The position numbers were made by a program, and so were the translations under genes. The notes beneath the pieces are model-generated. The model worked only from the letters and a program-made list of their open reading frames with translations. It did not search any database and was not told the DNA's origin. A stretch of 64,000 nucleotides of DNA from Planctomycetota bacterium. Lineage in GTDB: Bacteria > Planctomycetota > UBA1135 > UBA2386. Location of the stretch: the NCBI GenBank assembly GCA_947501605.1, contig CANMWZ010000001.1, positions 300,297-364,296 of the forward strand, written 5' to 3'. Shown piece after piece: positions 1 to 64,000 of the stretch (position 1 is the stretch's first letter; each line of letters starts with the position of its first letter).

Positions 1-878
1 GCGCTGAACGCGAGGAACTCGATGTCGGCGACGCCCCAAGCGAACAACGCGCCGCCACAGATGCCGACGACGTCGAAGATCACGGTCAGCATGATTGCCG
101 ACACCGCGCAGGCGAGGACCTTGGGCACCACGAGGAAGCCAGTCGGCCGGATGCCCATCTGCTTCAGCGCGTCGATTTCCTCGCCCACGACCATGGAGCC
201 GAGTTGCGCGGCGTTGCTGGAGCCTGAGCGCGCCGCCAGCGCGATCGCGGTCATCAGCGGACCGATCTCGGACATCACCGAGACGCCGACCATGTCGGCG
301 ACGTAGATCTCGCAGCCGAAGATGCGCAGCTGCACCCACGCTTGCATCGCGAGGATCAGCCCGAGCAAGAAGGCAATGAGCAGGATGATCGGCAGCGCTC
401 CGCCGGCGCATTGATCAATCTCCATCGCAGTGCGATCGAGCCGCAGTCTCTGGCCGCGGAACGGCCCTACGGTCACAGCTTCGATCACTTCGCCCGCGGT
501 ACGCAGCACGCCGAGCAAGCCATCGATCTTGGGCTCGACCAGGGCGCCGAGACGCTCTACCGGGTTCGGCTTCTCCGCCGCAGGCGGTGGCTTGCCGGCC
601 AACCGATCGATCGAGACCAGGGAGAAGAAGTCGAGCATCGGCTGGCTCAGCCCACGCAATCGCACTTCGACGCCGTGTTCGCGCGCCCGGCGCATGCCCT
701 CGACGACCGTCGACAGGCCCGCCGAGTCGAACGTTCCGACCTCCCCCAGGTCGAGCACCAGACGCGTCGGCTTGCTCCGGATCTCGCGATCGAGATCCGC
801 CAGCAAAGCGGCCGCAGTAGTGCGATCCAGGCACTTGCCGAGGGCAATCGTCGCCGGCGAGGCGATCGTCGCGGTCAC
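1..878 (-). CDS. MlaE-family ABC transporter permease with N-terminal STAS domain (3' end runs off the window)
   Basis: Not in the ORF track; translated by hand. GTG start at 878 with AAAGGA upstream. STAS-like segment LVLDLGEVGTFDSAGLSTVV, then MlaE motifs EIGPLMTAIALAARSGSSNAAQLGSMVVGEEIDALKQMGIRP. Confidence 0.9.
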   Translation of the reverse strand, partial: MTATIASPATIALGKCLDRTTAAALLADLDREIRSKPTRLVLDLGEVGTFDSAGLSTVVEGMRRAREHGVEVRLRGLSQPMLDFFSLVSIDRLAGKPPPAAEKPNPVERLGALVEPKIDGLLGVLRTAGEVIEAVTVGPFRGQRLRLDRTAMEIDQCAGGALPIILLIAFLLGLILAMQAWVQLRIFGCEIYVADMVGVSVMSEIGPLMTAIALAARSGSSNAAQLGSMVVGEEIDALKQMGIRPTGFLVVPKVLACAVSAIMLTVIFDVVGICGGALFAWGVADIEFLAFS

Positions 879-1093
879 AGCGCAGGTCCTTTGGGAGGGA
901 GGTTCACGGCGGTCGGTGTCGCTGTATCGGACACCAGAGCGCGCGACTTGACCCTTGCCATGGGCGTTCTGGAGGCCCCCTGCCCTTGCTCGTCGCACCG
1001 TTCGCGGCTGGAATGACGAGGTGCTGCCCTTCAAGGCGCACAGACCCCTGTTGTCTCGGCTCCGGTCCACCGGCCAAGGCTCCTTCTGCCAAC

Positions 1094-4000
1094 ATGAAAG
1101 CCACCTTCTTCCTGGGCTTGCTCCAGCTGTTGTTCGCGACCTGCGCCGGAGCTCCGTCGCTGACCCCCGAGGCCTCGACCCAACTGGCGGTCGCCCGCCG
1201 CCACCTTGCGGAGAAGGACCCGGATTCGGCACTCGCCATCACCGACAAGCTGCGCAAAGACTGGCCGCAGTGGGCCGAAATGTGGCTGGTTGCTGGCGAC
1301 GGCAATCTGCAACTCGTCGGCCTCGATCGTCGCGGCCTGAACGCGCAAGCAGTTCTCGGCGATGCCGAGACCAGCTATCTGCGCGCCACTGAACTCGAGC
1401 CGCTGAGTGCAGCAGCGTGGCACGGCCTCGCCCAGACTCGCTACCAACTCGGCGACTTTGAGAATGCGCGCCTCGCCGCAGCCGCAGCGATCGATCGCTT
1501 CGATCGCCCGAAGTCCGCGCCGGGTGCAGCGGCCCCCAGCGCTCTCATTGCGGCGCGCTGCTGCCAGCAGCAACTCGTGGCGCTGCGGCAGGAGGAACTG
1601 AACTCCGGCAAGCCAGACGACCGCGGCGAGATCCCGGTTGAGCAGGAGACCTACCAAAAGGCACAGCAGGCTCTCGCCTACTTCACGCTGTGCCAGCAGG
1701 CGCTGCCTGGAGATGCCTACCGTGGTGCGGCGACGGTCTACCAGTGGATCGACCAGAAGGACGAGGCCATGCGTGAGCTGGAGCGCGGCATCGCAGCGGC
1801 TCCCGAAGTTGCCGATGTGCACATCGCCTACCAAGACCTGCACATGCAGATGGGCCAGCAGCGCGCACTGGCAGGCGCCTACGCGCGGCTGGTTCGCGAA
1901 CAGCAGGGGCAGGCGATCCTGTTGTGGTTCAAGGGCCGCGCCGAAGTGATCGTCGCCGACGATCTGCGCACGCGACAGAACTTCCAGGCTGCCATCGAGG
2001 CCTACCGCAAGGCTGCCTCCAGCTACCGGGACTACGCGCAAAAGGTGCCAGGTCACCGCGACGCTGCGAACCAGTGGATCGCCATCTGCGAGCTATCGAT
2101 CGCGCGATCGGCCACCGAGATGGGCGATGTCGCTTCCGCCCGCGAACACCTGTTCCAAAGCGCTGAGGCCTCACCGTTGGCGGTCGACTACGACGGCATG
2201 GAACCAAAGCTGCGCGACAGCTTCGGCAGTCACTTCGCGGGCGTGGTCTTTGCCATCGGCCGCGTGCTCAGCGCCAATGTCGACCAGCAGGCGTTGGAGC
2301 AGACGGTTGCGTTCTATGACGAGGTCATCGAGAAGTACCCCGGCCGCTGGGGCTTCGTCTACAACAACGCGGCGCTGCCGTGTCGCGACCTCGGCGTCTT
2401 GCTCGTGCGCGATGTCGAGAAGCTCGCGACTGAGCAGCGCGAAGTGGCGATGACCAAGGCCATGCAGCTGTGGGAGAAGAGCTATCGCTACTACGAAGAC
2501 GCCGTGAAGCTCTCGCCCGAGGACGCGCGCATCGTCAATGACTGCGGGCTGATGCTCATCTACCATCTCAACCGCGACTTCGACCGCGCTCGCGAGCTGT
2601 TTGATCGCGCAATCACCGTGGGCCAACCGCAACTGGACGCGCTGCCGCAGGAAACGCCGCAGGAGGACCGCAGGCTGCTCGAAGAAGCGATCGGCGATGC
2701 GTGGCAGAACATCGGCGTTCTCATGACTGGTCACTTGCAGCGTCCCTTCGCGGAAGCAAAGCCGTTCCTCGAACAGGCCGTGAAGTTCTACCCCTACCAA
2801 CAACGCGAGGCCGCGCACATGCTGCAGAACGGCGGCAAGACCTCGAACGCCGCGCGCCTCAACCCACGTAGCCTGCAAGGCTCCAGCGGCACCAACGCTG
2901 TCGTGGCATCGCTCAGCCAAGGCAATGAAGCCGAAGTGCTCGCGAAGGCCAAGGCCAAGGCAGACGAAGCCGCCAAGGACAGCGATCTCGACACCGCTCT
3001 GGCCGAGCTCGACAAGGTGAAGAAGGAGCTGAAGGAATACGCCCCGTACCAAGCGCTACGCGGCGACTTCTCATTGCGTTACGCCCGGCAAGCACTCGCT
3101 GAGAACCGCAAGGGCGCGGATCTGCTCTTTGCCGACGCGGTGACGGTGCTGCAGCGCGCCGTGCAACTCGACAGCGAGCCGATTGCGCCTCGCCAGATGC
3201 TGGCCGAGGCGCAGTACGAGGCCGGGCAGCTGCCCGAAGCCGTCGCGACCATTTCGGCGATGTTGCTGCACATGCAATCCCAGGGTAGCGGTGAGGAAGC
3301 CGCCGTGATCGCCGCTCACCGTGTGCGCAGCAATGCAGCTTCCCGCGTCTACATGGGCGCGAAGGCTGCTGCGAACGCCAAGGCCGTACTGGACGAAGCG
3401 CGCATCTCCTTTCGCTATCTCGAGCAGAAGCAGGCCGTCGATGCCGAGACCCGCCGCACGTGGGCAACGATGGAGACCTGGGCCGAGGCAGCTCCCGAGG
3501 CCGTCGGAGTCTACGTCCGAGCACTCGCGCAGACGCCCCTGGACCAGACGCTACTGACCGCGGTTGTGGACACCGCCCAGTCGGTCGGCGAACCGGCACT
3601 CGCGGTCGATGCACTCAAGGCGCGCACCGACGCCTCGGGTCTCTGGTACCTGGGCCGCGCACGGTTTCTCGCTGGTTCGATGCTGCGCACAACCGGCAAG
3701 TTCGACGAAGCGATGGCCGAACTCGATCTGGCCAAGACCGCATTCGAACAGTCCATGAAGGCGAACCCGAGCTTTGCCGACAGTTGCCAACAGTGGATCG
3801 CGATCTGTACTGGCAAGCAGGGCAACGCCGCGCTCGCCAAGAAGGACTGGGCGACAGCCGAGAAACTGCTGCTCGAGGCCGTACGCCAGCGCCCCGACCG
3901 CATCAACGACGACCTCGGGCTGCAAGAGACCACGAAGATCGGAGTGATGACGCTCGCCGATCACTACGCGCGCGCGGGCGACCTCGGCAAGACCGAGGCG

Positions 4001-4513
4001 ATCTATCGCGCCGCCGTTTCTCTGGCCGACAGCGATCTCGACCTACTCAACAACGAGGGCCTGTTTGCCCGCGATCATGGCAACGCGCTGGCGCGCGATG
4101 GCAAGCAGAAGAAGGCGATGGAGCTCTACGAGCAGAGCTACAAGGCCTACACCCGCGCCGCCGAACTCGATGCCCAGAACGTGCGCCTGCAGAACGACCG
4201 CGCCCTCATCGCGATCCACTACCTGGAGCGCGACTGGGACGAGAACAAGGTCATCCTCGACCGCGCGATCGCGGCTGGCGAGCAGCAACTGACGGCCTTC
4301 CCTACGGACAATCCGCAGGGGCGTCAAACGCTCGACGAGGCCCTCGGCGACTGCTACGAGAACCTCGCTCTGTGGCACCTCAAGCACAGCGGTGACGCAG
4401 CTGCGGCGAAGCATGCGGCGGAGAACAGCCTGCTGCACCATCCAGGCAAAAGCCGCCCCGGCGCCAAGCGACATCTGCTCGAAGCCGAGAAGACGCTCAA
4501 GGAGTCAAAGTGA
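1094..4513 (+). CDS. Large secreted/lipoprotein-like tetratricopeptide-repeat protein
   Basis: Likely ATG at 1094 (MKATFFLGLLQLLFATC: signal peptide, possible lipobox). Many TPR-like helices, e.g. AWHGLAQTRYQLGDFENA. Internally duplicated module. Confidence 0.85.
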   Translation: MKATFFLGLLQLLFATCAGAPSLTPEASTQLAVARRHLAEKDPDSALAITDKLRKDWPQWAEMWLVAGDGNLQLVGLDRRGLNAQAVLGDAETSYLRATELEPLSAAAWHGLAQTRYQLGDFENARLAAAAAIDRFDRPKSAPGAAAPSALIAARCCQQQLVALRQEELNSGKPDDRGEIPVEQETYQKAQQALAYFTLCQQALPGDAYRGAATVYQWIDQKDEAMRELERGIAAAPEVADVHIAYQDLHMQMGQQRALAGAYARLVREQQGQAILLWFKGRAEVIVADDLRTRQNFQAAIEAYRKAASSYRDYAQKVPGHRDAANQWIAICELSIARSATEMGDVASAREHLFQSAEASPLAVDYDGMEPKLRDSFGSHFAGVVFAIGRVLSANVDQQALEQTVAFYDEVIEKYPGRWGFVYNNAALPCRDLGVLLVRDVEKLATEQREVAMTKAMQLWEKSYRYYEDAVKLSPEDARIVNDCGLMLIYHLNRDFDRARELFDRAITVGQPQLDALPQETPQEDRRLLEEAIGDAWQNIGVLMTGHLQRPFAEAKPFLEQAVKFYPYQQREAAHMLQNGGKTSNAARLNPRSLQGSSGTNAVVASLSQGNEAEVLAKAKAKADEAAKDSDLDTALAELDKVKKELKEYAPYQALRGDFSLRYARQALAENRKGADLLFADAVTVLQRAVQLDSEPIAPRQMLAEAQYEAGQLPEAVATISAMLLHMQSQGSGEEAAVIAAHRVRSNAASRVYMGAKAAANAKAVLDEARISFRYLEQKQAVDAETRRTWATMETWAEAAPEAVGVYVRALAQTPLDQTLLTAVVDTAQSVGEPALAVDALKARTDASGLWYLGRARFLAGSMLRTTGKFDEAMAELDLAKTAFEQSMKANPSFADSCQQWIAICTGKQGNAALAKKDWATAEKLLLEAVRQRPDRINDDLGLQETTKIGVMTLADHYARAGDLGKTEAIYRAAVSLADSDLDLLNNEGLFARDHGNALARDGKQKKAMELYEQSYKAYTRAAELDAQNVRLQNDRALIAIHYLERDWDENKVILDRAIAAGEQQLTAFPTDNPQGRQTLDEALGDCYENLALWHLKHSGDAAAAKHAAENSLLHHPGKSRPGAKRHLLEAEKTLKESK

Positions 4514-6150
4514 ACGCTCCCTTCGCGCGGGCGCGCAGCACCGCCGCTTGGTTCGCAGCGATCACGCTGGCCTTGGCGCTGCCAGCCCAAGATGCCGTCA
4601 AGGACGCCCCGCAGAATCCGCCAGGCAAGCTCGATGTCACGACCCTGCGCGAGCAGGCGGCCGGAGCCGAAAACCGCGGCGAGTTCGCTCAGGCGGCCGA
4701 CCTGTGGCTGCAACTCGTCGCCGCCGACCCTTCGCGCGCCGACTTTGTTCTCGCCGCGGGGCGCTGCCTTGGCAGCAGCGGTCGCTTTCGCGATGCCATC
4801 GATCTGCTGGAGAAGAAACGCGCCGCGTTTGTTCCGTTGACAGACCTGCCCGCGCTCCTCGCCCGCACGTATCTGTTGCGCGTCGAGCGCGATCGAAACA
4901 CGTTGCAGCCAGAACTCGACTTCCAAGAGGCTGCGCGACTCGCCGAGGAAGTGTTGGTGGCCAACCCCGACCACCTCGACGCACGAATGATCCTGGCACA
5001 GGCCCGCTACTCGTTGTTTGACGCCAAGGGCGCATTGGCCGCCGCCGAGGAAGCGATTCGCCGCCACCCGCAGCATCCAGGTGGTCACGTGCTCGTCGGC
5101 CGCATCGCCTTCGACGACTACCGCCTGTTGAAGGATCAGTTCGACGCCGAAAAGCCGGTGGAGCCCCGCCACGGCGAGCTGGTCACCGCCATCGACGCGG
5201 CGCGCAAGCGGGCGCAGACAGCCTTCACTCGCGCGGCAGAGATCGACTCCGTCCGCACCTACCCTCTGGTCATGCTGGGCGACATCGCCGCCCGCGATCG
5301 CGACGTGGCGAGCGCGCTGAAGCACTGGAATGCGGCGCTCGGCATCGACCCGACTGCGCGCGTCGACCACGGCTGGATTCAAGAGCACACCACGCCAGCG
5401 CAACGGCGCGAGTTCTACCACAGCGCGCTCGCGCACTACGAGGCCGTGGCGAACGCTGCGCCCGCGCGCGCCGCCGCGCTGCGGTTCTACTCAGGACTCG
5501 CGCTCTACGCCGCGCAGCAGTGGCTGGAGGCGAAGACTGAGTTCGCCGCAACGCGAACAGACAACGCCAGCTTCATCAACGCCGACTACTACGGTGCGAT
5601 GTGCGCGTGGCGACTCGGCGACGAGGACGGGGCCGAGACGCTCGCCGCCGCATTCGCCGCCGCCTCGGCGCCCGGCTTCGCCGACGTGTTGCGCGCTCTC
5701 GAGCCCGAGCCGCGCGCCGAGGTCGCAGGCATCGTGCGCCACCTCGGCGATCGCGCATGGGACCAGGGGCGACGCGACCAGAGCCGAGACCTGAACCACG
5801 TAATCGCCTGCTTGCAGGACTCGGCCGACGCCTGGAACAACTACGCGTTCCTCTGCCGCGAAACCAAACGGTTCGATGCCGCGTTCGTCGGCTACCAACA
5901 CGCCATCGAACGCGAGCCGGATTCGCCGCAACTGTGGAACGACGCCGCCGTCGTCCTGCATTACCACCTCGCCAGCGAAGCCAACCGAACGCGCGCGCGG
6001 CAGATGTACGGCAGAGCCATCGAACTCGCTGACCAGCAACTGGCTGACGCCACGACGAGCGCAATCCTGCGGCAGCGGGCCGAGCGCGCGAAGGCCGATG
6101 CCTTGGCAAACCTGAAAGATCTGGAGAGCCTCGACAAGCCCAACAAGTAA
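4510..6150 (+). CDS. Secreted TPR-repeat protein
   Basis: GTGA overlap with the upstream gene. Signal peptide ending LPA-Q. TPR-like motifs (AWNNYAFLCRETKRFDAA, QLWNDAAVVLHYHL). Confidence 0.85.
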   Translation: MNAPFARARSTAAWFAAITLALALPAQDAVKDAPQNPPGKLDVTTLREQAAGAENRGEFAQAADLWLQLVAADPSRADFVLAAGRCLGSSGRFRDAIDLLEKKRAAFVPLTDLPALLARTYLLRVERDRNTLQPELDFQEAARLAEEVLVANPDHLDARMILAQARYSLFDAKGALAAAEEAIRRHPQHPGGHVLVGRIAFDDYRLLKDQFDAEKPVEPRHGELVTAIDAARKRAQTAFTRAAEIDSVRTYPLVMLGDIAARDRDVASALKHWNAALGIDPTARVDHGWIQEHTTPAQRREFYHSALAHYEAVANAAPARAAALRFYSGLALYAAQQWLEAKTEFAATRTDNASFINADYYGAMCAWRLGDEDGAETLAAAFAAASAPGFADVLRALEPEPRAEVAGIVRHLGDRAWDQGRRDQSRDLNHVIACLQDSADAWNNYAFLCRETKRFDAAFVGYQHAIEREPDSPQLWNDAAVVLHYHLASEANRTRARQMYGRAIELADQQLADATTSAILRQRAERAKADALANLKDLESLDKPNK

Positions 6151-6192
6151 CGCGCACGGCCGTCGCCTAGCGGCCCGGGCGACATCCGCAGA

Positions 6193-6828
6193 TCACGGCC
6201 AGAGCACGACGGACTGCGCGTTGAGGAACAGCACCGGATTGTCGACCGTGTGCACGGCCGCCTGCAGATGCAGTTCGAGACCTGCGAACACCGGGTCCAT
6301 CGGAACCTCGAGCGCAACTCCCCAGGCGTCGACCATTGCGCCACCGTCCAAAGTAAGGATGTAGCTCGGGTCGAGCCAGAAGGTCCCCTCGACGTCCGGA
6401 GCGTAGGCAAGGAGCGGCACCACGCCGCGGTCGAACGACGCGAAGACGAAGAAGTTGGCCTCGCCAAGCACCTCGACCCCCAGCTCCAGGATGCCGACTG
6501 GCGGCACACCCAGTTCATCATCGACCTCGACGGCGAACTCAGCTTCGAACAGCGCCTGGGCCTCTGCTGCCGATGCGACCTCGAATCGCAGCGAACCATC
6601 GATCGGGCTGGTGTAGAACGACCCCGTCAGATCGGCGGGCTCGAGGATGAGGTCGGTCAAGTCCAGCAGAGAGTCCGTAGCAATGCCGCGATCTTCGAGT
6701 TCGCGCAAGACGAAGCCGCTGGGGAGAAGCTCGACAGTGCCGAGCACGCGCGCTGGGCCCTGGGCCGCAGCACCAGCACCGAGCAGGAAGGCCGCAGTGG
6801 CGGCAAGGAACAACTTGGAGGTCTTCAT
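6193..6828 (-). CDS. Secreted hypothetical protein, paralog 1 of a tandem trio
   Basis: ATG at 6828, signal peptide MKTSKLFLAATAAFLLGAGAAA-Q. Shares DLTG, FFVF, YAPDVEGTFWLDP, LQAA and LFLN motifs with the next two genes. Confidence 0.85.
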   Translation of the reverse strand: MKTSKLFLAATAAFLLGAGAAAQGPARVLGTVELLPSGFVLRELEDRGIATDSLLDLTDLILEPADLTGSFYTSPIDGSLRFEVASAAEAQALFEAEFAVEVDDELGVPPVGILELGVEVLGEANFFVFASFDRGVVPLLAYAPDVEGTFWLDPSYILTLDGGAMVDAWGVALEVPMDPVFAGLELHLQAAVHTVDNPVLFLNAQSVVLWP

Positions 6829-6973
6829 AGGTGAGGGTTTTGAGTGTCTGGTCGAGACTACCCCACGACGAAGAGCTTGGCGCCGCGCATGGCCATGGCA
6901 CCCAAGCCAGCGCGGCAATCAGACGTTCCGCGGCGCGCAGCTGCATGGTTGCCGCGCGCGCTCGAAGCTGCGC

Positions 6974-7570
6974 TCAGTTCGTGATGCGCGTGACTTCGCG
7001 GTTCAGGAAGACCAGCGGCCCGCCCGTCGGCTGGATCGCAGCCTGGAAGAAGATGTCGACACCGACGAACTTGCAGGCAGCCGGCATCCGCAGGCAAGTG
7101 CTCCACAGGCAGTTGATGTTGCCACCAGTCACCGTTACCAGATTCGTCGGATCGACCCACAGGTAACCCGCGACATCCGGAGCGTACGGCGACAGCGACA
7201 TGACACCGGCGTCGAAGCCGGCGAAGACCAGGAAGAACCCTGGGGTGTCAGTTCGCAGTGACATCGACATCGAGCGACCGCGACGCACCCAGTCCGAGGT
7301 GCTGAAACGAGCGAACGACCGGCCGATCGTGCTGGCCACGAACGAGGTGGCGCTGGCGATGCCACCAGTGACATCGACAATCCGTCCGACCAGGCCTTCC
7401 AAGGATGAAGTGCTGCTGACGAGCAGGGTCGGATTGTCGAACTCGCGAAGAGTGTAGTTCGAGCCCGAGCGCACCAGGGTGCCGATCATGCGGTCCGACT
7501 GCGCAGAGGCGTCCGAGGTCGAGAAGAAGAAGGCGGTGGTGGCGAGGATGCTGCTGAGGATCTTGTTCAT
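6974..7570 (-). CDS. Secreted hypothetical protein, paralog 2 of a tandem trio
   Basis: ATG at 7570, signal peptide ending ASA-Q. Motifs DVTG, YAPDVAGYLWVDP, FQAA, VFLN. Confidence 0.85.
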   Translation of the reverse strand: MNKILSSILATTAFFFSTSDASAQSDRMIGTLVRSGSNYTLREFDNPTLLVSSTSSLEGLVGRIVDVTGGIASATSFVASTIGRSFARFSTSDWVRRGRSMSMSLRTDTPGFFLVFAGFDAGVMSLSPYAPDVAGYLWVDPTNLVTVTGGNINCLWSTCLRMPAACKFVGVDIFFQAAIQPTGGPLVFLNREVTRITN

Positions 7571-7691
7571 AGTGTTCGTGAGGTTGGTTCCCGTGCAGAA
7601 CGGCAGCCCCACATTCCCTCGCGTGCGGCGCAGCGCATTCGAACGGCCGACGGCATGGCCGATTAAATCCGCTCAACCGTTTTGCCTGACC

Positions 7692-7906
7692 AGATGTGGT
7701 CTCCCCATTGGCCTGCGCACGAGGCCGAGCATCGCAGGTCGAGCAGCTTATGGAAGAACGGCGCCGTCGCCGAGGACTCGGGCGCTGGTTTCCGATCAAG
7801 GAGCGCGAACGAAGTCGAATCAGCAGATTCGACGCAGTTCGTGCGACGCAGAGATGGGACCAGCTACCGCGCGCGCAGACAGGATGCGCGCTGCAACAGG
7901 CTGCTA
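7692..7906. repeat. Degenerate or chimeric hairpin MITE-like repeat
   Basis: Left part AGATGTGGTCTCCCCATTGGCCTGCGCACGAGGCCGAGCA resembles the left end of 9410-9572. Internal CAAGGAGCG-stem-loop-CGACGCAG core. Ends CAACAGGCTGCTA. Confidence 0.6.
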
Positions 7907-8509
7907 GGACCCGATCGTGATCTTCTTGCCGTTCTGAAACAGCAGCGGCGCCATCGGCGAGTGCGCCGCAGCCTGCAAGTAACACGTGAGACCGATCAGA
8001 CTCGGGTCGTTGGGGATCGCCAAGTCACCATCCCACCGATCGAACATCAGACCCCCGGCGATGGTCTGCAGGCCAATGGGATCGACCCATAGCGTGCCGC
8101 TGGCAATCGGCGCATACGACTCGAGCGGCGTGTGGGCGGGAGCCAACGATAGAAAGACAAAGAACTGCGACGGGCCATCGTGCTTGACGCGCATCGACAT
8201 CATCCGGCCGATACGCGCGGAACCCGTCGTGAAGACGGACGAGGAGTTCTTGATCGAAGTCACATCAAAGACCGCCGTCGGGCTGTTCGGGTCGTCGCGC
8301 AACGAGCCAGTGACATCGACGGTCCTGTTGACGAACGTGAGCAGCTCGACGTCGGCAGCGAGCAACACGGTCGTGCCCTCGATCTCCACGATGGAGTAGC
8401 CACCGGGGACCGCTGCGAGACCGCCGATCATCCGGATCGGGCCTTGGGCTTGGAGGATGCCGGAGAACGTCGAGGCCGCGAACGCGGCGGCGAGAAGAGC
8501 TTTGCGCAT
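7904..8509 (-). CDS. Secreted hypothetical protein, paralog 3 of a tandem trio
   Basis: ATG at 8509, signal peptide ending LQA-Q. Motifs DVTG, YAPIASGTLWVDP, IPNDPSLIG, LQAA, LFQN. Confidence 0.85.
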   Translation of the reverse strand: MRKALLAAAFAASTFSGILQAQGPIRMIGGLAAVPGGYSIVEIEGTTVLLAADVELLTFVNRTVDVTGSLRDDPNSPTAVFDVTSIKNSSSVFTTGSARIGRMMSMRVKHDGPSQFFVFLSLAPAHTPLESYAPIASGTLWVDPIGLQTIAGGLMFDRWDGDLAIPNDPSLIGLTCYLQAAAHSPMAPLLFQNGKKITIGS

Positions 8510-8644
8510 GGGAGAGTAGGGGACAGGTTCCAACTCAGGATATCTCCATTTGCGCAACCGGGCGGTTGGATGCGATCGTGCTATCAGTGGCAGCGCCGAT
8601 CCTGACGGCGCCGCCTGCTTGCGCGACGGCGCGTGCCGGCCGAC

Positions 8645-9376
8645 TCAATCGACCAGGCGGCGCGCGAGATTGCCGTACTCGCGATACTCCGCGACATCTG
8701 GCGGGCCGGCAGTGAACAACCACTGCAAGTGCAACGGGTCGGCGGCTGGCACCGCGAGCAGCGACGACGAAACTGTGCCGTAGCCATCCATTCGCTTCAG
8801 CACGGGATGCCGCCCGTCGCCACCGCGATCGAGCAGCAAGGGTCGCAGCGCCTGCAACTGGGCCGCTGGCGTCGAGACGGCGGCGACCGCGGCGCGCAAG
8901 CCGGGTAGCTCCAGTTCGCCGGGCGCGTGCTCGTTCGTCACCACGAGTAACTCCTGGCTCCATTCGATCGTCGCCAGACCCTCGGCGCCGTGCCGCAGAA
9001 CGACGATGCGATGCGCGTCCGCGAGCACCAGTTGGAAGCCACCGAAGGGTCTCTGGTCGAAGATCTCGCGCACTGCGGCGATCGCGGGCTCGAGTTCGCC
9101 GCGCTCCAGCGCGACATGCGGTAGCACCCCGCGCGTCTCAGCATCTACAGGCACGGGCACATCCTTGACGTTGGTCAAGCCGGCAAACAGCCCGCGGGCA
9201 TTCACTCCAAGCCACGTGCCACCCCTCTCGCGGTCGCGCGGCGACAACACACGAGCGCGATCGCCGACCCAGAGTCCGGGCGGTGAGGCCTTGCGGTCCG
9301 TGCGCTCATCGCGATTGCTCGCGACCAGCACCGGGTGCGTCGCAAACCTCCCGCGCAAGACGATCAGCAGGCACAT
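8645..9376 (-). CDS. NRDE / TANGO2-family protein
   Basis: Begins MCL. Contains ASNRDE, GGTWLGVNARG-FA-LTN and YGTVSSS, the hallmark motifs of the family. Confidence 0.92.
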   Translation of the reverse strand: MCLLIVLRGRFATHPVLVASNRDERTDRKASPPGLWVGDRARVLSPRDRERGGTWLGVNARGLFAGLTNVKDVPVPVDAETRGVLPHVALERGELEPAIAAVREIFDQRPFGGFQLVLADAHRIVVLRHGAEGLATIEWSQELLVVTNEHAPGELELPGLRAAVAAVSTPAAQLQALRPLLLDRGGDGRHPVLKRMDGYGTVSSSLLAVPAADPLHLQWLFTAGPPDVAEYREYGNLARRLVD

Positions 9377-9409
9377 CGCGCAGCACGATAGCCGCGCCGC
9401 GCCGCGCGC

Positions 9410-9572
9410 TAGAAGTGGTTTCACAAATGGCCTGCGAGCGAGGCCGAGCAACGAAGTCCGAGGCAAGGAGCGGGTTCGTAGCGGCATCTATGGATGCCGC
9501 GGAGAACTCGCGACGCAGCCATCGAACTTCGGGGCTGGCCGCAGCCGCTGGTGCTTTGTGAAACCGCTTCTA
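9410..9572. mobile_element. 163-bp non-autonomous MITE-like element
   Basis: 18-bp terminal inverted repeats TAGAAGTGGTTTCACAAA / TTTGTGAAACCGCTTCTA (one mismatch, TA at both ends). Nested internal inverted repeats GCGGGTTC/GAACTCGC and GCGGCATC/GATGCCGC. No ORF. Confidence 0.75.
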
Positions 9573-10859
9573 CAGACCTTCGACGGGTGGCGCCCCCACG
9601 CCAGGCGTCGGCCGCCCGGTAGATACCCGCCGTAGCGCCAGCATTCCGACTGCACTGGCGACGCACAGCGAGCCGGCGACGACGAACGGCAGCCGCAGGT
9701 TGGCGTGCTCCGAGGTCGCATCGATGCGCGCCAAATGACTGCCGAACCAGGGGCCGAGGGCAAACCCGAACTGCATGCAACTCTGCACCAACGAGAATGC
9801 GAACGTGCGCCGTTCGGGCTGCACGCGCCGGCTGGCCGCGGCGTAGGCCAAGGTCATCGATCCCGCCATGAAGCAGGCCGATACGCTGCGCAAGGACAGG
9901 AAGCCGCCGATGCCCTCGACCGTCGCCGTCGCGATCTGGGTAGCGCCGAGCACGAGCGCCAGCCACGACAAGCACCGGAGCGGACCAAGGCGATCGGACG
10001 CACGGCCCCAGACCGGCGTGAACACCACCTGGGCCACCGCCAGGATGGTGAAGGCCATTCCGATCGTGCGTTCGAGCGCCACCGATTCGGAACCGCAAAC
10101 GTTGAGCATGAACGACGGTGGACCGAGCTCGCGCACGAACAGCGCCACGAACGGCTCGAGCATGTTCTGCCCCAGACGCAGCAACAGGATCAGCAGCAGC
10201 AACGTCGCGAACACGCGATTGCCGAGCAGAGACCTGCACGCTTGGCGGAACTCGCTGAAGAATGACACTCCTGCCATTCGCTTCGGCGGCTGCGTCTCAC
10301 GGGCGTAGCGCAGCAGGACGCAGCCGGCGATGCCCGTGAGTGCCGAGGTGCACCACAAGACCGCGTGGCGGCCGTAGAGCAGCGTGACCTCGCTGCCGAG
10401 GAGCGGCCCGAGCCCGGCTCCCAGCGCCATCGCTGCCTGCAGCGAGCCGATCGTTCGTCCCTGCCGCCCCGCTGGAGCGTCTTGCGCAACGAGGGACATC
10501 GCCGGAGCGACATAGCCCGCAAGCGCTCCTTGGACCATGCGAAGCACCAGCAACACCGCGATCGACGGCGCGAACGGCATGAACGCGGTCGTGATGCAGA
10601 TGGCGAAGTTGGCGCGCACCGCCATGACCTTCTTGCCCCAGCGATCGCCGAGTGCACCCCAGACGGGCCCCACGATCGCAGCACTCAACGGCGCCGCGCC
10701 GTAGACAAGGCTCCCCCAGAACGTCAACTCGACCGGGTCCGTGATGCCGTAGCGCTCGCCGACATAGATCGCCAGCACGGGCAGGAACGCCATCAAACCC
10801 ATCGACGTCGTGAACAGAGCAGTCCAGACGGCCAGGTAGTTCTTACGCCAGGGTTCCAC
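9570..10859 (-). CDS. MFS transporter (DHA1 / MdtG-like)
   Basis: About 12 hydrophobic segments. Motif A occurs twice (WGALGDRWGKK, WGRASDRLG); also LRMVQGALAG. Confidence 0.93.
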   Translation of the reverse strand: MEPWRKNYLAVWTALFTTSMGLMAFLPVLAIYVGERYGITDPVELTFWGSLVYGAAPLSAAIVGPVWGALGDRWGKKVMAVRANFAICITTAFMPFAPSIAVLLVLRMVQGALAGYVAPAMSLVAQDAPAGRQGRTIGSLQAAMALGAGLGPLLGSEVTLLYGRHAVLWCTSALTGIAGCVLLRYARETQPPKRMAGVSFFSEFRQACRSLLGNRVFATLLLLILLLRLGQNMLEPFVALFVRELGPPSFMLNVCGSESVALERTIGMAFTILAVAQVVFTPVWGRASDRLGPLRCLSWLALVLGATQIATATVEGIGGFLSLRSVSACFMAGSMTLAYAAASRRVQPERRTFAFSLVQSCMQFGFALGPWFGSHLARIDATSEHANLRLPFVVAGSLCVASAVGMLALRRVSTGRPTPGVGAPPVEGL

Positions 10860-10961
10860 GCGGAGTTCGAGCGGTCCCTTCTACCTTGCTCAGTGCAGCA
10901 GGGCTCGCGGGATTCTCGGGAGGGTCGTGCCGGAATGCAGGCCGTCGCTCCCCCTGTGGAT

Positions 10962-12188
10962 ATGCGCACCGTGATGTTGGCAGTGCTCGCCGTCTTGCAA
11001 CCGCTGTGGCTCGCTCTCCCCTCGTTCCTTGCCATCGCCATGGCCACGTCCACCCGTTCCCAAGAATTGTCGCTGTCGCGACTCGAGCTCGAGCCGACAT
11101 CGCTCGCCGCATTTGTGCGTCGAAAGGCCGCAGTGCTGCATCGCCATCGCGATCAGGCCAGGACCTCGCGAGAGCGCATGGGCCCGCTGCTGGCATGGCT
11201 CTGGCTCGGTCGGCACGACCTTGCACGCGCCGAACTCAACGCCGCCACTCGGGCAAGTGCGGTGCCGACCAGTGACGACGATGCCTGGCTGTTGATCCAA
11301 CACTACTGGACCTTGCGCGCGACCCGCGACCATGACGCTCTGGCCACAGCTTGGCCGCAACTGGCAGCCGCGGCAGGGCGAGTTGCAGGGGGGAGCACGG
11401 AGGGCACCAAAGGGCCATCCTACGACGGCGCCGTGTTGCGGCTTCAGGGGTTGGCATGCGCCGGCCTGCTCGCGGCAGCGAGCGGCGACGAACGCCTGCA
11501 GACGACCTTCGACCTGAGAGCACGCGCTCTGCTCGACCAACTCGAAGCGAGCTACTGGTCGCCGACAGACGGTTGCTTTGCGGACGCAGCGACCGGTGGG
11601 ACTCCCGTGAGTTTGTTCGCGTGCTCGATCGGCATGCTGACGACGACCGCGGATCGCACAGAACGTCACGCGCGACTTGGCTTGCGCCAGCGTGGCGGTG
11701 GCAGCAGCGGCACCAGCGACGTCGAGGCCACACTCGTCGCCCTGGCGCAGTTTGATGGTGCGCGCGCGACGGCGCTCGAGGCCTTGTTGGCAGACCCGAG
11801 TGAGTCTCCCACTCGAGCCGGCCTGGCCATCGACGCAGTCCTGTTTGCCACGACGGGACTGCGCATGGCGACCGGCCCAGGCATCGACGAAGCATGGGTG
11901 CGGTTGCGGCCATTCGTACCGAGTGCCAGCGATCGCCTCGTGGTCCGCGGACTCATGCACGACGGGTGGACCTGCGACCTGTCCTGCGACCGCAGCGGCG
12001 AAGAGACTGTTGGGCGCTACACCCTGCACAGCCAGCGGCCGGGCTGCTCGTGGCGACAGTTGGTGGTGCACCAGGACCGCCGCACGTTTGTCGCCGCGGC
12101 GATCGACGGCGAGGCCATCGAGCTCAGGTCGATGGCCGTCGCGCGCGAAGATCTGCTCGCGCCGCCTACTTCGAGCCGGAGTCGATGA
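10962..12188 (+). CDS. Secreted hypothetical protein, possibly a degenerate six-hairpin glycosidase-like fold
   Basis: Hydrophobic N-terminus. DDDAWLLIQHYWTLRATRD and LEASYWSPTDGCFAD resemble (alpha/alpha)6 glycosidase segments. Start uncertain (10935 is an alternative). Confidence 0.55.
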   Translation: MRTVMLAVLAVLQPLWLALPSFLAIAMATSTRSQELSLSRLELEPTSLAAFVRRKAAVLHRHRDQARTSRERMGPLLAWLWLGRHDLARAELNAATRASAVPTSDDDAWLLIQHYWTLRATRDHDALATAWPQLAAAAGRVAGGSTEGTKGPSYDGAVLRLQGLACAGLLAAASGDERLQTTFDLRARALLDQLEASYWSPTDGCFADAATGGTPVSLFACSIGMLTTTADRTERHARLGLRQRGGGSSGTSDVEATLVALAQFDGARATALEALLADPSESPTRAGLAIDAVLFATTGLRMATGPGIDEAWVRLRPFVPSASDRLVVRGLMHDGWTCDLSCDRSGEETVGRYTLHSQRPGCSWRQLVVHQDRRTFVAAAIDGEAIELRSMAVAREDLLAPPTSSRSR

Positions 12189-13545
12189 CGATCACCAGCC
12201 GCATCGTGGCTGACATTGGATTGGCCATCGATCCGGCACCGCCCCCCTGAGTTGCCCCGATCGGGCTAGGCGAAGTCGGACCTGTGGAAGGACGACCAGC
12301 GGAACCAACGGGTGCGGCTTCGCCGACAGCAGTTTCGCCGACGGCAGCTTCGCGATCCGCTGCCGCCACCCGGCCAACCGACTTGGCTCGGGCACCGTCC
12401 ACCTCGGCCACCGGCTCTTGCTCCAGCTTCGACGCCGGCTTGAATGCCAGCACCTCGGCCATCGCGATTTCGCCGTTGGTGACTTCGTAGCCATGGCTGC
12501 GGCCTGTGTCGGAGAGTCGACCGAGAAAGGCATAGACGTCGGCACTGCGGCCTTCGATCAACCACGCCTGAATCGTCGGGCTCGCGCCGCGGGACTCGCC
12601 GCCAATGCGACCGAGGTCGCCCGGCACCGCGGGCAGGCGCTGCACCTGCAGGCTACCGAGCGTCTTGTCGAGTTCCGCCAACCCGGCGAGCAGGCCGGCG
12701 ACGGGGCCGTCGGGTGGAGCCGAGCCCGCAGCAGGAGCCGCACCGCGCGGCATTGTCTTCTCTCTGGCCTCAGCACTCTTGCTCGCGACGCTATCGGGCA
12801 GGCGGCGCAGCACGACGCGAGGCACCATCGTCTTCGGCGCGTCGACTGGAGGGGCAGGCGCGCCAAAGAGACCAGCCGAGCCCGCGGGCGATGCGGAACC
12901 TCCATCGGCCTCCAGCACATGGAGATCTGCGATGGCCGCATCCTTCTTCAGTCGCAGCGCTTCAGGGGCATTCTGCTCCTGCCCCACGGCGGCAGCGTCT
13001 CGATCGGCCCTGCCGGCCTTGGTGTTCGTCGCACTGCCGTAGGCCCTGAGCTTGACATCCATGGGTTCCGCGTTCGCTGGCTCCCCCAGCCCGCCATTCC
13101 GATCCTCACTCTTCGACTCAGACTCCTGTCTCTTGTCCTTCGTCGCCAACGACGTGTCATCCAGAGTGGCGGTCTGCAACGTTGCACTCGGCTGCCAACG
13201 ATCGAGTGCCACCATCAGCAGGAGCATCGCCGCGGCCACGAGACCACTGCGCCACCAAGCACTCGGCAGCGACCGCGGGATCGGCATCGGCGAGACTCGC
13301 GAGGGATCACTCGAGGGGTTCTGGATGCGGGCAAGGACGGCGTCGGCGACATCGATCTTGACCATCGGCTGCGAAAACGCTTGGCCAACACTCTGTGCCG
13401 TGCGGCGATAGGCTTCGGCGCGCTCGCGAAGCGGCTTGCTGACACGCATCTCGGCCTCGAAGCGCTCACGCTCCCGCGGCGTCATCTGGCCGTCAATCCA
13501 GTCGGCGAAGCGTTCGTCCCCATCTCCTTGCATTGGCTTGGTCAC
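12166..13545 (-). CDS. Anti-sigma factor (transmembrane)
   Basis: GTG at 13545 overlaps the sigma factor stop (alternative ATG at 13533). N-terminal FADWIDGQMTPRERERFEAEM resembles an anti-sigma domain. One TM helix and a low-complexity periplasmic tail. Confidence 0.8.
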   Translation of the reverse strand: MTKPMQGDGDERFADWIDGQMTPRERERFEAEMRVSKPLRERAEAYRRTAQSVGQAFSQPMVKIDVADAVLARIQNPSSDPSRVSPMPIPRSLPSAWWRSGLVAAAMLLLMVALDRWQPSATLQTATLDDTSLATKDKRQESESKSEDRNGGLGEPANAEPMDVKLRAYGSATNTKAGRADRDAAAVGQEQNAPEALRLKKDAAIADLHVLEADGGSASPAGSAGLFGAPAPPVDAPKTMVPRVVLRRLPDSVASKSAEAREKTMPRGAAPAAGSAPPDGPVAGLLAGLAELDKTLGSLQVQRLPAVPGDLGRIGGESRGASPTIQAWLIEGRSADVYAFLGRLSDTGRSHGYEVTNGEIAMAEVLAFKPASKLEQEPVAEVDGARAKSVGRVAAADREAAVGETAVGEAAPVGSAGRPSTGPTSPSPIGATQGGGAGSMANPMSATMRLVIVIDSGSK

Positions 13546-14234
13546 GGCTGGAACCCCTGCAACATCTGCTGCAACAGCACGCGACCGCGATGGATGCGCG
13601 ACCGCACCGTGCCGGCGGCGATACCCAGTGCGGTACCGATCTCCTCGTACGACAGACCTTCGAGGTCGCGCAGCACCACGGCCGCGCGGAACTCCTCGGG
13701 GAGGTCGTGCACGCAGGCTCGGACGCGAGCGAGGAACTCCCTCTGGTGCGACAGCTCGCCCGGGTCGCGTTCGCGTCCGGCCGGATCGAGGAACAGATCG
13801 TCGGTCCCGCCGATCGGCGCATCGATGGACAAGGGTCGCGGGCCTCGCTTCTGGGCTCGCCGCGCGCGGTACTCGGTGATCGACACGTTGGTCGCGATGG
13901 TGTGGATCCAGGCAAACAGATTCTGGCCGTCGAAAGACGGCAGGCCCTTCCATACGCGCACGAAGACCTCCTGGCAGATGTCTTCGGCGGCGCTTCGATC
14001 ACAACGCAGTACAGCGATCACGACACGGGTCACTCGGTCTTGGAAGGTCTCGATCAGCCGTCGAAACGCGTCCATGTCACCCTTGCCTGCCAGCCTTGCC
14101 AGCGTGTGGGCCTGTTCGCGCAACTCGGGCGCGGCGGCGACCACCAGCGGCGGGCGTCCTCCGGGCGAGGGGGGCGACGAACGCAACTCACTAGGAGCGG
14201 TTCCAGACAGCTCAGGTTCTCGTTCGGCGGTCAC
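13542..14234 (-). CDS. ECF-family RNA polymerase sigma-70 factor
   Basis: Region 2 AEDICQEVFVRVWKGL...WIHTIATN. Region 4 LRDLEGLSYEEIGTALGIAAGTVRSRIHRGR. Confidence 0.95.
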   Translation of the reverse strand: MTAEREPELSGTAPSELRSSPPSPGGRPPLVVAAAPELREQAHTLARLAGKGDMDAFRRLIETFQDRVTRVVIAVLRCDRSAAEDICQEVFVRVWKGLPSFDGQNLFAWIHTIATNVSITEYRARRAQKRGPRPLSIDAPIGGTDDLFLDPAGRERDPGELSHQREFLARVRACVHDLPEEFRAAVVLRDLEGLSYEEIGTALGIAAGTVRSRIHRGRVLLQQMLQGFQP

Positions 14235-14344
14235 AAAAGGTCCGAGGCGATGGCAAGTCGGGCAGCGCGGGCCGCGGAGTACCCGGTGCGAGGCGGAGAG
14301 GATATCGTGCGCCGCTCCGGACGCCCCTACTCGAAGCGAACTTC

Positions 14345-14641
14345 ATGCCGAAGGACCTCTACCAGTTTCCGTGCCCCTGCTGCAGCAAGCAGATCGAAAT
14401 CGACATCCGCTCAGGCCGCACGCGTGCGGTAAAGCCGAGCGAACAGAAAGGTGGCCAAGACCTCGACGGGCTGCTGCAGAAACACCAGCGCGAGTCGGAG
14501 CGGCTCGGCCAGTTGTTCGACCAAGCAAAACAAGGGCAAGGCAACCAGAAGAAAGCACTCGAGGACCTTCTCGATCGGGCCAAGGAAGACGCCAAGAAGA
14601 ACAAGGACGAGAAGCTGAATCGACCGTGGGACCTCGAGTGA
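14345..14641 (+). CDS. Small hypothetical protein with CPCC knuckle and coiled coil
   Basis: FPCPCCSKQIEID N-terminus, charged helical C-terminus, codon usage typical of the host. Confidence 0.8.
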   Translation: MPKDLYQFPCPCCSKQIEIDIRSGRTRAVKPSEQKGGQDLDGLLQKHQRESERLGQLFDQAKQGQGNQKKALEDLLDRAKEDAKKNKDEKLNRPWDLE

Positions 14642-14680
14642 CTTCGGCACCGCGAACGCGCCACTGAGTGCCGCAGACCT

Positions 14681-16171
14681 TCACTGATCGCGCAAGCGCT
14701 GAACGACCCTATCCCCCTCGGCCGTCCACTGCGGCCGCGCCGCGCGATCGGCGAATGCCCGGACGACGTGCTCCATGCCCTGGATGACAGCCGTCATGTG
14801 CGGGACGTCGATGCGCGAGACCTCGTCAGACGGGCGGTGGTAGTCGGCATGAAGGGAACCGGCGCTGATCGAATGCGCGACGATCCCTTTGCGCACGAAC
14901 GACAGGTTGTCGCTCTGCGCAAACAGCGCCTTGGCCTGTTGGAACTCGATCACCTCGATGCCGCCTTGTTGCAGCGCCTCGGTCGCGATCGCCGCGAAGT
15001 CCGAGTAGTCCGCGCCGGTGATCCACGCACTCTTCCGTTTCCCCTCCTGAGGACGACCGAGCATCTCGATGTTGATGTTGGCGACGATCGACTCGAGCGG
15101 GAACGGCGGCGAGTCAGCAAAGGCAGCCGAACCTCGCAGCCCCTTCTCCTCGGCAGAGAAACAGACGAACGCAATCGATCGCTCGGACCGCGGATCCTGC
15201 GCCATCTTTTCGGCCAGCAGCACTACGGCGGTCGTGCCCGTAGCGTCGTCGTCGGCGCCGTTGCAGATCGCATCGCCATCGACGGGAATCGTCGTGCCAA
15301 TGTGGTCGTAGTGCGCCGAAACAACGACGTACTCGTCGGGCTTCACCGCGCCACGAAGCACGCCAACCACGTTGCTGAGCGGGATGTCGACGGGAGTCGA
15401 GGCCGCGCCGATCCACTCGATCGACCACGACGGCGGTTGCGCATCCGTGCCACGAGGGGCGTTCGTCGCGCCCTCCTGGGCCTTCAGCACGGATTCGGGG
15501 AGAGCCTTGTCGCGCACCAAGAAGACGGGGGCCGAGTTGCGCAACCGGCGGGACAGCAAGTCGCGCGACCCGGCGCATGCGACCCACATCGGATGGTCCT
15601 CGGCAACCACGACGACCGTTGGCTTGCGGCTACCGCCCCTCTGCAGAACATTTGGCAGGCGCGGATCGGACGGTAGCACCACGGTCGCGTCGACGGCAGC
15701 GCCGTCGGCCTCGGCGCTGCCCGCCAGCAATCGGACATCGACGTCCCCCTTCCACTCGATCTCCTTGCCGACGCCGTCGACCGACAACTTGGCCTTCAAC
15801 ACCAGCATCGTCGAGTCGAGTCGCTGGCCCGGCAGCGTGTAGGTGTGGCGGAATGCGGTCCCAGTGCCCGGCGCGAGCCCAGCCTTCTTGAAGCGCTCTA
15901 CGAGCCATTCGGCCGACGCCTCGAGGCCGGGGCTCGGGCAATCGCGCCCGTTCCGCTCGTCGCTCGCAAGCCACGTGAGACTCTCGCGGACTCGCGCCTC
16001 GGTGATCGGCGCCGGCTCGCGCTTCAACTCGGCGGCTTCGTCGGGAGACTGCACTTCGAGTGGCCGTGGCGCCACCGACGGCGAAGCCGGCGCAGTGCTC
16101 TGGGCCAAGGCAGCCGCAGCGACGAACAGCGGCGACAACAGGCGGGACCAAATCGTGGGATCGTGCTTCAT
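14681..16171 (-). CDS. Secreted M28-family metallopeptidase
   Basis: Signal peptide. Zinc motifs SAHYDH, NGADDDATG, FSAEEKGLRGS, SDN, DYHRPSDE. Confidence 0.93.
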   Translation of the reverse strand: MKHDPTIWSRLLSPLFVAAAALAQSTAPASPSVAPRPLEVQSPDEAAELKREPAPITEARVRESLTWLASDERNGRDCPSPGLEASAEWLVERFKKAGLAPGTGTAFRHTYTLPGQRLDSTMLVLKAKLSVDGVGKEIEWKGDVDVRLLAGSAEADGAAVDATVVLPSDPRLPNVLQRGGSRKPTVVVVAEDHPMWVACAGSRDLLSRRLRNSAPVFLVRDKALPESVLKAQEGATNAPRGTDAQPPSWSIEWIGAASTPVDIPLSNVVGVLRGAVKPDEYVVVSAHYDHIGTTIPVDGDAICNGADDDATGTTAVVLLAEKMAQDPRSERSIAFVCFSAEEKGLRGSAAFADSPPFPLESIVANINIEMLGRPQEGKRKSAWITGADYSDFAAIATEALQQGGIEVIEFQQAKALFAQSDNLSFVRKGIVAHSISAGSLHADYHRPSDEVSRIDVPHMTAVIQGMEHVVRAFADRAARPQWTAEGDRVVQRLRDQ

Positions 16172-17007
16172 GCGGGTCCGGGTAGGTCAGCTTCGTGCCA
16201 GGAACCCTGGCGATAGCCGAGCAGATCGAGGGTGACATGCGCATAGCCGACGCTGCGAATGCCGCGCGCGAGGTCGACGCGCCGAGCGATGGCGTGGGCC
16301 AACTCGTCCGGACCGAGTTCGAGCCGCGCAAGGTCCCCATGGTGACGCACACGGAACTGGCGGAAGCCGAGTTCGCGCAGCACGTGCTCGGCCTGTTCGA
16401 TGCGCAGCAGCAGCGCGCGATCGATCGCGGTACCGTGCGGCACGCGGGACGAAAGGCAGGCAAAGCTCGGCTTGTCGGCCGTGCGCAGCAAGGCGTCCCG
16501 GCTGTAGCGACGCACGTCCGTCTTGTAGAAGCCGGCGTCGATCAATGGCGCGAGCACTCCGTGCTCCTGCGCCGCCTTCTGTCCTGGTCGATGATCCCCA
16601 AGGTCGTCCATGATCGCGCCATAGACGACGGGCCAATCGGCGGGCGCAACCTCGGCGCGTCGCCGCGCGACGGTGACAAACAGCTCCTTCTTGCAATGGT
16701 AGCAGCGGTCGCCGTCGTTCTTGCGGTAGTCGGCCTGCTCGAGCTCGTGGGTTGCCAGGACCACGTGGCGCGAGCCGAGTTCGCGGGCAATCGCTCTTGC
16801 CTCGTCGAGTTCGGCCCGCGGCAACGACGGCGAATCTGCGGTCACCGCGACGGCACGATCGCCGAGCGCCGCGATGCAGGCGTGCAGCAACATCGTGCTA
16901 TCGACGCCAGCCGAGAAGGCGACGATGGCGCCCGGCAAGGCGGCAAGGCGCTGCTGCAGGGCCAGGAGCCTCGGCGCGTAGTCAGGGTCGATGGCGGTAT
17001 CGGTCAC
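16168..17007 (-). CDS. larE: LarE-family ATP-dependent sulfur transferase (PP-loop)
   Basis: AFSAGVDS PP-loop, RCYHCKKELF, DDLGDHRPG, DKPSFACLSSRVPHG, FRVRHHG. GTG start at 17007. Confidence 0.9.
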   Translation of the reverse strand: MTDTAIDPDYAPRLLALQQRLAALPGAIVAFSAGVDSTMLLHACIAALGDRAVAVTADSPSLPRAELDEARAIARELGSRHVVLATHELEQADYRKNDGDRCYHCKKELFVTVARRRAEVAPADWPVVYGAIMDDLGDHRPGQKAAQEHGVLAPLIDAGFYKTDVRRYSRDALLRTADKPSFACLSSRVPHGTAIDRALLLRIEQAEHVLRELGFRQFRVRHHGDLARLELGPDELAHAIARRVDLARGIRSVGYAHVTLDLLGYRQGSWHEADLPGPA

Positions 17008-17032
17008 GTGGTTCTCGCAGCAGCCAGCAAAC

Positions 17033-19198
17033 TCAGCGGCCCAGACCAGGGTGGCCCAGACCAGGGTGGCCCAAACCCGAAGAACCCGAACCCGAGGCAC
17101 CCGGCCCAGATGCTGGCGGGGACAACGGCCCCTCGAGTCGCGTCACCCACGCCCGCAACACCTCGCCGCCGCCCGCGAGAATCTCGTCGCGACGCTGCTG
17201 CCACAGAGGCTCGAGTCCGAGCACTCGCAGCACCGGGAGCGCCGTGCGCGCAAAGGGACTATTGGCCGGTTCGACGCGGAACAACTCGGCGAACGGGGCG
17301 GCGAGCTCGCGGTGGACCTTGGAACCAATCGTCGCATCGGCGGCGAGCGCTGCCGACAACAGCATGCGCGCCTGCACACTGCGACGTTCGTCGAGCGCTA
17401 GCGCGAGGATCCACTCGAGGATCGCGCGGTGCCCATAGACGCGATTCTTGGGCATGGCTCCTTGCGCGGCAATCACCAGTGCTGCGAGTTGCGCCTGGGC
17501 GGTCGCGTAGCGGTCCCAGAACACCGCGTCGCCGACCTGCGGTGCAAGCTCGCGAGGACCACCGACAAGCGGCGATAGTTCGGCCAGCAACTGCAGGAAG
17601 ACCGGCCCGAGCTTGCCATCATCGCCGGTCGCGGTGGCGTGGCCGATGCGTTGCTTGGTGGCGGTGTCGTAGACCCACAGATCGACCCGCCGTTGGCTGC
17701 CGTCCGGCCGCACGCTACCCGTGACGATGCGCGTGCACTGACGTTCGCGATCGGTCAGCAGTTCGGCGAGCTTGTCCTCGGCCCACGGCACGCCGGACAC
17801 CACCCAACCGCCACCTTCGACAACTGGCAGCGCCACCGCGGATGGAATGCCGGCCAGCAACCAAAGTTGCTCGGTCAAGAACAGCGGCACGCTCCGCGAC
17901 AGGCGGCCGAGTTCATCCTCGCGCGTGATCTGCGCAGTCTTCAGCCCGTCGCCCAGCACCGCCAGACCCGCGAACAACACCTGCTTGTCGCTCTGCGGAG
18001 GCGGCAGCAGGAACTCGGGTTTGGCCAGCACCGGAAACCACAACGGCCGGTCCATCCGATAGAGCGTGACCTTGGGCGTGCCCTGAATCGGTTCGGCCGC
18101 CGGGACCGTCATCCGCGTGAACTCGGCATCGAACGGACCGAGCTGCGCGTCGAGGGCGCGCTGAAACCGCACGCGCAGCTGGTGCAACAACTCCATGCCA
18201 AGCACGGGTTGCTTCGTTTGCACGTAGTAGGACAGCAGGGCCACACCGATGCCGGGATGATGCTGCTCGAGCCGATAGCGCGGCAGCACGAGCTCGGCGA
18301 TGGCCTCCATTTGGCCGGCGCGGCCAAGGTCGTTGACCATCATGAACAGCACGTCGCTCTCGGTGCCGGCAGCGGCGGCGACGGCACGGTACTCCGCGAG
18401 TGCCGGCGCGATGTTCTGCTGCAGCAGGGCCTGCCGAGCCCGCCACAACTGCGGTCGCCAGGTCTTGGGCAGGGCGCACACTTCTTCGAGCGCCGCTCCA
18501 TACCCGTCTTGACCGCGGCGCTGGTGCTCGAACTGGAGCCAGCCGTGCAGCGCATCCGGGTGGTTGCCGTCCTTCTGCAGCGCTTGCCACAACAGCGCGG
18601 TCGCAGCGGATCGATTGCCTTCCTTCTCGCGGACCATCGCCAGCCCGACCAGCGGCGACACCGACTGCGGCACCTTCTGCTGCAGTTCTTCGAGCGTTCG
18701 GGCGCACGCTTCGAGCTCGCCAACTTCACGCTGCACCGCGGCGAGGATCGACAGCCCACGCTCGTGGTCGGGGTCAAGCGCCGCGAGGCGCAGGGCCGCC
18801 GGCAGCAGATCGCTGGCGAAGCCGTCGCGCAGATACTGCAGGACCATCGCCGCGAGCCGGTCGGGCGCGTGCGCGTAGGATTCGACCAGCTTGGGCAGCA
18901 CCTCCTTGCGCCACTGCTCGCGCGGCAGCGACTGCGGTCGCCCGAAGGCATCGAACATCGTCACCTGAGTCGGCCCTACCGTCGCGGTCGCGGCCGTCGC
19001 CGGCTTGCCTGCAGCCGCGGCCGGCGCACTCGAGTGGTTTCCACTTGGTTGGTTGCCCGCGGACTGCGCCCCAGTTGGACCGCCGGCACTGGCCGAAGGG
19101 CTGGCCGCCCCATGCGTAGCAGTCGGCGGTGGCGTCGGCTGCGGCGTCGGCTGCGGCGTCGGCTGCGGATCGGGCTTCTTGCGGCGAAACAGTCCCAT
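17033..19198 (-). CDS. TPR-containing hypothetical protein with Pro-rich N-terminal linker
   Basis: Real start ATG at 19198 (MGLFRRKK); the longer ORF overlaps the gene on the opposite strand. PQPT repeats and TPR-like helices. Confidence 0.8.
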   Translation of the reverse strand: MGLFRRKKPDPQPTPQPTPQPTPPPTATHGAASPSASAGGPTGAQSAGNQPSGNHSSAPAAAAGKPATAATATVGPTQVTMFDAFGRPQSLPREQWRKEVLPKLVESYAHAPDRLAAMVLQYLRDGFASDLLPAALRLAALDPDHERGLSILAAVQREVGELEACARTLEELQQKVPQSVSPLVGLAMVREKEGNRSAATALLWQALQKDGNHPDALHGWLQFEHQRRGQDGYGAALEEVCALPKTWRPQLWRARQALLQQNIAPALAEYRAVAAAAGTESDVLFMMVNDLGRAGQMEAIAELVLPRYRLEQHHPGIGVALLSYYVQTKQPVLGMELLHQLRVRFQRALDAQLGPFDAEFTRMTVPAAEPIQGTPKVTLYRMDRPLWFPVLAKPEFLLPPPQSDKQVLFAGLAVLGDGLKTAQITREDELGRLSRSVPLFLTEQLWLLAGIPSAVALPVVEGGGWVVSGVPWAEDKLAELLTDRERQCTRIVTGSVRPDGSQRRVDLWVYDTATKQRIGHATATGDDGKLGPVFLQLLAELSPLVGGPRELAPQVGDAVFWDRYATAQAQLAALVIAAQGAMPKNRVYGHRAILEWILALALDERRSVQARMLLSAALAADATIGSKVHRELAAPFAELFRVEPANSPFARTALPVLRVLGLEPLWQQRRDEILAGGGEVLRAWVTRLEGPLSPPASGPGASGSGSSGLGHPGLGHPGLGR
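19131..19168. repeat. 12-bp tandem repeat (GGCGTCGGCTGC x3) encoding PQPT repeats
   Basis: Directly visible in the sequence. Confidence 0.9.
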
Positions 19199-19276
19199 GG
19201 CGGATGGTGCGGAGTCGACGGAGCGCTCCGAGGCTGCCGTTGGCGACGGCAGGGCGGGCACAGTAGCGTCGGGGCG

Positions 19277-20542
19277 ATGCTGCGGCCACTCGACACGCAA
19301 TCCGTCCGCCGACACTTCCCAGGCTTGTCCCGCAAGATCGCGGGTGCAGAGGCGGTCTTCTTCGACGGCCCAGCGGGCAGCCAGGTGCCAACGCGCGTCG
19401 CCGCGGCCGTGAGCGATTACCTGCTCCACCACAATGCGAACCACGGCGGCCCGTTCGCCACCTCGGTGGAAACCGACGCGATGGTCGACGCCGCGCGGGC
19501 CGCGTTCGCCGACTTCTTCGGGGCGAGCACGCCGGACGAGATCGTCTTCGGGGCCAACATGACGACGCTCACGTTCCATCTCGCGCGCGCGCTGGCGCGC
19601 ACCTGGAAGCCAGGCGATGTCCTGGTCGTCACGGACAGCGACCACGACGCGAATGTCACGCCGTGGGTTCTGGCTGCGCGCGACGTCGGCGCCAGCGTTC
19701 GTCGCGTGCCGGTGCGAAGCGATACCACGCTCGACCTCGACGCGCTCGACGCCCTCCTCGATGACCGCACGCGCCTTGTCGCCGTCGGCGCGGCCTCGAA
19801 CCTCAGTGGCACCATCCACGACGTGCGCACGATCGCCGATCGGGCCCACCGGCACGGCGCGCTGGTGTTCGTGGATGCAGTGCACTTCGCGGCGCACTGC
19901 CGGATCGACGTTGGTGCCTGGAACTGCGATTTCGTCGCCTGCTCCGCCTACAAGTTCTTCGGCCCCCACCTCGGGGTGCTCTGGGGTCGACAGGAGCTGC
20001 TGCTGAACCTCGAGGCCTACAAGGTGCGCCCGGCGCCGGCGCACGGCCCGGAGAAGTGGCAGACGGGCACCGCCGCCTTCGAGACCATCGCCGGCGCCCT
20101 TGCCGCGGTTGACTATCTCGCCGACCTCGGCAGCGCGGTCGGCAGCCACGGCAACCGGCGCACCAGACTCGACGCCGCGTTTGCCGCCATCGCGCAGCAC
20201 GAGCAGTTGCTGACGACGCGGCTACTGCTCGGGTTGCGTTCGCTCGGTGCCGGCGAAGTTATCGGCCTCGCCGACCCGACCCAGGTCGCGCGCCGCTGCG
20301 CCACGGTGGCGCTCGTGCCGCGCGGCATAGAACCGCTTCGCCTGCAACGGGCACTGGCCGAACGCGGCATCTTTGCCTGGGCCGGTCACAGTTACGCCCT
20401 CGCTCTCTGCGAATCGCTCGGCCTGCTACCGCACGGTGTCCTGCGAGTGGGCCTGCTGCACTACGCCACTGCCGGCGAAGTAGACCGGCTGCTCGAAGCC
20501 CTTGCCCAGTTGGTCGCTTGCGCGGGGACCCGAGGGGCCTAA
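19277..20542 (+). CDS. Cysteine desulfurase-like PLP enzyme (class V aminotransferase, VC1184-like subfamily)
   Basis: FFDGPAGSQVP, FGANMTTL, DHDANVTPW, VDAVH, CSAYKFFGPH (PLP lysine). The SufS catalytic RxGHHC is replaced by WAGHSY. Confidence 0.92.
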   Translation: MLRPLDTQSVRRHFPGLSRKIAGAEAVFFDGPAGSQVPTRVAAAVSDYLLHHNANHGGPFATSVETDAMVDAARAAFADFFGASTPDEIVFGANMTTLTFHLARALARTWKPGDVLVVTDSDHDANVTPWVLAARDVGASVRRVPVRSDTTLDLDALDALLDDRTRLVAVGAASNLSGTIHDVRTIADRAHRHGALVFVDAVHFAAHCRIDVGAWNCDFVACSAYKFFGPHLGVLWGRQELLLNLEAYKVRPAPAHGPEKWQTGTAAFETIAGALAAVDYLADLGSAVGSHGNRRTRLDAAFAAIAQHEQLLTTRLLLGLRSLGAGEVIGLADPTQVARRCATVALVPRGIEPLRLQRALAERGIFAWAGHSYALALCESLGLLPHGVLRVGLLHYATAGEVDRLLEALAQLVACAGTRGA

Positions 20543-20602
20543 CCTGCTCGCCCTCGAAACCGCGGCCGCAATGTTGCGACCCTTTTGACTCCGGAGACTG
20601 TC

Positions 20603-21295
20603 ATGAACTTTTCCAGCCTGATCCGCGCGGCCCTCGCCGCCTCGTTCTTCCTCGCTCCCGCCATCGCCCAGATCCAGACCCTGGGTGGCCCCGACGCCGA
20701 CCGCAAGGCGAGCATGTTGATCTTCGCCGAGATGACCAACGGCTTCACGCCGCACGGCGCCGTCGCCATCAACTACAGCCAGCCGGAGTGGAAGGCGGAC
20801 TACGACAAGGTCCTCGCTTCGGGCAAGTTCAACGGCACCACGCAGCGACTGGGCAAGAACTGGTGGACCAGCCTCGACACGACGATCGCCCTGGAGATCG
20901 GCGGCACGAAGGTCGAAGCCGGCAGCTACTTCCTCGGCCTGCAAATCGGCAAGGACGGCGCTCCGAGCCTGCTCCTCATCGATGCCAAGTCGGCGATGCA
21001 GCACGGTTGGCTGCCGTTCGTGACGGCCGACTGGAAGACGGACACCGTCGCCAAGCTCGAACTGCACAAGGACGCACTCGCCGAGTCCCAAGCAAAGATG
21101 ACGATCGCCATCACGGCCGACAAGGATGACACCAGCAAGGGCAAGCTCTCGATCCAATGGGGCAAGCATGAGCTGTCGGCGGCGGTCGCCTTCCACATGC
21201 ACGGCAAGGGTGACGCCAAGGCTGCGCCCAAGGGTGAGGCCAAGGGCCACGGCGACACGAAGGGCGCCGAGAAGGCGCACGGCGAGAAGAACTGA
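20603..21295 (+). CDS. Secreted DUF2911-like protein
   Basis: Signal peptide ending AIA-Q. AINYSQP...RLGKNWWT...IGGTKVEAGSY...LSIQWG matches the DUF2911 pattern. His/Lys-rich tail. Confidence 0.75.
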   Translation: MNFSSLIRAALAASFFLAPAIAQIQTLGGPDADRKASMLIFAEMTNGFTPHGAVAINYSQPEWKADYDKVLASGKFNGTTQRLGKNWWTSLDTTIALEIGGTKVEAGSYFLGLQIGKDGAPSLLLIDAKSAMQHGWLPFVTADWKTDTVAKLELHKDALAESQAKMTIAITADKDDTSKGKLSIQWGKHELSAAVAFHMHGKGDAKAAPKGEAKGHGDTKGAEKAHGEKN

Positions 21296-21381
21296 TCCGC
21301 AACTCGGCGTGGTGCGCCGGCACGCCGCCGCGCCACGCCGCAACACCGCGTTCGGCACATCTGCCAGCCAGCACTCCGACC

Positions 21382-22125
21382 ATGTGGAAGCGTGCACTTG
21401 AAGCGGCCGCGACCCCGCCGGGGTTGTGCATCCTCTTGCTGCTGGCATTCGTGCTGCTCGTGCGTCGGCGGCCGCGAACCGCTTGGATCTTGTTCGCGGG
21501 CGGCTTCTCGACCCTGTGGTTCGCCTCGACGCCGATTGCCGCCGGCGCGCTGTTGCGCACGTTGCAGACCGCGCCGCCGCTGTTGGCCACCGGACCGCTG
21601 CCGGCAGCGCAGGCCATCGTGGTGCTGAGCGCCGAGGCCGACCGCGAAGCCCCCGAGTACGGTGCCGCCTCGGTGGGCATGATGACCCTGGTGCGCATCC
21701 GCTATGCGGCAGCGCTGTACAAGCGCACACATCTGCCCGTGCTCACCAGTGGCGGGCGCCCGGGCAGCGACGTCGAACCGCTCGGATCGATGATGGCGCG
21801 AGTGCTCGAACAGGAGTTCGACACCCCGGTGCGCTGGCGCGAGGATCGCTCGGCCGACACTTGGGAGAACGCCGCCTTCAGCGCGGAGCTACTGAAGAAG
21901 GAGGGCGTGACCCGCGTGCTGCTGGTCACCCACGCGTGGCATCTGCCGCGGTCCGTCCGCGCGTTTGCCGCACACGGGATCGAGGCCATTGGCGCTGGGA
22001 CGGCATATCGGAGTCCGGCGATCGTCGATTGGACCAGCTTCGTTCCCAGCACGACGGCGCTGCGGGACACCACCTTCGCGCTGCACGAGTGGTACGGCCG
22101 ACTCGCCTACGCGTTCCGCGGGTGA
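21382..22125 (+). CDS. YdcF/ElyC/SanA (DUF218) family membrane protein
   Basis: N-terminal TM segments, AIVVL, LTSGG, EDRSADTWENA, LLVTHAWHLPRS, LHEWYG. Confidence 0.92.
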   Translation: MWKRALEAAATPPGLCILLLLAFVLLVRRRPRTAWILFAGGFSTLWFASTPIAAGALLRTLQTAPPLLATGPLPAAQAIVVLSAEADREAPEYGAASVGMMTLVRIRYAAALYKRTHLPVLTSGGRPGSDVEPLGSMMARVLEQEFDTPVRWREDRSADTWENAAFSAELLKKEGVTRVLLVTHAWHLPRSVRAFAAHGIEAIGAGTAYRSPAIVDWTSFVPSTTALRDTTFALHEWYGRLAYAFRG

Positions 22126-22226
22126 CCCGGCCCTCCGCAACCTGAAGGCCTCCGATACCTGATGGGATCCGCAACCTGATGGGGCCCGAGAAATCCCCGG
22201 GGAGGGGCTTGCACCTCGGCGGGGTC

Positions 22227-22261
22227 CGCATAAATATGCGCGCTCGAAGCATACTTATGCA
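22227..22261 (+). promoter_or_regulatory. Tandem ARG boxes (ArgR operator) overlapping the arg operon promoter and argR start
   Basis: Two AT-rich palindromes CGCATAAATATGCG (22227-22240) and AGCATACTTATGCA (22248-22261) at 21-bp spacing. TTGCAC -35-like hexamer at 22209. Confidence 0.85.
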
Positions 22262-22751
22262 GATTCGCACCACCCCAACCGAGACGCGCGACCAGCGCCG
22301 CCAACGGATCCTGGAGCTCATCCAGCACCACACGATCCGGAACCAGGCAGGCCTGCAGCAGCGGCTCGAAGAGGCCGGACTGGCCGTGAACCAGGCCACC
22401 CTCTCGCGCGACCTGCGCGATCTCGGGGTACACAAAGGGCCCGAAGGCTACGAGCTGCCCGCCGCCGCCTCGCTGACCCAAGCCGTGTCGGGTGGCAGCC
22501 TGTGGCACGCGCTGCAAGCATGGCTTCTGAACGCAACGGCGGCCCAGAATCTCGTCGTGCTCAAGACGCCGCCTAGTTGCGCGCAACCGCTGGCACTGGC
22601 ACTCGATCGCGCCGTCCGTGACGCCCGCGCATTGCCCGGGCTCGTCGGCACCATCGCCGGCGACGACACCGTGCTGGCGATCTGCCAGGACGCCAACAAG
22701 GCGCGCTCCCTCGTCCGCCGCTTGCTGACACAAAAGGACGGCACCGCATGA
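22257..22751 (+). CDS. argR: Arginine repressor
   Basis: NQATLSRDLRDLG helix-turn-helix, GTIAGDDT arginine-binding motif. Confidence 0.96.
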   Translation: MQIRTTPTETRDQRRQRILELIQHHTIRNQAGLQQRLEEAGLAVNQATLSRDLRDLGVHKGPEGYELPAAASLTQAVSGGSLWHALQAWLLNATAAQNLVVLKTPPSCAQPLALALDRAVRDARALPGLVGTIAGDDTVLAICQDANKARSLVRRLLTQKDGTA

Positions 22752-23734
22752 CCAAGAACGTGGCCATCGTCGGCGCGTCGGGCTACACCGGCCGCGAACT
22801 GCTCACGCTGATCTCCCGTCACCGCGGCATGGTGGCGACCGAGATCATGACCGCACGCGCCGGCACCACCCCGGACGCACCGCAGTTCCCAACGGATCCG
22901 GTCATCGCGCCGCTCGATTTGTCTCGGCTCTCCGCCTGCGACGGGGTGTTTCTCTGCACGCCGCACGGTGCCGCCGCCCCGATTGCAAAGGCCGCGCTCG
23001 ACGCCGGCTGCAAGGTTGTTGACCTGTCGGCCGACTTCCGACTGCGTGACGAAGCGCTCTACCAGTCGACCTACGGCTCCGCCCACCCCGCACCTCTCTT
23101 GCTACGCGAGGCGGTCTATGGCCTCACCGAGCATGCGCGTACGGCCCTGCAGCATGCGCGTCTGTGCGCCAACCCGGGCTGCTACCCGACGTCGGTGCTG
23201 ATGCCGCTGCTGCCACTGCTGCAGAACGGCATGCTCGACGACCAGGCGCCGATCATCGCCGACAGCAAGAGCGGCACGTCGGGTGCAGGCAAGGCGCCGG
23301 GCGAGCGCACCCACTTTGGCAATGTGCACGAGAACTTCTGCGCCTACGGCGTCGGCAACCATCGCCACGCTCCTGAGATCCGCCAGGAAGCTGGCACCCA
23401 GCGCATCGTGTTCACGCCGCACCTGCTGCCGACGTTTCGCGGCATCCTGTCGACGATCTATCTGTCGCCGAAGGCCGGCTCCACGGTTGCGGCGATGCGC
23501 AGCTGCCTCGCCGAACGCTACGCCAAGGAGGCCTTCGTCAAGGTCTACGACAACGGCTGGCCCGAGCTGAAGTGCGTGCAACACAGCAACCAGTGCCATA
23601 TCGCGATCGGCCAGTCAGGTCCGCTCGTCGTTGTGGTTTCGGTGATCGACAACTTGGTCAAGGGAGCGTCAGGTCAGGCGCTCCAGAACATGAACGTGAT
23701 GCTCGGCCTGCCCGAGTCGGAGGGACTGCAATGA
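22748..23734 (+). CDS. argC: N-acetyl-gamma-glutamyl-phosphate reductase
   Basis: GASGYTG, DLSADFRL, ANPGCYPT, SGTSGAG, DNLVKGASGQA. Confidence 0.97.
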   Translation: MTKNVAIVGASGYTGRELLTLISRHRGMVATEIMTARAGTTPDAPQFPTDPVIAPLDLSRLSACDGVFLCTPHGAAAPIAKAALDAGCKVVDLSADFRLRDEALYQSTYGSAHPAPLLLREAVYGLTEHARTALQHARLCANPGCYPTSVLMPLLPLLQNGMLDDQAPIIADSKSGTSGAGKAPGERTHFGNVHENFCAYGVGNHRHAPEIRQEAGTQRIVFTPHLLPTFRGILSTIYLSPKAGSTVAAMRSCLAERYAKEAFVKVYDNGWPELKCVQHSNQCHIAIGQSGPLVVVVSVIDNLVKGASGQALQNMNVMLGLPESEGLQ

Positions 23735-24546
23735 GGATTCTCGTCAAGATCGGCGGTGCACAGCTCGAAGAAACGGGCCCCCGCGCGCAACTCTGCCAGG
23801 CAATCGCCGCGGCCCGCAAAGCCGGACATGAAGTCATCGTCGTTCACGGCGGCGGCAACCAGATCCGTCAACTGGGCAAGGACCTCGGCATCGAGGAGCG
23901 CTACCACGAGGGCCTCCGGATCACCGATGCGCGCACCGCGGATGTCGTCCTGATGGTGCTTGGTGGTCAGGTCAACCGCACGCTGGTGGCCGCGCTGCAA
24001 CGCGCCGGAGTGCCTTCGGTAGGCATCAGCGGTGCCGACGGCGGCAGCTTCGCGGTGCGGCCGCTGGTCAAGCCAGGCGTCGACCTCGGGTTCGTCGGCA
24101 AGATCGACATCGTGCGACCGCAACTGGTGTTGACCCTGCTCCAGGGCGACTTCGTCCCGGTCATCGCGACGGTTGCGCCCGGCGTGCACGGCGACGCCAG
24201 CCAACCGTTCTTCAACATCAATGCCGATCACGCGGCTGCACCGCTGTGCAAAGCGTTCGCGTGCGAAGCGATGATCTTCTTGACCGATGTCGACGGCGTG
24301 CGCGGCAAGGACGGCACCATGATGCACGACCTGACGCCCACCGACTGCGACGCGCTCATCAAGTCCGGCATCGCGACCGGCGGCATGATTCCGAAGCTCG
24401 AGGCCGCGCTGCTGGCGCTGAAAGAGAACCCGAACGCGATGGTCAAGATCGCCCCCGCTGGCCAGTCCGATGCCGTGTTGGCGGCGCTCAGGAGCGACGT
24501 CGGCACCACCTTTCATCAAAACGCCTGCGCGACCACGGAGGACTGA
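23731..24546 (+). CDS. argB: Acetylglutamate kinase
   Basis: ATGA overlap at 23731. VKIGG, VHGGGNQI, GLRITD, NINAD, LTDVDGV, GGMIPKL. Confidence 0.96.
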   Translation: MRILVKIGGAQLEETGPRAQLCQAIAAARKAGHEVIVVHGGGNQIRQLGKDLGIEERYHEGLRITDARTADVVLMVLGGQVNRTLVAALQRAGVPSVGISGADGGSFAVRPLVKPGVDLGFVGKIDIVRPQLVLTLLQGDFVPVIATVAPGVHGDASQPFFNINADHAAAPLCKAFACEAMIFLTDVDGVRGKDGTMMHDLTPTDCDALIKSGIATGGMIPKLEAALLALKENPNAMVKIAPAGQSDAVLAALRSDVGTTFHQNACATTED

Positions 24547-24547
24547 G

Positions 24548-25750
24548 ATGGACGAAGGCGTGATGAAGACCTATGCCCGCGCCGACGAGGTGTTCGTCGA
24601 CGGTCATGGCGCGCGGTTGATCGACAGCACCGGTCGCGAATTCCTCGACTTCCTGGCCGGCATCGCCGTCAGCGCCCTGGGCCACGGACACCAAGGCCTG
24701 GCGAGCAGCCTGCGCGACCAGGTCGGCAAAGTCGTGCACCTGTCCAACCTGTTCCGCCACCCGTACACCGAACAGGTCGCGACGCGACTTTGCGCGCACG
24801 CCGGCATGGCGGCGGCCTTCTTCACCAACTCGGGCACCGAGGCCATGGAATGCGCACTGAAGCTGGCGCGCAAAGCGATGCACGTGCGCGGCGAGAAGCA
24901 CAGGACGTCGTTCGTCGCAGTCGAGGGCGGCTTCCACGGCCGTACGATGGGCGCGCTGTCGCTGACCTGGAGCGAGAAGTACCGCAAGCCCTTTGCGCCG
25001 TTGATGGATGTCACCTGGGTGCCGCCCGACGACGTGCAAGCCCTCGAACGCGCCGTCGCAGAGAAACAGCCGTGTGCGGTCGTCTACGAGCCGATCCAGG
25101 GCGAAGGCGGCATCCGAGCGCTGGCGCCGGCCTTCCTCCGCGCGGCGCGCGACCTCTGCACGCGCACCGGCACCGTGCTCGTGCACGACGAGGTGCAGTG
25201 CGGCTGCGGCCGCACTGGTACCTTCCTCGCAGCGCAGCAAGTCGGCGTCCAGCCTGATGTCGTCGTGCTGGCGAAACCGATCGCGGCCGGCCTGCCGATG
25301 GGAGCCTGCCTCGCAAACGCAGCGTTTGCTGACACCTTCGAGAAGGGCGAGCACGGCTCCACTTTCGCTGGCGGCCCCTTGGTATGCCGCGCGGCCTTGG
25401 TGTTTCTCGACGAACTCGATCGCGGCCTACTCGCCAATGTACAGGCACGCGGAGAAGAGCTGCGCGCCGGCCTCGTGGCGATCGGCCGCGAACTGCCGAT
25501 CGTACGCGAAGTGCGGGGCACCGGCCTGATGCTCGGCCTGCGCCTCTGGCACTCGGCCACCGAGTTTCAGAAGGCGCTCTACAAGGCTGGCGTCATCACC
25601 AACTGCACGGCCGGCGACGTCATCCGCATCGTGCCACCCTTCGTCATCACCAGCGCCGAGATCGCGCAGGGCCTGCGGATCATGCAGCAGACACTGGCGA
25701 CCTTTCCCCAGACCCGCGAACTCGGCGCGGCGGTGAGCCCAAAGTCATGA
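24548..25750 (+). CDS. argD: Acetylornithine aminotransferase
   Basis: NSGTEA, FHGRTMG, EPIQGEGG, DEVQCGCGRTG, LAKPIAAG, HGSTFAG. Confidence 0.95.
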   Translation: MDEGVMKTYARADEVFVDGHGARLIDSTGREFLDFLAGIAVSALGHGHQGLASSLRDQVGKVVHLSNLFRHPYTEQVATRLCAHAGMAAAFFTNSGTEAMECALKLARKAMHVRGEKHRTSFVAVEGGFHGRTMGALSLTWSEKYRKPFAPLMDVTWVPPDDVQALERAVAEKQPCAVVYEPIQGEGGIRALAPAFLRAARDLCTRTGTVLVHDEVQCGCGRTGTFLAAQQVGVQPDVVVLAKPIAAGLPMGACLANAAFADTFEKGEHGSTFAGGPLVCRAALVFLDELDRGLLANVQARGEELRAGLVAIGRELPIVREVRGTGLMLGLRLWHSATEFQKALYKAGVITNCTAGDVIRIVPPFVITSAEIAQGLRIMQQTLATFPQTRELGAAVSPKS

Positions 25751-26691
25751 GCGATTCTCTCGATCTCTCGCCACTGTCGCAGAAGGACCTGATCTGCACG
25801 TCGCTCCTCCCAGTGGCGGACATCGAGCGCATCTATGCCGTCGCGCGCCAACTCAAGGCCGGCCGCGACGTGCATACGCGCGTACTGGCCAACAAGCGCC
25901 TCGCGATGATCTTCGAGAAGGACTCGTTGCGCACGCGCTTCACCTTCGACATCGGCATGAACGACCTCGGCGGCAGCGTGTCGTTCATGGACCATCGCGA
26001 TGCGCGCATCGGTTCGCGCGAGTCGGTCAAGGACATCGCCAAGAACCTCGAACGCTGGGTTCACGGCATCGTCGCCCGCACGTTCAAGCACAAGGTGCTC
26101 GAGGATCTGGCCGCGGCAGCCGGCATCCCGGTCATCAACGGGTTGTCCGACCACGTGCACCCGTGCCAGGCACTCGCGGATTTCTTCACGCTGGTGGAGA
26201 AGTGGGACACGCTTCGCGGCAGGACCGTGACCTTCGTCGGTGACGGCAACAACACGTGCCACGCGTTGATCCACACCGCGGTGAAGCTCGGAGTGCACAT
26301 CCGCGTGTGTTCCCCAGAGGGCTATGAGCCCAACTCGCGAGTCGTGAATGAAGCGATGCGCGCGGCCCAGGAGACCGGGGCCGAGGTGCAGATTCTCAAC
26401 GACCCGAAGCAGGCCGCCGATGGGGCCGACGCGATCTACACCGATGTCTGGGCCTCGATGGGCCAAGAAGATGAGATCGAGGAGCGCAACGGCATCTTCG
26501 CGGCCTATCAGGTCGACGAAGAACTGATGTCGCTGGCCAAGCCCGGGGCACTGTTCATGCACTGCTTGCCGGCGCACCGCGGCAAGGAGGTGTCGCAGCA
26601 GGTCATGGATGGCCCCCGCAGCATTGTCTACGACATCGCTGAGAACCGGCTCCACGTCCAGAAGGCAATCCTCGCACTCTTGATCCGCTGA
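25747..26691 (+). CDS. argF: Ornithine carbamoyltransferase
   Basis: FEKDSLRTR, HPCQALAD, VGDGNN, YTDVWASMG, FMHCLPAHRG, AENRLH. Confidence 0.96.
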   Translation: MSDSLDLSPLSQKDLICTSLLPVADIERIYAVARQLKAGRDVHTRVLANKRLAMIFEKDSLRTRFTFDIGMNDLGGSVSFMDHRDARIGSRESVKDIAKNLERWVHGIVARTFKHKVLEDLAAAAGIPVINGLSDHVHPCQALADFFTLVEKWDTLRGRTVTFVGDGNNTCHALIHTAVKLGVHIRVCSPEGYEPNSRVVNEAMRAAQETGAEVQILNDPKQAADGADAIYTDVWASMGQEDEIEERNGIFAAYQVDEELMSLAKPGALFMHCLPAHRGKEVSQQVMDGPRSIVYDIAENRLHVQKAILALLIR

Positions 26692-26702
26692 CCTCGCCCC
26701 CC

Positions 26703-27932
26703 ATGCCGAAGCTCAAGATCGTCCTCGCCTATTCTGGTGGCCTCGACACCTCGATCATCATCCCGTGGCTCAAGGAGAACCATCCGGGCTGCGAAGTTCA
26801 CTGCTACTGCGGCGACATCGGCCAGGGCGACGAAGAGCTGCAAGGCCTCGAAGAGAAGGCCAAGAGGACCGGCGCCGTAACCTGCCGCGTCGAGGACCAG
26901 CGCCGGGCATTCCTCACCGACTACGTGTGGCCATGCGTTCGGGCGATGACGGTCTACGAGGGTCGCTACTTGCTCGGCACCAGCATGGCGCGCCCCATTC
27001 TTGCCAAGGGTCAAGTCGACTACGCTCGCGCGATCGGGGCCAACGCAGTGGCGCACGGTTGCACAGGCAAGGGCAATGACCAAGTGCGTTTCGAGCTCGC
27101 CTACCAAGCCCTCGCACCCGATCTGCAGATCCTCGCGCCATGGCGCCACTGGGACATCCGCAGCCGCGAAGACGCGATCGACTACGCCGAGAAGCGCCAG
27201 ATCCCCATCACCGCGTCGAAAACGAAGATCTACTCACGCGACCGCAATCTGTGGCACATCAGCCACGAAGGCGGCGCCCTCGAATCGCCACGCAACGCCC
27301 CGCCCGACGACGTCTGGATGCTCACTGCCGATCCGCGCAAGGCGCCGGACACGCCGCTCCAGATCACACTGTCGTTCGAGCACGGCGTGCCGGTGAAACT
27401 CAACAACGAGCTGCTGCCACCCGAACAGCTGTTGGCGAAGCTCAATGAGCTCGGCGGCCAGCACGGAGTCGGCCGTGTCGACATCTGTGAGAATCGACTC
27501 GTCGGCATGAAGTCTCGCGGGGTCTACGAGACGCCGGGCGGCACCATCGTGCTCGAAGCCGCGCGTACGCTGCGCGCACTCACGATGGAGCGCGACACAC
27601 TGCGGCTGTGCGAGCGGTTGATGCCCGACTACGCCGACCTCGTCTACACCGGCCGTTGGTTCCATCCGGCGCGGCGAGCGATGGACGCGTTGTTTGCCGA
27701 GGCGACGAGGTTCGTCACCGGCGACGTGCGCGTGCGGCTCTGGAAGGGTGTCGCCACTTCGATCGGGTCCGAGAGCAAGTACAGCCTCTACTCAGAAGAC
27801 CTCGCAACGTTCGGACAGAGCGCGTCGTTCGACCACGCCGACAGCTATGGCTTCGTCAAGCTCTATGGCCTGCCCGGCGCCGTCGCCTCCCGAGTGCAGG
27901 GCAGCGGCACCACCGAGGGCCACGTCCGGTGA
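26703..27932 (+). CDS. argG: Argininosuccinate synthase
   Basis: LAYSGGLDTS, HGCTGKGNDQVRF, ENRLVGMKSRGVYETPG. Confidence 0.98.
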   Translation: MPKLKIVLAYSGGLDTSIIIPWLKENHPGCEVHCYCGDIGQGDEELQGLEEKAKRTGAVTCRVEDQRRAFLTDYVWPCVRAMTVYEGRYLLGTSMARPILAKGQVDYARAIGANAVAHGCTGKGNDQVRFELAYQALAPDLQILAPWRHWDIRSREDAIDYAEKRQIPITASKTKIYSRDRNLWHISHEGGALESPRNAPPDDVWMLTADPRKAPDTPLQITLSFEHGVPVKLNNELLPPEQLLAKLNELGGQHGVGRVDICENRLVGMKSRGVYETPGGTIVLEAARTLRALTMERDTLRLCERLMPDYADLVYTGRWFHPARRAMDALFAEATRFVTGDVRVRLWKGVATSIGSESKYSLYSEDLATFGQSASFDHADSYGFVKLYGLPGAVASRVQGSGTTEGHVR

Positions 27933-29347
27933 GCGAAGCGGGCAAAATGTGGGGTGGACGATTCGCCGGCGAGCTCGACCCGTTCTTCGCCAAGTTCCAG
28001 AAGAGCCTGCCCATCGATCGCGTGCTCGTGTTCGCCGACCTCGAGACCAATCGAGCCTGGGCCAGCGCGCTCGGCCGCGCGTCCGTGCTGCAGCCACACG
28101 ACGTGACCAAAGTGCACGCCGCGATCGACGACTTGGCGACGCACGTCCGCGCGCACGGGGTCCCGGACGACGACGACGCCGAAGATGTTCATAGCTACGT
28201 CGAGCGCGAACTCGGCAAACGGTGCGGCGACCTTGCCAAGCGCATCCACACCGGCCGTTCGCGCAACGACCAAGTCGCGACGGACCTCCGCATCCACTTG
28301 CGCGACGTGGGCAGTGAACTGCTCGCCGCGACCGTTGCCGTGCTCGCCAACCTCGTGCACCAGGCGGATCAGCACGCCGCTGCACCCATGCCGGGCTACA
28401 CGCACATGCAGCGCGCCCAGCCCATCACGATCGGGCACTGGGCGCTGGCACACGTCGAAGCCCTGGCGCGCGATCATGCACGGATCAAGGACGCACTGGC
28501 ACGCATGGATGTGTGCCCGCTCGGCAGCGGGGCGCTTGCCGGCACGCCGCTAGCTGTCGACCGCGAGCAACTTGCCACCGCGCTGGGCTTTCGCAGCGCC
28601 TCGCAAAACAGTCTCGACGCCACCGCCGCGCGCGATCATGCCTGCGAGCTGTTGTTCGCCGCGACGATGGCCATGACCAACCTGTCACGCATGTGCGAGG
28701 ACCTCGTGTTCTTCGCCTCGACCGAGGCGCGCTTCGGCCGATTCGGCGACCGCGTCTCGACCGGATCGAGCCTGATGCCGCAAAAGCGCAACCCAGACGC
28801 CGCCGAGCTGGTGCGCGGCAACTGCGGCCTCGTTCTCGGCGGCCTCGTGGCACTGCTGACGACGATGAAGGGCCTCCCGCTCGCGTACAACCGCGACCTT
28901 CAGGAAGACAAGAGCGCCCTGCTGCCCGCGCTGCAGCGCACGATCGACTGCCTTCGAGTCGCCGCACTCGCCGTCGATGACTTTGCGTTCGACACGGACC
29001 GCTGCGCCAAAGAAGCGGATCGGGGTTTCCAGAATGCCACCGACCTCGCCGACTTGCTGGTCAGCCACGGCGTCGCCTTCCGCGATGCCCATGAACTCGT
29101 CGGCAAGGCCGTGGACCGTGCCCAGGTCCTCGGCTGCGAACTGCAAGACCTGCCAGCAGCCGAGCAGCGCCGTCTGCTGCCGCAACTGCACCTCGACCTG
29201 TCGCAAGCACTGGCCGCCAATGTGATTCTCGCCCGCCGCGACGTACTCGGCGGCACCGCCCCTCGCCGCGTGCGTGAGCAAGTCGCACGCTGGCAACAAC
29301 TCGTCCTCGCCGCCAACCGTCCCGCTACCGAAACGCACCGCCGATGA
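27929..29347 (+). CDS. argH: Argininosuccinate lyase
   Basis: GTGA overlap. MWGGRF, HTGRSRNDQ, PGYTHMQRAQP, GSSLMPQKRNPD, YNRDLQEDK. Confidence 0.97.
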   Translation: MSEAGKMWGGRFAGELDPFFAKFQKSLPIDRVLVFADLETNRAWASALGRASVLQPHDVTKVHAAIDDLATHVRAHGVPDDDDAEDVHSYVERELGKRCGDLAKRIHTGRSRNDQVATDLRIHLRDVGSELLAATVAVLANLVHQADQHAAAPMPGYTHMQRAQPITIGHWALAHVEALARDHARIKDALARMDVCPLGSGALAGTPLAVDREQLATALGFRSASQNSLDATAARDHACELLFAATMAMTNLSRMCEDLVFFASTEARFGRFGDRVSTGSSLMPQKRNPDAAELVRGNCGLVLGGLVALLTTMKGLPLAYNRDLQEDKSALLPALQRTIDCLRVAALAVDDFAFDTDRCAKEADRGFQNATDLADLLVSHGVAFRDAHELVGKAVDRAQVLGCELQDLPAAEQRRLLPQLHLDLSQALAANVILARRDVLGGTAPRRVREQVARWQQLVLAANRPATETHRR

Positions 29348-29937
29348 CCAAGGCTACTTCTGACAAGCAAAGGAAACGTCCCGCCAAACCCAAGGTCGTG
29401 ATCCGTCCCGCGTTGGTCGCGGATGCGAAGCCGATCATGTCTCTCGTCAACGAACTCGCGATGCGACAGGTGATGCTGCCGCGGTCGCCGGCGTCGGTGA
29501 TCGAGAACATCCGCGACTTCGTCGTGGCCGAAGTCGACGGCAAGTTCGCCGGCACCGGCGCCCTCGCGATCACCTGGACCGACATCGCGGAGATCCGCTC
29601 TCTCGCGGTGTCGCCGGAACTCCACAAGCTGGGGATCGGTCGCAAGATCGTCGAAGCGCTGGTCGTCGACGCCCGCCGACTCGGTTTGGCCCGCTTGTTT
29701 GCGTTCACCTATGTGCCTGGCTTCTTCGAGAAGATGGGCTTCTCGATCTGCGCGCACGACGAGCTCCCGCACAAGGTGTTCAACGACTGCATGCACTGTC
29801 CGAAGTTTCAGGCCTGCGACGAGATCGCCATGGAACGCGTGCTCGATGAGTCCGCGCCCGCACGCCTGTTCGGCAAGCCGGTGCGCGCCATCCCGATGCC
29901 GATCCGCAAGGTGCCAAACGAGCTGAAGCCCGGCTGA
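29344..29937 (+). CDS. argA: Short GNAT amino-acid N-acetyltransferase (ArgA-like N-acetylglutamate synthase)
   Basis: MLPRS, AEIRSLAV, GIGRKIV, FAFTYVPGFF, LPHKVFNDCMHCPKF. Last gene of the arg operon. Confidence 0.85.
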   Translation: MTKATSDKQRKRPAKPKVVIRPALVADAKPIMSLVNELAMRQVMLPRSPASVIENIRDFVVAEVDGKFAGTGALAITWTDIAEIRSLAVSPELHKLGIGRKIVEALVVDARRLGLARLFAFTYVPGFFEKMGFSICAHDELPHKVFNDCMHCPKFQACDEIAMERVLDESAPARLFGKPVRAIPMPIRKVPNELKPG

Positions 29938-29962
29938 TCGCCACGCCGCGATCGCCGATACC

Positions 29963-30512
29963 TCAGTTCCGCGCCATCGCCTTGGCCGCGGGCTCGTAAC
30001 CCAGGACCAGCAAGCGCTCGTCCGCGGCGGCATCGTCGGTCACCACGACCAGGCACTCGCGGTTGTGCAGATGCGAGTCGAGTCGACGCGGGCCGCGGCT
30101 GCCAACCGCGACCTCAGCATCCCCATTTCCCATCACGCCGGCAGCTCGCGGCGCGCCAGCTGCGCGCGAACCGCTTCGCTGCGCGCGCCATGGTGCGGTG
30201 GCAGGTAGCGCCCTCGCTGACAGTAGGTCTGCGTGACCCACAGCGGCACTCCGCGCAACTTCGACAACTCGTCGAGCAACCCTTGCACCTTTGGCCTGAG
30301 GTCCGCGTTGGCCGTCACGCAGGACTGCGCGCCCGCCGTCGCATCGTGGCCGCGGTCGACGGCGATGGTGTGGTGCTCGCTCCCTTGCACGCGTGTGCAA
30401 CCTGCGCCGCAGCGCTGACGAGGTCGAGCTCTGCGCCCACCTCGGGCCATGCGGCAATGGCGGCGAGAATCCGCGGCGGGAGGCGCCGCTGGCGGCCGAA
30501 GTACGTGACCAT
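29963..30512 (-). pseudogene. Possible decayed carbamoyltransferase (NodU/CmcH C-terminal domain) remnant
   Basis: DATAGAQSCVTAN...LLDELSKLRGVPLWVTQTYCQRG loosely resembles DGTARxQTV...LLxxF...GVPxLxNTSFNxRG. Fragments lie in different frames with no clean start. Confidence 0.3.
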
Positions 30513-30727
30513 CCGGCGAGCGGGGAAGCGTAGGCAACGAGAACAGGGGGTCATGGTGCGGTGTTCGCATTCCGCGCAGGCGCATCGAAGTCGCCCACCG
30601 GCCCCCGCCGCGCCGAATCCCAGTCAGCGCCACCGGTTTCCAAGGAACGGCTCGCGCACCCCGCGTGCATTCGTTACCCGTGGAGCATGCGGCACAGAAG
30701 TCGCATGACCCCGCGCAGGACCCCTTG

Positions 30728-33004
30728 ATGAATCTGCAATCGGCCCGTCGTTCCTTCTCACTCCCTTTTCTCTCGACCCTCGTCTTGCTGACCGCGTGCG
30801 GTGGCGGCGGTGGCGGTGGTGGCGGCGGCAGCGGCGGCGGCGGCGGCCCAGTCCCCACGACTCCCGTCAGTGCCAATCACAGCGGCTTGCTGTCGGCAGC
30901 AGCTGGAAACGCCGCAGTACGGGTGCACTGGCGACTCCCCGGTGCAGGCTTCGAGGCGGCACTGTTTCACAGCGCGACGAGTGCCAACATCGTCAGTGGC
31001 GCACCAGCCCAGTCGGGGCTCACGGGCACCGCGGCGACGGTCAGTAGCCTGACCAACGGCACCGAGCGGTTCTTTGCCCTCGGAATCCGGCCGACCGGCG
31101 GCTCGACCTGGACCCAAGCCGGGCAGGTTCTGCGCGCGCGTCCCTCGGCCACCACGATCCACGTCGACGCCAGCGCCGCCCCAGGCGGCAACGGCTCGCT
31201 GGCGACGCCTTTCCGCACGCTGCAGGAAGGCCTGACCGCCGCGGGCTCCAACCCGGCGGCCAACGTCTGGGTGCGTGACGGCAGCTACTCGAGCGGTGTG
31301 CTCGCGTCCGGCGCCAACGTCTACGGCGGCTTCGCCACCTTCTCGATCACCGATCGAGACCCGGGCGCTGGCAACACGATCGTGACCGCCGGCTCGTTCC
31401 AGGCCGCGCTCGCAGCGAACACGGTTGGCACCCGCATCATCCTCGACGGCTTCGCACTCGCCGGCAACAGCGTCGGCTTCTACGGCATCGACCAGCAGAA
31501 CATCGATCTCGATGTGCGTTCGGTCTCGATCCGCAGCTTCGTCGACCGCGGCGTGCGCCTGCGCAACACCAGCGCCAATGAAAACGTGAAGGCGCAGTTC
31601 GTTGCGTGCACCGTGCAATCGAATGGCGCTGACGGCATCAACGTGCTCGGCCCGTTCGATCTCACGATCGACGCCTGCGCCTTCGACGCCAACACCCAAG
31701 AAGGCATCGACTGCGGCTCCTTGATCGCGCTGACCGGCCTGTCGTCGACGCTGGCGATCACGCACAGTCGCTTCGCCAACAACGGTGCCGAAGGCCTCGA
31801 CGCGAGCCTTGACCGACCGCTCGGAGTGACGTCTGGCAGCGCCAGCTTCGATGTCGCGATCAGCGCCTGCACCTTCTCGGGCAACGCGCTCGATGGCCTG
31901 CTGATCGACCAGGAGCACGAAGCCGCGGCCGGGTGGACGATGCGGGCCGTGGTCCGCGACTGTGTAGCCTCCAACAATGCGCTCGCCGGAGTCCACGTCG
32001 ACTTCGACGCGCAGGGGCAAGTGCTGCTGCACGGCATCCGCTCGACGGCCAACGGCACCGACGGCATCCTCATCACCTCCGAGGTGAATCCAGGCCACGC
32101 GGTCGTCTCGGCCTCGCACCTCGCCGGCAATCTGGGCGCCGGTATCCGCACCTCGCTGGGCAACAAGATCGTGCTGGCCTCGCACTGCGTCTTCGCCGGC
32201 AATCAGGCCGGTGGCTTCCTCAGCGCCAGTGCCGCGCGCGAGTCAGCCGCCACCAACTGCATCTTCGACCTGCAGTCGAACCCGACGAGCCTAGTGCGCC
32301 AATTCAGCAACGTGACGGCCAGCAGTGCGACCGCCGCGATCTTCGTCAACGCGCCAAACGCTTACGGCCGCGCGACCGCGCACGCCAACGGCGTGCTGAC
32401 CATGTCCGCGGCTCCGACGTTCACGGCGGGCGCGCAAGTCGAACTCGGCGACAACTCGACGGCGCTGAGCGTCTCGCAAGTCGTCGGCAACAGCGTCGTC
32501 CTCGGCTCGACGCCGACGCTCTTGCGGCTGCCCGTGGGTGTCGCGGCGTTCCCGTCAACCTCGGTCGTGGACAACCTCGCGCTGACCGGCGGCTCCGCTG
32601 CGATCGCTCAGGGTATGCAGGAAGCTGGCGGGGCCAACGTCGACGCCGGTCCGGTCGGTTCGCCACTGGTGGTCACGCCAGGCGTCGCCCTCGACATCCC
32701 GGACCCGTTCTTCTGGCTCGACCAAGTCACCCCTGCTCCCAACGTGGCGCTAGGCCAGAGCCAGGCCGTGACCTTGCGGTTCTCCGATGCGGTGACCAGC
32801 GGCTCGGTGACCAACACGAGCGTGCGCGCGGTCAACACCTCGAATGCAACCATCGCCGCGGGCATCAGCGTCGTCGGATCGACGATCACGCTGACTCCCC
32901 CAGGGGGCGGCTGGCCATCGGGTGCGATTCGTCTCGAACTGCACCGCGGCGTCGCGTCGGGCGGAATCTCTCTGACCCATCCGACGATCTACCCGCTGCG
33001 CTGA
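30728..33004 (+). CDS. Surface lipoprotein with right-handed parallel beta-helix and Ig-like domains
   Basis: Lipobox LLTAC followed by a poly-Gly linker, FN3-like segment, GNGSLATPFRTLQEG motif, repeated NxxxG beta-helix turns, C-terminal Ig-like LRFSDAVTSGSV. Confidence 0.85.
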   Translation: MNLQSARRSFSLPFLSTLVLLTACGGGGGGGGGGSGGGGGPVPTTPVSANHSGLLSAAAGNAAVRVHWRLPGAGFEAALFHSATSANIVSGAPAQSGLTGTAATVSSLTNGTERFFALGIRPTGGSTWTQAGQVLRARPSATTIHVDASAAPGGNGSLATPFRTLQEGLTAAGSNPAANVWVRDGSYSSGVLASGANVYGGFATFSITDRDPGAGNTIVTAGSFQAALAANTVGTRIILDGFALAGNSVGFYGIDQQNIDLDVRSVSIRSFVDRGVRLRNTSANENVKAQFVACTVQSNGADGINVLGPFDLTIDACAFDANTQEGIDCGSLIALTGLSSTLAITHSRFANNGAEGLDASLDRPLGVTSGSASFDVAISACTFSGNALDGLLIDQEHEAAAGWTMRAVVRDCVASNNALAGVHVDFDAQGQVLLHGIRSTANGTDGILITSEVNPGHAVVSASHLAGNLGAGIRTSLGNKIVLASHCVFAGNQAGGFLSASAARESAATNCIFDLQSNPTSLVRQFSNVTASSATAAIFVNAPNAYGRATAHANGVLTMSAAPTFTAGAQVELGDNSTALSVSQVVGNSVVLGSTPTLLRLPVGVAAFPSTSVVDNLALTGGSAAIAQGMQEAGGANVDAGPVGSPLVVTPGVALDIPDPFFWLDQVTPAPNVALGQSQAVTLRFSDAVTSGSVTNTSVRAVNTSNATIAAGISVVGSTITLTPPGGGWPSGAIRLELHRGVASGGISLTHPTIYPLR

Positions 33005-33138
33005 TGGCCGAAGCCACGACGCAGCGCGGCGGACTCACTGCCCGGTGCGCTGGCACCTCGCCCAATCGGATCGCCTGCCGCTAGTAGGCGGGCAGAGGCA
33101 ATGGCGACGGACCTGCCGCTCGCTATCCTGCGCGGCCC

Positions 33139-34332
33139 ATGGCCGACCACGTCGCGACGATCGCCCCCATCGCCCTCCCCGAGGGCTTCTCGGCCAACGC
33201 TCTCCACTGCGGCCTTCGCAAGGACCCGACGCACGCGGATCTCGGTCTCTTGCTGTGCGACACGGCACGTCCGGCTGCCGCCATCTACACGCAGAACCGC
33301 CTCGTCGGCGCCCACGTGCAGGTTTGCCGCGAGCATCTCGCCAAGAGCGGCGGCCTTGTTCGCGCCATCCTGGTCAACGCCCGCAACGCCAACTGTGCGA
33401 CCGGCGAACAGGGTGTGCTCGACGCCCGCGAATGCTGCGCCGCCTTGGCCCAGCGCCTTGGTTGCCCGACGGAGCACGTGCTGATGGCGAGCACCGGACC
33501 AATTGGCGCGCCACTGCAGAAGGACAAGATCCTCGCCAAACTCGACGCTCTGGTCTTGGGTGCGAGCACCGGCAAGGCGCACGAGTTCGCCCGCGCGATC
33601 ATGACGACGGACACGTTTCCGAAGGCGCGCACGACGACGTTCGCGGGCAACGGCAGTCAGCGACGTGCAACCGGCTTCAGCAAGGGCGCGGGCATGATTC
33701 ATCCAAACATGGCGACGATGCTGGCCTTCACTGTCGCCGATGCGGTTCCGCACGGTGGCCTGCAAGCGATGGTGAAGCGCATCGCCGATCGCAGCTACCA
33801 CCGCGTCACGATCGATGGCGACACATCGCCGAACGACACCTTTGTCGTCTGGGGCGGAGGCACCGAGGTGCCGGCAGCGGTGTTCGAGGACGCGGTCACG
33901 TCGCTGAGTCAGCAGTTGGCCCGCTTGATTGCAGCCGACGGCGAAGGTCTCACGCGCCTGATCACCGTGCAGGTGCGCGGCGCAGCGACGGAGGACGAAG
34001 CCAACCACGTCGGCCGCACGATCGGCACGAGCCCGCTGGTCAAGACGGCTGTGGCGGGCCTCGATCCGAACTGGGGCCGCATCCTGTCGGCAGCCGGCCG
34101 TGCCGGCGTTCCGTTCGACGCGGCCAAGGCCCGGGTTTGGGTCGGCGAGGCGGAGGTCTACCACCTCGGTGTGCCGCACCCCGAACGCGAAGGCGTCGCG
34201 CACGCGCACTTGAAGAACAACAAAGAAGTCGTGCTCGGCGTCGACCTCGGCCGCGGCACCGCAAGCGCTGATATCTGGACCTGCGACCTGACCAAGGACT
34301 ACGTGCAGATCAACGCCGACTACCGCTCGTGA
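33139..34332 (+). CDS. argJ: Ornithine acetyltransferase / N-acetylglutamate synthase
   Basis: NANCATG, IMTTDTFPK, KGAGMIHPNMATML (autocleavage Thr), DGDTSPND, DGEG, NWGRI, WTCDLTKDYVQINADYRS. Confidence 0.96.
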   Translation: MADHVATIAPIALPEGFSANALHCGLRKDPTHADLGLLLCDTARPAAAIYTQNRLVGAHVQVCREHLAKSGGLVRAILVNARNANCATGEQGVLDARECCAALAQRLGCPTEHVLMASTGPIGAPLQKDKILAKLDALVLGASTGKAHEFARAIMTTDTFPKARTTTFAGNGSQRRATGFSKGAGMIHPNMATMLAFTVADAVPHGGLQAMVKRIADRSYHRVTIDGDTSPNDTFVVWGGGTEVPAAVFEDAVTSLSQQLARLIAADGEGLTRLITVQVRGAATEDEANHVGRTIGTSPLVKTAVAGLDPNWGRILSAAGRAGVPFDAAKARVWVGEAEVYHLGVPHPEREGVAHAHLKNNKEVVLGVDLGRGTASADIWTCDLTKDYVQINADYRS

Positions 34333-34339
34333 TCGGCGC

Positions 34340-34948
34340 TCACTCCGGCGTGCGCTTCTTCTGCTGTCGAGCGCGATAGACCGCCGGCGGCGCAACGTCC
34401 TTCTGCTGCCACCAATCGCGGTGGTCGCGCGCGTCGCCAGCCAACGTCGCGACCCAACCGATCGACGCCTCGGGCACGCTGTCGCAGTACGGCAGATAGG
34501 GCTTCACGTCGAGGATCGGCGTGCCATCCAGGATGTCGTGGTCACCGACCTGAAGCACGCGCTTGTCGACGGACAGCAACTGCAGGCATGAGAGCCCAAT
34601 CGGATTGGGCCGTGCCGGAGCGCGCGTTGCAAACACTCCCCGCTTCTGGGTGTCGCGCGGCGGCATGACCTTGCTGTTCCAACCGCGCGTGTGGTGGCAA
34701 ACGAACAGCACCCACACGTGACTGAAACCACCGAGGTCGTGAAGGCAGTTCTGCAGTCCTTCGGCGATGTGGATCTCGCCTCGTACGACCGCCGCCGGTG
34801 CCTTGGGGTCACGACCAACCTCGGTCGCCACGGCTTGCGCCCGCGGCTGGCGCGGCGCCTCGTGATGCAGCACGAGTGGCGAACGCATCACGCCAATCGG
34901 CCGCAGCACGATCGCGAGCGGCTCAGCCCACGCGCGTGGCTTGCTCAC
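34340..34948 (-). CDS. trmO: tRNA t6A37 N6-methyltransferase TrmO/TsaA
   Basis: PIGVMRSP, PRQ, FSHVWV, GVFATRAPARPNPIGLS, DILDGTPILDVKPY. Confidence 0.93.
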   Translation of the reverse strand: MSKPRAWAEPLAIVLRPIGVMRSPLVLHHEAPRQPRAQAVATEVGRDPKAPAAVVRGEIHIAEGLQNCLHDLGGFSHVWVLFVCHHTRGWNSKVMPPRDTQKRGVFATRAPARPNPIGLSCLQLLSVDKRVLQVGDHDILDGTPILDVKPYLPYCDSVPEASIGWVATLAGDARDHRDWWQQKDVAPPAVYRARQQKKRTPE

Positions 34949-35439
34949 CGCGGCGCTGCGGCTCGCGGCGCCTTTGGCACCTTGATCTTCTGGCCTTGCT
35001 TCAGCCGCCGCGTGTCGCGCTCGGTCAGGCCGTTCAACGTCATCAGTTCTTTGAAGCGCTTCGCCGTTCCGAGGTGCTTGGAGGCGACGTCCATCAACGT
35101 CTCGTTGGCACCGAGCGCAACCTCGAAGGTCGCCATGTCCGTCGCCAGCGAGGGATCTGGCTTCGCTGGCACTCTGGGGTCTGCGATCGGTTCCGTTTGC
35201 GGCTCCTGCTGCGGCGCATCCGTGTTGGGTTTCGGCTCGGATTGCGGTGCCGGCGCTGGTAGCGGCTCAGGTGTCGGCAACAGCTCGACACCGAGTTTTT
35301 GCAACGACCCCGCGAGCGAGCGAGCGGCGCCGCCGAGCTCGAGCACGAGCTCTCCATCCCCCGCGACACGAGCCGACGATCCCGGCGCGCACGCAGCTGC
35401 AAACACGAACACGACGCCGCCTAGAAGCCACCACCGCAT
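34945..35439 (-). CDS. LysM-domain lipoprotein
   Basis: Lipobox-like AAAC, Pro-rich linker, C-terminal ETLMDVASKHLG...LMTLNGL...LKQGQKIKVP. Confidence 0.85.
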   Translation of the reverse strand: MRWWLLGGVVFVFAAACAPGSSARVAGDGELVLELGGAARSLAGSLQKLGVELLPTPEPLPAPAPQSEPKPNTDAPQQEPQTEPIADPRVPAKPDPSLATDMATFEVALGANETLMDVASKHLGTAKRFKELMTLNGLTERDTRRLKQGQKIKVPKAPRAAAPR

Positions 35440-35520
35440 CCGCGCATCATCGGGGCATCCGGGCCGCGCAGCAACGATCGAGCTTGCGCGGCCCGACGCG
35501 ATCTTGGAGAACTCTCCGTC

Positions 35521-36306
35521 GTGTCGCTGCGCGCCCTGCTGCTCAACCTGCTGCCCAAGGTTCTGGTATCGCGAGCGACCGGCTGTGCGGCGTCGCTGCC
35601 GCTGCCCCGATCCGTTCGCGCGCCGTTCTACCGCTGGTTCGCCCGCCGCTACGGCGCAGACCTCGATCAGCTACTGGCGCCGCTCGACTCGTTCCGCAGC
35701 CTGCAGGCCTTCTTCCAACGCGAACTTCGCTCGGAGGCACGGCCGATCGCGACGACACCGTTGGTCTGGCCGTGTGATGGGCGCATCGTCACGACCGGGC
35801 CGGTGCGTGCAGGACGCATCGAGCAGGTGAAGGGGCATGACTACGCGCTGGCGGACCTGCTTGCCGATGGCGATGCCGCAGCGGCGTTTGCCAACGGCAC
35901 CCAAGCCACGGTCTACCTAGCCCCCGGCGACTACCACCGCGTGCATGCCCCCTTCGATCTCCTGGTCGAACGGGTCGTGGCCGTGCCCGGCACGCTGTTT
36001 CCGGTCAACCCGCCGGCGGTTGCCTGCATCCGTGACCTGTTCGCACGCAACAGCCGCCACGTGTTCCACTGTCGATTGCAGGACGGGCGCCGGGCCGCAG
36101 TCGTGATGGTCGGCGCCTTCAACGTGGGCGGCACCAGCGTCACGGCGGGAGCAGGCCAACATCTGGGTCGCGGCGGTGAGCTAGGCCGCTTCGGCTTCGG
36201 CTCGACGGCGATCGCGGTCGTAGCTGGAGGCGGCCCAGGCTTTGAGACCCTGTTGCCGTCGACGCGCGTATGGATGGGCGCTGCCGCGCAATCTCGCCCG
36301 AGCTGA
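35521..36306 (+). CDS. psd: Phosphatidylserine decarboxylase proenzyme
   Basis: FFQRELR, PCDG, QVKGHDY, YLAPGDYHRVHAP, VGAFNVG, ELGRFGFGST cleavage site. Confidence 0.93.
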   Translation: MSLRALLLNLLPKVLVSRATGCAASLPLPRSVRAPFYRWFARRYGADLDQLLAPLDSFRSLQAFFQRELRSEARPIATTPLVWPCDGRIVTTGPVRAGRIEQVKGHDYALADLLADGDAAAAFANGTQATVYLAPGDYHRVHAPFDLLVERVVAVPGTLFPVNPPAVACIRDLFARNSRHVFHCRLQDGRRAAVVMVGAFNVGGTSVTAGAGQHLGRGGELGRFGFGSTAIAVVAGGGPGFETLLPSTRVWMGAAAQSRPS

Positions 36307-36484
36307 AGCGGCAGGTAGCTGGAGGGCAGGTAGCTGGAAGAGCAGGGCACCGGAAAGCGCCACGGGAGGATCGCGCACCCCACCGAGCATGGCTCACCGG
36401 CATCACGGCGCGCCACCGGGAGGCCGTCCTCGGCGGTGGGACCACGACGAGTCGCCGCCGTTGCGGCCAAGACTCGGGACGGGC

Positions 36485-38077
36485 TCAGGATCCGGCGATG
36501 CGGAGTGCGAGCTTGGCCTCTTCGCCCATGCGGCCCTTGTGGCGCTGGGCAATGTGCAGCAGCAAGTCCTGACCGAAACGACGTTCGGCACCCACGGTCT
36601 GTGAGAAGTAGCTCGCTAGCTTGAGTTGCTGCTCGGGTGGCAGAGTCGTGTCCTTCTTGACGCGCTCGAACAGCGGAAACCCATCGCGGAGCAGCACCGT
36701 GAAGAAGCCCATCGCGGCGTTGCCTGGCGCGGCACCGTCGCCCCCGGGCCGGACCGTGTCCTGCATCAGCCTCGTGACGGCGAGTTGGTAGTGACCTTCG
36801 ACGTCCAGCATGTCCTTGGCCGCAAGGCGCGCAAGCACATGGAGAGCCTCAGGGAATCGACGCGCCTTGCGCCAACGGAGGGCGCGATCCAGCAGGAATG
36901 GCACCAGCTTCTGGCCACCCGCTGCGAGTGCGACGTCTTGCAGATGGTCGGCGACCAGCGCCTTCTGCGACAGCAGCTTGGTCGCTCGTTCGGCAATCGA
37001 CTTGGCGAGCTTCGGTTGGATGTGCGCGGCCAGTCGGACCAGCAGACCGCTCAGGGCCGAGGCCTCGACCGGATCCCTTGCGAGTTGCAACTGACGCAGC
37101 AGCGGCTCGACCGCCAGCTTGCTCGACGACAGCAACTCCTCCGCCGCGGCGCGGAACCGCGAATCCTCATGGTCGCGCAGCTTGAGCGCCACCTTGACGG
37201 TCTCTGCCGACGCGTGGCCGCGCAACGCGCGCAGGGCAAACAGTCGCTGCTCGACGTTGCGCGAGGCGAGCATCTTCTCGAGCGGCGCATCGAGGCCATC
37301 GGGCCAGACCGACATCGATGCCAGCACGTCGCGAACGGCATCGTGTACTGGCTGCTGCGCTGTGTCCTCCAACTGGGCAAGGAACGCCTTCACTTGAACG
37401 ACGGTGAGCTCTTGGCCTCGAAGTGCCGCGAGCGCCGCGAGGCGGATCGGCAACGCCGACTTGTCGCCCACGTGGTGCAGCAACATCGTCTTGGCGCCGC
37501 CAGCATCGATCACCGCCAACACGCCGATGACACTCGCTACGGCGGCGTCCGGCATCGGCTCCTTCATTGCCGCGAGGAGCCCCTCGCGCAAGGACTTGCG
37601 CACCGGCTCGGTCATCGTTGGAGCCGCATCCAGCACGAGTTTCGCGACCTGGGCGCTGAGCTCCGGCGCCGCCATCGCCCGAACAAAGGCCTGCACCGTG
37701 TCCTTGGTCAACAGGCGGGCCAGCACCTGCAACAGCCGAAGGCGCCGATCTGCCGGAGCCGCGTCGACCGCTTCGACGATCGCTGGATGCGACGCGACGC
37801 CGGATTCGCCAAGGAGGTGCGATGCCTGATCGACCAACCCCTCGTGTTCCACCAGCGAGCGGACCACCACGCGCAGTGCTTCGGCGGTGCCGATGCGGGC
37901 CAAGGCCTCAATCGCAAAGCGCGCCAACACATGCGAGCGCGCGGTCGCAGCGCTCAAGGACTTCACCGCCGCAGGCTCCTTGATGCCGAGTTCGCCGAGA
38001 ATCTGAGCTGCAGCGACCTGCAACTCCGGGCGACCCGTATCCAAGATGCTGACGATTGCCTTTACGGTATCGTTCAT
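36485..38077 (-). CDS. HEAT-repeat-like all-helical protein
   Basis: ATG at 38077. Repeated motifs LQVAAAQILGELG, FAIEALARIGT, IRLAALAALRG, RLFALRALRG. Confidence 0.8.
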   Translation of the reverse strand: MNDTVKAIVSILDTGRPELQVAAAQILGELGIKEPAAVKSLSAATARSHVLARFAIEALARIGTAEALRVVVRSLVEHEGLVDQASHLLGESGVASHPAIVEAVDAAPADRRLRLLQVLARLLTKDTVQAFVRAMAAPELSAQVAKLVLDAAPTMTEPVRKSLREGLLAAMKEPMPDAAVASVIGVLAVIDAGGAKTMLLHHVGDKSALPIRLAALAALRGQELTVVQVKAFLAQLEDTAQQPVHDAVRDVLASMSVWPDGLDAPLEKMLASRNVEQRLFALRALRGHASAETVKVALKLRDHEDSRFRAAAEELLSSSKLAVEPLLRQLQLARDPVEASALSGLLVRLAAHIQPKLAKSIAERATKLLSQKALVADHLQDVALAAGGQKLVPFLLDRALRWRKARRFPEALHVLARLAAKDMLDVEGHYQLAVTRLMQDTVRPGGDGAAPGNAAMGFFTVLLRDGFPLFERVKKDTTLPPEQQLKLASYFSQTVGAERRFGQDLLLHIAQRHKGRMGEEAKLALRIAGS

Positions 38078-38350
38078 ATGCAGTGACCTCAGCTCATTGC
38101 ACTCTCCCCACCCACCCGGGCACGGACGGAGGAGGTCGAGGGCGGGGGGATTATGACAAAGGCCAGCGACCACGCCAAGGACGTGTCCACGGTCCGCGAA
38201 GAAAGCCTGATCCGGCGATGTAGCCTCGTGGTCGCCGAACGGAAAACCAGATACGAGCTTGGGTAACCGTCAGCGAAGCCAGTGTGGAGCGATTGCGAAG
38301 GGCGGCCGCGGCATTGCGGGGAAAGCCCGCCCGCCTACGCTCTCCGGCCC

Positions 38351-39538
38351 TTGCGCCTGCTGATCGTCGCCCCCTTCCTCCCTGACCCGAGCGCCGCGCA
38401 CGGCGGTGGGAGCTACGTCGGGACGCTGTGCGAAGCGCTGCAGCACCACGCCGAGCTGGGCTTGGTCGCGCACGTTCGGCCGGACGAAATGGTCCATCTC
38501 CGCACCAGAACCTGGCCCTACCGCTACGTGGCGCCGGTCGAGGCCGGAGAGCGCCCGCGCGGCGCGCAGCGACTCGCACACCAGGCGCACATGCTGCTCC
38601 GGTGGGGCCTCCTTCGGCAACCGCTAGTCGCAGCGAAGAGCAACTCGCCCGGGATGCACTTTGCGGTGCGCAAGGCCGTAGCCGAGTTCGCACCCGATGC
38701 AGCCTTGTTGGAACTGGCGCAGTCGGCGCAGTTCCTGCCCGACCTCGGCAACCTGCCGACGATTCTGACTGACCACGAGGCCGGTGTGCCCGCCAACACC
38801 CGCACCGACCTCGGGGCATGGGCCGATCAACGCGACCGCCGACTCTGGCGCGGCTACGTGCAGCGCTACTACCCCCGCGCCAGCCTGCTCCAGGCGGTCA
38901 CCGAAGAGGACGCTCGCGAACTCGCCGCCATGCTCGGCCGCGCCGTCGAAGTCCGCCCGCCGGTGGTCCAGGTGCCCGAGCACCCGGTAGCCCGACTCGG
39001 CACTCCACCGCGAGTGCTGTTTTTTGGTAGCTACCGCCACGACCCCAATCCGGAAGCTGCAGCCATCGTGGCACGCAAGATTCTGCCGCGCATCCGCGCC
39101 GTCCTGCCGACGGCGGAGCTCTGGTTGGCTGGTCCAGACAGCGATCGCATTGCCGTGCTCGCGGACTTGCCCGGCGTGTGCGTGGTCGGCTTCCAACCCG
39201 ACCTCAAGGCGATGCTCGCGCAGGTGCGACTGGTGCTGACACCGATGTACTCAGGCGGCGGCTTTCGCATGAAGTCGCTGTCGGCCCTCGCCCACGGAGT
39301 CCCCGTGGTGACGAACGCGCTCGGCGCACGGGGGTTGCGCGTGCCGATGCCGGCGCGCGTGGTCGCCGAGAGCTACGACGACCTCGCGGCGGCAGCCGTG
39401 GCGCTGCTGCGCGACGAGAACGCCGCGGCAGTCGCCGGCCGCGCCGCGCACGCCTTTGCGCAGCAGCACTTGGCGCCGGCCGCCGTCGCCAAGCTCCAGA
39501 TCGAGCGCGTGCAAGCACTGCTCGCCGCGCGTCAGTGA
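38351..39538 (+). CDS. Glycosyltransferase family 4
   Basis: Likely TTG start (MRLLIVAPFLP). FFGSYRHDPN, GGGFRMKSLSALAHGVPVVTNALGARG. Confidence 0.9.
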   Translation: MRLLIVAPFLPDPSAAHGGGSYVGTLCEALQHHAELGLVAHVRPDEMVHLRTRTWPYRYVAPVEAGERPRGAQRLAHQAHMLLRWGLLRQPLVAAKSNSPGMHFAVRKAVAEFAPDAALLELAQSAQFLPDLGNLPTILTDHEAGVPANTRTDLGAWADQRDRRLWRGYVQRYYPRASLLQAVTEEDARELAAMLGRAVEVRPPVVQVPEHPVARLGTPPRVLFFGSYRHDPNPEAAAIVARKILPRIRAVLPTAELWLAGPDSDRIAVLADLPGVCVVGFQPDLKAMLAQVRLVLTPMYSGGGFRMKSLSALAHGVPVVTNALGARGLRVPMPARVVAESYDDLAAAAVALLRDENAAAVAGRAAHAFAQQHLAPAAVAKLQIERVQALLAARQ

Positions 39539-39569
39539 CTCCGGGGGAGATCGGTGCGCGCGGGCTTCG

Positions 39570-41408
39570 TCAGTTGCCGCCGCTACGGCCGGACGCGGGC
39601 TTGCTCGGTGCGGCGCCGCCGGCTCCACCGCTCGCGTCGCGCCGTGCACGACGTTCGCGCATGGCCTCGAGGTCGAGCAGCAGTTTGACCATCGTGTCGC
39701 CGCGTTGGACTTCGAGCTCCATGGTCTTGGCCTCGTCGCCGAGTTCGCGAGCGGCAGAGAACACCTCGTGCATGGCTTCGAGTTTCTGGCCGTTGGCCTT
39801 GGTCAACACGTCACCGACCTGGAGTCCCATTTTCGCGCCGCGGCCATCAGCCGTGATCTTGGTGAACTTGAAGCCGTCCATCTCGGCGTCGAAGAGCGCT
39901 TCGGCGTAGCTCCCGGCCTGACGACCGCTGCCACCGCGGATGATGCCGCTCCGGTCCAGCATTTCGGGCAGGTTTGCGGTGCCCAGAGCCGCGAGAGCGA
40001 TCACCGTCGCCGTGTGGCGCTGGTACTCCGGCACCGCCACCTCAAAGGTGTCCCACTGCGTGTGCCAACTGTAGGCAAAGTAGTTGGCGCGACCCTTCAA
40101 ACCCCAGTTGAGGCCGGGGACGCCGGCAGAGAGGAAGGAGGCGTGATCACTGCCACCGCCACCGCTGATCGTCGGACTCTTGTTGAGCTCGAACACCGAA
40201 CCAACGTGACTCGGATCCGGCGAGGTGAGCGCGAACACCGGCTGGAACACGCGCAACATCGGCTCGTACATGGTCTCGGCCACCGTCATCGCCCCGGCCC
40301 AGTTGGTGCCACTGTCGTGATTGAACACGGCCGAGACGTGCTCCATCTCGACGCGGTGCATCTTGACGTAGCCGGCACTGCCGAGCAGGCCCTGCTCTTC
40401 GCCGCCCCAGAGGCAGAAGCGAATCGTGCGCACAGGCTTGGCCTTGACGGCCATCAGAATGCGCGCCGACTCCATCGTCGTCGCCGAGCCGGTGCCATTG
40501 TCGGTGCAACCTTGCGCCTGGTGCCAACTGTCGAGGTGCGAGCTGACGACGACCACCTCATCCGGCTTGTCGCTACCAGGAATCTCGGCGATCACGTTGT
40601 AGAGCGGGATGGGCCCCTCGCGGAACGTGTTCTCGATGTCGAAGTTGGCATGCACAGCCTGGGGCTGCTCGAGCAACTTCGCCAACTCGTCGGCTTGGTC
40701 TGGACGAACCGCGATCTGCGGGATCGTCGGCACGCCGGCAAGTGGCAGCATGGCAGTGCGCGAATTGCCGAACACGCGCACCCGCGTCGGGAACTTCTCG
40801 TCCGCATCGCCAGCGCGGTAGACCCAGCCGAGGATGCCGAGCTGCTCACACGCCTCGCGCACATCTGCCGGCGGACGCTTCTTGTAGTAGAGCCACTTGC
40901 TGCCGACGGCTTCGCGGGTTGCGGCCTCGAGACTGTCAGGCGCTTTGACGATCACGCCTTCGCGCGGCCCGTTGGTACCTGCGGTCCACGCCTCGGTGGC
41001 GACGTACAGCTCCATCGGCACAGGGCTGGTGATCCGACCCTTCCACGCGCCGCGGTTCCAGACGAGGTTCCACTCGCCCCACTTCTCCAACTTGACCACC
41101 GGCACGCCCATCGCGTGGAACTCGGTAGCGGCCCACGCACAGGCCTTGGTGAAGTTGTCGCTGCCCGTGAGCCGGTGACCGATCTTGCCGGTCATGTCGC
41201 GCAGGATGCGCGTCGCCTGGGAGTTGTCGATGCCTTGGTGGCGGATCTCGGCGACCGTCGCTTCGTCGAGCACGGCTTCGCGGATCAGGGTCTCTGGTTT
41301 GGCGGTGGACTCTGCTACCGGTGCCTCTGCTACCGGTGCCTGGGCGCCGAGCAGACCATGGAGACAGAGGACGAACGGGAACACGGACGGCGGCAAAAGT
41401 CGGAGCAT
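39570..41408 (-). CDS. Secreted M28-family (carboxypeptidase Q-like) peptidase with C-terminal PDZ domain
   Basis: Signal peptide, GHRLTGS, SHLDSWH, GCTDNGTG, GEEQGLLGS, SDHASF, WHTQWDT. PDZ segment GLQVGDVLTKANG. Confidence 0.92.
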   Translation of the reverse strand: MLRLLPPSVFPFVLCLHGLLGAQAPVAEAPVAESTAKPETLIREAVLDEATVAEIRHQGIDNSQATRILRDMTGKIGHRLTGSDNFTKACAWAATEFHAMGVPVVKLEKWGEWNLVWNRGAWKGRITSPVPMELYVATEAWTAGTNGPREGVIVKAPDSLEAATREAVGSKWLYYKKRPPADVREACEQLGILGWVYRAGDADEKFPTRVRVFGNSRTAMLPLAGVPTIPQIAVRPDQADELAKLLEQPQAVHANFDIENTFREGPIPLYNVIAEIPGSDKPDEVVVVSSHLDSWHQAQGCTDNGTGSATTMESARILMAVKAKPVRTIRFCLWGGEEQGLLGSAGYVKMHRVEMEHVSAVFNHDSGTNWAGAMTVAETMYEPMLRVFQPVFALTSPDPSHVGSVFELNKSPTISGGGGSDHASFLSAGVPGLNWGLKGRANYFAYSWHTQWDTFEVAVPEYQRHTATVIALAALGTANLPEMLDRSGIIRGGSGRQAGSYAEALFDAEMDGFKFTKITADGRGAKMGLQVGDVLTKANGQKLEAMHEVFSAARELGDEAKTMELEVQRGDTMVKLLLDLEAMRERRARRDASGGAGGAAPSKPASGRSGGN

Positions 41409-41475
41409 GGGTACCCGGCGGTTCTTGGTGGAAACCGCACGAATACGGAACGGAGGCGCCGCGTGGTAGTACGGA

Positions 41476-42792
41476 CTAGAGGTACGGCTTCAGCGCCTCG
41501 TACATCTCGAAGTCCGAGGGGCCCAGGTCGAAGCTGGTGAAGCCGCGCCGCAGGTATTCGGCAAAGTAGGCCTGCAACTCGCTCGCCGACCGCGCATTGC
41601 CATTGTCGCCAAACTTGGTCACGAACGGCGTGAAGTGTGGATAGAGCGCATCCGTCCCTTGTTTGCCCCACCAGTCGCCATGCAGCGTGGTGCGAACGAA
41701 GTTGCCGATCAGCAGGTCGTCGAATGCACTCCACTCGACGGCATTGCGCAACGAATTGCGCGGCACTGCGAACGTCACGCCGCGCCGAATGCCCGGTGCG
41801 ATGTCGATGGTGTGATCCTGCCCACCGACCCGAAACGTGACGAAGCCAATGTGCGACTTGAGGTGCTCGAAGCGCCCAAAGTACTCACGCAACAACTCGA
41901 AGTCCCCCGCTTGCATCGGTGCGCTCCAATCGTCGCCGAACGCCTCGGGCGGCGCCGTGATCCCCGCATTGGACTTGGGCTCAATCCGCGTGAAGTCGTC
42001 TCGCGCGAGGTCGTAGCGAATGAAGGCTGGCAGGCATCGAGCAACGTTCGACTCGAACCCTCTGCCATACTCGTCCTCCGGCGTGGCGCACTCGTTGGCC
42101 CACATGCTGTCGGTGCGTTGATAGCGATGTTGGCTCGACGAGGGCAGGTAGTTCTTGATGCCATAGGCGTGCAACACCTCGGCAACCTGTGGCCCGACTG
42201 GCAGATGCTGCATCGCACGCGGCGGAATGCGATCTCCTTGCTCGTCGAAGAAGTTGATCATGTCGGCATCGCCATAGCCGAGCAAACAGGCGAGGAAGGT
42301 CTGCTTGTGGAAGCGCGGCATCTCGCGCATCAAGAAGTGGCGGGCGCCGCGATCACCGGCATCGTTGGCGTCGACGATCAGATTGCCGTCCAGCTCGACG
42401 AGCAGCACGGCGTCCTGGTTGTAGTTGGCGATGCATGCAACCCGCAGGCGTGGCGACAACTGCGTCCACTCGCCGTCCTTCAGCACACGAACGTTGAAGC
42501 CAAGCCCGCGAAGGTCGCTAGCAACGCGCCCGCCGTGGTGGTCAGCGAGCAGGATCTCCTTGTCGCGCAGCGTCTCCAACGACGGCAGGCTCAGGTGGTC
42601 AGGATGACCGTGGCTGATCCACAGGAATTGGCAGTGCGCCACGTTTTGCCGCTGCTCGGCCGGAACTTCGTGCGACAGCATCCACGAACCGAAGTAGGCC
42701 GACCCGAACAACCACGGGTCCGTCGCCAGCACAGGGCCACCATCGTGGAAGATGAGGCAGGCGTTACCGATCGTCTCGAAGCCTAGGTCCAT
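41476..42792 (-). CDS. Metallo-beta-lactamase-fold hydrolase (UlaG / CMP-Neu5Ac hydroxylase-like, no Rieske domain)
   Basis: ATG at 42792. IGNAC, TDPWLFGSAYFGSW, WISHGHPDHL. Confidence 0.85.
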   Translation of the reverse strand: MDLGFETIGNACLIFHDGGPVLATDPWLFGSAYFGSWMLSHEVPAEQRQNVAHCQFLWISHGHPDHLSLPSLETLRDKEILLADHHGGRVASDLRGLGFNVRVLKDGEWTQLSPRLRVACIANYNQDAVLLVELDGNLIVDANDAGDRGARHFLMREMPRFHKQTFLACLLGYGDADMINFFDEQGDRIPPRAMQHLPVGPQVAEVLHAYGIKNYLPSSSQHRYQRTDSMWANECATPEDEYGRGFESNVARCLPAFIRYDLARDDFTRIEPKSNAGITAPPEAFGDDWSAPMQAGDFELLREYFGRFEHLKSHIGFVTFRVGGQDHTIDIAPGIRRGVTFAVPRNSLRNAVEWSAFDDLLIGNFVRTTLHGDWWGKQGTDALYPHFTPFVTKFGDNGNARSASELQAYFAEYLRRGFTSFDLGPSDFEMYEALKPYL

Positions 42793-42986
42793 GCAGGACG
42801 TGTGTATCGGCAGGATCCGGCCGCGGGAATGGTGCGGAGAGCGGGATTGCCAGGTGGCTTGATTCCCCAGCTTCGTGCTGCGCTGCGCCGCGAACGGCAC
42901 GGACCGATCGGACCGGCGACTGGCGCCTCGCGCCAGCAACCCCACGGCGGCGACCGGGCAACGCGCGCGTTCGCCGCCGCGCGGCG

Positions 42987-44081
42987 CTACTTCGCCTTCG
43001 CCAGCGCCAGGACCAACTGTTCGGCAACCGCCGTCGCCGCGTCACCGTCGTGGCCGCGATAGCGAACCTTGCCTTCGGCATCGAGGACCACGATCGTCGG
43101 CCAACCACTGACCGCCCAGTCGGCGGAGATCTCCGGTTTGCCTTCGCGCTTGTTCTGGAAGCTCCGCCAGTTCAGCTGGTTTTCGGCAATCGCCTGCTTC
43201 GCCTTCGCTGGTGTGTCACTGTTGACCCCGATCAGAGCGAACGGCTTGTCCTTCATGCGTTCCACGAGCGACCGCTCGTGCGGGTACAGTTCCCGGCAAG
43301 GACCTCACCAATCGCCCCAGAAGTCGACGAACACGACCTTGCCGCGGTAGTCGCTGAGCTTGAACGCGACGCCGTCGAGATCGGAGCCTTCGATCTCGGG
43401 CGCCGTGACCCCGATCGCGAAGTGCTCCTTCTCCACCAGTGTGGCTTGGATCCTGCTCTGCAAGCGCGGGTCGCCACTCGACGCCGCGGCCTTGGTGAGC
43501 GCTGCCTTGGCGCTCTGGAACTCCGGCGACTTCGCGTCCGCGGTCTCGAGTGTCGGGCCATGCTTGGCGTAGACGACCCAGCCGAGCACCCCGGGATCGA
43601 CCGCGTCGCGTTCGAGCGCGGTCAGAAACTCGGTGGCCTTCCTCGCGCCCGCCAGTTGTGGCAGGTAGGCGAGCGACGGGCTGAGTTCCGCGAGCACCGC
43701 ACTCTTCACGTGGTACTGCCGCAGCAGATCGAGGATCTCGCCGTACTCCGCCTCGCCCTTGCTGGTCCGGAAGGCGAACACGAGCAGCGAACACTGCTCA
43801 TCGCCCACGTAGTCCTTGGCGGCTGCGAGGGTCGTGCTGCGGAGTGCCCCGAAATCGGGCTCCATCGACATCGCCGGAATTGGCGTGCCGCTCGCTGCCG
43901 CCGTCTCGGCGGCCTTCTGGGCTGCGACCGCGGCCTGCCGCCACGCCGCAACGATGCGCTGCTGTTCCTTCTGCAGCTCGACGAGGCGAGTCTTGATGTC
44001 GGGTTTGCTCACGGGGGCGTCTTGCGCCGCAAGCGAACCGAGCAAGACCGCGGCGCCAAGCCATGCGGGGATTGGGTTCAT
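42987..44081 (-). CDS. Secreted TlpA/redoxin-family thiol-disulfide oxidoreductase, selenoprotein (UxxC; UGA at 43305-43307)
   Basis: The two predicted ORFs join in frame: KLSDYRGKVVFVDFWGDW-TGA-GPCRELYPHERSLVERMKDKPFALIGVNSD...WAVSGWPTIVVLDAEGKVRY. TGA sits exactly at the first Cys of the WCxPC motif. 364 aa with signal peptide. Confidence 0.9.
43263..43304 (-). promoter_or_regulatory. Bacterial SECIS-like element
   Basis: Hairpin CACGAGC-GGUC-GCUCGUG with a G-first apical loop beginning 32 nt after the UGA. A smaller CGGG/CCCG hairpin precedes it. Confidence 0.75.
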
Positions 44082-44170
44082 GGTGCCCAGCATCTGGCAT
44101 GCCGACGGCGACAGCAAGCGGGCTGACGGACGGTCGCTATGCTCGACCGCTTCCCACTCGGCGGCGGATC

Positions 44171-47100
44171 GTGCCTCTCTCCAACTTCCACCCCACAATC
44201 CAGCGCTGGTTCGGGCTCGAGCTCGGCAAGCCCTCACCGCCGCAGCGAGAGGGGTGGCCGGCCATCGCCCGCGGCGACCACGTGCTCCTCGCTGCGCCCA
44301 CGGGCTCGGGCAAGACGCTGGCGGCCTTCCTGTGCGCGCTCGACCAGCTGCTCAAGCTTGGCCCAGCGCTCACGACCGCGACACACGTCGTCTACGTCTC
44401 GCCTCTGAAGGCGCTGTCGAACGATGTGCAGAAGAACCTGCAAGCCCCACTCGCAGCCCTGCGGGCGCTCGACCCTTCGCTGCCCGAGCTCTCGGTGCAA
44501 GTGCGGACGGGCGACACTCCGGCACGAGAACGGGCAGCCATGCTGCGCACACCACCGCACATCCTTGTCACCACACCCGAGTCGCTCTACCTCCTGCTGA
44601 CCACGGCGCGCGGACGGCAGCAACTGGCAACCGTCCGCACCCTGATCGTTGACGAGATCCACGCGCTCGCGCGCGACAAGCGCGGCAGCCACTTCGCCCT
44701 GTCGGCCGAACGACTCGACCGGCTCGTGCAGCAGCACGGCGGTCGCCTGCAGCGCATCGGGCTGTCGGCGACGCAGCGCCCCATCGCCGCGACCGCGGCG
44801 TTGCTGTGCGGGACCGACCGAGCCTGCACGATCGTCGATGCCGGACACCGACGCGAGCTCGACTTGGCGCTCGAACTGCCCTCGGCGCCACTGGACACCG
44901 TTTGCTCCACCGAGACGTGGAACGAGATCTTCGCGCGCACCACCGAACTCATCCTGCAACACCGCACGACGCTGGTGTTTGCCAATACGCGCAAGATGAC
45001 CGAGCGCATTGCCGCGCGCCTCGCGGAGCGCCTAGGCAAGGAGCACGTCACCAGTCACCACGGCTCGCTGTCCAAGCAGCGGCGCCTGGATGCGGAGCAA
45101 CGGCTGAAGCGCGGCGAGCTCAAGGCTCTGGTCGCCACGGCTTCGCTCGAACTCGGCATCGACATCGGTGAGGTCGATTTGGTGATTCAGATCGGGCCAA
45201 CGCCATCGATCGCCACGTTCTTGCAGCGCGTCGGCCGGGCGGGTCACGGCCTGCACCGCACACCCAAGGGCCGCATCGTGCCCCTGACGCGCGACGAGCT
45301 CGCCGCGGCGAGTGCGCTGTTGCTCGCCGTGCGCCGTGGCGACCTCGACCGCACTGTGCAACCGGTCGCACCGCTCGACATCCTGGCACAGCAGATCGTC
45401 GCCGTGTGCTGCGACGAGGCGCTCCCTGAAGACGACCTGTTCGCGTTGGTCCGCGGCGCGCACCCGTTCCGCAACCTCGAGCGCGCCCGCTTCGATGCCG
45501 TCCTGGCAATGCACGCGGGTTCGCGCAGCGCCTTGCTGCATCGCGACCCGATCCATCGCATCGTGCGGGCGACCAAACGCGCACGCCTGTGCGCTGTGAC
45601 CTGCGGCGGCGCGATCCCGGATGTCGCCGACTACCGCGTCGTGCTCGATCACGACGACAGCCTCGTGGGCACCGTCAACGAGGACTTCGCCATCGAGTCG
45701 TCGATCGGTGACGTCTTCCAACTCGGCAACACCAGTTGGCAAGTCGTCCGCATCGGCCAAGGCATCTTGCGGGTTCGCGATGCCCACGGCGTACCGCCGA
45801 GCTTGCCGTTCTGGCTCGGCGAGGCCCCGTCGCGCAGCCACGAACTCGCCGCCGCACTCAGTGACGTTCGCACGCACGGCGAGGACTCATCGTGGCTGAT
45901 GCAGCACTGCGGCATCGGCGGCGACGCCGCCGAACAACTGTCGACCTGGCTGCAAGATGGCAAGCGCGCGTTGTCGGCGATGCCCTCGCACGAGTGCCTT
46001 GTGCTCGAGCGGTTCTTCGACGAGTCCGGTGGCCAACAACTGGTGGTGCACTCGCCGTTTGGTGCGCGGCTGAATCGCGCCTTCGGCCTCGCACTGCGCA
46101 AGCGCTTCTGCGTCGGCTTCGGCTTCGAACTGCAGGCCGCCGCCAACGACGAGGCCATCGTTATCTCCCTCGGCCCGGTCCACAGTTTTCCGTTGGCCGA
46201 TGTCTTCTCCTACCTGCATCCGAACTCGGCCCGCGACGTGCTCACGCAAGCACTGCTGCCGGCGCCGATGTTTCAGACCCGCTGGCGCTGGAATGTCACC
46301 CGGTCCTTGTTGGTCGAACGTTGCCGTTCAGGGCAGCGCGTGCCAGCGCCGCTGCTGCGCTTCCGCGCCGACGATGCGCTCGTCGCCGCATTCCCGGCTG
46401 CGCAGGCGTGCCCCGAGACTCTGCCCCCTGGGCCGATCGATGTCCCCCTCGAACATCCGCTGGTCCTGCAGACCATCTCGGACTGCCTTCACGAAGCAAT
46501 GGACGTAGATGGCCTTCTCGGTCTGCTCGAACGGATCCGCCGCGGTGCGATCGGTCTCGTCGCCGTCGACACCAACACGCCGTCGCCATTCGCTCAAGGC
46601 ATCCTGCACGCGATGCCCTATGCGTTTCTCGACGACGCGCCGCTCGAAGAGCGCCGCACCCAAGCCGCCATCACTGCGCAGCGAGGCGCTCGGCCAGCGG
46701 CCGCAGCCGACCACGACCTCGACCCGCACGCTCTGGGGCTGGTCCAAGACGAAGCCTGGCCCGACCCTTGCTCGCCGGAGGAACTGCACGAAGCACTCGG
46801 CTGGATGGGTTGGCTCGAGAACGACGAGCTACGCCCGGAGTGGCGCCCGTTCCTCGAGACGCTGATTGGTGACGGTCGCGCCGTTGCCGAAGGCATGCGC
46901 TGGTTTGCCGCCGGACAGTCGCGCGAAGCCAAGGTCCTCTGGGAGGGGCGCCTGCAAGCTGTGATCCCGGTGTTCGTCGATGAACTAGCCGACGATGACC
47001 GCACGGCGTTGTTGCACCTGGAAAGCGCGGGCTCGGCGATGCGCGCGCGCGCGTTTGGCCGCGAGATCTTCTGCCATCGCCGGCTGCTCGCCCGAGTCCG

Positions 47101-48046
47101 GCGCTACATGCTCGAACGCCTGCGCGCGGCGATCCAGCCAGTCAGCAAAGCCGACTTCGCCGACTTTCTGCGCCGCTGGCAGGGCCAAGAGCAGGAGCCG
47201 GGCAGGCACGGTCCACACGGACTGCGGCTGACGCTGCAGCAACTCGCCGGGCACAGCGCGCCGGTCGAAGCGTGGGACGAGGAGATCCTGCCGCAACGGC
47301 TTTCTGGCTACACCCGCGAGGTGCTCGACCAACTGACGCTCGCCGGCGAGTTCGTCTGGCTCCGTCTGTGGGGCAGCTGGCGCGGTCCACTGAGCAAGGC
47401 GCCGCTGTCGATCGTACCGCGCGAGGATCTGCACCTCTGGCTCGAGCTCCCGCTCGAACCGCCCGACGCGACGGCGCTCGGCTCGCACGCGAGCGCGCTG
47501 CGCGACTTGCTGCAGCAGCGCGGCGCATCGTTTCCAACGGATCTTCGGACCTGGAGTCGCATGCTGCCGAGCCAATTGGAAGACGGCCTCGCCGAGCTCC
47601 TTGGCTGCGGTTTCGCGACCTGCGACTCGTTCGCTGCCGCGCGCCAGTTGGCGGTGCCACCTAGTCGGCGTCGCCTACCGCTGCACACCGTCGGTCGCTT
47701 CCAGCTGATCGAGTGGCCGCCAGCAGCTCGCGCCAGCGACGCCGCCATCGAACATGCCGCGCGATCGATTCTGCGCCGGTTCGGAGTGGTCAGTCAAACT
47801 CTGCTGCAAGAAGAACGCGTGCCGCTGCCGTGGCGTCTCTTGTTGCGCTCCTTCCGTGCGCTCGAGTTGCAGGGCAAGGCGCGCGGCGGCAGGTTTGTGT
47901 CGGGATGGACCGGCGAGCAGTTTGCGGACCTCGAAGCTGTGCCGGCCCTGCGGGAGCAGCGTCGAAGCTCGGAACGCGCCCGCGCGCTCGCCGACCTGCG
48001 ACCAACCGCGCGCCAGTCCACGGCATCATCTGCTGGGGACAGCTGA
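44171..48046 (+). CDS. lhr: Lhr-family ATP-dependent DEAD/H-box helicase
   Basis: APTGSGKT, YVSPLKALSND, RTGDT, TTPESL, DEIH, GLSAT, HHGSLS, LELGIDIG, QRVGRAGH, C-terminal RGGRFVSGWTGEQF. Confidence 0.93.
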   Translation: MPLSNFHPTIQRWFGLELGKPSPPQREGWPAIARGDHVLLAAPTGSGKTLAAFLCALDQLLKLGPALTTATHVVYVSPLKALSNDVQKNLQAPLAALRALDPSLPELSVQVRTGDTPARERAAMLRTPPHILVTTPESLYLLLTTARGRQQLATVRTLIVDEIHALARDKRGSHFALSAERLDRLVQQHGGRLQRIGLSATQRPIAATAALLCGTDRACTIVDAGHRRELDLALELPSAPLDTVCSTETWNEIFARTTELILQHRTTLVFANTRKMTERIAARLAERLGKEHVTSHHGSLSKQRRLDAEQRLKRGELKALVATASLELGIDIGEVDLVIQIGPTPSIATFLQRVGRAGHGLHRTPKGRIVPLTRDELAAASALLLAVRRGDLDRTVQPVAPLDILAQQIVAVCCDEALPEDDLFALVRGAHPFRNLERARFDAVLAMHAGSRSALLHRDPIHRIVRATKRARLCAVTCGGAIPDVADYRVVLDHDDSLVGTVNEDFAIESSIGDVFQLGNTSWQVVRIGQGILRVRDAHGVPPSLPFWLGEAPSRSHELAAALSDVRTHGEDSSWLMQHCGIGGDAAEQLSTWLQDGKRALSAMPSHECLVLERFFDESGGQQLVVHSPFGARLNRAFGLALRKRFCVGFGFELQAAANDEAIVISLGPVHSFPLADVFSYLHPNSARDVLTQALLPAPMFQTRWRWNVTRSLLVERCRSGQRVPAPLLRFRADDALVAAFPAAQACPETLPPGPIDVPLEHPLVLQTISDCLHEAMDVDGLLGLLERIRRGAIGLVAVDTNTPSPFAQGILHAMPYAFLDDAPLEERRTQAAITAQRGARPAAAADHDLDPHALGLVQDEAWPDPCSPEELHEALGWMGWLENDELRPEWRPFLETLIGDGRAVAEGMRWFAAGQSREAKVLWEGRLQAVIPVFVDELADDDRTALLHLESAGSAMRARAFGREIFCHRRLLARVRRYMLERLRAAIQPVSKADFADFLRRWQGQEQEPGRHGPHGLRLTLQQLAGHSAPVEAWDEEILPQRLSGYTREVLDQLTLAGEFVWLRLWGSWRGPLSKAPLSIVPREDLHLWLELPLEPPDATALGSHASALRDLLQQRGASFPTDLRTWSRMLPSQLEDGLAELLGCGFATCDSFAAARQLAVPPSRRRLPLHTVGRFQLIEWPPAARASDAAIEHAARSILRRFGVVSQTLLQEERVPLPWRLLLRSFRALELQGKARGGRFVSGWTGEQFADLEAVPALREQRRSSERARALADLRPTARQSTASSAGDS

Positions 48047-48574
48047 GACCACCTTTGCCCAGTCGATTGCGTCTCCGGCCGCGCGATCGACCTGTCGGTG
48101 CACCAGCAAGCCCTGCGCGTCGAGCACGACGACGCCCCCCTGTTGCCACGGGTCGCCTTGCACCTTGGTCTGACGGTGCCCGGCAAGCAGAGCCCGCAGC
48201 ATGTTGAGGATCGCACCCAATCGCACAACCGTCCAAAGGCCGCGCCGCATCCCTGCCAACGCGAAGGCACGGCGCGTCGGATCACTCAGTACCGGCAAGC
48301 CGTTCGCGTGCTCGCGCGCAAACGACGCGGCCATCAGCGGTGCGCCCGTGCCGACGAAGACGATGCGCGCACCCTTGCCAAGGATGGACGCCGAATGCGA
48401 GCAGACCTCGGCAGCACGTTCGCGACAGAACAGACAGCCGAAGTGACGCACGAACACCACCACCGCGGGACCAACGAACGAACGCAGACTCGTGGCCACG
48501 CCAATGCTGTCGAGGAGTGGAGTGTCGAGCAACGACGCAGTGCCTGCGTCTCCAGCGAGAACCGAGCGAGTCAT
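48026..48574 (-). CDS. Peroxiredoxin-like (AhpC/TSA-2, PRXL2-like) redox protein
   Basis: VVVFVRHFGCLFCRE, SDPTRRAF, GDPWQQGG. Confidence 0.88.
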   Translation of the reverse strand: MTRSVLAGDAGTASLLDTPLLDSIGVATSLRSFVGPAVVVFVRHFGCLFCRERAAEVCSHSASILGKGARIVFVGTGAPLMAASFAREHANGLPVLSDPTRRAFALAGMRRGLWTVVRLGAILNMLRALLAGHRQTKVQGDPWQQGGVVVLDAQGLLVHRQVDRAAGDAIDWAKVVSAVPSR

Positions 48575-48618
48575 CGCTCGACATCATCGCTGCCGCAAGC
48601 GGCCTCGATGCGATGGGC

Positions 48619-48650
48619 AAACAAAAAAACCGTGGCGAAGCACGTCCGTC
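48619..48650 (-). terminator. U-tract 3' end (intrinsic terminator-like) of the candidate ncRNA
   Basis: A long closing helix is immediately followed by GTTTTTTTGTTTG, a rare T-run in this GC-rich DNA. Confidence 0.6.
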
Positions 48651-49200
48651 ACCTGCTTGACGCAGGCCACTTCTCCTCATAACCGCGACCTGCGCCTGAC
48701 ACCGTGAACACGTTCGCCGACCCGATGACTCCAGTAGCACCACCAACCAGAGGTCGAATCGACGGCGCGTTCCCGGCTTGCAGAGCCGACGGACGTGCTT
48801 CGACTACACGGGGGGGGTCGCCCCCCTGGCCGATCCCAGGCTCGCCAGTCACTCGAACATGCGGATCCGATTACCGGACGCCTGCCCGAGCGACCTTCTG
48901 CCGAAGGCTCGCTCCCGATCACGAACATCGCCGGGTAGGCACAGGCGTTCGAGAGTACGCCTCTGCCCGGATAACCCGGACGACACTCCCGCTTGGCAAC
49001 TGCCGCAAAGCAGCACCGCGCGGAGATACGAAGGTTGCCTGCCTCGAACTGCACGACCGCAACGCCAGATGGCGACGGCTCGACCGCGGCAAAGCGGGAG
49101 CTCGAACGACACCGAGGAAGTGCCGCGGACGATGAAGTGAGGGAGGACATATGAGAACAACAACTCCGGCCGATAGTGGCCGAGAGCGCAGGAAGAACTC
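48622..49200 (-). ncRNA. Candidate large structured non-coding RNA (unassigned; the 3' ~180-nt domain is 6S-like in size)
   Basis: No credible protein on this strand. Nested helices CTCCCGCTT/AAGCGGGAG, CTCGAAC/GTTCGAG, GCCTACCCG/CGGGCAGGC, GAGCGAGCCTTC/GAAGGTCGCTC, and a perfect 15-bp CGAAGCACGTCCGTC/GACGGACGTGCTTCG followed by TTTTTTTGTTT. Confidence 0.6.
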
Positions 49201-49204
49201 TCCG

Positions 49205-49213
49205 AGCATAGCA
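49205..49213 (-). promoter_or_regulatory. Extended -10 promoter (TGCTATGCT) for the candidate ncRNA
   Basis: TGnTATGCT on the minus strand. The TATGCT hexamer also precedes lhr (44138) and the gene starting at 59319. Confidence 0.5.
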
Positions 49214-49414
49214 CGGGCCAAGTCCTTGCGAGCACACACGGGCGCAGCCGCTGCCAGCGCGGCACGCCGCAGAGGCGAACGTTCGACACGGCGCAACGCG
49301 CAACTGCTGTGCGACACCCGATGACATGAGCGCAACCAAGTCAGAGTCTCGATCGCAGACTTCATGGTTGTACGTTCCAGCGCACCTGCCGAAAAAGCAC
49401 CCATACCGCCGCCC

Positions 49415-51025
49415 ATGACCACCGCGCCATCCACCAGCACGCATGAAGCCTCCGTTCGTCTCCTCGGTGCGGTATCCCCCGCACAGAAACGGATCGTCGA
49501 TGACGGCGCGTTGGCGTTCGTCGTCGATCTCGAGCGCCGCTTCGGCAGCCGCCGCCGCGAACTCCTAGCGCTGCGCCAAGAGCGCCAGCGACGCCTCGAT
49601 GCCGGCGACACGCCGGACTTCCTGCCGGGAACTGCAGGCATCCGCAGCGGTGAATGGCAGGTGGCCCCGGTGCCCACGGAGCTGCTCGATCGCCGTATCG
49701 AGATCACCGGGCCCACCGACCGCAAGATGGTCATCAACGCGCTCAACAGTGGCGCGTCGGTGTTCATGGCGGACTTCGAAGATAGCCTCGCACCAACTTG
49801 GCAGAACGTCCTCGACGGCCAACAGAACCTGTTTGACGCCGTGCGCCGCACCATCGGCTTCACCGATGCGGCGACCGGCAAGCAATACGCGCTGTCGACG
49901 ACGCCAGCCGTCTTGTTCGTCCGACCGCGCGGCTGGCACCTCGAAGAGAAGAACCTGGAGATCGATGGTCGCCGCGCCTCGGCGTCGCTGTTCGACTTCG
50001 GCCTGTTCTTCTTCCACAACAGCAAGGAGCAGGTCGCGCGCGGCACAGCGCCGTACTTCTACCTGCCGAAGATGGAGAGTCACCTCGAAGCTCGGCTGTG
50101 GAACGACGTGTTCCGATACGCGCAAGAACGGCTGGGCCTCGCCCAAGGCACGATCAAGGCGACGGTGCTGATCGAGACGATTCTCGCTGCGTTCGAGATG
50201 GACGAAATCCTCTACGAACTGCGGCAGCACAGTGCCGGCCTCAACTGCGGCCGCTGGGATTACATCTTCTCGTTCATCAAGAAGTTCCGCGCCCACCAGG
50301 GGCGCGTGATCCCGGATCGGGCGAGCGTCACGATGACGCAGCACTTCCTCCGCAGCTACAGCCAGTTGCTGATCAAGACCTGCCACCGTCGCGCAGCGTT
50401 CGCGATGGGTGGCATGGCCGCGCAGATCCCGATCAAGAGCAACGCCGCCAAGAACGAGCAGGCGCTCGCCAAAGTCCGCGCCGACAAGAGCCGCGAAGCC
50501 AACGACGGTCACGACGGCACGTGGGTCGCTCACCCGGGTCTCGTCGCAATCGCCCGTGAGGAGTTCGATCGCGTTCTCGGAACGCGGAAGAACCAGCTCG
50601 ACGTGCTGCGTCTCGACGTCGACGTCCGCGCCACCGACCTGCTGCAAGTCCCGGAGGGCAAACTCACCGAGGCTGGGCTGCGCCAGAATCTCGACGTCGG
50701 CATCCAGTACCTCGAGGCCTGGCTCTCCGGCAATGGCTGCGTTCCGCTACACGACCTGATGGAGGACGCGGCGACCGCCGAGATCAGTCGCGTACAGCTC
50801 TGGCAATGGCTGCACCACGGCGCGAGTCTCGACAACGGCCGCCGCGTTGACGCGGCGTTGATTCGGACCACCCTCGCTGAAGTGCTCGCGTCGCTGCAGA
50901 GCACCCTTGGTCCCGCCACCTACGAGAAGCGCAGGTTCGACCTCGCCAGCACGCTCTTCCTCGACATGGTGTTGGGCAAGCAACTGCCCGACTTCCTCAC
51001 GACCGTCGCCTACGAACACATCTGA
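49415..51025 (+). CDS. aceB: Malate synthase A
   Basis: [84 protein letters not shown]. Confidence 0.97.
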
Positions 51026-51063
51026 ACAACGGGACGTCACCTGTCCCCTACCGCACTGCAACC

Positions 51064-52353
51064 ATGACCAACAGCTACCTTCCGCACCTGCGCGATCTCC
51101 CACAGAACCGGTTCGCTGGCATCCAACGCGATTACACGCCACAGGAGGTCGATCGCTTGCGCGGGTCGATCCGCATCGAGCACACGCTTGCAGCGCATGG
51201 AGCCAATCGCCTGTGGGCGCAACTCCACGGCGAGTCGTACATCGCCGCGCTCGGCGCGCTGACCGGCAACCAAGCGGTTCAGATGGTCAAGGCTGGCCTG
51301 CAGGCCATCTACCTGAGCGGCTGGCAGGTCGCGGCCGACGCGAACCTCTCGGGCCAGATGTACCCGGACCAGAGCCTCTACCCAGCGAACTCGGTGCCGA
51401 ACGTCGTGAAGCGCATCAACCAGGCATTCCAGCGTGCCGACCAGATCGCGCACATGGAGAACGACCACTCGACCAACTGGTTCGTACCGATCGTCGCCGA
51501 CGCAGAAGCAGGCTTCGGCGGACCGCTCAACGCCTTCGAACTGATGAAGCAGATGATCGAGGCTGGCGCCGCCGGTGTGCACTTCGAGGATCAGCTCGCA
51601 AGCGAGAAGAAGTGCGGACACCTCGGGGGCAAAGTCCTGGTCCCGACGCAGTCGTTCGTACGAACGCTCAACGCCGCACGACTCGCGGCCGACGTCTCGG
51701 GAGTCCCGACGGTCCTCGTCGCCCGCACCGACGCGGACGCAGCCGCTCTGCTGACGAGCGACATCGACGAACGTGACACTCCCTTCCTGACCGGCGAACG
51801 CACGTCGGAAGGGTTCTTTGTCACCAAGCCAGGCATCGACCAGGCGATTGCGCGTGGTCTCGCCTACGCCCCGTACGCGGACATGGTCTGGTGCGAAACC
51901 AGCAAGCCCGACCTCGCCCAAGCCAAGCGCTTTGCCGAGAGCATCAAGAAGCACTTCCCGAACAAGCTGCTCGCCTACAACTGCTCGCCGAGCTTCCACT
52001 GGAAGAAGCACCTCGACGACGCGACCATTGCCATGTTCCAACGCGAACTCGGCGCCATGGGCTACCGCTTCCAGTTCGTCACCTTGGCCGGCTTCCACGC
52101 GCTCAACTCCTCGATGTTCAACCTCGCGCACGACTACGCGCGCCGCGGCATGGCCGCCTACGTCGAGCTGCAGACCGCGGAGTTCGCCGCCGAGTCGAAG
52201 GGCTACACGGCGACGAAGCACCAACGCGAGGTCGGAACCGGCTACTTCGACGCGGTCACGCAAGCCGTGAGCCAGGGCAAGTCGTCGACCACGGCGCTGC
52301 ACGGCTCCACCGAGAGCGAGCAGTTCTCGACCACCGGCAAGAAGCCCTACTGA
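51064..52353 (+). CDS. aceA: Isocitrate lyase
   Basis: [62 protein letters not shown]. Confidence 0.98.
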
Positions 52354-52380
52354 GTCCCACAGCAGACCCGACTCCACGCG

Positions 52381-52413
52381 GCGAGAGGAACGGGCGTACC
52401 CCGGGCCTCTCGC
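52381..52413. terminator. Hairpin between convergent genes (possible terminator)
   Basis: GCGAGAGG...CCTCTCGC inverted repeat between aceA and the porin gene. No strong U-tract. Confidence 0.4.
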
Positions 52414-52420
52414 TGCGCTT

Positions 52421-54643
52421 TCAGAACCGCTGTTGCCAGTAGACGAACAGCGAGCGCGCATCCCAGTCGCGCAGACCGCCCTCGGCCTCGTAACGCGAGC
52501 AGCGGAACTCGGTCCCCACAGCACTGCGCTCCCCCGCGAGCAACAGGCGCAAGTCGCAGCGCCAATCCAGCGTCGTGACATCGAAGTCACCGCGAGTGTC
52601 GGTCCAGGCACCGGAGAGGTTCCACCGCACGTCGGCCGAAGGCGCGATCTGAAGCCCGCTGGTCACCGTGTTGGTATCACCCTGAAAGCCAACGATCGTG
52701 GGCGCCGGGTTCGGGTCCGGATCGAAGTAGAAGCTCGTGAGCGTGCGCATGTCCGTCCGCGCAAACGTGTAGGTCGCCGACAGGGCAAGTCCGGTGACGA
52801 GATCGAGGCCGGCCGTCAGGCCTGCTGTGATGGCGTCCAGTCGGTGCTGCGCGATGTCGTTCTCGTTGCGGCGATGACGCACGAAGACTGAACTGCGCGC
52901 GCGCTGCCCTTGCACTTGGACGCTAGCGGCAACCTGCCGCGCCCGCTCGGGTGTGAGCTCGTGCAGCAGTGCACCATCCGTCGCATAGTCGCGAATCTCG
53001 GCGCGCGCCGTCCAACCTGCCGCCGGCCGCCAGTGCACGTCCGCCATCACGCCGTCGTCCCGCTGCCGACCACTGCGGTAGGCAAGGGGGTCGAGTGGAT
53101 CCACGTCAGGAACCCGCAACCACTCGCGCGAAAAGCCGTAGCCGACACCTAGGTCGAGCGACTTCGATGCCGCCCATTCCAGCAGCGCATTGCCGTCGAT
53201 CATGCGCTGACCCGTGCGCTGGCTCACGTTCGTCGCCACGACGACCGTCGAAGGCAGAGTGGGATAGACGGTGGTATCCGTCTGTTGCAGTGCAAGGTCC
53301 TCGCCGTGATCGCGCCAGTGCAGGTCGCAGCGCAACCGAAGATCGCGCTCCAACTGCATCGAGCCATCGAGGTCGACCAACCATGTACGGGCGTGGCCAC
53401 CGCCACTCGCGTCGATGTCCGACGTGAACTCCGCGACGTCGAATCCCGTCGTCGTGCCAAAGGCGGTGATGCCACGTTCCCGGTCGAAGTGCCGCACCGA
53501 GGCTTCGACCTGCACTTCGTCGAGGTCGGCCCGGAGCAGCGCGGTGGCGCCAGGGCCACGCAGGCTCGTGCGCGACGTGAAGTTCTCGCTTTCGGTGAAC
53601 AACGGATTGGCCGTTGCCGGCTGCGTGTAGGTCCACGAGTCGCGAGCACTCTCGTCGTGGTAGAGCATTGCCGCGCGAAACGTGAACACGGAACCACGGC
53701 TGCTGAGGCCCAGTTCGGAATCGGTGCCAACTGCGTGGCGCGGGCTATCGACGCCATCGACGTAACTCTGCAGCGACAGGTTCTGGTTGCCGATCCGCTG
53801 CGTCAGCCAGTAGCCATCTTCGTCGAAGCGCTGGAACGAACCGAACAGCGACACATTGTCGTCGATGCGCAGATCGAAACGGGAGAGCATGCGTTCGGAC
53901 TCGCGATCCACGCGGTGGAAATCACCCTCGCCGCGGTATCGATAGCGTCCCTCGTGCCATTCGGCCTCGACCTCACCGACGTCGCGGTCGCGCACGTGCG
54001 CATCGAGGTCGCGCCGCGGGTCCCCGAGGTCGTGCCCGCGGATGCCCACTTCGTCGAGCGCGCTGCTGCTCGACCCCGCACCGGTCGCTTCGAACGTGCG
54101 GACTCGCAAGCCCGAGTGGAGGTCCACATCGGTGGCGTAGCCATCGCGCGAACCATCGACGTCCACGAAGCGGTAGCCGACATCGACCAGTCCCTTCCAC
54201 AGCAACGACGGCCGCTGGTCGCCGCGCTGAAGGGCGCGGACGAGGGCGTCGTCCCCAGCGCGCTGCGGCTGGGACGAACTCGTAGCGGGTGACGCGGCGG
54301 CCAGTCCGTGCGCGGCACGGCTGGTCGGGAACCGGGCGCCTTCGTGGCATTGGCTACAGCTCGCGGCCGCAACCGGAGCCACTGCCAACAACGCCTTGGC
54401 CGCATCACCGCCGCTTGCTCCCCGGCCGGCAGCGCGAACATGGGTCGTGAGGTCGCCGTGACACGCGGCGCAGCCGTGCCCTTCGATCTCACTGTGAATG
54501 GAATGGCGCAGACCCTGCGTCGGACCTGGATGACACACGCGGCAGGACAGGTCCGCCGTAGCGGTGCCCTGCTGCGCGGAGGTGACCCCGGCGACAATGG
54601 CGACAGCGAGCAAGGCTGCACCATGCGATCGCGCCAACTTCAT
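52421..54643 (-). CDS. Outer-membrane beta-barrel (MtrB/PioB-like) with fused N-terminal triheme c domain
   Basis: ATGA overlap with the upstream cytochrome. Signal peptide, then CRVCH, CAACH, CSQCH, then about 590 aa of amphipathic beta strands ending YWQQRF (terminal Phe). Confidence 0.82.
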   Translation of the reverse strand: MKLARSHGAALLAVAIVAGVTSAQQGTATADLSCRVCHPGPTQGLRHSIHSEIEGHGCAACHGDLTTHVRAAGRGASGGDAAKALLAVAPVAAASCSQCHEGARFPTSRAAHGLAAASPATSSSQPQRAGDDALVRALQRGDQRPSLLWKGLVDVGYRFVDVDGSRDGYATDVDLHSGLRVRTFEATGAGSSSSALDEVGIRGHDLGDPRRDLDAHVRDRDVGEVEAEWHEGRYRYRGEGDFHRVDRESERMLSRFDLRIDDNVSLFGSFQRFDEDGYWLTQRIGNQNLSLQSYVDGVDSPRHAVGTDSELGLSSRGSVFTFRAAMLYHDESARDSWTYTQPATANPLFTESENFTSRTSLRGPGATALLRADLDEVQVEASVRHFDRERGITAFGTTTGFDVAEFTSDIDASGGGHARTWLVDLDGSMQLERDLRLRCDLHWRDHGEDLALQQTDTTVYPTLPSTVVVATNVSQRTGQRMIDGNALLEWAASKSLDLGVGYGFSREWLRVPDVDPLDPLAYRSGRQRDDGVMADVHWRPAAGWTARAEIRDYATDGALLHELTPERARQVAASVQVQGQRARSSVFVRHRRNENDIAQHRLDAITAGLTAGLDLVTGLALSATYTFARTDMRTLTSFYFDPDPNPAPTIVGFQGDTNTVTSGLQIAPSADVRWNLSGAWTDTRGDFDVTTLDWRCDLRLLLAGERSAVGTEFRCSRYEAEGGLRDWDARSLFVYWQQRF

Positions 54644-56298
54644 CGGAACAACAACCGTGAATGGTTGCTGCCGTGGATCTCGGTGTGGCACCGAAGGCAG
54701 TTGGTGAAGACCGCGCCCGTGGTCTGATCGTGGAACGCCGGGAAGTCGCCATGACATGCCGTGCAGTTCTGCTGCGACGTCGCCTGCTGCAGCATGCGTC
54801 GATTGGGACTGCCGTGCGGGACATGACAGATGACGCAGCCATCGCGCCGGCCAGCTTGGTGCGCGAATACAAAAGGCCCGGCATAGCGCGGATGGCACCC
54901 GGCGCAGGACCGCTCGCGCAGGTCCAGATCGCGTACGCGAACACGCTGGCCATGCACGTCATGGCACGAACTGCAACCCATGCGGCCCTCGGGCACGGGA
55001 TGGTGGTTTGGCAGCGCGAACTCGGCGGCGACGCCGGGATGACAGTTGGCGCAGGTGCGCTCGGCGTCTTGCGCCGTACGAATGGACTCGGCACCGTGCA
55101 GCGGCCCGTGACAATCGGTGCATGCGACCTCGGCGCGTTGGTGCACACCGTGCTCGACTCGCGCGAGCTTTGCTTCGCTGCCATGGCAGGCAAGGCACGT
55201 ATCGGCCTGCTGCGCGGCGTTCTCGCCACCGCTCCGCGAAACGAGCGCGCGCGCACCGCTGCGTCGTGCATGCGCTTGCCCCCCCGCGTGGCATGACCCA
55301 CAGCCTGCCTCGAGCACGAGGTCGAGACCGCCGAGACTCGCATGCGTCGAACCAGGCATCGTGCATAGCGCCGGAACATGGCACTGGGCACATAGGCGGT
55401 TGGTCTCGGCCGGAGCCTGCAGCGGGACGGCATCCACCGCGCGCTGCTCGTCGGCGTAGCGCGCAACGTGCACGCGGTGGCAGGTCGTGCACGTGGCGCT
55501 TCTGGAGACGTGCTCGGGCATCCCCTGCCGCCAATGAAACCTCGTCGGATCCACCTCGACGTGGCACTGGCGACACGTAGCGACACCGTCATCCGCGTGA
55601 TCAGGCCGCGTGATCAGACCGGCGCGGCCGTTACTGGCGACGTGGGCCGCGCCATCGCCATGGCAGGTTTCGCACCCGTCCTGCGCATGGCTCGCCTGCA
55701 GACGGGCGTGGCCGCCAGACGCCAACAGCGCATCGCGCAGTGGATGGCAGGCGATGCAGGAAGCACTGCCAGCGGGCTCACTGCGCAGTTCGGCATCCGC
55801 GCGCGAGCGAAATGCCGGCGTAGCCGTCGCCGACGGATTCACCACTCGATGGATCTCGTGGCAATCCGTGCACGACTTGCCCGCGTAGCGAAGGCCTTCG
55901 ATGTCACCGCCATGCGCCGCGATGTGGTCCCGATGGCACGACGCGCACAACTCCTCCTGCTGTGCCGACGGCAGCTTCGGCGGCATCGTCACCAGCGCCA
56001 GATCCTGGCCGTCGTCGTCGGCGTGCGCGCGGCCCGGCCCATGGCACGTCTCGCAACCGTGCAACTCGGCGAGCGACAACACCTTCCCGTGCGGGTTCTG
56101 CACCAGCTTTCGCTTCTGCGGAGCATGACAACGGGCGCACTCTGCCTCGCCGACAAATGCGCCCGGTCGCAGCAACGGCGCGGTCTCGTCCTGCGCGGAC
56201 AACACGCTCGCTAGCGATGCAAACCAGATGACAACCGCGAGCCACACGCGTGCAGCGATGGGTAGTGGCGTTGCTGCGAGCCTTGTCGGTCTTGCCAT
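54640..56298 (-). CDS. 18-heme periplasmic c-type cytochrome, extended MtrA/DmsE family
   Basis: Signal peptide and 18 CxxCH motifs counted. DmsE/MtrA-like motifs CETCHGPG, GPFVFAH, CHVPHGS, CLRCHTEIHGSN. Confidence 0.92.
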   Translation of the reverse strand: MARPTRLAATPLPIAARVWLAVVIWFASLASVLSAQDETAPLLRPGAFVGEAECARCHAPQKRKLVQNPHGKVLSLAELHGCETCHGPGRAHADDDGQDLALVTMPPKLPSAQQEELCASCHRDHIAAHGGDIEGLRYAGKSCTDCHEIHRVVNPSATATPAFRSRADAELRSEPAGSASCIACHPLRDALLASGGHARLQASHAQDGCETCHGDGAAHVASNGRAGLITRPDHADDGVATCRQCHVEVDPTRFHWRQGMPEHVSRSATCTTCHRVHVARYADEQRAVDAVPLQAPAETNRLCAQCHVPALCTMPGSTHASLGGLDLVLEAGCGSCHAGGQAHARRSGARALVSRSGGENAAQQADTCLACHGSEAKLARVEHGVHQRAEVACTDCHGPLHGAESIRTAQDAERTCANCHPGVAAEFALPNHHPVPEGRMGCSSCHDVHGQRVRVRDLDLRERSCAGCHPRYAGPFVFAHQAGRRDGCVICHVPHGSPNRRMLQQATSQQNCTACHGDFPAFHDQTTGAVFTNCLRCHTEIHGSNHSRLLFR

Positions 56299-56301
56299 GA
56301 C

Positions 56302-58770
56302 TCAGCGTTGGCTGGCGCCGGCATCGATCCAACTGCGCACGACCTCGAGCCCGCGAGCATCGAGCGGCGGGAGCAGAAGCGGCATCTGTGCGCCATAGGC
56401 CGGCAGGCGGTCAGCAAGCTTGCGATAGAAGGCCGAGGCCGCCGCGTTGCCTGGCACGAGTAACGGCGAGGGCAGTCGGCTGTCGCCCGGCCTGACCAGA
56501 GCCGCGAGCGTGTCGCAGCGGTAGTTGCCTTGAGCATTGCCACCGAAGTGGCAGGCGCCGCACTTCTGCAGCAACAAGGGTCGCACCTGCCGCGACCAAC
56601 TGATCGCAGCATCGGCGGGCGGGGCGTCACTGGCGTCCCCCGTGACGATCGCACCTACAAGTACAGGCAAGCGGCCGAACTCGCCGCCAGCTGCCAGCGG
56701 TTCGAAGATGCCGTCACCGTTGGTGTCGGGCAGTCCGTCGCCGGCAGGTTCATTGTTGGTCGACCACGCGGCATGGATCAGCGCCGGTCGCAACAGCAGT
56801 AGCCACCGATCGCGATTGGGCGCCGCATTGGCCACACCCGCCGCGATCGCGGTTCGCAGCGCCGCGAGCACTTCGGCGATATCGCTCGGCGCGTAGCGCG
56901 CCAGGGAGTGCTGCGGATCGGTGCGGAAGGAACCGGTCTCGACATCGAGGAAGTCGGTCAGCATGGCCGAGGCCGCCCGCAGTCCGGCCTCGCGAACAGC
57001 GAGATCGCCGGTGACACGCGCGGCGTCGAGCAAACCCGCCGTCAGGGCGGCATGGTCGGCGAGCCCGGCCAGGCCGAAAGCGCCCGGCGTGTGCGTGACG
57101 GCATCCACGACGCGGCCCTCGGCCGTGACCATCTGCGCCCGCGCAAACGACGACGCGGCGACCAGCACGTCGAAGGCGCGCAGCCCGTCGTACTCCAGGT
57201 CCGGCAGCGCGTTGACTACCAGTGCGAGCGCCTGCAGTGCACGCCCGGTGGTCGCTGCCGTAGCCACGCTCGAGCGGCTGTCCCCTTCGTGGCGGTGATG
57301 TAGCGCACCGCTGCTGCGCTCGAAGTGCATCGACACGAGATTCTGGAACGCGATCGTCGCGAGCCGCAATCCAGGCGGCGGTGGACCGGGCACGACCGGC
57401 GAATCGAGCAGCGCGCCTTGGTCGATCCAATCGGCGACCTGCGCGACTTCGGTCGCGGGCATCGGTGCGCCCGGCGGCATCCGCAAGAACGGGAACGGCG
57501 GCCCGATCAGGGTTGTCCACAGCAGGCTCGCGGTGTGATTGCCGGGCACGACCATGGGCAATCCCAGCGCGCGCGACCGATTGCCACCCGCGAGCAACAG
57601 AGGCAACGTGTCGACGCGGAAGCCGCCGGTGCCGAAGAACAGGTGGCAGTTACCGCAACGGAACTGCATCAGATCGCGGATGCCGCCATTCCAACTCGGC
57701 ACGGGCGGCGGCGGCGGCCCCGCAGGCAAGGTTGGAAAGACGTCGCGGAACACCGCGCGCAGCACCGGCGACGGCTGCTCGTCGCTGGCGATCCACGCCA
57801 GCTCGGCGGCCGCTGCCATCGTCATCGCGAGGCCACCAAGATCGCTGGCAACGTCGCGCACGCGATAGCCGGCGACGATGCCGGCGTCCTCGATGACTTC
57901 CAACTCGGCGGGCCACCAACGCAACCCCGCTTGCGGGTCGTAGCTGCCCGGGTCGTCGAAGGCGCCGAGCGGCCCGCCGGCGGTCGACATCGCGCGCAGC
58001 AGTTCCTCTTCGCATGCGAGCAGTTGCTCGACGAGCAGCAGGCCTAGCAGCCCCTCCTCCGCGCTGCCGCCAAAAGCGGCATTGCGACTGCGGCTCAGCA
58101 GAGCGCGCGCGGCCTGCACGCGGCCCGCCATCGACGCCGCCACGTCCTCCAGCTTCACGATCCGCGTGCCAGAGCTGCGCGTGCGCCACAGCTCGAGGTC
58201 GCGCTCCAAGCCGGCGCTGGAGCGCACCGCAAGGTCGGCACTGCCATCGCGCCAAGGCAGCATCGGCAGCCGGAGCCCGGCCGGAGGCACCGCGCCGGCA
58301 AAGCCTGCCACGCGGGCGATCTCCGCCGTCAAGGTCTCGTCGAGGTTGCGGCCATCGCCGTTGCCGTCGGCAGGAGCACCGCTGGCTAGGCTGAGCCGTC
58401 GAATCCGTTGTGCACCCAGCAGGTCAGGCCCAGCCCCCATGCCGAGGCCGACCGAACGCAAATGGTCGAGTGCGATCGCCGCGGCCGATTTCGACAGCGA
58501 GAGTTCGCGGATACTGCCGTCGCCGCGCAACGGCAAGGCGTCCGTACGGCCGCTGGTCAGCAGGAGTTCTGCGGCGAGACGATCCGCATCGCCACGCGTA
58601 CGCGACGACTCCGCTCGCGCTGCCGTCGAGGACGGAACGAGGGGCGCTGGCGCAACGGCACTACCACCACCGCATGACGCGAGGAAGAGCAGAACCAACG
58701 ACAGGGCCGGGACGGGTCGTGGGGCTAGGTGCACGGAAGGGATGCGAGGGGCCGAGGAGGCTCTGAGCAT
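56302..58770 (-). CDS. Lipoprotein with two planctomycete-type cytochrome c domains and a helical YyaL-like segment
   Basis: Lipobox FLASC-GGG. SWNGGIRDLMQFRCGNCH...RMPP...WIDQGA and SWSRQVRPLLLQKCGACH...QMP...WIDAGA. LADHAALTAGLLDAARVTGD...FLDVETGSF lies between them. Confidence 0.82.
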   Translation of the reverse strand: MLRASSAPRIPSVHLAPRPVPALSLVLLFLASCGGGSAVAPAPLVPSSTAARAESSRTRGDADRLAAELLLTSGRTDALPLRGDGSIRELSLSKSAAAIALDHLRSVGLGMGAGPDLLGAQRIRRLSLASGAPADGNGDGRNLDETLTAEIARVAGFAGAVPPAGLRLPMLPWRDGSADLAVRSSAGLERDLELWRTRSSGTRIVKLEDVAASMAGRVQAARALLSRSRNAAFGGSAEEGLLGLLLVEQLLACEEELLRAMSTAGGPLGAFDDPGSYDPQAGLRWWPAELEVIEDAGIVAGYRVRDVASDLGGLAMTMAAAAELAWIASDEQPSPVLRAVFRDVFPTLPAGPPPPPVPSWNGGIRDLMQFRCGNCHLFFGTGGFRVDTLPLLLAGGNRSRALGLPMVVPGNHTASLLWTTLIGPPFPFLRMPPGAPMPATEVAQVADWIDQGALLDSPVVPGPPPPGLRLATIAFQNLVSMHFERSSGALHHRHEGDSRSSVATAATTGRALQALALVVNALPDLEYDGLRAFDVLVAASSFARAQMVTAEGRVVDAVTHTPGAFGLAGLADHAALTAGLLDAARVTGDLAVREAGLRAASAMLTDFLDVETGSFRTDPQHSLARYAPSDIAEVLAALRTAIAAGVANAAPNRDRWLLLLRPALIHAAWSTNNEPAGDGLPDTNGDGIFEPLAAGGEFGRLPVLVGAIVTGDASDAPPADAAISWSRQVRPLLLQKCGACHFGGNAQGNYRCDTLAALVRPGDSRLPSPLLVPGNAAASAFYRKLADRLPAYGAQMPLLLPPLDARGLEVVRSWIDAGASQR

Positions 58771-58848
58771 ACTCAATCACGCCACCCTCGGGGCCAACAC
58801 CCGACCAGCGACCCGAAGAGGGCAGCGCCGGTCAGCGGCACGAGCGCT

Positions 58849-59319
58849 TCACTTGGCCGTTGGCTTCCTGAGCGCAACACCCGAAGCCATGAACGTCACT
58901 TCGCGCACGGGCTTGGTGATCTTCAGCGCTTCGTCGTGCTTGCCCGCGTCTTCGAGATAGTGGCGAGCTTCGGCCACCGGGATCTCCTTTACCGCAATCT
59001 GACCCTCGAGAATCGCGTCGCGACCGTCGGCATCGAGCGGCACGAAGAACGCGTAGTCCTTGAACTTGACGAACACGTTCGGCTCGCCGCCGATCCGCAT
59101 CCAGCAGCCCTTCACTTTGCACACCGACTGGATCGGGCCCGAGAAGCGGATGTCGCGGCCGGCATAGTTCTCTGGTGCCGCAAGGACGTCGGCAACCGGC
59201 ACTGCGCCGTCGAGCTGAATCGGCGCCCCATAGACGTCGAAGTCGGCGCGGTTGGTCGCGGGAGTGCTCTGGCAAGCCGCCGCGAGCAGGAGGGACAAAG
59301 CGAAAGCGAGCTGCTTCAT
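58849..59319 (-). CDS. DUF4920-like lipoprotein
   Basis: MKQLAFALSLLLAAAC lipobox, VCKVKGCWM, VKFKDYAFFVP, ARHYLEDAGK. Confidence 0.88.
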   Translation of the reverse strand: MKQLAFALSLLLAAACQSTPATNRADFDVYGAPIQLDGAVPVADVLAAPENYAGRDIRFSGPIQSVCKVKGCWMRIGGEPNVFVKFKDYAFFVPLDADGRDAILEGQIAVKEIPVAEARHYLEDAGKHDEALKITKPVREVTFMASGVALRKPTAK

Positions 59320-59519
59320 GGCGCCGAGCATAGGCCTCGCCCGATCGGTTTCACGACCCCGGCTCCGATCCAACCCACCCCGAGCATCCCGTTCGCGGGA
59401 TGTCGATCGTCCGCAAGACGACGGCACCGCCCACCGGCCAAGCTCGCACCATCGCTGGCTGCTGCCGCACCAAACCAGTATCGGCACGATCATCTCGGCA
59501 CCGTGCGCCGGGCGCGAAC

Positions 59520-61016
59520 TCAGTCCGGGTCGGCGAAGGCGCGGACGCTGCGCACTGCCCGATCCCAGCCAACGCGCAAGGCGGCGACGGCGGCGCTCGC
59601 GGCGCGAGGCTTGGCGCGGTGACCGTGTTGCCACGTGGCGGCGAGTTGCGCGCGATCGAAGAAGCCGGTCGCAAGGCCGGCAAGCATGGCAACACCGCGC
59701 GCCGTCGACTCGATGTCGGCTGGTCGGACGACGTCGCGGCCGAGTAGATCTGCTTGGATCTGCAGCAGTAGGTCGCTGCGCGCAGCGCCACCGTCGACGC
59801 GCAGCTCGCGCACCGCAAGACCGCTGTCGCGTTCCATGCAGGCGACGAGATCGGCGACCTGGAGGGCGATGCCCTCGAGCGCAGCACGGCACACGTGCGC
59901 CCGGGAACTGCCGCGCGTCAGTCCCAGCACAGCCCCGCGCGCCTGCGGGTCCCAGTGAGGTGCACCAAGTCCAGCGAAGGCGGGAACGACGTAGACACCG
60001 CCGCTGTCGGGCACACTCGCCGCCAACTCGTCGCACTCGCGTGCAGTCTGGATGACCTTCAGTTCCTCGCGCAGCCATTGCACGACCGCACCGCCAGTGA
60101 ACACGCCGCCTTCAAGCGCGTACTCGGGCCGTCCGTCAAGACGCCACGCGATCGTGGTCAGCAGCCGATTCTGCGACGCAACCGGCGCGGTCCCGGTGTG
60201 CAACAGCAAGAAGCACCCGGTGCCATAGGTGTTCTTGGCCAGCCCAGGCTCGTGGCACAGTTGGCTGAACAGTGCCGCTTGCTGATCGCCAGCAACGCCC
60301 GCGATCAGGGCCCCTGCCGCCGGCAAGCCGTCGGCGATGCGCGCAAATGCGCCGCTGCTGTCGCGCACTTCTGGCAACAACGACCGCGGCACGGCGAACA
60401 GTCGGAGCAACTCGTCATCCCACTCGCATCGATGGATGTCGAACAGCATGGTACGCGACGCGTTGCTGGCATCGGTTGCGTGGAGCGCGCCCTTGGTCAG
60501 TTGGAACATCAACCAACTGTCGATGGTGCCGGCGCACAGTTCGCCGCGTTTGGCAGCTCCGCGAGCGCCGTCGACATGATCGAGCAACCACCGAATCTTG
60601 GTTGCGGAGAAGTATGGATCCAGCACGAGCCCGGTCCGTTGCGCAATGCGCTCCTGGTGGCCCTCGGCACGCAACTGTGCACACATCGCCGCCGTGCGGC
60701 GGTCCTGCCACACGATTGCGTTGGCGATCGGCGCGCCGCTCTTTCGATCCCACACGACGACCGTTTCACGCTGGTTGGTGATGCCGACAGCGGCGATCTG
60801 ATCGCTCTGCACGCGCGCCTGCGTCAGCACGCGTTCCACCACAGCGAGCTGCGACGAGAGGATCGCGTTGGCGTCATGCTCGACCAACCCAGGCTGCGGG
60901 TAGATCTGCGCAAACTCCTGCTGCGCCATGAAGGCGGCCCGGCAACTTCGGTCGTAGAGGACGGCGCGCGAACTGGTCGTGCCTTGATCCAAAGCGAGGA
61001 CGAACTGCGATGCCAT
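59520..61016 (-). CDS. glpK: Glycerol kinase
   Basis: LALDQGTTSSR, GITNQRET, AIVWQDRRT, DPYFSATK, TDASNASRTM, GDQQAALF, KNTYGTGCF, PAFAGLGAPHW. Confidence 0.97.
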   Translation of the reverse strand: MASQFVLALDQGTTSSRAVLYDRSCRAAFMAQQEFAQIYPQPGLVEHDANAILSSQLAVVERVLTQARVQSDQIAAVGITNQRETVVVWDRKSGAPIANAIVWQDRRTAAMCAQLRAEGHQERIAQRTGLVLDPYFSATKIRWLLDHVDGARGAAKRGELCAGTIDSWLMFQLTKGALHATDASNASRTMLFDIHRCEWDDELLRLFAVPRSLLPEVRDSSGAFARIADGLPAAGALIAGVAGDQQAALFSQLCHEPGLAKNTYGTGCFLLLHTGTAPVASQNRLLTTIAWRLDGRPEYALEGGVFTGGAVVQWLREELKVIQTARECDELAASVPDSGGVYVVPAFAGLGAPHWDPQARGAVLGLTRGSSRAHVCRAALEGIALQVADLVACMERDSGLAVRELRVDGGAARSDLLLQIQADLLGRDVVRPADIESTARGVAMLAGLATGFFDRAQLAATWQHGHRAKPRAASAAVAALRVGWDRAVRSVRAFADPD

Positions 61017-61206
61017 CGCGCCCATTGTGACCGCAGTCCTCGCGCCGGCCGCTGCGAATTGTAGACCGCGACGGAAAACGGCAGCGCCGAGAACCGCCGG
61101 TGCCAACGCGCCGTCGCGACGACGCCGCGGGCGAGGAATCGATGGAGCGACGATCGTCGCCAAGGTCGGAGCCAGCCGCCGCCCCGCGCGTGCCGAAGAA
61201 CCGCTG

Positions 61207-62520
61207 GTGAACCGATACCGCGTCGTCGTAGCGGGCGACCAGATGAGCGCCGAAGTCCACGTCGTCGCCGGGCCGCCCGGCGACGCGGCGGCGCTCCGCG
61301 GCGTGCTACAGGCAGCCAGCGTGGTGCATGGCCTGGACCACGCGGCGCTGGCCGCATTGGCCGCGGAGCTCGGCAGCGAGACCTTTGCCGGTAGTGCGGT
61401 CGTGGCCAGGGGTCAGCCGCCAGTTATCGGTGAGCCTGGCCGCGTCGACTTCGCCTTCGGGGAGCACCTTCAACCCGGTCATCGCCGCGATGGCGATGGC
61501 GTCGATTTCCACGAACGCGGTTTCCTTCACCCGGCCGCAGCGGGCGCCGAGATCGCGCGCGTGCACCCGCCCATCCAAGGCGTGCCCGGCACGACGGTCT
61601 TGGGTCGGCCGCTGGCGGTCGCGCCCGTGCGGCCGGCGGCTCTGCGGCTTGGTCCCGGCGTCGCGATCGACAGCAACGGGCTCGTCCACGCTGCGCGCGA
61701 CGGCGTCGTCACCTTGGCGGGAGGCGGCATCGATGTCGTGCCGCTGTTCATCCACAAGGGCAACGTCGACCTGCGCACGGGCAACTTACACACGCACGGG
61801 TCCGTGCAGGTCACCGGGGATCTCGGCGAGGGCTTTCAAGTCGAAGCGGACGGCGACGTCGAAGTGCAAGGTTGCACCTACGGCGGTTCGATCGTGGCCG
61901 GAGGAACGGTCAAGATCGGGCTCGGCATCCAAGCGGGCAGCCGCATCGAGGCCGGCGGCGAGATCCGCTGCCGCCACGCAACGTCGTCGAAGCTGTCGGC
62001 AAACAGCACGGTCATCGCCCTCGACGAACTCGTGAACTGTGAGGCCGCCGCCGGCGAGATCCACTTGCTGCAAGGCCGCGGCCACGTACTGGGCGGCTCC
62101 CTGCGCGCACGAACGCGCATTGCCGTGCTGCAGGCCGGCTCCGACGCTGGCGTGCCGACCCTGCTCGCTGCTGGGGACCTGACTAGCGAGAGCGCCGAAC
62201 TGCAGCGACGCGACCAGCAGCGCGACCGAGCCGAACGCAACGCCAAGAAGGCACTGCCAAGGGCATTCGGTCCCGCACGCGGCGGCAAGCTAGGCCGCAG
62301 CCAGATGGCGGCAGTCGACGCGGCTCTCACCGAGAAACTCGCTCTCGCAGCACGCCAGCGAGAGTTCCTGGCCACGGCGACCATCGAGATCCGCGGCGCG
62401 GCACGAGCCGGCGTTCGCATTCGCTTCGGCACCGCCGAGCGCAAGCTCGAAACCACCACGACCGGCGTCCGCTTTCGCTGGGATGCGAGCACTGGCCAGA
62501 TCACCGAAGAACCGACATGA
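61207..62520 (+). CDS. FapA / DUF342-family protein
   Basis: ARGQPPVIGEPG, VDFHERG, GNVDLRTGNLHTHGSVQVTGDLGEGFQVEADGDVEVQG beta-helical repeats. Start uncertain (GTG at 61207). Confidence 0.85.
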   Translation: MNRYRVVVAGDQMSAEVHVVAGPPGDAAALRGVLQAASVVHGLDHAALAALAAELGSETFAGSAVVARGQPPVIGEPGRVDFAFGEHLQPGHRRDGDGVDFHERGFLHPAAAGAEIARVHPPIQGVPGTTVLGRPLAVAPVRPAALRLGPGVAIDSNGLVHAARDGVVTLAGGGIDVVPLFIHKGNVDLRTGNLHTHGSVQVTGDLGEGFQVEADGDVEVQGCTYGGSIVAGGTVKIGLGIQAGSRIEAGGEIRCRHATSSKLSANSTVIALDELVNCEAAAGEIHLLQGRGHVLGGSLRARTRIAVLQAGSDAGVPTLLAAGDLTSESAELQRRDQQRDRAERNAKKALPRAFGPARGGKLGRSQMAAVDAALTEKLALAARQREFLATATIEIRGAARAGVRIRFGTAERKLETTTTGVRFRWDASTGQITEEPT

Positions 62521-62921
62521 CTACCGACCTCCGCACCGTGCGCGCCGAAACCGTTATGGCGCGCGAGATCGTCTGGGCCGAGCCACACGAGACTGTCCGG
62601 ACCGCCGCCGAGCGAATGCAGACGCAGCACGTGCGGGCGTTGCTGGTGCGCGGTGACACCGAACACGACCTACCTGGCATCCTGACCAGCAAGGACATCG
62701 TCAACCTGTTGGGCAGCCAAGATGCTTCGGTCCTCGACCGAGCCACAGTAGGCGACGTGATGACGCGGCCTTCGATCTGCGTGCCAAAGGACGTCAACCT
62801 CATCGACTGCATCAATCTGATGCGCATGAGCGGCGTACGACGCATGCCGGTAGTCGACGGCTTGAAGGTCATTGGCATCCTCAGCAGCAGTGATGTGTTT
62901 GCGCGAGCGCTCCTAGGCTGA
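62517..62921 (+). CDS. CBS-domain protein
   Basis: ATGA overlap. Two CBS repeats (GILTSKDI, VGDVMT, RRMPVV, IGILSSSDV). Confidence 0.92.
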   Translation: MTTDLRTVRAETVMAREIVWAEPHETVRTAAERMQTQHVRALLVRGDTEHDLPGILTSKDIVNLLGSQDASVLDRATVGDVMTRPSICVPKDVNLIDCINLMRMSGVRRMPVVDGLKVIGILSSSDVFARALLG

Positions 62922-62929
62922 GCGGTTGG

Positions 62930-62984
62930 TAGGAGTCGTTTCTCAATGAGCCTGCGAGCGAGGCCGGCCGCAGCCGCTGGCGCA
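62930..62984. repeat. Internally deleted relic of the 9410-9572 MITE-like family
   Basis: TAGGAGTCGTTTCTCAATGAGCCTGCGAGCGAGGCCG joined directly to GCCGCAGCCGCTGG; both blocks match 9430-9446 and 9538-9551. Confidence 0.6.
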
Positions 62985-63242
62985 TCAGGAACCCAGTTCG
63001 AAAACACGCAGAGTTTTTTGTGGCGTCGGTGCCAGCGAACGTATCGCCGCACCGCATGCACGCATTTCGGGTGAAGGCCGCGATGTCATTGGCTGCCCGA
63101 GACGCGAGGCCACCACTGCTGCGGCCTGCAAGTCGTCACCGATACGCCGCTGCAGAACGGTGACGCAGGCACAGGGTCTGGTCGAGATTGTTCCAATGAG
63201 CGACAATGCATGGCTCAGAGACTCTCACTCGGCTCCGACTCC

Positions 63243-64000
63243 ATGCTCACCCCACGTTGCGTCTTATTGACGGCGTTGAGCTGCCAGGCATTGCTTGCTC
63301 AGGGTTATCCACAATCCCTGCCGCAGGTCACACCATTTGCCGGCGACCCACGCCTCGAACCCATTCCCACCTCGCCGATCCACATTGGCGACTTCACGGT
63401 CTTCGGCGAAGGGCGCCAGCTCAAGCTGCGCTTCCCCCCTCGCGTAAACGGCCAGAACCAGTCCGACGGCGACGGTCACGCGGACTTGTATGTCTTCGTC
63501 GATCAGTACAGCGGCCAGCCCATCCAAGGGCAATTGCCGGTAGCGGAGGTCGTGCCAAAGGGCGCTGCACCCAACGTGACCGATCTCGTGGCGCGCAACT
63601 ACAGCGCGGTCTGGGAGGTCGCCATCGTCGTCATGGGACCGAACTACAACGCCAACGACCCGATGGTGCGCATCGACTCAGCTGCAAAGCTGCTGGGGCA
63701 CCCGGACATCGTCACGATGTACGAGACCAACGTGCACCTGAACTGCCCGGTGGTCCCAATGGGCTCGACTACCGACCCGGGCTCGCCCGCGCAGGAGCAC
63801 GCGTGGTTCGACGGCACAGTCGTCAGCTTGGCGCCGTACGAGATCGAAGATGGCATCTCGCACCCGCAGGTCATGTTCAAGTTCGAGGACCCGCAAGGCC
63901 ACACGCTGCCTAGCGAGACGGCGCCGCATCTGGTGATGTCGCGCATCCCCGGCATGCCGTTCTATTCGTCGTTCTGGGAGGTCTGGACCGTCGTCGTGCC
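63243..64000 (+). CDS. Secreted hypothetical protein with repeated YSxxWEV / NCPV modules (3' end runs off the window)
   Basis: Not in the ORF track; translated by hand. MLTPRCVLLTALSCQALLA-QGYP...NYSAVWEVAIV...LNCPVV...FYSSFWEVWTVVV, open to the window end. Confidence 0.8.
   Translation, partial: MLTPRCVLLTALSCQALLAQGYPQSLPQVTPFAGDPRLEPIPTSPIHIGDFTVFGEGRQLKLRFPPRVNGQNQSDGDGHADLYVFVDQYSGQPIQGQLPVAEVVPKGAAPNVTDLVARNYSAVWEVAIVVMGPNYNANDPMVRIDSAAKLLGHPDIVTMYETNVHLNCPVVPMGSTTDPGSPAQEHAWFDGTVVSLAPYEIEDGISHPQVMFKFEDPQGHTLPSETAPHLVMSRIPGMPFYSSFWEVWTVVV

Follow-up and report, generated by a model that had tools for sequence, protein, structure and literature searches.

A likely exported selenocysteine thiol-disulfide oxidoreductase concealed by an in-frame UGA in Planctomycetota

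On the minus strand of a 64,000-nucleotide stretch of planctomycetotal DNA (the window, to whose full length unprefixed coordinates refer), a single frame that opens with an ATG at 44081 and closes with a TAG at 42987 contains one in-frame TGA, which raises the question of whether this codon ends a broken gene or is read through and, if so, as which residue and in what kind of enzyme. Read through, the gene (42987..44081 (-), 364 codons and the TAG) yields a product of 364 residues in which the TGA (43305..43307 (-)) provides U259, the first position of a U-G-P-C motif (DFWGDW-U-GPC). A preliminary description of the sequence had placed the TGA at the attacking-Cys position of a thioredoxin fold that continues intact to the TAG, and both points are borne out: the codon lies at 43307-43305, the resolving Cys262 (TGC, 43296..43298 (-)) follows, and the frame remains open to the end, with Pro328 (43098..43100 (-)) in a G-W-P-T loop that corresponds to the cis-proline loop. 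An in-frame ATG further upstream (44093) is the start used in database entries, which hold a 262-aa fragment; we favour the start at 44081 given the 258-aa length of the N-terminal fragments of homologues. The description had also noted that the open reading frame list splits the gene and expected pipelines to call a pseudogene; the list indeed cuts it into 43305..44237 and 42987..43265, and databases store the N-terminal piece on its own. Contigs bridging the TGA, from RNA-library runs of three studies and from one DNA run, hold no variant base there, which excludes an assembly error; the RNA-library contigs (uninformative as to strand and level, and perhaps including DNA) provide a weak hint of transcription and no proof of it. 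Scans for a promoter and a terminator found none.

The source genome (91% complete) is equipped for selenocysteine. The full set of genes on whose presence the preliminary description had made its reading depend was recovered by profile searches, all above their cut-offs (selA, 470.7 bits; selB, 335.2; selD, 348; tRNA-Sec, 79 bits). The tRNA-Sec, with anticodon tca (that is, UCA), is the only UCA tRNA among 46, and selD itself has an in-frame TGA, in G-S-G-U-A-A-K. TGA also terminates 2080 of the 2490 open reading frames that score as coding, and the genome has prfB, so an altered code does not explain the read-through. As a separate observation on the tRNAs of this incomplete assembly, ARAGORN found tRNA-Ala(AGC) but neither a tRNA-Ala with TGC nor tRNA-Ile(GAT).

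Beyond the UGA lies a SECIS-like hairpin, CACGAGC-GGTC-GCTCGTG (43263..43280 (-)), which is embedded in the codons for H-E-R-S-L-V and was described beforehand as a perfect 7-bp stem with a GGUC loop; we find it at 43280-43263, where it begins 25 nt beyond the UGA and the loop follows at 31 nt. The bacterial SECIS model specifies a loop of 3-9 nt, a stem of 4-16 bp, a G in the first two loop positions, a distance of 16-37 nt from the UGA and a minimum free energy of -7.5 kcal/mol or lower (PMC13188914). By our own script the element lies within every one of these bounds (loop of 4 nt, GGUC; stem of 7 bp; 31 nt from the UGA; the 18-mer folds at -10.5 kcal/mol). Against shuffled sequence its folding is modest (63 nt: z -1.87, with 8 of 200 shuffles equally good; 83 nt: z 0.01), and the identical 18-mer recurs once by chance in the genome, in a kinase gene, where it encodes the same six residues with no UGA at the matching distance; the case for a SECIS element consequently rests on conservation. 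The codons that make up the hairpin are frequent in GC-rich DNA, and an Rfam search over 43000-43500 returned no SECIS family and one chance match at E 2.

Conservation of both the UGA and the hairpin is extensive. Far from all carrying TGC or TGT at this position, relatives in 61 genomes (the source genome included) hold one TGA in 75 of 76 matches at E<=1e-30, the remaining match being a Cys form; the UGA aligns with the Cys of the Cys forms, and the frame is kept downstream, which gives the Cys/UGA pairing that the preliminary description had proposed to seek among homologues. In all 30 fetched loci the U falls at the same place, with the identical 18-mer in 29 and the outer pair changed on both sides in 1. 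To keep the feature itself out of the selection, GTDB genomes were scanned with a pattern open to either Cys or UGA and unconstrained at every synonymous site; the matches listed (121 loci, whose titles name Planctomycetota for the most part, Verrucomicrobiota in several cases and, in a few, other groups that may reflect mis-binning) comprise 119 with TGA and 2 with a Cys codon. Among these listed matches, the Arg codon of the HERSL peptide is CGG in 119 of 119 Sec loci (background in the same genes, 0.18) and its Ser codon is TCG in 118 of 118 (background, 0.25), the 16-nt core of the hairpin is identical in 112 of 119 Sec loci where codon usage would lead one to expect about 0.9, and the Pro and Ala codons beside the hairpin vary freely. 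Within the same listed matches, changes in the six core pairs amount to one two-sided replacement (G-C to A-U), five one-sided changes to G-U and one broken pair, and the seventh pair is kept in 81 Sec loci; given so nearly invariant a hairpin, covariation support amounts to only one or two events. Both listed Cys loci, a small sample, have no hairpin (folding at -0.6 and -0.7 kcal). The proposed 3'-adjacent SECIS is thus upheld by its near-invariance in Sec loci and its fit to the published constraints, and a lower part of the recoding signal may lie in the Arg codon that follows the resolving Cys (43293..43295 (-)), which is CGG in 93 of the 103 Arg cases among the matches listed, against the same background of 0.18.

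In an even sample of 151 genomes of the phylum, the motif occurs in 28 genomes and all 52 of its places have TGA. These 28 genomes all belong to the 110 that are selA-positive, with none among the 41 selA-negative ones (about 7.6 expected if the two were independent, kin not being independent). The family reaches five copies per genome; a close orthologue was not found in four genomes of the same genus (62-84% complete). In a quick tree (96 of 205 rows, 132 columns, many open forks), Cys forms fall inside a Sec-dominated clade; Cys-type database entries (for example, P0017 and P0023), being proteins only, were not counted as Cys genes. Two members carry a double UGA as U-L-T-U together with the same hairpin (L049 in G053 and L050 in G033). 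Other full-length members have lost the attacking residue: P0004, P0005 and P0006, which lie in the window gene's own subclade of the quick tree, have S-A-P-C twice and L-G-A-C. A single base separates Ser and Leu codons from TGA; these three are protein-level variants, and a metagenome scan for their DNA gave one locus, a match at an unrelated level. Such variants in the subclade suggest that the scaffold may serve a non-catalytic purpose as well and, judging from these sequences, some family members may not be catalytic.

Taking these observations together, we consider that the UGA at U259 is almost certainly read as selenocysteine. The opposing view that the TGA is a true stop, in a pseudogene, a sequencing error or a pair of polypeptides with a restart at a Met six codons downstream, draws on the state of the databases, in which the N-terminal fragment stands as a protein, the Trp before the TGA is the exact C-terminal end of 19 of the 120 listed homologues, and the two halves of one locus (L094) carry separate names ('redoxin domain-containing protein' and 'TlpA family protein disulfide reductase'). 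It is nevertheless highly improbable: the same TGA recurs across the phylum in a frame that stays open before and after it, and the four runs show no variant; as for a restart, the window gene has CTG where most relatives have Met, and Cys-type relatives keep that Met inside one frame; a break at that point would divide the active site. If a changed code or a suppressor tRNA were at work, UGA might stand for Cys, Trp or Gly, and the Cys that replaces U in some relatives would favour this; we nevertheless assign this reading a practically negligible probability, as TGA ends most genes, prfB is there, the sole UCA tRNA is the tRNA-Sec, and in the phylum sample the motif is found in selA-positive genomes only.

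What, then, does the selenocysteine serve? The N-terminus (residues 1-19/20; 44022..44081 (-)) is predicted to be a cleavable signal peptide, with a hydrophobic core followed by AA-QD and no lipobox; by a crude script (not SignalP), 39 of 43 aligned rows have a hydrophobic N-terminus and 32 of 43 an A/G/S-Q-x site. AlphaFold2, run on the 43 rows (pLDDT 94), models the signal region as a low-confidence helix (7-18) and residues 29-220 (43422..43997 (-)) as an all-helical domain resembling a TPR/HEAT-like solenoid, in which one long helix of 36 residues is followed by stacked helix pairs up to residue 220. The signal peptide and helical domain that had been proposed are accordingly retained, the latter at about 190 aa (residues ~29-220) instead of ~210. 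This domain has no Pfam or NCBIfam match, and Foldseek, queried with a single-sequence model (pLDDT 70), returned nothing at E<=0.001 and only weak helical-repeat (TPR/HEAT-type) matches. Residues 221-364 (42990..43421 (-)) form a TlpA/ResA-like thioredoxin domain on the basis of both Pfam and Foldseek: with C in place of U, AhpC-TSA (PF00578) scores 65.4 bits against a cut-off of 26 and Redoxin (PF08534) 62.4 against 26.6, and the domain matches ResA structures with E 2e-10, a TM score (target) of 0.87 and an rmsd of 2.0, other TlpA-like structures matching as well. The predicted model contains the thioredoxin fold with the CxxC-type motif and the cis-Pro loop in position. Given the hydrophobic N-terminus with a site of the A-Q-x type, the absence of a lipobox and the absence from the mature part of any hydrophobic 19-mer (maximum 0.98), and hence of a membrane helix by the crude script, the gene product is predicted to be a soluble exported protein, and the periplasmic location suggested previously appears likely.

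We propose that the gene encodes a soluble, likely exported selenocysteine thiol-disulfide oxidoreductase, whose probable function is to reduce disulfides in the periplasm, with DsbD recharging it. SelB would bind the GGUC hairpin and selenocysteine would, with near certainty, be inserted at the UGA; the signal peptide would then be cut after residue 19-20, and the protein is predicted to fold in the periplasm as a helical solenoid joined to a ResA-like domain. In thioredoxin chemistry, a nucleophile attacks a disulfide and the second Cys resolves the product. From this chemistry and the fold, the selenolate of U259 would attack a substrate disulfide or an oxidised thiol and Cys262 would resolve it, with formation of an Se-S bond. 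On balance, DsbD would return the enzyme to its reduced state, and the helical domain may, at a guess, select or hold protein substrates.

The link to DsbD draws on relatives. The source genome has one DsbD, on another contig, which is of the Cys type and has two redoxin genes, also with Cys, downstream of it, and these are more obvious DsbD partners than the window gene; behind the same dsbD lies a gene (L201:8270-10036 (+), G000:C9) for an exported protein with three redoxin domains, of which the second has no CxxC, and the locus also has a convergent DUF2891-redoxin fusion. Among 42 DsbD loci of relatives (including L193:7078-9975 (-) and L236-L270), the thioredoxin domain reads NFTGxx-U-xxC in 32 and has Cys in 5, while the script used to find the motif left 5 unparsed and a spurious Cys match was discarded; the source genome and its nearest kin have Cys. 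In G026 and G009 a family gene comes immediately after dsbD; that of G026 is Sec-coded, and that of G009 (L247) reads E-V-T-A-C and has lost the attacking residue. Seen in only two relatives, this adjacency of genes is suggestive of a functional link.

Two other roles have to be weighed against the periplasmic reductase. The preliminary description had suggested service in cytochrome c maturation, that is, as a dedicated apocytochrome c reductase in the role of ResA or CcmG. ResA provides the closest solved folds, the genome has system II genes (ResB and two of the CcsA type) together with multihaem cytochromes, no thioredoxin match was found among the called genes in the 15 kb around either CcsA-type gene, and a cytochrome c gene lies at a distance of two genes in 1 of 14 homologous loci. 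Nonetheless, the suggestion does not stand up well: the protein scores 69.2 bits against a ResA cut-off of 170 (NF002854) and 36.8 against a DsbE cut-off of 123 (TIGR00385), the crude hydrophobicity test sees no membrane anchor in the mature part behind the signal-like N-terminus, and no ccm, ccs or res gene is found in the window or in any of the 14 homologous loci, taking two neighbours per side (56 proteins). Furthermore, the position of Glu80 of ResA (three residues after the second Cys, as taken from the PDB titles C77A and E80Q) is Leu here, and among 122 Sec forms it is Met in 104, Leu in 6 and Glu in 3; Glu80 is described as mechanistically important in ResA (PMC2749146). We therefore regard a dedicated role in cytochrome c maturation as very unlikely. 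A general periplasmic repair enzyme or isomerase, or a protein that passes electrons to peroxide and methionine-sulfoxide enzymes, in either case reduced by something other than DsbD, would accord with the copy number and mixed neighbours of the family, with the different redoxin neighbours of the genome's own dsbD and with the double-Sec U-L-T-U members. DsbC, the reference for an isomerase, has a dimer domain, and our model is a monomeric ResA-like fold without a domain of that type; the window protein also has no T-x-x-U peroxiredoxin motif, and dsbD adjoins family genes in the two relatives mentioned above. On these grounds the general repair or donor role appears rather unlikely, and a periplasmic disulfide reductase recharged by DsbD is the function that we favour.

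Comparison with known systems places the protein in an established type. Compared with ResA (Bacillus), TlpA (Bradyrhizobium) and DsbE/CcmG, it has the same fold, motif position and cis-Pro loop; it differs from them in having Sec for the first Cys, a predicted cleavable signal in place of an anchor and an extra helical domain, and in lacking an equivalent of Glu80 and any association with cytochrome c genes. The accessible part of PMC13188914 catalogues predicted UxxC selenoproteins of the same domain types, in rows ('Prx-like thiol:disulfide oxidoreductase', 'Redoxin family' and 'Thiol-disulfide isomerase-like') that share the Pfam domains and the UxxC motif, UxxU variants also occurring in the family; compared by description only, these rows do not include the signal peptide, the solenoid of ~190 aa or the HERSL-coded hairpin, and Planctomycetes, periplasm and FG-GAP go without mention in that part. 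The Sec-peroxiredoxin motif given there (P-x-x-x-T-x-x-U; PMC13188914) differs from the W-G-D-W-U-G-P-C of the window protein. Prx-like and thiol-disulfide isomerase-like UXXC families were also reported in PMC1088965. Closest by description are the selenoprotein candidates of planctomycete P1 in the S9 Table of PMC4807772 (2016), which include 'thiol-disulfide isomerase-like thioredoxin' (2), 'peroxiredoxin' and 'AhpC/TSA': they share phylum and domain type with the window gene, each was annotated as two genes, and their closest hits are Cys proteins of Singulisphaera, a genus also represented among the homologues of the window protein. For the two thioredoxin-like entries that study detected no SECIS, and the table is without sequences; matched by description, these candidates probably belong to the window gene's family. 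Among NCBIfam models, weak active-site similarity with different motifs is seen for WAxxUGC_long (NF041054; 35.2 bits against 300, best E among 43 members 2e-11), TsoB (NF045694; 23.2 bits against 805, best E among 43 members 2e-5) and the TUGYCR redoxin (NF053656; best E among 43 members 2e-6), and the window protein reaches no model cut-off, the best E over the 43 members being 1e-21 or weaker. A literature search that covered few subscription journals found nothing on TlpA or UGPC selenoproteins, or on the selenoproteome, in Planctomycetes. The UxxC TlpA/Prx-like selenoprotein type is already known, and the window family is without a profile of its own.

A conserved operon around the gene was considered and rejected: of the homologous loci compared, that of the closest orthologue (G025) alone retains lhr together with the metallo-hydrolase-like gene and the M28 peptidase. 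In the window, the downstream gene (41476-42792 (-)), which occupies the same place in G025 together with those two others, has a weak metallo-beta-lactamase-fold match (21.3 bits, below cut-off); an Lhr-type helicase gene (44171-48043 (+)) diverges from the selenoprotein gene, and convergent on the helicase gene is a gene for a small AhpC/TSA-like protein with C-L-F-C (48026-48574 (-)). Elsewhere the source genome encodes an exported FG-GAP repeat protein with N-W-U-C-I-G (G000:C5:35864 (+), L202:1047-2384), which has no NCBIfam match and whose relatives hold one TGA in 47 of 47 matches (35 of 61 genomes), with a conserved hairpin after the UGA in the 9 of 30 loci parsed by the script; a homologue adjoins a gene of the window family in L198. 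Further read-through candidates of the source genome (G000:C18:32545 (-), C15:32957 (-), C32:8515 (-), C19:54980 (-) and C7:58886 (-)) are three signal-peptide U-G-P-C proteins, a U-P-A-C thioredoxin and a C-T-V-U protein, which we take to be SelW-like.

A broader scenario, which we put forward tentatively and hold to be somewhat doubtful, is that this planctomycetotal lineage runs an extracytoplasmic selenium reducing relay, in which the Sec-type DsbD would pass electrons to multi-copy, unmodelled exported selenoenzymes of the solenoid-plus-TlpA form, these being part of a large exported selenoproteome hidden by annotation, with a 16-nt SECIS that is invariant across two phyla and has fixed the peptide HERSL. 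If this is true, the invariant 16-nt SECIS could be used as a DNA barcode and as a test substrate for the specificity of SelB.

In summary, the enzyme type itself is not new, and the analysis corrects a systematic annotation error: a family present in 28 of 151 sampled genomes of the phylum, and frequently more than once in a genome, appears in databases as two pieces, of which one is labelled 'hypothetical' and the other is without its active site. The invariant hairpin illustrates cleanly how an RNA signal constrains protein sequence. The family adds to the evidence that many selenoproteins of these uncultured Planctomycetota are located outside the cytoplasm, and such extracytoplasmic selenoproteins bear on the demand for selenium in lakes and sediments and on why selenocysteine has been kept.

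Follow-up and report, generated by a model that had tools for sequence, protein, structure and literature searches.

Few large bacterial RNAs combine pseudoknots with invariant loops, and those that do have often turned out to be catalysts or core machinery; the orphan classes among them are few, known chiefly from Bacillota, Actinomycetota and phages. In tmRNA, a pseudoknot accompanies an internal frame whose stop may fall in a hairpin loop; T-box RNAs and RNase P contact CCA; and in the rep genes of IncI and IncB plasmids, translation of a leader frame controls the fold of the RNA through a pseudoknot switch. Among the orphans, ROOL env-120 measures 659 nt and GOLLD is often longer than 800 nt, both with pseudoknots and both of unknown function (PMC12286853), and the raiA motif is described as an RNA of about 200 nt without a coding region in more than 2,500 species of Bacillota and Actinomycetota (PMC10861870).

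The RNA considered here was picked out by an initial annotation of the window (the whole 64,000-nt stretch of a Planctomycetota genome that was analysed) as a large, undescribed non-coding RNA. That central proposal has held: the RNA is conserved, covarying, preceded by a -10-like box and uncatalogued within reach of Rfam 15 and the literature. On sequence comparison it appears to be a new family within the loose class of large orphan structured RNAs, matching no Rfam family and displaying, in few sequences, the covarying multi-helix fold, pseudoknot and invariant loops of that class. It is very probably a real conserved RNA gene, and action in trans as a folded molecule is slightly favoured. 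The preferred reading as a whole, a stand-alone gene for a structured non-coding RNA of about 575 nt, of a new family and trans-acting as a folded RNA or RNP, has roughly an even chance of being right.

Locus, relatives and conserved fold

The neighbours of the RNA in the window are genes for an Lhr helicase, an AhpC-like protein, aceB and aceA, and the same neighbours recur in homologous loci wherever flanks are present, with both the AhpC-like gene and aceB in six of the eight homologues. The gap between them had been called gene-free, which is true for protein genes, although an open frame (48677-49444) spans the element. Elsewhere on the minus strand of the window (52421-58776) lie three long frames, read by eye only: one at 54640-56298 has many CxxCH motifs and resembles a multiheme cytochrome, another, of 825 aa, looks like an outer-membrane barrel and has one haem motif, and the last, of 824 aa, carries haem motifs. 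The features are as follows.

48026..48574, minus strand: AhpC-TSA_2 (peroxiredoxin-like) gene, the 3' neighbour (PF13911, E 2.3e-11); context, outside the RNA
48623..49198, minus strand: whole RNA, about 575 nt (minimum free energy z -5.64; homologues 573-587 nt)
48623..48629, minus strand: U7 tail, in this genome alone the probable 3' end (from the sequence; homologues end otherwise)
48630..48811, minus strand: 3' domain, a long closing helix with internal loop, a three-way junction and two arms (identity, z -5.2, arm covariation)
48659..48696, minus strand: arm 2, with the invariant UGAGGAGA loop at 48679-48672 (8/8; single genome copy)
48677..49150, minus strand: open frame, 157 codons, from a conserved AUG to the UGA of the loop, without sign of protein-level selection
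48729..48752, minus strand: tip of arm 1, with the invariant GGUUGGUGGUGCU loop (8/8 complete sequences; sole exact copy in the genome)
48813..48831, minus strand: GGCCA, then a 5-bp G-C hairpin with a GCRA tetraloop (invariant in 9/9 except the loop R)
48826..48911, minus strand: three variable hairpins, P5 (GNRA loop in this genome), P6 (92% of cells paired) and P7 (84%)
48912..48955, minus strand: pseudoknot, 48955-48949 with 48918-48912 (8 pairs, 96.9% of cells paired, n=8)
48937..48968, minus strand: helix P4, whose 10-nt loop bears the 5' strand of the pseudoknot (11 pairs, 6 with two-sided changes, 78.6% of cells paired)
48975..49198, minus strand: putative variable 5' scaffold, a small 5' hairpin and then helix P2 (identity among deep lineages 53-58% against 51-52% shuffled)
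49205..49213, minus strand: promoter-like extended -10 box, TG-n-TATGCT (TAnnnT in 8/8 homologues; predicted start about 49198)
49364..52353, plus strand: malate synthase (aceB) and isocitrate lyase (aceA) genes, divergent (PF01274, PF00463); context

Eight homologues were found, giving nine related sequences (seven of them complete, the exceptions being G001, without its 3' end, and L108, without its 5' part) from about three deep lineages in two genera of one Planctomycetota family. BLAST of 61 related genomes gave matches in 21 at E 0.01, with long core matches only in five besides the genome itself, namely all four genomes of the same genus (G001-G004) and one of the sister genus (G018); an exact pattern run over a collection of species representatives returned the same five, the named relatives being Planctomycetota MAGs. 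The RNA is single-copy in the genome. A scan of metagenomes for the loop motif gave 55 hits, four of which scored above 200 bits with covariance model R1, three of them new and one a repeat of G002; the other 51 were discarded as chance. Model R1 detected five of 91 family genomes (G001, cut by its contig, was missed) and three of 151 order genomes, the third of these being set aside for sitting in a coding region, as was a weak match inside a 953-aa frame among the five genomes searched more deeply. With model R2 there were six strong family hits (115-188 bits) and further matches, none above 30 bits, in 25 of the 91 family genomes and 14 of 151 from the phylum; the five weak loci mapped all overlap long frames, and R1 found nothing in 28 of the weak loci. 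BLAST with the core matched one of 401 phylum genomes, its own. The loop motif with one mismatch occurs in 59 of 301 class genomes, and none of the 30 such loci tested with R1 exceeded 17 bits; nothing convincing came from R1 on 25 AhpC loci and one viral motif hit, nor on 24 aceB loci. The wider genome searches yielded no further homologues with 2-150 candidates scored per genome, a number small enough that diverged copies may escape them.

Folding of the 579-nt minus strand (48622-49200) reaches -291.4 kcal/mol against a dinucleotide-shuffle mean of -251.8, and none of 100 shuffles does as well (z -5.64). The excess stability rises along the molecule, with z of -1.7 in the 5' 210 nt, -3.4 in the middle and -5.2 in the 3' 210 nt, where none of 67 random 210-nt windows from the same stretch falls below -3.7; homologues of 573-587 nt give z from -3.0 to -13.5 (12 shuffles each). 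The GNRA loops, UUCG loops and G-U pairs agree with the minus strand as the sense strand. In a structure of 81 pairs, 92.1% of cells are paired, against 87.0% when shuffled and 38-42% when slid. Two-sided changes occur in 19 of the 81 pairs against 8.3 in shuffles, with 0 of 500 shuffles reaching that number, which counts as support for the fold and not as a probability, because the structure was hand-set from one row of eight sequences and these are related, a relatedness that the shuffle test ignores.

Between deep lineages the 3' 205 nt keep 67-72% identity against 59-60% at four-fold sites of aceB, and the core keeps 67-86% against 53-64% in the upstream gap. The conserved core is the 3' 330 nt, with the pseudoknot, the GNRA hairpin and the three-way junction with its two invariant loops. 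In the pseudoknot, where the P4 loop pairs with a downstream YYGGGAGC, two pairs show two-sided and two one-sided changes; changes in P6 and P7 are mostly one-sided. The GGCCA-side hairpin, like the other most invariant helices, gives no covariation support because its pairs never vary. In the 5' part, helix P2, in which a conserved AUGUCC (49150-49145) is paired, closes off about 120 nt of variable sequence; it is predicted with high probability in G002, G004 and L129, largely in G018 and weakly in this genome. The C run at about 48810-48817 has eight letters in this genome and in the contigs from RNA runs X1 and X9 but seven in all other homologues, and seven is also what gene calls imply for other strains and a close relative.

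Comparison among relatives also redrew part of the fold first proposed for this RNA. Its 5' hairpin (49182-49167) and its GGGGG-GCGA-CCCCC hairpin (48825-48813) are present, and the strands of its domain 1 are found at 49100-49092 and 48994-48986 in this genome, where alone that closing helix pairs fully or nearly so; homologues form 2-3 of its nine pairs, at poorly aligned 5' columns. The closing helix of domain 2 did not survive, as it pairs fully or nearly so in this genome alone, homologues pair at 2-3 of seven positions, and the helix overlaps, and is incompatible with, the conserved pseudoknot; the fold first drawn for the middle of the RNA is wrong, and comparison puts there the long stem P4 whose loop forms that pseudoknot. 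Two further elements, a 9-bp junction helix (1-5 of nine pairs in homologues) and a CCGG hairpin (0-2 of four), pair fully or nearly so in this genome only. Domain 3 does have the perfect 15-bp helix near its base, but the outermost closure is a further 5-bp helix beyond an internal loop.

Promoter, ends and RNA libraries

The claimed extended -10, TGCTATGCT at 49213-49205, is present, and a TAnnnT box is kept in all eight homologues with this end, 365-382 nt 5' of the GGCCAG anchor. The spacing of the box from this invariant motif fixes the length of the RNA near 575 nt. The TG extension occurs in four of the eight, and a two-hexamer promoter scan made no call on the box.

The terminator fared differently from the promoter: the U7 is there (48629-48623), but no canonical intrinsic terminator was called, a U7 occurs in one of eight 3' ends, and no terminator consistent across homologues was seen. 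G003 and L129 have a separate hairpin with a U-rich tail, G002, G004 and L099 a short alternative hairpin, and G018 nothing clear; in G002, G004 and L099 the 3' strand of the RNA is able to pair with downstream sequence. Directly 3' of the RNA in G002 (L009, about 1482-1498), the closing helix has its 5' strand repeated in a second copy, 17 nt long, which makes a perfect alternative hairpin. This copy, the occurrence in two genera only and the invariant sequence of the terminal helix could be read as traces of a mobile element or repeat, with inverted ends that pass for the closing helix. Such a remnant is very improbable given a single copy at one locus across lineages, a conserved promoter, a pseudoknot and G-U-tolerant covariation, with nothing similar to the RNA found in phages, plasmids or viral contigs; a MITE or repeat was likewise rejected on one copy at one locus.

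Part of the 1.9-kb stretch around the RNA is contained in 15 of 18 listed RNA runs from seven studies. Four of the 18 were compared in detail, runs with small shares being left out, and contigs over the RNA occur in three of these (X1, X9 and X7), giving neither strand nor level. In X1, an exact 757-nt contig starts at 49193, 12 nt below the -10 box, and runs into the AhpC-like gene, leaving the promoter gap uncovered; in X7, 48811-49018 is covered; in X4, both flanking genes are covered and the element is not. In X9, contigs lie over 48703-48901, and their depth figures, 165.5 and 68, compare with 16.4 at most among the other pieces listed. The RNA is thus present in libraries; depth cannot rank genes and no more than hints at abundance. 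One 121-nt contig of X9 joins 48703 back to 48793, a 91-nt cycle with four shared letters at the joint and a depth of 68, seen in one run; it may stem from a circular fragment, from a switch during reverse transcription or from a duplication in a strain. Against a stand-alone RNA stand two of these observations, namely the contig that continues into the AhpC-like gene, as a leader would, and the inconsistent terminator.

The open frame and the neighbouring gene

One property of the element is unexplained by a pure non-coding RNA. The frame from the conserved AUG is open for 128-160 codons in all seven complete homologues found by DNA searches, and column or block shuffles of the alignment leave a frame this open in 0-2 of 4000 trials, in a test devised after the data were seen and with six frames possible. 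The distance from AUG to loop UGA is a multiple of three in 7/7, despite the invariant motifs being read in different frames across the three deep lineages; an eighth sequence has UUG at the AUG position. Gene calls of further relatives begin with Met-Ser and share that stop, with one pair 8-10 codons shorter, and these protein-found cases were selected for being open. The stop itself is not fixed: in G003, G001 and L108 a UAG cuts the frame short by about 30 codons; in strains of this species or a close one, and in a close relative, the C run is one base shorter and the stop comes nine codons later; and in one form a G-run frameshift ends the frame at 114 codons. In another relative, a different frame runs for 246 codons without a stop; at this G+C, then, long open frames come about readily.

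That the frame is an ordinary small protein gene with a folding mRNA might be supposed from its being called by gene callers in public data. Substitutions by codon position are flat, however (15/20/17 and 13/14/12), where the AhpC control has a strong third-position bias (8/7/36 and 9/4/27), the three lineages use different frames, and there is no Pfam match. Against 1.84 billion representatives the frame gave seven hits, six being this element and the seventh a low-complexity repeat, and other protein searches with it found only this element or nothing. An ordinary protein gene is refuted on the present data.

Functional translation of the frame is a tentative possibility. One form of it supposes that ribosomes start at the AUG sequestered by P2 and traverse the pseudoknot and 3' domain, the peptide being irrelevant, and that their transit melts the fold, so that the RNA would fold and act, or survive Rho and nucleases, according to the translation activity of the cell. 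The openness of the frame in 7/7, its preserved length in multiples of three and the Met-Ser gene calls speak for such a switch, and yet the stop position varies, there is no Shine-Dalgarno sequence before the AUG, and the post hoc test, the selected protein-found cases and the ease of long frames at this G+C all weigh on it; the switch is unlikely. A bolder version would make one molecule both mock mRNA and folded effector. Ribosome traffic over a 150-codon frame free of sequence constraint would keep the RNA unfolded; when initiation drops, P2 would bury the AUG, the pseudoknot and 3' junction would form, and the exposed Shine-Dalgarno-like and CCA-complementary loops would bind idle 30S subunits or uncharged tRNAs. 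This version is decidedly improbable. If true, RNA alone would both sense translation status and serve as the effector, in contrast to tmRNA, riboswitches and leader-peptide attenuators.

The AhpC-like gene lies on the same strand 57-170 nt 3' of the RNA in all eight sequences with that end, raising the reading that the RNA is a long cis leader or attenuator of this gene, for example one sensing selenocysteine insertion at the loop UGA or one whose 3' strand switches between the closing helix and a downstream hairpin. The pairing of the 3' strand with downstream sequence in G002, G004 and L099 and the contig that runs into the gene would suit it. So would the family to which the gene belongs: 44 of 50 AhpC-TSA_2 family matches (among them loci L045-L074) have one in-frame TGA, and the genome has a tRNA-Sec gene. 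In the genus of this genome, however, the AhpC-like gene has Cys and not Sec. The RNA is absent upstream at 25 of 30 AhpC loci, which have other neighbours there, and seven of those 25 have a -10-like box of their own just 5' of the start, by eye; the gene therefore does not need the RNA as a leader. A SECIS test found a 6-bp hairpin after the loop UGA in this genome, its strands shared with the main fold, and a weak or absent one in G002, G018 and L108, unlike the SECIS-like hairpin of the family. The downstream arrangement varies by lineage, and 575 nt with a variable 5' third far exceeds what a leader needs. A cis leader is accordingly improbable.

Two observations concern the AhpC-like family itself. 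At the loci inspected, its in-frame TGA occupies a cysteine codon position, with a conserved hairpin after it, and the protein is therefore probably a selenoprotein. At L048, L051, L053, L054, L057, L070 and L072, a TAnnnT box lies few bases 5' of the AhpC-like start, which suggests, by eye, leaderless transcripts from a box close to the start codon.

Candidate function and comparison with known RNAs

For the preferred reading, a trans-acting folded RNA, a mechanism can be sketched. Transcription would be driven by the -10 box, beginning near 49198 and ending near 48625; the 5' third, which is variable, would act as scaffold; and the pseudoknot, GNRA hairpin and three-way junction would form a working core that offers the two loops to a partner. 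The loops are invariant and therefore point to a fixed partner. The UGAGGAGA loop is Shine-Dalgarno-like and starts with UGA, and its GAGGAG, which is taken here to be complementary to the anti-Shine-Dalgarno end of 16S rRNA, could pair with that end; the UGGUGGU loop could do so with the CCA ends of tRNAs where these are free. The single likeliest mechanism would be modulation through binding to the ribosome or to tRNA, and such a partner in particular is nonetheless doubtful. The assembly lacks the 3' end of 16S rRNA; a Shine-Dalgarno-like word occurs at 18% of crudely called starts; and the duplexes of UGGUGGU with several tRNAs and tmRNA (-14 to -18 kcal/mol) were calculated without a control. 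The loops would be accounted for just as well by a protein partner or by tertiary contacts inside the RNA. Complements to both loops are present within the 5' part of the RNA itself, but at varying, non-homologous places, which gives no fixed 5'-3' kissing contact, and a search for mRNA targets in trans gave no second exact match in the genome to either loop or to its complement. A sponge of the CsrB/RsmZ type was rejected, with one invariant GGA loop and PF02599 (CsrA) not found in the 91%-complete genome.

The pseudoknot with a frame ending in a loop recalls tmRNA, and the UGG-bearing loop recalls the contacts of T-box RNAs and RNase P with CCA, so that a highly diverged known RNA (RNase P, tmRNA, 6S, SRP, intron or T-box) deserves consideration. 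As first claimed, there is no match: Rfam 15 gave three chance hits in the window (14.8-20.7 bits), none in the element, and four in six homologous loci, none over a core, so that no score in these seven loci approaches the families named; ARAGORN called no tRNA or tmRNA in the window. Elsewhere, the genome has an RNase P at C5:99337-99702 (261.7 bits), its only RF00010 match, a tmRNA at C2:293304 (169.7 bits) and an SRP RNA (69.3 bits), and RNase P, tmRNA and 6S were rejected as identities for the RNA, the genome's matches to them lying elsewhere. The 6S candidate (G000:C67:2020-2210, L035), the only one in the genome, sits in an intergenic gap and scores 37.7 bits, under the 46.4 cut-off. 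A diverged member of these families has a very small chance of being the answer. No description of the RNA was found in the literature searched; large candidate-RNA catalogues such as PMC10690425 or PMC11109978 could contain an overlapping motif.

The fold is distinct, comes from uncultured Planctomycetota and has a defined core, about 330 nt long, that is amenable to transcription in vitro, probing and imaging. Its long frame without amino-acid constraint raises the question of whether translation can gate the folding of a large RNA. Its general weight is limited by the narrow spread over two genera.

Like tmRNA, the RNA combines a pseudoknot with an internal frame that stays open up to a stop in a loop, but it has no tRNA-like domain or CCA end, its frame is ten times longer and unconserved, and the real tmRNA of the genome lies on another contig. 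The IncI/IncB rep switches differ in having a rep gene, and no antisense RNA was seen here; the AhpC-like gene 3' of the RNA seems to have its own promoter in relatives. Where 6S RNA is a single long hairpin with a central bubble, the 3' domain here is a three-way junction. The raiA motif is likewise stand-alone, pseudoknotted, endowed with invariant unpaired nucleotides and of unknown function (PMC10861870); it has two pseudoknots and lies beside raiA/comFC, whereas the present RNA has one pseudoknot shown, other neighbours, about 575 nt, two Planctomycetota genera, a long open frame and no Rfam match. ROOL and GOLLD belong to phages and prophages, often near tRNA islands, while this RNA is chromosomal, lies between metabolic genes, has no homologue in the viral or phage sets and no Rfam match. 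A homo-oligomer held by kissing loops is a mark of ROOL, GOLLD and OLE; in this RNA the complements of the GAGGAG loop in the 5' part fall at non-homologous places. With those three it nevertheless shares a similar size class, pseudoknots and a poorly conserved linker region (PMC12286853).
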